IMG/VR virus record: IMGVR_UViG_3300020360_000012
Coordinates: 1 to 26,357 of that record
Strand: one strand, 5' to 3'
DNA length: 26,357 bases
Source: a virus
Lineage: Duplodnaviria; Caudoviricetes
The position numbers were made by a program, and so were the translations under genes. Shown here one piece after another: positions 1 through 26,357 of this stretch; position 1 is the stretch's first letter, and every line of letters starts with the position of its first letter. Below the pieces are notes generated by a model. That model saw only the letters and a list, made by a program, of their open reading frames with translations. It was not told the origin of the DNA and searched no databases.

Positions 1-284
1 CTAGCTTCAAGCTGTACATACTCAGACTTCGCATCAGTACATAGTTTGAGTAATGTACTACTAGCCTTAGTGGCACTCAATCCGAGTGTTCTCTGTATCT
101 CTTGATTCATATATTGCTGTACCTTGGGAGTTCGTAGCATCTTACTTGCACTCACCCTTGCTGAATTTCCCTTGTATCCTGCTATCTTTGACGCTTTGGT
201 GATTGTACAACCCGTAGCTACGAGCGTATCTACTAACAGCTTTGCTTTGGGTGATATATCTTTGCTGTCTATTTGTTTGTTCAT
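1..284 (-). CDS. terS: Terminase small subunit (partial, runs off left edge)
   Basis: Not in the ORF track. Hand translation from ATG at 284 gives MNKQIDSKDISPKAKLLVDTLVATGCTITKASKIAGYKGNSARVSASKMLRTPKVQQYMNQEIQRTLGLSATKASSTLLKLCTDAKSEYVQLEA..., open to position 1. The A..AGY....A...AS..L..P.V..Y pattern is typical of the TerS N-terminal HTH, and it is on the same strand as the structural genes. Confidence 0.8.
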   Translation of the reverse strand, partial: MNKQIDSKDISPKAKLLVDTLVATGCTITKASKIAGYKGNSARVSASKMLRTPKVQQYMNQEIQRTLGLSATKASSTLLKLCTDAKSEYVQLEA

Positions 285-375
285 AACAACTAACTCTTCT
301 TATACTAGCTGTTTTTGGATTTGTCAACATACCTAAAAGAGAAATATGGATTACTGCGTAATACATTGTGTTTAT

Positions 376-521
376 GATTTTCATGCAAGGGGGGTACTAT
401 GCTAAGACTAAAACAAAAAATCTTCTTGTCAAGGCAACCTGTAAACAGGGGACTGCGTCCGCCTTGACAACAACATTTTTTCTTTTTGTCAAGCTCCGTT
501 ACCCCCCTTGCAGGGAAAATC
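376..521. repeat. Nested inverted-repeat element with an internal three-way junction
   Basis: Perfect 13-bp IR TGCAAGGGGGGTA (384-396) / TACCCCCCTTGCA (500-512), extended by GATTTTC (376-382) / GAAAATC (515-521). Inside lies a perfect 10-bp IR TTGTCAAGGC (426-435) / GCCTTGACAA (461-470) enclosing hairpins CCTG-TAAA-CAGG (438-449) and GGAC-TGC-GTCC (450-460). Confidence 0.85.
405..432 (-). promoter_or_regulatory. Candidate sigma70-type promoter for terS/late operon
   Basis: Minus-strand TTGACA (432-427), 16-nt spacer, TAGTCT (410-405), pointing toward terS. The -10 is imperfect. Confidence 0.35.
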
Positions 522-566
522 AATGTGAGGAGGGTGATAAATATTAACCTTAATGAAAGTATAAAA

Positions 567-1058
567 ATGACTAAAACAACTAAAACTAAATATAATAAAA
601 TACATTATAAACCAGAAGAACTTGCAAAACTTACTTCTATTATGCAACAACTTGCAGACTTTATTGGTGAACAAACTGTACATTCAGTTGATGATGATAA
701 ATGGAACGTAACAAAATCCATCATGGCTAAAATCGGTAATTCTGTTTGGTCTGTAATTCAGACGCAAAAACAGAGAATCGAAACTTGCTTGAATGTAATG
801 TCCGACCTTGAGTCAAAAGGCATTGACGCAAGAACCAAGACCAACGAGCAAGGGCGTAACGAATACATTACCGAGCAAATGAAAATACCATTGTTCGAGT
901 CTAACATCATTGAGTGCAAAGCCATTGAGCAATTAGTTACGCATTCAGTTGAAGAAGTTATGAATCAAACAATGCTTAGAGGTCAACAACAAACAAAAGC
1001 CGTTGAACCTTTATCTGTTGCAGAAGTCAAGAAAAGATTAGCAAATCTTGATTTCTAA
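567..1058 (+). CDS. Hypothetical early protein (163 aa), stand-alone transcription unit
   Basis: Track ORF 486..1058; ATG at 567 preferded by GAAAG is the more likely start (MTKTTKTK...). Followed by a strong terminator. Helical/coiled-coil composition, no recognised motif. Confidence 0.75.
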   Translation: MTKTTKTKYNKIHYKPEELAKLTSIMQQLADFIGEQTVHSVDDDKWNVTKSIMAKIGNSVWSVIQTQKQRIETCLNVMSDLESKGIDARTKTNEQGRNEYITEQMKIPLFESNIIECKAIEQLVTHSVEEVMNQTMLRGQQQTKAVEPLSVAEVKKRLANLDF

Positions 1059-1084
1059 TTACTCCAACATAACTAAAAGAAAAG

Positions 1085-1109
1085 GGCAACTTCGGTTGCC
1101 TTTTTTTTT
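1085..1109 (+). terminator. Rho-independent terminator
   Basis: GGCAAC-TTCG-GTTGCC stem with a C(UUCG)G tetraloop followed by 9 T, about 25 nt after the stop at 1058. An A-rich run upstream suggests it may be bidirectional. Confidence 0.92.
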
Positions 1110-1125
1110 GCGTCAAAAAAATTTT

Positions 1126-1148
1126 TCGGCGTCGCTCCGCGCCGCCGA
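1126..1148. other. GC-rich hairpin with cGNAg triloop on minus strand
   Basis: TCGGCG-T-CGC-TCC-GCG-C-CGCCGA: 9 bp with one mismatch, in AT-rich context next to T/A tracts. The minus-strand loop reads C-GGA-G. Confidence 0.6.
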
Positions 1149-1179
1149 CTTGCGTGTTGATAATCTTTGTCATAAAACA

Positions 1180-1258
1180 ATGCTATCGTATGACGGCTAA
1201 ATCCTTCCTTAGTCGTCATATGATTGCATATCCATCAGCCCGTCTGGGTGGCAATCAT
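1180..1258 (+). ncRNA. Candidate structured RNA: 21-bp hairpin with pyrimidine loop plus a competing helix
   Basis: 1180-1200 pairs with 1209-1229 (one T-T mismatch, two G-U wobbles that work only on the + strand), loop ATCCTTCC. Alternatively ATGATTGC (1220-1227) pairs perfectly with GCAATCAT (1251-1258). Confidence 0.5.
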
Positions 1259-1279
1259 TTCACTATCATCACTCTATAC

Positions 1280-1308
1280 TTGATATGTGAACAGTACTAC
1301 TATATAAT
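1280..1308 (+). promoter_or_regulatory. sigma70-type early promoter
   Basis: TTGATA (1280-1285), 17 nt, TATAAT (1303-1308), followed by an AAGGA RBS and ATG at 1329. Confidence 0.8.
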
Positions 1309-1328
1309 AACAATGAAAGGATAATGTT

Positions 1329-1679
1329 ATGTCAAAATATCTAAATGAAGATTCTCGTAAACATCATTACGAGAGCACAATACAATCAACTCACCTCAAG
1401 CATATCAATTATATCAATACAATGAGGCAGTACGCAAATGAATATCAAGAAACTATACAACAAAGAGCTGTTGAAATACCTGCACCTATGTTGGAAAGAG
1501 CCATGCGTCACTATAAAAAAGTATTTGATATTACACACGCTATGCTAATAGCAATTGAAAACAATATGTATGATAAAACAGTTTGGGAACAGGGTATGCG
1601 AAGTGTAAACCAATACATAGACAGTATGGAAACAATTGCAAACTATGGAGGTACAAATGGTAAAAATAAAAGTAACTAA
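1329..1679 (+). CDS. Hypothetical protein (116 aa)
   Basis: ORF with AAAGGA RBS directly downstream of the promoter; no recognised motif. Confidence 0.8.
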   Translation: MSKYLNEDSRKHHYESTIQSTHLKHINYINTMRQYANEYQETIQQRAVEIPAPMLERAMRHYKKVFDITHAMLIAIENNMYDKTVWEQGMRSVNQYIDSMETIANYGGTNGKNKSN

Positions 1680-1899
1680 AGAAAGTATTCCGATTATTAC
1701 AAAACAACTTATGAAAGCTATTGAAGAATACCAATCACTTTGGAATTACTCATTGGCATCACGCACAGATAATGTCACAGAAAAAAAACTTCTCACAGCT
1801 TTGCGTGATGTAAAGGCAGGTTGTAAGCTATTGGATATATCTGTTGAACAAGCAATAATAATGTATGAAAATGCACAACACGAAACGGAGCAACCATGA
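1657..1899 (+). CDS. Hypothetical protein (80 aa)
   Basis: Track ORF 1636..1899; GGAGG at 1647-1651 supports ATG 1657 (MVKIKV...). Confidence 0.75.
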   Translation: MVKIKVTKESIPIITKQLMKAIEEYQSLWNYSLASRTDNVTEKKLLTALRDVKAGCKLLDISVEQAIIMYENAQHETEQP

Positions 1900-2051
1900 C
1901 AACTAATGAACGTAAAGAACTACGCACACAAATACAGAATGTAATCACAGCAATGGAAAAAGATATGCAGGTACAAACAAACTCATATACTTTGTACAAA
2001 CACATTGCTTCATTACAATCTATTGACAATTATCTAGAGAATTCAACGTAG
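1896..2051 (+). CDS. Small hypothetical protein (51 aa)
   Basis: Below the track cutoff. MTTNERKELRTQIQNVITAMEKDMQVQTNSYTLYKHIASLQSIDNYLENST*, with an ATGA overlap with the previous stop and a GGAG RBS at 1887-1890. Confidence 0.7.
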   Translation: MTTNERKELRTQIQNVITAMEKDMQVQTNSYTLYKHIASLQSIDNYLENST

Positions 2052-2059
2052 CTTCAATG

Positions 2060-2201
2060 TGCATTTATGTACGTAGATGCAACTGCGAATAGGTTTTTGG
2101 AATTTGTACCTCAAACAAAAACATTTAAACTGTAGCTACATCAATGTAGAGGAGGGCTGTAAAAAGCGTACCATTTAATGTACAAAGATGTAGCTTACAG
2201 C
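2060..2201 (+). ncRNA. Candidate structured leader/ncRNA upstream of the DUF932 gene
   Basis: Imperfect palindrome 2060-2081; hairpin GTTTTTG (2093-2099) / CAAAAAC (2116-2122) with inner TTTG/CAAA; stem CTGTA-GCTACATC (2130-2142) / GATGTAGC-T-TACAG (2187-2200) enclosing two small hairpins. Confidence 0.45.
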
Positions 2202-2231
2202 TATATCAACTAAACTAACAAGGAGATAAAT

Positions 2232-3110
2232 ATGTTAGACATTGTAAACAAAAATGACTATGACTTCCCTGTAGAAATGGTAGAACTTCAAGCCATCAAT
2301 GCAGACGGACTTGGTGCTGAAGATAACTACACAGTACCGAAAGACTTGGCACGTGCTTGTGTGCGTACTGATACCGGACAGGTGCTAGGTATTCACGGCA
2401 GTAAATACAAACCAATCAATCACAATACTGTTGTCAAGACAATTGAATCAAGTGTGGATAAAATGTTAGCAACATTGAACAAGTCTATTGATTCAGAGGA
2501 TATTGATTACAAGGTAAAAGTATATGACAACGGCGCAAAAATGCGAGGGTCATATACTTTCAAGAACCTTGTAATACAACCAAAACTAGATGACATTGTA
2601 GCATTTCGTATCAACTTTTTCAATAGCTATGACCAATCTTGGGCGTTTCAATCTATTGCAGATGGCCTCCGACTTTGGTGCCTCAATGGTTGCACAACAC
2701 CTGCAACAGCTACTAAAGTAAGATACAAACATACAACCAAAGTATCTATTGATTGTGTCAAACAAAAAATGATTGATGGTTTCAATTATTTCAATGACCA
2801 AGAAGGTACATTCAAAATGTATGCACTTACAGATGTACAAGACCATGTAGTTGAAGCATTCTTCAAACACACATTATGTAAAACATTTACACGTAGCACA
2901 TCTTCATTGCCGTGGAATATGTTTCAGTTTGAAGAACTTATGCGTCAGTACGACAAAGAAAAGTCTACACTAGGTAGAAACTTATGGGCTGTATACAATA
3001 CTATGACTCATTGGGCTACCCATGTAGGTAATCACAAGACACAAAAACGCAGAGAAGATGAAGTAGCTAAAGCACTTTCATCACCTAAATCAATCTTTAC
3101 AGGAGTATAA
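2232..3110 (+). CDS. DUF932 (LGT_TIGR03299-like) phage/plasmid protein
   Basis: Motifs RTDTGQVLGIHGSKYKPINH, NSYDQS, LRLWCLNG, RYKHT and NLWAVYNTMTHWATH; strong AAGGAG RBS. Confidence 0.85.
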   Translation: MLDIVNKNDYDFPVEMVELQAINADGLGAEDNYTVPKDLARACVRTDTGQVLGIHGSKYKPINHNTVVKTIESSVDKMLATLNKSIDSEDIDYKVKVYDNGAKMRGSYTFKNLVIQPKLDDIVAFRINFFNSYDQSWAFQSIADGLRLWCLNGCTTPATATKVRYKHTTKVSIDCVKQKMIDGFNYFNDQEGTFKMYALTDVQDHVVEAFFKHTLCKTFTRSTSSLPWNMFQFEELMRQYDKEKSTLGRNLWAVYNTMTHWATHVGNHKTQKRREDEVAKALSSPKSIFTGV

Positions 3111-3111
3111 T

Positions 3112-3342
3112 ATGAGTCAAAAGCAACAAGTCTTAGAACATCTTAAGCTACACAGAAGTATTACACCAATCGAAGCACTAAATATGTATGCTTCTTTTAG
3201 ATTAGGTGCTATAATTTTTGAACTACGCAAAGAACATTATATCAATACAATACTTGTAGATGATGTAAACAAATTTGGCAAACCAGTACAGTATGCCAAA
3301 TATATGTATGTCGGCGCAATAGAAAGTAAGGGGAAGAAATGA
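3112..3342 (+). CDS. Winged helix-turn-helix protein (HTH_39-like)
   Basis: SQKQQVLEHLK..RSITPIEALNMYASFRLGAIIFELRK...VAKY-type pattern of small phage wHTH proteins; AGGAG RBS. Confidence 0.8.
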   Translation: MSQKQQVLEHLKLHRSITPIEALNMYASFRLGAIIFELRKEHYINTILVDDVNKFGKPVQYAKYMYVGAIESKGKK

Positions 3343-3845
3343 ACTACAAACAGCTAGTTCAAGAACTAGCACAGGTACGAAAAGACTTACGGCTTTGTAG
3401 CCGTGCTCTATCCGATAGGATAGGCGTGGCGGAATCGTCCGTAAGTCTTTGGGAGTGTGGCAAAAAAGTGCCTAATGCACAACTGCTTATGGATTGGTGT
3501 ACTGCATTAGGTACAACACTTACTATGCTTCACGGCAAGACAACCATTTCAATTGAATATCAACCTTGCCAATACACACTAGATTGGATAACCAAAACTT
3601 ACGGAGAGCACTATGACTATAACCAAGAACGAGAAATCTTTATTGACTATTACAAATCAACTGGAGCAATTAAAAGCGATTGGCACGCTTCCTTCAGAAA
3701 CTGGCTCAGACGAGCACAAAAATTTGCCAATACACGAAAAAATACGGAAAGCAACTTGGTCGTCAGTTCCGAGGGCGTTCAAGAAAGACGTCAACGAATC
3801 TCTAATGTTACTAACATACGACTTAAAACACAAACCAAGGACTGA
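3339..3845 (+). CDS. XRE/Cro-type HTH fused to a DnaT-like replication-initiator domain
   Basis: N-terminal VRKDLRLCSRALSDRIGVAESSVSLWECGKKVP (Cro/C1 HTH); C-terminal FIDYYKSTGAIKSDWHASFRNWLRRA (F.DY.....K.DW.A.FRNW, DnaT-type/phage replisome organiser). Confidence 0.75.
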   Translation: MNYKQLVQELAQVRKDLRLCSRALSDRIGVAESSVSLWECGKKVPNAQLLMDWCTALGTTLTMLHGKTTISIEYQPCQYTLDWITKTYGEHYDYNQEREIFIDYYKSTGAIKSDWHASFRNWLRRAQKFANTRKNTESNLVVSSEGVQERRQRISNVTNIRLKTQTKD

Positions 3846-4230
3846 TGCTATCAGTACAGCGGCGTCGTTTTATCTTGATGATGTCTTACACAAAATCAGA
3901 GCATGGTACAAGGTAATGCAACCGGCTTCAACGAAAACAGTCGGTATGGTGCTAGAAACTATTGCATCAACATTCAGTTGCAATGTACCTAATGAACTTG
4001 GACTAAGTGTTTATATAAAAATACTAAGTCGTTTTCCAGAATTTGTACTGACATATAATACAGAAAAAATTATTGCCAGTGCAAAATGGCGAAGGCTTCC
4101 ATTACCTAAAGAATTTCTTGATGTAATGGAGCCAGATTTTGAACGCCACAAGTTGTGGCTACAAAACTTTCACCAAACCTATTTGTCGTTTGCACAATGG
4201 CGACAAAGACGGTATAATACAACAATATAA
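3613..4230 (+). CDS. Putative helicase loader (G39P/lambda P-like position); start uncertain (3613 or 3805)
   Basis: C-terminal YIKILSRFPEFVL...KWRRLPLPKEF resembles loader/inhibitor proteins that follow phage initiators. GGAG RBS before ATG 3613, none before ATG 3805. Confidence 0.5.
   Translation: MTITKNEKSLLTITNQLEQLKAIGTLPSETGSDEHKNLPIHEKIRKATWSSVPRAFKKDVNESLMLLTYDLKHKPRTDAISTAASFYLDDVLHKIRAWYKVMQPASTKTVGMVLETIASTFSCNVPNELGLSVYIKILSRFPEFVLTYNTEKIIASAKWRRLPLPKEFLDVMEPDFERHKLWLQNFHQTYLSFAQWRQRRYNTTI
4190..4218 (+). promoter_or_regulatory. sigma70-type promoter for the recombination operon, overlapped by an inverted repeat
   Basis: TTGCAC (4190-4195), 17 nt, TATAAT (4213-4218). IR TTTGTCG (4182-4188) / CGACAAA (4201-4207) brackets the -35. 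Confidence 0.65.
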
Positions 4231-4253
4231 TAACAATAAAAGGAGTTAATCTC

Positions 4254-5054
4254 ATGTATAAAAGAAAACACACTATCGGTGGTAGTGATGCCACTAGAAT
4301 TATGAAAGGCGATTGGTACAATTTGTACAATGAAATCAAAGGTTTTCAAAAACCAGAAGACTTGGAATGGAAAGTATCAGTATGTATTGGTCAAGCAACC
4401 GAAGCACTTAATCGTAAATTTTTTGAACATGAAAGTGGTATGCAAGTATCTACATATTATTGGTCTAATGCACAATTTCCAGACAGAGTAGATTGGCGTC
4501 ATGCAAGTTATGATGGCATTTGCTTAACCTCTACAAGAAATTGGGTGCCACTTGAATGTAAGCATACCTACCATACTAACAATATACAAAAAGTTGTAGA
4601 AACATACTATGCACAACTACATCATTATATGCTTGTGTCTGGTATTGACTTTATTTATTTATCTGTATTCTTTGGTAACTTTGAATATCAATATTGCAAA
4701 GTAAGTAAAGATAAAAAGTATATGAATGAACTTATCAAACAAACTGACAAGTTCAAACAGATGTTAGATACAGATACTATTCCATCACGTGATGTAGAAG
4801 AACACAAACATATCAAATCAATTGTACTAGATGACATGATTTCAATTGACTATGACAAAAAGAAAAACAATGAATTTACTTCACTAGCTACAGAATGGTG
4901 TACAACAAAAGATACACATGATTTACATAAAGAATTAGGTAAACAATTAAAAGATATAGTACCTAGTAATTGTAGGTTTGCCTCTGGTTCGGGCCTCCAG
5001 ATAGCCCGAAACAAGGCAAACCATTTGTCAATTCGTAAAATGAAAGGAGCATAA
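4254..5054 (+). CDS. YqaJ/lambda-exonuclease-family viral recombinase nuclease
   Basis: IGGSDA, ASYDG, LECKHT and YYAQLHHYMLVSG motifs; AAGGAG RBS. Confidence 0.9.
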   Translation: MYKRKHTIGGSDATRIMKGDWYNLYNEIKGFQKPEDLEWKVSVCIGQATEALNRKFFEHESGMQVSTYYWSNAQFPDRVDWRHASYDGICLTSTRNWVPLECKHTYHTNNIQKVVETYYAQLHHYMLVSGIDFIYLSVFFGNFEYQYCKVSKDKKYMNELIKQTDKFKQMLDTDTIPSRDVEEHKHIKSIVLDDMISIDYDKKKNNEFTSLATEWCTTKDTHDLHKELGKQLKDIVPSNCRFASGSGLQIARNKANHLSIRKMKGA

Positions 5055-5555
5055 ATGACAAATACAATCAAAACTAATATGGATATTTGGAAAACTTTAG
5101 GTAGAACTAATCCCAAATATACCAAACCATTTCAAAAGTTTGGTGGTAAAACACTTACAACTATTGACCCAATGTATCAGATTATGATGATGACCGATTT
5201 GTTTGGCCCAGTAGGTCAAGGTTGGTCATATCACGTAAACTATACCTACACAGACAAATGTGTATTTGCAGAAGTATCTATTAGATATTGTGTAGCCACA
5301 AAACTAGATAAACAATGGTATAAATATGGCCCGGTATCTTCTGTACAAGCATTATACAAAAAGAATGGTGGGCTTGATGATGAGGCACCAAAGAAAGCAA
5401 TGACAGATGCTATGACTAAAGCATTTAGTCACCTTGGCATGTCAGCAGATGTCTTTCTTGGGTTATTTGATAGCAGTAAATACATTGAAAAAACAAGAGA
5501 ACACTTTGCAGTAATTGATGCAGAAAGGAGAGTATCTAATGGCAAGTCTGAATGA
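5055..5555 (+). CDS. Rad52/Sak-like single-strand annealing protein
   Basis: LTTIDPMYQI...LFGPVGQGWS and DDEAPKKAMTDAMTKAFSHLGMSADVFLG..D.SKY; located between exonuclease and SSB. Confidence 0.82.
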   Translation: MTNTIKTNMDIWKTLGRTNPKYTKPFQKFGGKTLTTIDPMYQIMMMTDLFGPVGQGWSYHVNYTYTDKCVFAEVSIRYCVATKLDKQWYKYGPVSSVQALYKKNGGLDDEAPKKAMTDAMTKAFSHLGMSADVFLGLFDSSKYIEKTREHFAVIDAERRVSNGKSE

Positions 5556-5982
5556 AGTGCAACTTATCGGTAACACGGGTATTGACCCCGATATAAAACA
5601 AACATCTAATGGTAACAAGTATGCAATCTTTACTTTTGCAACTACAGATAAAAGAAAAGACGCACCAGATACAACACAATGGCATAAGGTTGTGTGTTGG
5701 GATGAACGATTAGCTGATACAATTGAGCGTTTTGTCAAGAAAGGTGACAGACTTTATATCAAAGGTAAACTTGTATACAGAACATTCGAACACGAAGGTG
5801 TAGAAAAAGAAAAAGCAGAAGTTCATATGGAAAAATTTTCTAGCAAACTTGTAATGCTTGGAGGTAATGCACCCAAAAAAGTATCTATGATTACTTCAAA
5901 AGAACAAACACGACCATCTGATACAGAAGAAAAAACAGAAGAAAAAGTATACAGAACATTTGAAGATGAGGTACCATACTAA
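5539..5982 (+). CDS. ssb: Single-stranded DNA-binding protein
   Basis: MASLNEVQLIGNTGIDPDIK, TQWHKVVCW, KKGDRLYIKGKL and acidic tail EDEVPY; AGGAG RBS supports start 5539. Confidence 0.95.
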   Translation: MASLNEVQLIGNTGIDPDIKQTSNGNKYAIFTFATTDKRKDAPDTTQWHKVVCWDERLADTIERFVKKGDRLYIKGKLVYRTFEHEGVEKEKAEVHMEKFSSKLVMLGGNAPKKVSMITSKEQTRPSDTEEKTEEKVYRTFEDEVPY

Positions 5983-6194
5983 TGACTAAAAATGAACTCA
6001 AGGTTTTGAAGTTCGTGCGGAACTTCATTGCACAAAATACCTACAGCCCTAGCTATGAGGAAATTGCACAGGGCTGTGGGTACTCTGCAGGTGCAAACGC
6101 TTATAGAATTTGTATGCAACTCGTACAAAAAGGCTACCTTGCTAAAGAACAAGGCAAATGGCGGAACTTGGTGGTAGCTAATGGGAAAATTTAG
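5982..6194 (+). CDS. LexA-type N-terminal DNA-binding-domain protein (no peptidase domain)
   Basis: MTKNELKVLKFVRNFIAQNTYSPSYEEIAQGCG.......ICMQLVQKGYL matches the LexA winged helix pattern; only 70 aa. Confidence 0.8.
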   Translation: MTKNELKVLKFVRNFIAQNTYSPSYEEIAQGCGYSAGANAYRICMQLVQKGYLAKEQGKWRNLVVANGKI

Positions 6195-6495
6195 TAAACG
6201 TAAAGGCTATAGAGTTGAGGCCAAACTTGTCAAAGAACTGAATCGAGGTGGCATTGAATGTCGTAGACAACCTATGTCTGGTGCTATACAAGACTTTCCC
6301 CATGATATAGAAATACGTGAACCAAGAATGACGGTAGAAGTAAAAGCACGAGCAAATGGTGAAGGCTTTAAAACTTTAGAGCGTTGGAAAGGAGGTGCAG
6401 ATATACTAGCACTTCACAAAGACCACGGCACTACGCTTATGTGCCTTGATATTAACTTATTTATTGAATTATTAACAAGAAAGGAAACACAATGA
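6181..6495 (+). CDS. Holliday junction resolvase, Hjc-like PD-(D/E)xK nuclease
   Basis: SKRKGYRVE..LV..L, RRQPMSGA, HDIEI and VEVKAR motifs. Confidence 0.82.
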   Translation: MGKFSKRKGYRVEAKLVKELNRGGIECRRQPMSGAIQDFPHDIEIREPRMTVEVKARANGEGFKTLERWKGGADILALHKDHGTTLMCLDINLFIELLTRKETQ

Positions 6496-6686
6496 GTATT
6501 GTATTTAGTTTATTTCTACTTTTAAATATAGCTAATCCGGAGAACAGAGCATTTTTTGAACAAGCATTAGCTAATCACAAACAATATGATTGCACTTTTG
6601 TTTTTAAAGGTATATCTGCGCCGCAAGATAGACCTGCAATGACTATGTTTGGGTATACTGCCTTCAAACAAATCTGTAAAAAATAA
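6492..6686 (+). CDS. Small hypothetical protein with hydrophobic N-terminus
   Basis: ATGA overlap, AAGGA RBS, signal-like MSIVFSLFLLLNIA, two Cys. Confidence 0.65.
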   Translation: MSIVFSLFLLLNIANPENRAFFEQALANHKQYDCTFVFKGISAPQDRPAMTMFGYTAFKQICKK

Positions 6687-6895
6687 TGTTCAAACTATTT
6701 GTAGTTACACTTTGGTTAGAATATGAAGGTAGAATGTATGTTAAATATGCTGTTCCTTTACTCTCAAAATGTAATGTTTTTACATGGTGGAGTATACAAG
6801 AACAATTTTTGTCATCTAAATTTAATGTAGTTGCAATGAAATGCACACGCTTTTCAGATTTTCGGTATGATAAACGTATATATTCTTTAGAATAG
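6686..6895 (+). CDS. Small hypothetical protein
   Basis: TAATG coupling to the previous gene; last gene of the + arm, overlapping the convergent gene by 9 nt. Confidence 0.6.
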   Translation: MFKLFVVTLWLEYEGRMYVKYAVPLLSKCNVFTWWSIQEQFLSSKFNVVAMKCTRFSDFRYDKRIYSLE

Positions 6896-7093
6896 ATACA
6901 ATAAAGCCATAACAATAGCTACAACGAGTATAGCTGAGCGTACAGGACGATTCATCATATAACGATACTTCATTCGCCAGTACTCTGTTTTAAGCATCCT
7001 CGACCATATATTGGTCTTAACTTTACCCTCTGTATTAATATATATGGGTTTATCATTATTTTCTGTATTTTTTCTTGGTCTACCTCTTGGCAT
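6887..7093 (-). CDS. Small membrane protein with N-terminal AT-hook-like motif
   Basis: Likely start ATG 7093 (MPRGRPRK) with GGAG upstream; C-terminal TM SAILVVAIVMALLYLF. Confidence 0.65.
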   Translation of the reverse strand: MPRGRPRKNTENNDKPIYINTEGKVKTNIWSRMLKTEYWRMKYRYMMNRPVRSAILVVAIVMALLYLF

Positions 7094-7499
7094 TACGTTT
7101 CTCCATTTTATTCTGTAGCACACCAAATGCTCCTTTACCTACACGAAGTCCATATGAGGCACTAACAGAAATTAATATTATATGAGTGAACCAATCCGGT
7201 GTTGACTTCTCTAAGAATTCAAAACCTTGACGTACAGAATCTTGTGTGAATGGTAAAAATGAGCAAATCAATATACCACCGATTACAAGAGTCCAAAATT
7301 CGTCTTTCCATGACTCTCCCATTTGGTCAGTTAAACTTTGCTGTAGGTCTATCTCACCTGCCGCTTGTTTCTTGGCTATCTCGGCACGACTTTTTGCAAT
7401 AGCTACTCTTGTTTCTGTTTCGGCTTTAATCTTTTGATTGCGACCTTCAAGCCACGTTGAAACTACAGAACCTATTGGGCCAAGTAATGCACCTATCAT
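7080..7499 (-). CDS. Putative holin (3-TM, GTA-holin-like)
   Basis: MIGALLGPIGSVVSTWLE, SWKDEFWTLV...PFTQ and PDWF...ASYGLR; hydrophobic segments; adjacent to the endolysin. Confidence 0.7.
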   Translation of the reverse strand: MIGALLGPIGSVVSTWLEGRNQKIKAETETRVAIAKSRAEIAKKQAAGEIDLQQSLTDQMGESWKDEFWTLVIGGILICSFLPFTQDSVRQGFEFLEKSTPDWFTHIILISVSASYGLRVGKGAFGVLQNKMEKRNAKR

Positions 7500-7948
7500 T
7501 TTATTAGTCCTTTTCTATACCCGTTGACCTTATCATAGGTTAAAACTTCTTGTCTATTATTTTCTTGTACGAGTGAAACGTGTACCCACCCACTATTTGT
7601 TTCTCCTGTATAGCACTCCAATATACATTGGTCAAAATTAAGTGAAGTAACAATAAGGTCTGCAAGGTCATAAGTTGATGTACCAAATACTTCAATATCA
7701 ACGGCATTGCCTACACAATGTTGACTTTTAGATGAGGAACCAATCGCTTCACTTAACGGAGGACAGCGATAACCACTTGTAATTACAATTGGTTTCTGCA
7801 CAAGTGTTCGTAATGGTTCTAAAAGATTGGTAGCCAAATGGGTGAGGTTGGTAATATGTAATGGGGAAGGATAATTGTCTATACCTAATCTCTCAGCCAT
7901 TTGGCTTTTAGTAAATTCTCTTAATGAAAAATGTGGACTTAATTGCAC
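7496..7948 (-). CDS. Endolysin, peptidase M15A family
   Basis: LSPHFSLREFTKS, ITSGYRC..L..AIG....SQHCVGNAVDI and GWVHVS (Zn ligands H, D, H). Confidence 0.92.
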   Translation of the reverse strand: MQLSPHFSLREFTKSQMAERLGIDNYPSPLHITNLTHLATNLLEPLRTLVQKPIVITSGYRCPPLSEAIGSSSKSQHCVGNAVDIEVFGTSTYDLADLIVTSLNFDQCILECYTGETNSGWVHVSLVQENNRQEVLTYDKVNGYRKGLIK

Positions 7949-8427
7949 TAAATAAATCCTTTCATTTTCAAAAGAAATCCAAAGTAATTATACATTACAA
8001 TACTTGCAATGATAAGTACAATTGTAATAATTACAATATCTCTATTTCTTTTTTTTATTCTTTCCATTTCTCGCAGTTGCTGTTTTTTTTTTGCTCTATG
8101 CTCTGCTATCTCAGCTTGTAATCGTTCCCATTGCCCGGCATCTCCATATAATAAAAAGATTTCACGCATTTCTTTTCTCATTCTACGTAATTCTTCTTTA
8201 CGAAAATGAGCTTCAATTGCTGTTTGTTCTGTTGCAGAAAACTTACCAAATATTTTACCTACAAAACTACCTTTCTTTGCCGCCGCTACATCTATATTTG
8301 CTTCTGCATTTGCCCATTTCTGTACATGCCCACCTAACTGCGATAAATCTTTACCTACTTTTATTGCTTCTTGTATTGCATTAGTTGCAGTTTTTAAAAC
8401 AGCAAATGCACTGATAGGGTCTATCAT
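7948..8427 (-). CDS. Membrane-anchored coiled-coil protein (lysis region)
   Basis: MIDPISAFA N-terminus, charged coiled coil, C-terminal TM; TAATG-coupled. Confidence 0.7.
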   Translation of the reverse strand: MIDPISAFAVLKTATNAIQEAIKVGKDLSQLGGHVQKWANAEANIDVAAAKKGSFVGKIFGKFSATEQTAIEAHFRKEELRRMRKEMREIFLLYGDAGQWERLQAEIAEHRAKKKQQLREMERIKKRNRDIVIITIVLIIASIVMYNYFGFLLKMKGFI

Positions 8428-8621
8428 TAGAATACCTTAAATATTATAGTTAATCCTACTCCTAATATAGATATTGTACTGGTCATTGAAAGCAGTTCTA
8501 ATCGTTTAATTCTACTTTCTAGATTATCAAGACTGCGTTGTGTAGAAGAACGATATACAGCACACTCACGTTCATGTGCTTCCATCTCTGCCGCAACATC
8601 ATGAATAGTTCTTGTGTCCAT
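8427..8621 (-). CDS. Small coiled-coil/TM protein (XhlA-like, lysis region)
   Basis: HERECAVYR...RIKRLE followed by a C-terminal hydrophobic helix. Confidence 0.6.
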   Translation of the reverse strand: MDTRTIHDVAAEMEAHERECAVYRSSTQRSLDNLESRIKRLELLSMTSTISILGVGLTIIFKVF

Positions 8622-8914
8622 TATTTAGGTTTCTCTGGCATAGTTACAGCTTTAGCTTTATCAACTGTATCTACATCTTTAGTTATATCTCTTAACTTTT
8701 GTCTATACGTTTTCCAATCAGCAGACATTGTTAAATCTGACATTCCCATCCAATCACATTCCATTAATAGGTCAGTTCTTTCTTGACGAATATTAGCCAT
8801 TAGTCTGTCATACTCACCATCTGCCCAAGTTTTATCTCTAGCTTCTAGTTCTTTGATTTCGTCAGCAGTTAATTCTACTTCCTTACCATTAACCATTTTA
8901 TATTTATACGACAT
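8621..8914 (-). CDS. Tail fibre assembly chaperone
   Basis: IRQERTDLLMECDW....D......WKTYRQKLRDIT...MPEKP signature; AGGAGG RBS. Confidence 0.82.
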   Translation of the reverse strand: MSYKYKMVNGKEVELTADEIKELEARDKTWADGEYDRLMANIRQERTDLLMECDWMGMSDLTMSADWKTYRQKLRDITKDVDTVDKAKAVTMPEKPK

Positions 8915-8932
8915 ATTTACCTCCTTTCTATT

Positions 8933-9544
8933 TTAATCTACTATTCCATAAGCAGTAATTGTTCCTGCATAATTACCACTTGATGCTTCAAATTTAACAT
9001 AAGGTGTTATTGTTGTAGCATTAAACCTACCATTTATAATTGATGTAAATATATAATTACTAGAAGCATTAAAATTTAAATGTCCGTGATACCTTGCTTT
9101 TACTGAACTATCGTTTATTGCAAATAGTGTAATTTCAAATGTGTGATGTTCTCCAGTACTTGGTACATAATAAACTACTGCCGCACCACCAGTATCTGTC
9201 TGTCCAGAGTTATGCCAATCTGTATAACTAATAGAATTTGCACCACCACTACTATTAGTATGATTTCTAATACCAGCTTTTTGTATTTGTGTAGAAAAAG
9301 TATCTGATGCAGTACCAAAAAACATATTTAAGTTTGGATTACTTGCAGAAAAAGAACTAAGATTATGTCCAAATATTTTGTATGCTTTATATGTTGTGCC
9401 TATTGTTGCACTTGTTAAATCAAATGTAATAGATGGATTTGTACCACCATTTGTACTAGATACTAATTTAACCAACCCACCCGTTGCAAAAGGTAATGCA
9501 GTTACACTAGATAAAGTATTATTGTTTGCTCTAATTATTGCCAT
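8933..9544 (-). CDS. Tail fibre/receptor-binding module, paralogue 1
   Basis: S/T/G-rich; GGLVKL..TYKAYKI...VKF.ASSGN..GTITAYGI domain shared with the two upstream genes. Confidence 0.7.
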   Translation of the reverse strand: MAIIRANNNTLSSVTALPFATGGLVKLVSSTNGGTNPSITFDLTSATIGTTYKAYKIFGHNLSSFSASNPNLNMFFGTASDTFSTQIQKAGIRNHTNSSGGANSISYTDWHNSGQTDTGGAAVVYYVPSTGEHHTFEITLFAINDSSVKARYHGHLNFNASSNYIFTSIINGRFNATTITPYVKFEASSGNYAGTITAYGIVD

Positions 9545-10590
9545 TATTCTACTATCCCATAAACTGTGAATTGACCTTTTGTTATATTTCCACTTGCACC
9601 AAAAAACTTAATATAATTCTGTGCTGTTGTAAGTGAACTTTGAAATCCAAAAAATACATAATATGCAGAACCATTATTGTTTTGATGTATATATGTGCCG
9701 TGATACATTTTATTATTTTGTGTTTGTGTAAAATATGGTAATTGAAGTTCTAAAAAATTAGTTTTTATAGTGCTTGTTGCATCGTGATTCCAACCATTAA
9801 ATTCGTAATAGTTTGTAGTTGCAGACCATGCGGCACCAGCTTCTGTACCACTTCCGATTGTTCTATAAAAATAACCCCCATTACCTGTAAAAGAAATTGT
9901 TGAACCATTATCTGGTGAGTCAGCAAATCTAAAATCAGCATTTGTTGATAAAACAAAATCGTTAATTCTAATTAAATAACTCTTATATGTTGATGTAAAA
10001 ACTGTATTATCAAAAGCAACTTCTGAACTAGAAGATGCAGTAGACGTTGCAAGTTTTACATAAGAACCCGCATTACCAAAAGAAAGATTGCCACTACCAT
10101 CAGTAATCAATGCTTTGTCAGCACTTGGTGCTGTACTTGGCAAAGTTAATGTATAGCTTTGTGATGCTGAATGAGGTGGTGCTTTTATTTTAACTCCATG
10201 ACTATTTTGTTCGCAGTTTAATTGTATTGCACCCGAATCTGAACCTGCACCTTTTGATATAAGTGTAGGTGCTGTAGCTAACTTATCATTTGTAATAGTG
10301 CTATCGCTAACTGTACCTACATTTAAAACATCTCCTAATACTAAAATAAAATCTATAGAATCACCTGTAACAAGATTACTAGCAAAAGTAATTGTATGAT
10401 TTGATATAGTAAATGAAGAAGTAGGATTCTGTATTATACCATTAAGACTTACAAGCATTTGATTTGCACTTGCAGGACTAAAATTAACAGAGTCTTTCTG
10501 CATAGTATATGCCGCTTGACCATTAACTACAGATATAGTGTCTAGCTTTATAAAGTTTCCTGTTATAGGTTGTTGTCCAATATAAGGCAT
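9544..10590 (-). CDS. Tail fibre/receptor-binding module, paralogue 2
   Basis: MPYIGQQP N-terminus, LNGIIQNP beta-domain, YTLTLP...TDGSGNLSF linker, then the shared C-terminal domain. Confidence 0.75.
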   Translation of the reverse strand: MPYIGQQPITGNFIKLDTISVVNGQAAYTMQKDSVNFSPASANQMLVSLNGIIQNPTSSFTISNHTITFASNLVTGDSIDFILVLGDVLNVGTVSDSTITNDKLATAPTLISKGAGSDSGAIQLNCEQNSHGVKIKAPPHSASQSYTLTLPSTAPSADKALITDGSGNLSFGNAGSYVKLATSTASSSSEVAFDNTVFTSTYKSYLIRINDFVLSTNADFRFADSPDNGSTISFTGNGGYFYRTIGSGTEAGAAWSATTNYYEFNGWNHDATSTIKTNFLELQLPYFTQTQNNKMYHGTYIHQNNNGSAYYVFFGFQSSLTTAQNYIKFFGASGNITKGQFTVYGIVE

Positions 10591-11192
10591 TATTTTGCTA
10601 TCCCAAATAAATTAAATGCTTTTACTTCAATATTTCCAGAACTCATATAAAATCTTATTCCATTAACAACACTACTGCTAGAGTCGTTGTCTTGTGAACC
10701 TGCCATAATATGTGCTTTCGTATCAGCCGAATCACTAAGAGCTTGAATCCGTAAAGTTTCAACTTGTATTACTGATGCCATTGCTGTGCTATTTACATTT
10801 CTTATATATCCTGTAGAAATAAATCCTCCCGTTGTTGCCGCAGTATGACTTGAAGCAACGATTCTCATCTCTGTACCTCCATGAGTATCTGTTGCAAAAC
10901 TACTTGAATCAACTCTAGCTATATGCCAAGTATAATCTTGCGAAACAACAGAACCACCAACAAAGAATTTAGCATATAAAGCGGCAGTTGCACTTGGTAC
11001 AGCATTAAGTATGAAAAAATAATCATCATAAGTAGAATTAATATATGTGCTTGATATATCATACTGACTAGCAGCTGAAACATTTGATTGGGTAAATAGT
11101 TTTACTAAACCACCTGCACCACTTACTGTGCCTGTAAAAGCATAGGTATCAGCTAGGTTCATTGATTCAGCTTGTATTTTACTTAATGGCAT
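10590..11192 (-). CDS. Tail fibre/receptor-binding module, paralogue 3
   Basis: MPLSKIQAESMNLADTYAFTGTVSGAG leader, then GGLVKL..STYDDYFF...GIRFYMSSGNI...NLFGI. Confidence 0.7.
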   Translation of the reverse strand: MPLSKIQAESMNLADTYAFTGTVSGAGGLVKLFTQSNVSAASQYDISSTYINSTYDDYFFILNAVPSATAALYAKFFVGGSVVSQDYTWHIARVDSSSFATDTHGGTEMRIVASSHTAATTGGFISTGYIRNVNSTAMASVIQVETLRIQALSDSADTKAHIMAGSQDNDSSSSVVNGIRFYMSSGNIEVKAFNLFGIAK

Positions 11193-11195
11193 AAT

Positions 11196-11513
11196 CTATT
11201 CCTTTGGGTATTTCTTCTTAATTGCAGTAACATTTTCTTGCCACTTGGTTAATCCGTTTTCTGTTATATATTCAAGCTGTTGTTCAACAGTTCCATACTC
11301 AGCTTTTCTATTATCTATTACTGTTGCATTTTTTTCTAGTTTATTTGCATCAGATTCTTTAGCTTTAAGTTCATCATCTGTTGGTTTAGCTTTATCTTTT
11401 ATATTCCATTCAAGTATATATGCACCTTTACCGTCATCTTGCAAAGTTACTTCAGTTAAAAAGTCAACACTTCTTCCCATATATGCTTCTATTTTTTTAT
11501 CAAGATTTGCCAT
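11196..11513 (-). CDS. XkdW-like tail fibre chaperone
   Basis: LQDDGKGAYILEWN...KPTDDEL and RKAEYG..EQQLE...W......IKKKYPK patterns; follows a fibre gene. Confidence 0.65.
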   Translation of the reverse strand: MANLDKKIEAYMGRSVDFLTEVTLQDDGKGAYILEWNIKDKAKPTDDELKAKESDANKLEKNATVIDNRKAEYGTVEQQLEYITENGLTKWQENVTAIKKKYPKE

Positions 11514-11514
11514 A

Positions 11515-12333
11515 TTAAGTTCCTAATTTAAATGCTCCAAAATAAACATCTCTTGCAGTTGCTGTTGATACTGCATAGGGTGTTCCACTAGACAAACCAG
11601 GATATGTATAAAGTTCAATATAATCACTTGAACCATTAAAATCAATTATAACTCCAACACCTACACCACCACCATTACCTAATGTTGCTCTATTGTCCAT
11701 ATAACCAGCAAATCGTGTTCCACTTGTACCATTTTTAAAAATAACATTTAACATCCATGAGCAAGTGCTTTGTCCACTTGTTGTAATATTAACATTTGCA
11801 AAACAATAATATTTTCCTGCTGTTGTAGGTGTAAATCTATAATTACTTGAGTTGTCATATAATCCATCAGAATCAAAAACTTCTGTATTACAATTTACTT
11901 TGTTATAAGCATTATTAGTTAATGTTTGAGTTGCACTTAAATATGCAAAAAATGCAGGAGTATTTGGTGTTGTAGATATACTTGCAAAACTATTATCACC
12001 TCTTAAAAATGTACTACTACTTTTTGTACCTGTAGCTGATAACTGTGCTAAACCTACACTACCACTTGCAGGATTAATTGTACCTACGGCTCTACCTATA
12101 TAGACACAATACATATCATCTGAACCTGCTGTTGCCTCTGTGAGCGTTAAACTTGTACCAGAAGCCGAATATGCTGTCGTAGGTTCTTGTCTTACATTGT
12201 TTATATATAATGCTATATCATTAGCATTAGTTACAGATTGAGATAACGTATAACTTGTTGTAGCACTTACAGAAAAATCTTGTTTAACAAGCGATTGTGA
12301 TGATGTTATAGGTGCAGAACCAAGATAAGGCAT
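11515..12333 (-). CDS. Tail fibre module with C1q/TNF-like C-terminal domain
   Basis: MPYLGSAP N-terminus, INNVRQEP domain, TFLRGDNSF linker, then TPAFFAY...EVFDSDGLYD...RFTPTTAGKYY...DYIELY...YFGAFKL. Confidence 0.75.
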   Translation of the reverse strand: MPYLGSAPITSSQSLVKQDFSVSATTSYTLSQSVTNANDIALYINNVRQEPTTAYSASGTSLTLTEATAGSDDMYCVYIGRAVGTINPASGSVGLAQLSATGTKSSSTFLRGDNSFASISTTPNTPAFFAYLSATQTLTNNAYNKVNCNTEVFDSDGLYDNSSNYRFTPTTAGKYYCFANVNITTSGQSTCSWMLNVIFKNGTSGTRFAGYMDNRATLGNGGGVGVGVIIDFNGSSDYIELYTYPGLSSGTPYAVSTATARDVYFGAFKLGT

Positions 12334-12677
12334 TAGGTTATCTCCATAATTGACAATGCAACATCTAATGCCGTTGCGGCACTTGCTTGTGCTTTAATAA
12401 CATCAGTAGTTTGCACGACAACTTTTTGTCCTCCAAACACCTCAAGTGTAGTATTAGCAGGTATATCTACTCCTTTTAACAAAAAGACATCTGCATTTGT
12501 TTCTGTATCATTTGTGTTACTTACTAATTGTACATCTGCAGTTATTGCACTACTTGTCTTATTACTTAATGCCATACCTAATACAACAGTACTTGTGCTT
12601 GTAGGCACAGTATAAATTGTATCTAATGACCCATTACTTACACTTGCTTTTGTTTTTACTTTAAATGTATTTGCCAT
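12333..12677 (-). CDS. Tail-associated small virion protein
   Basis: MANTFK...IYTVP..T.TVVLG...KVVVQTTDVIK...LSIMEIT; this type typically follows the AIALG-ending fibre in marine podoviruses. Confidence 0.65.
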   Translation of the reverse strand: MANTFKVKTKASVSNGSLDTIYTVPTSTSTVVLGMALSNKTSSAITADVQLVSNTNDTETNADVFLLKGVDIPANTTLEVFGGQKVVVQTTDVIKAQASAATALDVALSIMEIT

Positions 12678-12690
12678 AATGTTTCCTATA

Positions 12691-13542
12691 TTATCCTAAA
12701 GCAATAGCTAATGCAACAGGGTCGGGTGCAGTATTAGTAATTGTTACTGTATCTGTTGCACTTACTGCTACTTGCATATTTGTTCCTGCTGTAAAGGTTA
12801 ATGTATTTCCGTCTGTTATACTTTGTGTGGTTGACCCATCAGAAATAGTAAAACTATTAAAGGTACCCGTACCATCAGCACCATCGCTCCCCGGATTTCC
12901 TTGTGCACCTGTCGCACCCGCAGGAATACCTAATGCTAATACACCTGTTGATGTATTATAAGATGCTGTGGCTGTTGCACCTGCACTTAATGAACTAACT
13001 GTAACACCACCTGCTAATGGTTGTGTGCTCACTGCAACATTACCATCTGTATCAAACGATAAAATTTTATTTGCTCTAGTTGCTTTTACTGGAATAAATG
13101 TAGTAGCTGATACTGTATCATAGTCATATAGTTTTAAACTTCTACTGCTTTGTTGATTAACATCTGCAACCATAGATGCAAATTTATCTTGTTGTGTGTT
13201 AAGCGCAGTAACATCAAATGTACCATTTACAGGAAAATCACTTGTTCTTTCAATTGGTGTTTCTCTTATTATTACAACTATATCACCTGCTGTAAGTCCT
13301 GCTCCAAATGTAACTGTACCACCATCACCAAACTCATAAGCACTATCTGTTGTACTAGATGTTCCTGTTACTTTGTATGTAGTATTAGTAGTAGCACTAC
13401 TATTAAATGTCATAAGTGCTGTATTTTTATATACTTTTAAGTCTGTAATATTAAAAAATTCAAAAGGTACAGTAAACGCAGTTTGATTGCTTGAAGCTGT
13501 ATAGCTTACACGAGGTGTATTATTTGCACTTAATATCGTCAT
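12691..13542 (-). CDS. Tail fibre adaptor (T7 gp17 N-terminal-like) with short collagen repeat
   Basis: YTAS.NQTAFTVPFEFF...DLKVY, IIRETPIERTSDF...ALN.QQDK; G-X-Y run GATGAQGNPGSDGADG; ends VALAIALG. Confidence 0.8.
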   Translation of the reverse strand: MTILSANNTPRVSYTASSNQTAFTVPFEFFNITDLKVYKNTALMTFNSSATTNTTYKVTGTSSTTDSAYEFGDGGTVTFGAGLTAGDIVVIIRETPIERTSDFPVNGTFDVTALNTQQDKFASMVADVNQQSSRSLKLYDYDTVSATTFIPVKATRANKILSFDTDGNVAVSTQPLAGGVTVSSLSAGATATASYNTSTGVLALGIPAGATGAQGNPGSDGADGTGTFNSFTISDGSTTQSITDGNTLTFTAGTNMQVAVSATDTVTITNTAPDPVALAIALG

Positions 13543-16500
13543 CTTAGTATAGCGTCATTGTACATATTTCTAAATGATTCATCAATATAAAATAAACTAT
13601 TAAATGGTATCATTCTTCTTATAAGTGTAGCTTTTTCATTGTAAGTAAGATTACCAGTTCCAAACGCATAAAGCAAATCTGCAATCATACTAGGGCCTGC
13701 TCCTACAATTTCACCTAATGCACTAATAGCATCTGGGTCACCAAAGCGTCCTTCTTGTCCTAGCAATGGTCTAAGTCCAATAGGTTTGCGAAATAAACCA
13801 CCACTTAATGTTTCTGCAATATAGTTTAAATCACCAAACAATCCTAATACACCAGATAATTCTACACCTCTAATTACTTTTTCTTCAAAATCTTTTTGTC
13901 CATAAAATGATGGATTTTTTAAATAATCACCTAACATACCCATAGAAATAGCGGCAGTTATACCACTCATTACAGCACGTTCTCTACCTTGTACCATTGA
14001 TGTTAAAACTTTTCTATTAGCGGCAATACCCCAAGAAAAGAATTGAAATGGTAATCCCATATATGCATTACTAAACTTGCCACCCATATCTGTTTTTGTA
14101 TATCCCAACATTCTAAAAAAATTATTATCTAATAAGTTTGCATACTCTTCATTATTAATACGAATTACACCTGTCATCATATTAAATTTATCTGCAGGAG
14201 TTGGAGTTACAATAGTACGTTGTGTATCAGACCATATAGCATTTGATAGTTTTCTTCTTGCACTATCTGCACCTGCTCCTGTCCATTCTTGAGCATTTGC
14301 AACATATGCTACATCATCTACTTTTTCTACAGGCATATTTGCAATTACTTCTGCTGTACGTTTATCAATACCATAACTAAGTAAACGCTCTTGACCAAAC
14401 GAATCTAGTGTACCTTTATTCCATTTAATAGAATCTTCAATAAAACGGTGCATTGCAATATTAGTCTGAAATCTTTTCATTAAATGAGTCCAAGGTGTAA
14501 GACCATTTAACATAAAGAACGGGCCTTGTGCTCGTTCTAGTGGTTGTTCAATAAAACGTCCAAATGTATCACCAAGCCTATTACCACCTTGTACACCACT
14601 TTCTGCAAGTTCTCTATATGCGGCAGTATCTAAAGACATTTCCATAATTGGTGCAAGATAATTAATATCTTTGACTGCTCTTGAATATACATCAAGATTT
14701 TGTAGCCAAGGTTTAATTGCTACTTTATATGATTGTTCAAAACCATGCACCATAACTGGTCTTGCAACATCTACAAGTGCAGAAAATATAACTCTACCCA
14801 TCATTGCAACACTTGCCCAATTACGTAATGTTTTAGCTGTTCTTGCTCCAAAAGATGTTGGGTCTTGTGTATTAAGAATACCTAAAACTTTATCTTTTTC
14901 ATCTCTAAATCCATTAATTATAGTATTGATTTCATTTCTTGGTGTATTTGCTTTTATAAGTTTTATTTCTAAATCATCTAAAAAATTAACCATATGTGTA
15001 TCACCAAACTCTTCTGCTAATCGTATTGCAGGTGCCATTCGTGCATGATAACTTCTAAGTAAAAATTCTGTATCTAATTCTATAAAATCAAGAACATCTT
15101 TATTAGGTATATCTAATTCTCTTTGTAATAAATTTTTTGCACCTACTTTAAATCTACCATCAACATCTTTAGCAAATCCTCCTATACCTTCGCCATCTTG
15201 CATAGTCGCTTCATTATCTACAATTTTATTATATACATCTTCTACTTTAGTATTTATATCATCAACAAATCCTCTACTTTTTAAAAACTCATCTAACTCT
15301 TCTCCACTTAGATTATTTGGAATTGTTGCTTTTTGTCTTTGTAATTTAGTTTGATAATATTTTCTAAGTATTTCTTTAAATTGTGGAGCATTATGTCTAA
15401 TTTTATCAATTAACCACACTCTTGGTAAAAAGTTTTCTTCTATTGTTTGTTCTGAAAAACCTGCTTTTTTTGCAAATTTTTCTTCTTCTCTTTTTAATTT
15501 ATTAATTTTTTGCTGAAGTAATTGTTTACTTTCATTATTAAGTTTTGTGGTATCAAGCTTTTCTGCTTTTCTTCTATTATATAATTTATTAAGCTGAAAT
15601 ATTTTAAAACTATCTTGAGATGCAAACATTTCATTTTGTTTACCTTGTTTTAATTTTTTTTTAAAATATTTATCAAGTCTTGCAATCGACCTTTTATATA
15701 TATTTTGCACACTAACATCTAATTGAAATTGTTCTATTAAATCTGGGTCTATACGTAACTTTCCTAGTTGTTGAAAATATTCTCTATCTGTAAGTTTTGC
15801 AGGTTCATCTCCTAGCTTTTGTCTAAGTATATTTTTACGTACTGTATTAACTACTTTTTCTCCAAATAGTGCACCTTTACCAATAAATTGTTGTACAGCA
15901 CCTGTTGTAGGGTCAATACCTCTAAGTTCCATATAATCTTGTTTAATACCATCTAAAACTTCTAATAAATCAGCCGCATCTTCTGTTGCATTACGCATTA
16001 CAACACTAGAATCACCTGCAATACCTAAATCTATAGCACGTTGTGATGTAGAAAAATCTCCACTAAGATTTAATGCTCTTGTTTGTATATATTTTATTAA
16101 ACTTGGTGGTGCATTTTTTAATCTTTTTGCAGTTCTATTAACAAGATTACCTAAATTACCCCAACTATCGACATTTGATAAAAATGCACCTGCTTTTATG
16201 CTTCTATCTGCTTTATTTTCTCTAGTAATATCTTCTAAAATTACATTATCTATTCTATTTTCATAATCTACTAATAATTCATCTTTTTGTTGTCTAAATT
16301 TGCTATTTTTTGGTGCTTGTTTTTTTAAAAGTTCTTTTTTTATATTAAACTTAATAAAATCATCTGTATTTTTAATAATAGAACGAGGTAATGGTATTCT
16401 TCCTTTGCCCTGTGGTTGTAAACCTCGTCCTGTTTGTGCTAATCTGTATGCTTGTGCTAAATCTATATACATTATTTCTTCTTTAGCATCATACTTTAAC

Positions 16501-17450
16501 CATTTACCTTTAGTTTTTTTTGTTCTATTTGGAAAATTGTCTAAAATTTCTCTTTGCGTACTTTCATCTAAATCAAAATCTGTAATAAATCTAGACCTTC
16601 TATTTTTAATATTAGATAATCCTCCACCTAATACTTGTTTAAGTTTTAAATTTGGTTGTCCTGCTTTAATATTTATAAATACATCATTAGGTACTTTGAT
16701 ATTTTCAAAATCTACACGACCTTCAGATTTGTGAAATGCTCTACTTGCATTTTCTAAAATGTTTTGTTTTGTTGCAGGTTTACCATTTAACTGTAGTTTT
16801 TTACCAAAAACCCCAGATAATAATCCACCTGCTAACATACCAAAACCAACATACCCTGCAGTTTCTTCAAAAGTAGCTGTAGGGTCATATGCATGGCGTA
16901 TAGGTTCTGTAGCACCGACTGCCGCACCAGTAAGCAAACCACCTTTAACTGCTTTGTGGACAAAACCTACACCAGATGCAAATGGTATAGGTACATATGT
17001 AATTGGGTCTGCAAACGCCGCAACGAACGCAGGTAAGATTCTACCACTATCTGCTATACGTTCTCTTCGTGCATTATTTCTATCAATTTTTCCTTTTATA
17101 AAATCTGCTTCTTCTTTGTTGCGAACATCTACAAAATCCATTGCGTTTGCACTATAGTTTTCAAAGTCATCTGTATAGGGATTATATGTTTTATCTTCTG
17201 GTAAACTTGCATAATTGTTATCATTTTTATGACTATCGTATATCTGTCCTATCCATGATAACCAAATATTATCTTTTACATCTTCTGCAAAACTTTGTTT
17301 AATTGTAATACCGGGTAATGGGCGTGGCCCAAGAAAACGTGTACTATGTGCATTTAATTGTTGTAAACTTTGTGTTTGTTCTTCACTTAAATTAAAGTCA
17401 TTTACATTATTATTGATTGGAGCGTTACTATTTGTTACCACTTCTTGCAC
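13539..17450 (-). CDS. Large internal virion/ejection protein (T7 gp16 position)
   Basis: 1303 aa immediately upstream of the tail fibre; NFLPRVW, PFQFFSW and glycine-rich hydrophobic segments. Assigned mainly by synteny. Confidence 0.7.
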   Translation of the reverse strand: MQEVVTNSNAPINNNVNDFNLSEEQTQSLQQLNAHSTRFLGPRPLPGITIKQSFAEDVKDNIWLSWIGQIYDSHKNDNNYASLPEDKTYNPYTDDFENYSANAMDFVDVRNKEEADFIKGKIDRNNARRERIADSGRILPAFVAAFADPITYVPIPFASGVGFVHKAVKGGLLTGAAVGATEPIRHAYDPTATFEETAGYVGFGMLAGGLLSGVFGKKLQLNGKPATKQNILENASRAFHKSEGRVDFENIKVPNDVFINIKAGQPNLKLKQVLGGGLSNIKNRRSRFITDFDLDESTQREILDNFPNRTKKTKGKWLKYDAKEEIMYIDLAQAYRLAQTGRGLQPQGKGRIPLPRSIIKNTDDFIKFNIKKELLKKQAPKNSKFRQQKDELLVDYENRIDNVILEDITRENKADRSIKAGAFLSNVDSWGNLGNLVNRTAKRLKNAPPSLIKYIQTRALNLSGDFSTSQRAIDLGIAGDSSVVMRNATEDAADLLEVLDGIKQDYMELRGIDPTTGAVQQFIGKGALFGEKVVNTVRKNILRQKLGDEPAKLTDREYFQQLGKLRIDPDLIEQFQLDVSVQNIYKRSIARLDKYFKKKLKQGKQNEMFASQDSFKIFQLNKLYNRRKAEKLDTTKLNNESKQLLQQKINKLKREEEKFAKKAGFSEQTIEENFLPRVWLIDKIRHNAPQFKEILRKYYQTKLQRQKATIPNNLSGEELDEFLKSRGFVDDINTKVEDVYNKIVDNEATMQDGEGIGGFAKDVDGRFKVGAKNLLQRELDIPNKDVLDFIELDTEFLLRSYHARMAPAIRLAEEFGDTHMVNFLDDLEIKLIKANTPRNEINTIINGFRDEKDKVLGILNTQDPTSFGARTAKTLRNWASVAMMGRVIFSALVDVARPVMVHGFEQSYKVAIKPWLQNLDVYSRAVKDINYLAPIMEMSLDTAAYRELAESGVQGGNRLGDTFGRFIEQPLERAQGPFFMLNGLTPWTHLMKRFQTNIAMHRFIEDSIKWNKGTLDSFGQERLLSYGIDKRTAEVIANMPVEKVDDVAYVANAQEWTGAGADSARRKLSNAIWSDTQRTIVTPTPADKFNMMTGVIRINNEEYANLLDNNFFRMLGYTKTDMGGKFSNAYMGLPFQFFSWGIAANRKVLTSMVQGRERAVMSGITAAISMGMLGDYLKNPSFYGQKDFEEKVIRGVELSGVLGLFGDLNYIAETLSGGLFRKPIGLRPLLGQEGRFGDPDAISALGEIVGAGPSMIADLLYAFGTGNLTYNEKATLIRRMIPFNSLFYIDESFRNMYNDAILR

Positions 17451-19797
17451 TCCATTGTTTTTTATAATTTATAGAATCTGGTGTACTCGCATCTATTAAA
17501 TCTTCTGCATCTTGTGCTGTTATAGTTTTACCTTTTAATTTAGCTTCTCTAATTACTTTTGCTTGTTCTACAGTATTGATACTATTGTTTTTCTTAAGTA
17601 TACCTTTCATAAACTGGTATTCCACTAATGGGTCATATATAATTTCATCACCTTCTTCATTCATAATAGTATACTGCTTATTATTATCATCAATATAAAC
17701 CATTACATATAAAGGGTATGTAGAATTTGTAACAATGGTATTTCTATTTGCTATTGTCATTAATTTAATATCATTAATAGATATATTGGAATCTTGTTCT
17801 GCTAAATTTTTATTGTTAACATACCCTGCTTTTGCAGTTTCTAAAATAGTTCTATGTTGATATGAAATGTCTTGCTTTTTTGTAAAAGGATTTATTAACG
17901 AGTAAAAATCTTCTATAGGATTAATGACAAAAGATGAATCAATATCTTTTATATTATCTTCACTAAGTGCAGTAGCACCACTAATTCCTAATTTACTAAA
18001 ACCTACATAACTATGAGCCATTGCATTATCAAATGCTCTTTCTGCATATTCTTCAATAGTATCTACTGTTATTTTACCACCAATTTTATTATTTTGAATT
18101 TGTCTTACTACATATTGTTGTAAGTCTTCTATAGGAAAAGATGAAACAAAATCATCACGGAATGTACCTTGTGCTTTTTGCCCTAAGGTTGTTACAATAG
18201 CTTCTTGTATATCTTTTTTGCTAAAACTTGTGCCTTGTATATTAATTATATCTTTTAAAGGTAAACCATCTGGGCCAAGGTCAAATGCATTATTAATATC
18301 TGTTTGCGTTATTTGTCGTTGTCCAAAAATTCTTAACTGTTGTAAATAATCAAAGGCATTTATATCTTCTTGACTAAATCCTAAATTTTCAAAAGTATTT
18401 TTTACGGCTATACCATTTCTTGTATATAAAACATCATTTTGTAATTGTGCTAATTGAGGTAACATAGTTCGTACAAAGACTTCATCTACTTTCATTTTAT
18501 CAATAAATTGATTTCGTTGTGTTGTTGGTAAATATTTATGAACTTTCATAATACCTGTTATCTGTTGTGCATAATTTGACCCATTAACGTCTAATTTAGT
18601 TCCAAGTGTATTATTAAAATATCTATTTGCGTCTACTAATAAAAGGTTTCCATCTGCTTTTCCAATTGAATTCATTTCTATTTTACTCGGAACAACAGCA
18701 TCTTCATTAGAAAGCATTGTTTCTGCATTAATTCGTAAAGTTGCAAGACTATCTTGGTTTGATTCTAATCCAGATAATAGAGCTTTTTTTCGTGTAAGCA
18801 TTGTTCTTATCTTTGTTTTGGCACTAGCATCAAGAGCACCCAATTTTTCTACAAACTCTGCTTGAGTAACCTTAACTGCATCACCATCTGGTGCTTGAAG
18901 ATTACCTACACCACCATCAACTAATATCAACATATTATCAATATTTTTAATTTCTCTGCTTAATGTATCTAAATTTTGATTTTCAAAATCGCCTACACCA
19001 GTAAATTTTCCATACACATTACCAAATGCAACAAGTGCTGATAAATCTTTAAGTTGTTCTTTTCCATTTAATGATGCATATTCCGAGTTTTCCATATATG
19101 CTGATAACTCATTTTTAAACTGTTCTAATGTGCCTTTTGCTAAATTTGGCATATTACTATTAAGTGCTACAAATATTTTTTCTTCAGTATCTTCAAAATA
19201 GTTTTGTGCATTTATGTTATTTTGTTTATTCTCAAAACGAATACGATTAGTTTGTACTGTATTACCATAAGATTGAATTGTGCTATCTATTTCTGGTTGT
19301 ATATATGCACTAAATTTAGACGGCAGTTCTGATAATAGACCACCTAATGTATTATTAGCCATAGCTTCAAACTGGTCAATTGTACCATTTTCTTGTTTTA
19401 CTTCATTACTTACCTTTTGACCAACTTCATTAACAGTATTCATAACGTCTGCACGAAATCGTGATAAAACTATTTGGTCAAACTTTTCTCTACTAGCCCT
19501 AAACAATAATCCAGAGTTTTCTATAGGTTTATATTTTATTTGTGATACTTCTTGTCCATCATTTCCTATCACTGTTTCTATATCTTTTTCAAATTGTACT
19601 TCTTCAGCTAGTCCTTTTGCTCTTGATTCATCAACAGTTTGTGCTGTTTTCATTAAACCATCACTTACTTTTTCTATAGCAGATGACCATTGATTCTGTA
19701 CTTCTTTTGATTTGTTAATAGCTGTTTGAAATCCAAAGCCAGAGTTAACTTGTATTTGATTGCGGTAGTCTACTAAATCTTTCGCTCGTTTTACCAT
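17428..19797 (-). CDS. Internal virion protein (T7 gp15 position)
   Basis: Long helical ORF; likely start ATG 19797 (MVKRAK) just after the stop of the upstream gene; assigned by synteny. Confidence 0.65.
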   Translation of the reverse strand: MVKRAKDLVDYRNQIQVNSGFGFQTAINKSKEVQNQWSSAIEKVSDGLMKTAQTVDESRAKGLAEEVQFEKDIETVIGNDGQEVSQIKYKPIENSGLLFRASREKFDQIVLSRFRADVMNTVNEVGQKVSNEVKQENGTIDQFEAMANNTLGGLLSELPSKFSAYIQPEIDSTIQSYGNTVQTNRIRFENKQNNINAQNYFEDTEEKIFVALNSNMPNLAKGTLEQFKNELSAYMENSEYASLNGKEQLKDLSALVAFGNVYGKFTGVGDFENQNLDTLSREIKNIDNMLILVDGGVGNLQAPDGDAVKVTQAEFVEKLGALDASAKTKIRTMLTRKKALLSGLESNQDSLATLRINAETMLSNEDAVVPSKIEMNSIGKADGNLLLVDANRYFNNTLGTKLDVNGSNYAQQITGIMKVHKYLPTTQRNQFIDKMKVDEVFVRTMLPQLAQLQNDVLYTRNGIAVKNTFENLGFSQEDINAFDYLQQLRIFGQRQITQTDINNAFDLGPDGLPLKDIINIQGTSFSKKDIQEAIVTTLGQKAQGTFRDDFVSSFPIEDLQQYVVRQIQNNKIGGKITVDTIEEYAERAFDNAMAHSYVGFSKLGISGATALSEDNIKDIDSSFVINPIEDFYSLINPFTKKQDISYQHRTILETAKAGYVNNKNLAEQDSNISINDIKLMTIANRNTIVTNSTYPLYVMVYIDDNNKQYTIMNEEGDEIIYDPLVEYQFMKGILKKNNSINTVEQAKVIREAKLKGKTITAQDAEDLIDASTPDSINYKKQWSARSGNK

Positions 19798-19798
19798 A

Positions 19799-20311
19799 TT
19801 ATAAACCGAACTTCTTTCCAAGTGCATCAAAGTCTAATGATGCCAAAGTTCCAAATGATGTGCCAATAGCATCAGTAACTAATGCTTGTCTTGAACTCTT
19901 ATACGCACTCGCACTTGCATTACTTGCTATTTGTGTTTGTTGTGCTCCATATAGTGCATTAAGTTGTCGTTCTGTACCCTGTAGTCTTAAATTACGTATA
20001 TCTCTTTTTTTAGCTTCAACATTTGACTTAAAGAAAGCACCAAAACTTGGTGAGTTAATATCAATATTTGTTCCTGCTAGTGTATTATAATTAGAAGCAT
20101 ATTCTTCAGCCGCAATACGTTTTCTTTGCGTAATTTTTTGTTGCATTGCTAGTGCTTCTCCTTCTGCCTGTTGTTTAAACTGTTTTTGCTGAAGTGCTAG
20201 ACGTTGTTGTTCTAGTGCTTGTTGGCGTTTCATAGCTTGTTGTTGTTGCCTCATTCCAAACAATGACGTACCTATTGACGCTACAGTTAAAGCAATTGCT
20301 ACATCACACAT
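19799..20311 (-). CDS. Internal virion protein (T7 gp14-like)
   Basis: MCD start, hydrophobic N-terminus, Q/A-rich coiled coil; follows tail tubular B. Confidence 0.7.
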   Translation of the reverse strand: MCDVAIALTVASIGTSLFGMRQQQQAMKRQQALEQQRLALQQKQFKQQAEGEALAMQQKITQRKRIAAEEYASNYNTLAGTNIDINSPSFGAFFKSNVEAKKRDIRNLRLQGTERQLNALYGAQQTQIASNASASAYKSSRQALVTDAIGTSFGTLASLDFDALGKKFGL

Positions 20312-22776
20312 TAATACATTACCTCCGAAGTAATTGATAAAATTCTAAATGGTACTGGAATTGACTGCGTTATCTTAACACTTGGTTGTGTACTATATCC
20401 TAAAGCGTATATTTCTTTTTTTCCGGTAAAACTTATCATTCCTGTACTTGGTGCTATTCCATTACCCAGTAATATATCTTTTTCATTAAGTTGTAAATTA
20501 TATGTTTTATTTAACTCTAATACAGTTTTACCTATTTTTTTGGGAAATCCATAGAGTGAACCTAGTCCTCTTACAGTTTGCATAGAATCAATAGGTAATG
20601 TTTCTATATCAACAGTATAATCTAATCCAATATCACAACTACTTGCTACCTTTTGGAATTGTACTACACCGCCAGAAGAAACAGTACCAGAACCATAATA
20701 AAAAATTGCATCTTCTTCTGTTGAGCCAGATGTTGCATGAACTACTTTCCCAATAAGTGATGGTGTAGAATTAAGACCAGAAAATACTTTACTTGTTGTA
20801 AATACAAGTGTTGCATTATTACTTTGTGATGTAACTGCATCAAGTATCAATATATATTCATTTGTATTACCTGTAGCATTTACACTTTGTATAGTAAATG
20901 TTGTGCCTGTTCCTGCAAATTGAAATGATTCTCCAACTGATGGAGCATTTGTAAATCCATCTACTATTAGTTGTTTTGAACTTGATACAGCACCATTTAC
21001 TGCAGGTGAACCATGCGGTTGATAAGAACCCGATAGTGTTTTAGATACAGTACAATCTGTCGGTACAGCAAAGGGTGAGTTAGCCCATTGTTCAAGATTA
21101 TAAACAGTAACACCATTTATTGTTCTTTTAACAGCTGTATATAAAAAACTTGTTATTCCTGCTACAGATTCAAATATACCATCTGTTGTCCATAAAACCC
21201 AACCTGCTAGTTTTTCTTGTCTGTGTGCTGTAAATACGCCAATAGAACCATCATCATTTACAAATAATATATATTGTTCTGTTCTTGCACCTGCTGAGCG
21301 AACTATGGCAGAATCTGTTGGATTTGAAATAGCTTGTGGTGATAACGTGTTAATAAGTGTGGGGGTATATTCTTCAACAGCACTATTAAAAAAATATTCT
21401 CTTACATTTTTACCATTGTTTTGGACAAATAAACCTGCACCATCAAATATTCTAGGCATTGGTGATAATGAACAACCAAGATTGCTTTGTCGTATTATTT
21501 GTAAATCAACGGGTGTAAGAGGTTTACCTACCTGTGGTTTTAAATAAAACTCACCTGTGCTTGTTAGTATTTCTAAATTTTTACCAGATATAATATGACG
21601 TATCTCATTTATTCTATCACTTGAAATATTTATCTGTATTGAATCTGTATCTTGTGCATCTCCTACATCAAAATTGAAGAAATCTGCTGTTTTAGAACCT
21701 GCTAAAAAATCTGGAAGTGAACTACCACCACCAAAAAATAAACGCTGTTGATGAAACTTTGCTGTTTTGGGAAAGCCATTGGGTGTTGAATATACTTGTT
21801 CGTCCCAACTACGTGTAGGAGGGTGTCCAACAATAGTAACATTAACACCACCGCCATCTTGCGAGTCATTAGCTGTATCACTACTACCTGCTGTAAACTC
21901 ATAGTGATTGTCATCAACAACAGTTATAGTTTGTGCTCCATTAAGATTACCTTGAGCAAGACCATTACCATCATCATTAAAAATATCTTCTGCACCCTCT
22001 ATTGTAATACTTGCACCTGTTGTAAACCCATGAGCAACGTGGGTTACTTTAACTACACCACTTCCTTGTTTTGTTTTAAATGGGTCATCATCTAGTTCAA
22101 TGCTTACATCTTTTTTTAATGTTCCTGTAACTGTTGTTGCATCTGTATATCCACTTATTAAAATTTCTGACCCATGATATCGTATGATTGTACCAACATA
22201 TGCTGAGGTAAAATAATCTGCACTTGTTATAGCTGTTACTGAACCTGCGGTGCTTGTATTAATATCAAGTGTAATTGTATCATCTGCAAATTTAAAATAT
22301 GGTTGAAATCTTTGTTCACCATTTACAGAGTCTTTAAATGCAAAGTCTGTTCTTGTAAATGTAGTTGCACCAGTTCTTTTTAAAATTTGTGGTGTCATTG
22401 ATGAATGAACAACAATCATTGAATCGCCTTGTTGTGTTACATTTAATTCAAATAATATAGATGTTGTCCACGGGCAACTTGTAATAGTTTGTAAAAGTGT
22501 TCCATTACTTGAATAAATTTTCAGTGCAGTATTTTGAAATGCTAAAATATACTCTTGTGTTTCATTAAATACAAAACCTTCTAAACGTGATTGTGCTCCT
22601 AAATCTGCTCTGTAAAGCGTTCCTGCTCTTCTTTCAACAGCACCTTGATTTAATGTAAAAACATTTCGTGCTTTTTTTAATGCTTGTTGATAACTTCCAA
22701 TATCTGTTCTTGCGATAATTGTTTCATCAACTTCTCCCCGTGTAAAACTATTTTGATGTGTTCTTGATGTTGGCAT
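20311..22776 (-). CDS. Tail tubular protein B / nozzle (T7 gp12-like)
   Basis: QNSFTRGE, GAVERRAGT, FPKTAKFHQQRLFFGG, LEILTSTGEF, IGLDYTVDIETLP and PVPFRILSI; 821 aa. Confidence 0.88.
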   Translation of the reverse strand: MPTSRTHQNSFTRGEVDETIIARTDIGSYQQALKKARNVFTLNQGAVERRAGTLYRADLGAQSRLEGFVFNETQEYILAFQNTALKIYSSNGTLLQTITSCPWTTSILFELNVTQQGDSMIVVHSSMTPQILKRTGATTFTRTDFAFKDSVNGEQRFQPYFKFADDTITLDINTSTAGSVTAITSADYFTSAYVGTIIRYHGSEILISGYTDATTVTGTLKKDVSIELDDDPFKTKQGSGVVKVTHVAHGFTTGASITIEGAEDIFNDDGNGLAQGNLNGAQTITVVDDNHYEFTAGSSDTANDSQDGGGVNVTIVGHPPTRSWDEQVYSTPNGFPKTAKFHQQRLFFGGGSSLPDFLAGSKTADFFNFDVGDAQDTDSIQINISSDRINEIRHIISGKNLEILTSTGEFYLKPQVGKPLTPVDLQIIRQSNLGCSLSPMPRIFDGAGLFVQNNGKNVREYFFNSAVEEYTPTLINTLSPQAISNPTDSAIVRSAGARTEQYILFVNDDGSIGVFTAHRQEKLAGWVLWTTDGIFESVAGITSFLYTAVKRTINGVTVYNLEQWANSPFAVPTDCTVSKTLSGSYQPHGSPAVNGAVSSSKQLIVDGFTNAPSVGESFQFAGTGTTFTIQSVNATGNTNEYILILDAVTSQSNNATLVFTTSKVFSGLNSTPSLIGKVVHATSGSTEEDAIFYYGSGTVSSGGVVQFQKVASSCDIGLDYTVDIETLPIDSMQTVRGLGSLYGFPKKIGKTVLELNKTYNLQLNEKDILLGNGIAPSTGMISFTGKKEIYALGYSTQPSVKITQSIPVPFRILSITSEVMY

Positions 22777-22777
22777 A

Positions 22778-23395
22778 CTATGACGAAGATGGAACTACAG
22801 CAGTAATGCCATTCAACGCTCCTCTTTGTCGTACTTCTATTAACAGACTGCTACGTAGTTTCCTTGTTGTTTGTGTTTGTGATTCTGTTGCTCGTGCAAC
22901 TTGTAATTGTAGTAATGCTCTTTTTTGATATAAAATTGATAAATTATCATTTCTGGCAATAGCCCCTGCAAATAATGAAGCTAATTCAAATTTAAGAACT
23001 TCAGTAAAATATGGTGGCATATCATTTTCATGTGGTCTGAATGTATAATCACATACTACTGTATCTGCTGTAGATGTATTTGTAAAAATAAAATCACCAT
23101 ATCTATCAAATACAATAACATTATCACTTACTGTACACGTATGTATAAGTATTGCATCTGCAGGTATTGCATATGAAGATTCAAATCTATCTAATGGGTC
23201 TACTGTACTTTTAGATAAAACAGCTTGTTTACTTGCAAATCTCCATCTTGCTCGTGTTAAATGTCCTTTAAGTGTTGATTCATATAACTGATTTGCCACA
23301 AGACTTTCAGTTGTATTGTCTGTAAATGACGCAATAGTATTCGCACCAATAAGTATTAGGGCTTGATTACATATATCTATATTTGTTACTGCCAT
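22778..23395 (-). CDS. Tail tubular protein A / adaptor (T7 gp11-like)
   Basis: IDICNQALILIGANTI.SF, RWRFA, YAIPAD and MPPYF...LA. Confidence 0.88.
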   Translation of the reverse strand: MAVTNIDICNQALILIGANTIASFTDNTTESLVANQLYESTLKGHLTRARWRFASKQAVLSKSTVDPLDRFESSYAIPADAILIHTCTVSDNVIVFDRYGDFIFTNTSTADTVVCDYTFRPHENDMPPYFTEVLKFELASLFAGAIARNDNLSILYQKRALLQLQVARATESQTQTTRKLRSSLLIEVRQRGALNGITAVVPSSS

Positions 23396-23396
23396 A

Positions 23397-23424
23397 TAAA
23401 AATAAAGGGGGTGTTACCACCCCC
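23397..23424 (-). terminator. Rho-independent terminator after the capsid/decoration genes (T-phi position)
   Basis: Minus strand GGGGGTG-GTAA-CACCCCC-TTTATTTTT: 7-bp stem, GNRA loop, U-rich tail. Confidence 0.88.
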
Positions 23425-23429
23425 AGTAC

Positions 23430-23678
23430 TTATGTACCATTAATTGTTGTTACTGTTGCGGCGGCAGTAGCACTTGATACTACAATTAAATCTGCAGTAC
23501 GTGTACCCCCTGTTGCACCAACAACAAGAATTAAATCGTTTTGTTTTAATTGATTCGTTGCACTATTAAAGTACCCAGAACCAGTTATAGTACCGATTGC
23601 GTCAGCAGAGTTATACATAAACAAACTCTGGTCACCACCAGTTGCTATCATTTTTAATGTTGTTTGTGAAAATGCCAT
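23430..23678 (-). CDS. Putative capsid decoration/cement protein (82 aa)
   Basis: Small A/G/T-rich protein (Y.SADAI.TI..SGYFN......L...DLI) between the capsid gene and the terminator, implying high copy number. Confidence 0.6.
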   Translation of the reverse strand: MAFSQTTLKMIATGGDQSLFMYNSADAIGTITGSGYFNSATNQLKQNDLILVVGATGGTRTADLIVVSSATAAATVTTINGT

Positions 23679-23687
23679 GTATCCCCC

Positions 23688-24512
23688 CTATTCCTGAATT
23701 ATACATTGAATCATACCTTCACCATCAATCTCAACTGCACCCATACTCATGTAAGATGTAATTAAGTTTGAAACTTTTTCAGGTATGTAGTTAACTTCAG
23801 TTCTAACGTCAGAACCCATAGCAAGACCAACTGCTGATTTATGATAGGCATGACAATCTCTGTTACTTCCAGAAAGTGTCAATCCAGAATGTGTAAACCA
23901 CATAAAGCCTAACCATCTTTTTGCAGTAAGACCACCTGCATAAGGTAAATCATTCTCGCCTACATATTCTGCTCTTGAGAACTGGTCTATTTGTAATAAG
24001 TCTGCCCAACCCGCAGATGATACTACAAAATATCTTTGCCCATCATCTGGAATATCTCCAGAACCAAATGCTTCATAAACAGTTAATGCTTTAGCCAAAG
24101 TAAGACCTGCACTACCATGTGCAACATTGTTACTGTTTGAACCTGCATCTAATATATCGATAATTAGTTGGTCAGTTTTTCTACCTAGTGCAGATGCCGC
24201 ACTTTGAGAAAGAACTTGTCTTTCGTCAATGTTTGTTTTCAACTCGTCTAGTCTATCGACATAATCTGCCGCATAGAAATCTGATAGAGTTACATCTACA
24301 GTATTGTGAGTAATTTCCATAGTTGGAACATTAGCGTGTCTGCTTTTTTCAGTAGCAGAGCCTTTACCCACTTTTTGGAATCTCGCTTGAGAACCCTTAA
24401 CATTATTAAGCGTTCTGACAGTATTCTTTAATTTTGAGCCCATACGCTGATAAGCCATGTGGACTTCACTTTCAAATTGCTTAATAAATGCAGTTGTAAT
24501 GGAAGTTGCCAT
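23688..24512 (-). CDS. Major capsid protein
   Basis: ITTAFIKQFESEVHMAYQRMGSKL, VDRLDELK, ALGRKTDQLII and WLGFMW; strong AAGGAG RBS; downstream of the scaffold. Confidence 0.92.
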   Translation of the reverse strand: MATSITTAFIKQFESEVHMAYQRMGSKLKNTVRTLNNVKGSQARFQKVGKGSATEKSRHANVPTMEITHNTVDVTLSDFYAADYVDRLDELKTNIDERQVLSQSAASALGRKTDQLIIDILDAGSNSNNVAHGSAGLTLAKALTVYEAFGSGDIPDDGQRYFVVSSAGWADLLQIDQFSRAEYVGENDLPYAGGLTAKRWLGFMWFTHSGLTLSGSNRDCHAYHKSAVGLAMGSDVRTEVNYIPEKVSNLITSYMSMGAVEIDGEGMIQCIIQE

Positions 24513-24550
24513 TATATACTCCTTTATTAGTTACTATTAAACAAATTTCA

Positions 24551-24614
24551 AGTTATCCATTTTTATCTTTTTGGGTTGCCCAGTAGCGTGGGCCCAAATG
24601 TTTAAGAATGGGCT
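24551..24614 (-). promoter_or_regulatory. Structured element upstream of the capsid gene with duplicated internal-loop motif
   Basis: Minus strand AG-C-CCATT-CTT-AAACA-TTTGGG-C-CCA-CGCTAC-TGG-GCAA-CCCAAA-AAG-ATAAA-AATGG-ATAA-CT folds into one long hairpin. Confidence 0.6.
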
Positions 24615-25095
24615 TTACTCCTCTAAAAACCTTTATATTAGGTTTTTTATAAAAGTATAACATTTTTTGTCCTTTGACAAGTACTGGTGTGTTTTTAAAT
24701 GTAAATCCTAAAAATTTTAGCCATTTTATAGTTTTCTTTTGCTCTGGTGTACAGATATTAAATAGAAAGTCATAGTGTTCTTCAACATACCGAACAAAAG
24801 GTATATTACCCTTACAAAACTTTACAAAACTTTGCATTGGTTCTTCTGAAGATAAATACCAGATTGCTCCTATTCTTTCATTTTCTTTTGTTGGGCAAAC
24901 ACCCCACATTGCTATTACTTCATCTTTATTATTAAATAAAGAAAATGTAATAATATTCTTACGTTGTATTCTGAAGGGATATAACAAAGATAATAATGGC
25001 TCTTTGTTAATTGTAGCTAATTCATATCTATCAGTTTGTTTTAATTTTGGTACAAGTTCAAAACAATCATCTGGGATTGCTATGTCCATGTACAT
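24553..25095 (-). CDS. GNAT-fold protein, T7 gp13/DUF2833-like
   Basis: LKQTDRYEL, VIAMWGV, GAIWYLSS, YDFLFN and TIKWLKFLGFTF match the gp13-like acetyltransferase pattern. Confidence 0.75.
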   Translation of the reverse strand: MYMDIAIPDDCFELVPKLKQTDRYELATINKEPLLSLLYPFRIQRKNIITFSLFNNKDEVIAMWGVCPTKENERIGAIWYLSSEEPMQSFVKFCKGNIPFVRYVEEHYDFLFNICTPEQKKTIKWLKFLGFTFKNTPVLVKGQKMLYFYKKPNIKVFRGVKPILKHLGPRYWATQKDKNG

Positions 25096-25877
25096 TATTT
25101 GCCACGATATAGTCTATTAAAGTCTGCATCTACTTCTTTTACATATGCAGGGTCTCTATGTCGGCTATCAAAATAACGTGGGTCACGCATTTTTGCTCGT
25201 ACATCTTCAATAGTTAGTTGTGCTCGTGGCTGATATTGTTGTTGTGACCCAATAGATTGTTTATTGTTTTCCATAAGTGTTTCTAAAAACTCTATTCCTT
25301 CACTATCTTGTCCTAGTCTTTTTACAAGATATTCTGTTGTATCGGGTGTATATGCTACATCTAGCCACTTTTCTATTGCTTCTAATCGTGCTTCACCATT
25401 TTCTCCCAACTTTGCAAACTCTTCATCAGCATTGGGTGCTTGAGAGTGTACATGGTCAAAATAAGCATTGATACCTCTCTGAAATTCTTCTTGGGTATAC
25501 GCATTTTCTTTGCAATGGTCTGTCCACCATTTACCTATTTCTGAGTCTTGTGCCTCTTCAACAGTTATATTTTCTGGAAGTTCTGCCCACTCATATGTTT
25601 CTGGTGCATCTGCAATAGCTTCATCAGATAGTTCATTTATTATCTCATCTCTTAATTCTTCTTTTTTTCCTCCAACAAATTGTTCTAAATGTGCATTTGA
25701 TTTTAATAAATCATCTGTACGCACTTGTCCTGTTTCTGCGTTCCAAAACTTTTCTGGCACATTTTCTGGTCGTTCTGAAATTGTTTCACGTGAAACATTT
25801 TGAGTTTCATCAACAGGATTTACAGGTTGTACTTCATCTACATTTGGTTGTTCTTGTACTTGGGTTTCATCGGACAT
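25095..25877 (-). CDS. Capsid scaffolding protein
   Basis: Acidic; RPENVPEKFW near the N-terminus and MRDPRY.....DPAYVKEV at the C-terminus (T7 gp9-like); AAGGAG RBS. Confidence 0.85.
   Translation of the reverse strand: MSDETQVQEQPNVDEVQPVNPVDETQNVSRETISERPENVPEKFWNAETGQVRTDDLLKSNAHLEQFVGGKKEELRDEIINELSDEAIADAPETYEWAELPENITVEEAQDSEIGKWWTDHCKENAYTQEEFQRGINAYFDHVHSQAPNADEEFAKLGENGEARLEAIEKWLDVAYTPDTTEYLVKRLGQDSEGIEFLETLMENNKQSIGSQQQYQPRAQLTIEDVRAKMRDPRYFDSRHRDPAYVKEVDADFNRLYRGK
25782..25797. promoter_or_regulatory. parS: Perfect parS centromere palindrome
   Basis: TGTTTCACGTGAAACA, 16/16 identity to the widespread bacterial chromosomal parS consensus; encodes (N)VSRET in the scaffold N-terminus. 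Confidence 0.8.
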
Positions 25878-26157
25878 TTAGTTTCTCCTTTACTATGTTT
25901 TGGCTTAAACCTTTATTGGTTCTGCGCTGAATAAGTCCTACCAAATATCGTTGTCCTTCAAGATGTCGTAATGCAGAATCCGTTATCTCTGACCCTGCAA
26001 CTGCTTCTATTGTAATAGATTTAAGATATTCTAATACTTGTTTGCCGTTTGGCTGTTTGAAAACACTTTGAAACAAATCATTAAGTTGTGCTTCATCATC
26101 TGGTTTTCGTGTGAAATTATCAAGTCCAACTAAACTTTGGTTAGGAATTGGTTTCAT
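25867..26157 (-). CDS. Bbp19-like small protein between portal and scaffold
   Basis: FQSVF..PNGKQVLEYL.......LRHLEGQRYLV..I pattern and gene position. Confidence 0.7.
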   Translation of the reverse strand: MKPIPNQSLVGLDNFTRKPDDEAQLNDLFQSVFKQPNGKQVLEYLKSITIEAVAGSEITDSALRHLEGQRYLVGLIQRRTNKGLSQNIVKEKLNVR

Positions 26158-26163
26158 TGTAGT

Positions 26164-26192
26164 AACATACTATGTTATGTAACAGCTTTCAA
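26164..26192 (-). promoter_or_regulatory. Candidate internal sigma70 promoter for the head operon (possibly leaderless)
   Basis: TTGAAA (26192-26187), 17 nt, TATGTT (26169-26164). Predicted start falls at about ATG 26157, which has no SD. Palindrome TAACATA-C-TATGTTA (26163-26177) overlaps it. Confidence 0.5.
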
Positions 26193-26357
26193 GGCTTTAT
26201 TAACTTGGTCAGTAGAAACTGGGTTTCCTTCTTGTTGTTGTGTTTGTGCAAACTGTTGAAGTTGTTGTGCCGCTTCGGTCATTTCTTCATTACTGCGTAT
26301 TAATTCTTCTGGTACACCCAGTTTTTTTGCAATAAATTTGGCGGCCACATCTTGTTT
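26175..26357 (-). CDS. Portal (head-tail connector), C-terminal fragment
   Basis: Not in the track. KQDVAAKFIAKKLGVPEELIRSNEEMTEAAQQLQQFAQTQQQEGNPVSTDQVNKALKAVT*; the LGVP..LIR motif plus Q-rich tail is typical of T7 gp8-like portals. Confidence 0.82.
   Translation of the reverse strand, partial: KQDVAAKFIAKKLGVPEELIRSNEEMTEAAQQLQQFAQTQQQEGNPVSTDQVNKALKAVT

Follow-up and report, generated by a model that had tools for sequence, protein, structure and literature searches.

Use of a host partition protein by a phage is known from phi29, a phage of spore-forming Bacillus whose parS sites were reportedly the subject of an original study by Meijer et al. in 2005. phi29 uses the host protein Spo0J (ParB) through five parS sites, and Bacillus phage Nf also carries parS (PMC2731898). 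As set out in that account, the host partition protein is proposed to segregate phage DNA, ParB binding has been shown or supported for phi29, and phi29 profits by having its DNA trapped in the prespore, an outcome in which Spo0A boxes also take part (PMC2731898). Partition of extrachromosomal phage DNA is also known from P1 ParABS and from the parABS cassettes of cluster A actinophages, in which ATPase, binding protein and cognate site all belong to the phage (PMC11652158). In the literature searched, which was mostly open and without supplements, phi29 and Nf were the only printed cases of host-parS use, a result that does not establish absence from print.

Here we describe a 16-bp parS of the chromosomal type on a marine podovirus genome. 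The window, by which we mean the whole stretch of DNA analysed, comprises 26,357 nt of IMG/VR record IMGVR_UViG_3300020360_000012 (Caudoviricetes) and is a partial genome. Like phi29 and Nf, this phage has a host-type parS on its own genome, and it shares with phi29 the lack of a ParA or ParB of its own (none in five records); it does not share the presence of several sites per genome. phi29 differs from it in that its linear, protein-primed genome bears five sites and its host sporulates (PMC2731898), whereas the window phage has one site, placed in the codons of a structural gene, to which ParB would bind, and its presumptive host is a marine alphaproteobacterium with a single chromosomal parS. 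Borrowing of a host parS is thus already known from phi29; what differs here is a single, codon-embedded site and an inferred host that is non-sporulating. To our knowledge, SAR11 does not sporulate, so spore entrapment cannot apply to the window phage if the host inference given below holds. The chromosomal ParABS systems of Alphaproteobacteria use the same 16-bp site (PMC7383237), but the phage carries only this cis-acting component, and ParA, ParB and SMC would be those of the host. No ATPase and binding-protein cassette of the kind found in P1 and cluster A actinophages was found in the window phage, and with no phage ParA or ParB found in five records the system is not of the P1-like phage-plasmid kind.

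A chromosomal-type parS within the scaffold gene

The original prediction, made from the letters of the window, was that a perfect parS lies in the acidic N-terminus of a scaffold gene, where it reads VSRET, and that such a match has a chance probability of about 1e-5. Each of these statements held. The 16-mer equals the consensus parS (PMC7383237), occurs exactly once in the window with no further site at up to three mismatches, and is expected there by chance only 0.8-1.5e-5 times under Markov models of order 0 to 4. The ORF translation gives the peptide as stated, and the ORF matches Pfam family PF05396, the T7 capsid assembly protein (E 2e-7, 32 bits, cut-off 27.1); a homologue carries the name scaffolding protein. 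The parS codons sit in a hypervariable, acidic, Q/E/P-rich segment (about residues 1-35), and no repeats were found around the site besides the palindrome itself and chance-level pairs. Contigs from four public runs have 26 variable positions over 25500-25950 and none in the 16-mer, where, with uneven cover, about one would be expected, so that this comparison is given no weight.

A candidate promoter had also been proposed about 370 bp from the site. A sigma70-like match does exist there (Table 1), but promoter-like sites as a class are not above chance in the window (4 found against 6.7 in shuffles), and the candidate is not kept at this place in all lineages that carry parS. As for the neighbouring portal gene, PF12236 matches the portal of one further genome, G004.

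Table 1. Positions in the window of parS, its neighbours and other genes referred to in the text
Feature	Position	Strand	Basis or remark
Palindromic chromosomal-type parS, 16 bp, perfect	25782..25797		Codons N27 (3rd base)-V-S-R-E-T32 of scaffold gene
Capsid scaffold (assembly) gene, 260 aa	25095..25877	-	PF05396 and alignment
Small Bbp19-like gene between portal and scaffold	25867..26157	-	PF25181
Portal (head-tail connector) gene, 3' end, cut by window edge	26175..26357	-	Portal-like C-terminal motif of L162 and position
Sigma70-like promoter candidate, weak	26156..26183	-	9/12 matches; 360-385 bp from parS
Major capsid gene	23688..24512	-	85% identical to capsid of EXVC031P Hodr; basis of host inference
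Replication/recombination genes (HTH and replication-initiator-like protein, RecE/YqaJ-like exonuclease, SSB, RusA)	3339..6495	+	

The minus strand of the window encodes head, tail, internal virion and lysis genes, and the plus strand encodes the replication and recombination genes. No match to a DNA polymerase was found among the 33 window ORFs scanned, and a replication gene set of this composition provides a context for host-dependent replication. A second record, G383, is near-identical to the window (99.96% over 11.3 kb) and has a completeness rating of 78%. We searched five records, namely G383, three near-complete IMG/VR genomes and the cultured phage Hodr (see below), for ParB (PF02195), ParA (PF13614) and tyrosine integrase (PF00589), and found none of the three in any record; control genomes in these searches behaved as expected. 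The absence of parA and parB that had been noted for the window extends to the near-identical record, in which no tyrosine integrase was found either. No serine recombinase was found among 67 ORFs scanned with Pfam, and no immunity or maintenance module was identified in the phage family. Integration at the host parS, with the 16-mer as attP, was also considered, and was rejected, as no tyrosine integrase was found in the five records. There is one parS in the window and one in each of the complete genomes G003 and G004.

Conservation of the 16-mer among related phages

For comparison we took the best 80 of 439 viral and the best 80 of 318 metagenomic relatives, a sample in which carriage counts are biased towards the query. 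The 122 unique complete scaffold genes kept of 164 extracted form 35 clusters at 80% identity, each with one representative; the distant, GC-rich L005-L007 and any gene containing N or incomplete codons did not enter the codon and tree analyses. Among these best 80 plus best 80 relatives, 19 of the 35 lineage representatives carry the peptide V[S/P][R/H/Q/N]ET, and the remainder of the scaffold N-terminus around the motif is barely alignable between them. All 19 use the codons GTT, TCA or CCA, GAA and ACA, and all 15 that have arginine encode it by CGT, which accounts for 18% of the arginine codons in these genes. A single lineage would have the parS codons by chance in 1.3% of cases for VSRET and in 1.7% for VPRET. 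When carriers from the same best-matching relatives are compared in pairs, which are not independent of one another, the codon is the same in every comparison within the motif (V 171/171, S 78/78, R 105/105, T 171/171), as against frequencies of 0.45 for V, 0.40 for S, 0.47 for R and 0.48 for T in the gene core (40-48% overall for V, S, P, R and T). A single codon is kept in none of 38 conserved four- or sixfold degenerate columns of the core. Because synonymous sites in the core are near saturation, shared ancestry alone is insufficient to account for the frozen codons of the motif. Across 62 distinct carrier N-termini from the best 80 of each set, all 35 with arginine use CGT. Free variation of codons beneath a constant peptide, which the original prediction had named as evidence against itself, was thus not seen: the motif codons do not vary among carrier lineages.

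The same prediction had asked whether the site moves between genes, and in one lineage, L162, it does lie outside the scaffold gene. Within 1.91 Mb of family loci, which are redundant and derive from the best 80 of 439 and best 80 of 318 relatives, the scaffold gene holds 63 of the 64 sites at up to one mismatch. The 64th is the perfect parS of L162, which sits in non-coding DNA separating the portal gene from the Bbp19-like one, 0.3 kb upstream of a scaffold gene whose product is without the peptide. An asymmetric variant of parS occurs in both orientations, as VPRET and as VSRGT; the VSRGT homologue was predicted to be the reverse orientation of the VPRET variant, and the DNA of relative L427 agrees. 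By these comparisons the parS 16-mer is conserved as DNA, not as peptide. Together with the host ParB and the frequency of the 16-mer among viruses, both described below, they give good support to its reading as a site under selection for host ParB.

Carriage is patchy. In the sample of best 80 viral and best 80 metagenomic relatives, the motif peptide is missing in 16 of the 35 lineage representatives, and carriers are scattered on the core-gene tree, with at least eight state changes in which gain and loss are indistinguishable. No site at up to two mismatches is present in G386, G387 or G390, which are near-complete genomes of the family, and 12 other cultured phages, including 10 pelagiphages, are all without a parS site. 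Hodr, the only cultured member of the family, has a two-mismatch centre in its site, and conservation in the Hodr clade is weaker (70 of 77, against 0.68 in the core), which may reflect weak binding or decay. The family thereby holds a natural series of perfect, one-mismatch, two-mismatch and absent sites; judged from this distribution, parS is an accessory element, acquired by some lineages and weakened or lost in others. As a separate matter, L097 and L098, both from one 46-kb metagenome contig, contain the same scaffold region twice, probably because a circularly permuted genome was assembled as a concatemer.

Partition machinery of the presumptive host

The closest cultured relative of the window is Pelagibacter phage EXVC031P Hodr, whose host is HTCC1062. 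Matches to Hodr were found for 17 of 27 window proteins, and the scaffold is 47% identical, compared with 85% for the capsid. Because of this relationship, and by it alone, we infer that the host is SAR11. Genome bins were tried as another route to the host and rejected; the phage family occurs in them only on two phage-sized contigs (L165 and L166), in bins of unrelated taxa, and these are probably mis-binned. No publication on phage Hodr was found in our literature search. In records OQ414635.1 and OQ414636.1, of Hodr and Baldr, the locus tags are swapped relative to the organism names. The early genes of Hodr include an ArdC-like anti-restriction gene (L008:13573-14454), instead of which the window (2232-3110), G003 and G004 have a DUF932 gene. 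Two plus-strand window ORFs in different frames, 3339-3845 and 3613-4230, share 233 bp, and each of them aligns with Hodr (42% over 161 aa and 40% over 189 aa, respectively). The overlap may be genuine, or it may be a shadow cast by the conserved DNA, the true start then lying further on.

We sampled 61 genomes of the presumptive host order, reached via G137 and 1.0-1.5 Mb in size. The order is taken as Pelagibacterales because the ParB of one member matches proteins named Ca. Pelagibacter and Pelagibacteraceae. A host without ParB had been named as a finding that would count against the original prediction; ParB is present in 59 of the 61 genomes, in line with the conserved parA-parB pair described in bioRxiv 10.64898/2026.04.03.716430. 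All 31 host-order ParBs compared have R173 and G201, which are described as parS-specificity residues (PMC7383237). The parS pattern at up to one mismatch is found in 57 of 61 genomes, and the reversed control in 1 of 61. One canonical parS is present in each of 56 genomes (46 perfect, four TGTTCC-type and six first-base variants), and the 57th has an unrelated near-match only. The variants of the host site are of the same kinds as those of the phage.

The host parS lies about 1.4 kb upstream of parB and precedes parA-parB. In 29 of 31 loci (L256:2-631, L232-L260) it forms part of the reading frame of rsmG (gidB), at the 5' end of that gene, and reads V[S/P]RET. The host hides its own parS within rsmG in a similar, in-frame manner, with the same reading as the phage copy. 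SMC was found in all five host-order genomes searched; PopZ was not found in the host genomes, and MipZ searches of five gave weak ParA-like matches only. Two observations on these proteins may be recorded here. SMC of the host order is short, with frames of 858-891 aa against a 1181-position model (G331, G371, G353, G343, G324), and in 8 of 31 host-order ParBs (among loci L240, L249, L250, L255, L256, L258 and L260) a lysine stands where Caulobacter ParB has R204, which has been described as a conserved residue of ParB and Noc. Other small alphaproteobacteria, found via the SAM-V family, have parS near parB in 10 of 10 regions at up to one mismatch. Since they share the site, the 16-mer cannot identify the host, and for the same reason the reading in terms of ParB is independent of the exact host.

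Possible roles of the phage parS

The protein that reads the phage parS is, very probably, the ParB of the host. We propose a fuller explanation, to which we give a probability of roughly 55%, in which a host-type parS under selection at the DNA level loads host ParB, and host ParA and SMC position and pass on phage DNA that is not integrated. The infecting genome would circularise, a host ParB clamp would load at the phage site and spread with CTP, and ParA and SMC would then position the phage DNA and, at division, transmit it without integration. The phage would benefit from having its DNA treated like the host origin while an infection of a slow-growing cell stays latent or paused for long, in a carrier-like state. 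We favour ParA/SMC positioning as the mechanism because one chromosomal parS with parAB is known to suffice for the stabilisation of unstable plasmids (PMC7022226, PMC4368675). The variable scaffold N-terminus probably hosts the site simply because, in a genome with little room to spare, holding five codons constant does little harm there. That the site keeps its position at the head operon is as compatible with local regulation as with segregation.

An alternative, which we consider unlikely, is that the site serves titration or sabotage: after replication, tens of phage copies would out-compete the single parS of the host, disperse ParB and SMC from the origin, and stall chromosome segregation. 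With one canonical parS in each of the 56 host genomes, even a few phage copies would outnumber it, and one site per phage genome would suffice. Titration leaves the fixed position of the site unexplained, however. In Caulobacter-type cells ParB is linked to division, and from the PopZ and MipZ searches above such a link seems to be missing in the host order, which also counts against it. It is not exclusive of ParA/SMC-mediated inheritance, with which it is compatible.

A regulatory role is rather unlikely. ParB at the site would spread over, or road-block, the head operon and delay the late genes according to the state of the host (the level of ParB or CTP), acting as a switch that defers lysis. 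The site is always at the start of the head operon, either in the scaffold gene or 0.3 kb upstream; in L162 a promoter-like site precedes parS by about 70 bp; and a single parS can alter expression 5 kb away in Streptococcus (PMC7022226). Against this, the effects of parS on expression in that source are modest and selective (PMC7022226), the promoter candidate of the window is at chance level, L148 has no promoter-like match in 900 bp, and L154 has chance-level ones only. Moreover, four lineages with a perfect site have just an 8-nt ribosome-binding gap before the small gene, which weakens damping of a nearby promoter. Of the ways in which the original prediction had the phage borrow host ParABS, this damping has lost ground. 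Those conditions named there as refuting that could be checked by computation all came out in favour of a selected site for host ParB.

It is very unlikely that the selected palindrome is read by a phage regulator or by the packaging machinery, the parS match being an inherited coincidence. The phage does encode HTH proteins, the centre-degenerate versions in the Hodr clade retain the arms only, and many viral parS copies elsewhere adjoin terminase genes; but all 16 bases are those of the host consensus, the tolerated variants mirror those of the host, the same 16-mer is found in unrelated phage groups, and near-complete family genomes are without the site, as would be unexpected of a packaging signal. 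Conservation of VSRET as a protein motif, or a start of host rsmG acquired neutrally or by chance, the DNA match being incidental in either case, is highly improbable and was rejected: peptide-like conservation in 45 of 73 close homologues and the identical peptide at the start of host rsmG are in its favour, but synonymous sites are frozen in the motif only, the changes to VPRET and VSRGT preserve parS (as the DNA of L427 bears out), L162 has a non-coding copy, and the chance expectation is 0.8-1.5e-5.

By extrapolation from 2 of 64 parts of IMG/VR, the exact 16-mer is estimated to occur in about 5,700 stretches, including any host-contaminant ones; a single control palindrome of equal composition occurs in 8 stretches in a full scan. 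We examined 80 of 139 parS loci (L261-L340) and scanned 89 selected ORFs. Most matches near viral parS are phage genes, including phi29-like polymerase and terminase, microvirus-like replication proteins and lambda-like terminases. This suggests that many unrelated phage groups borrow host parS. Individual genomes differ in where the site lies: phi29-like genomes contain several parS sites, in the microvirus-like genomes L269 and L299 parS is beside the replication gene, and in the lambda-like phages L284, L290, L300, L303, L324 and L326 it adjoins terminase genes.

Tentatively, and as a possibility that we hold less likely than host-mediated inheritance as such, integrase-less SAR11 podoviruses may have an unrecognised carrier state, in which they would mimic the only centromere of the host and be inherited through divisions of a slow-growing cell via ParA, ParB and SMC, an example of what would be a common strategy among viruses. 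To account for the few hosts that abundant SAR11 phages seem to turn over, pseudolysogeny or chronic infection has been put forward (bioRxiv 10.1101/2022.09.19.508504), and a mechanism has so far been lacking. The idea is directly testable with protein-neutral changes to the 16 bp, the graded natural series of sites, a single competing host site and a cultured phage-host pair. If true, parS mimicry would offer a molecular way into the pseudolysogeny suggested for pelagiphages, and would extend the borrowing of host parS beyond spore entrapment.
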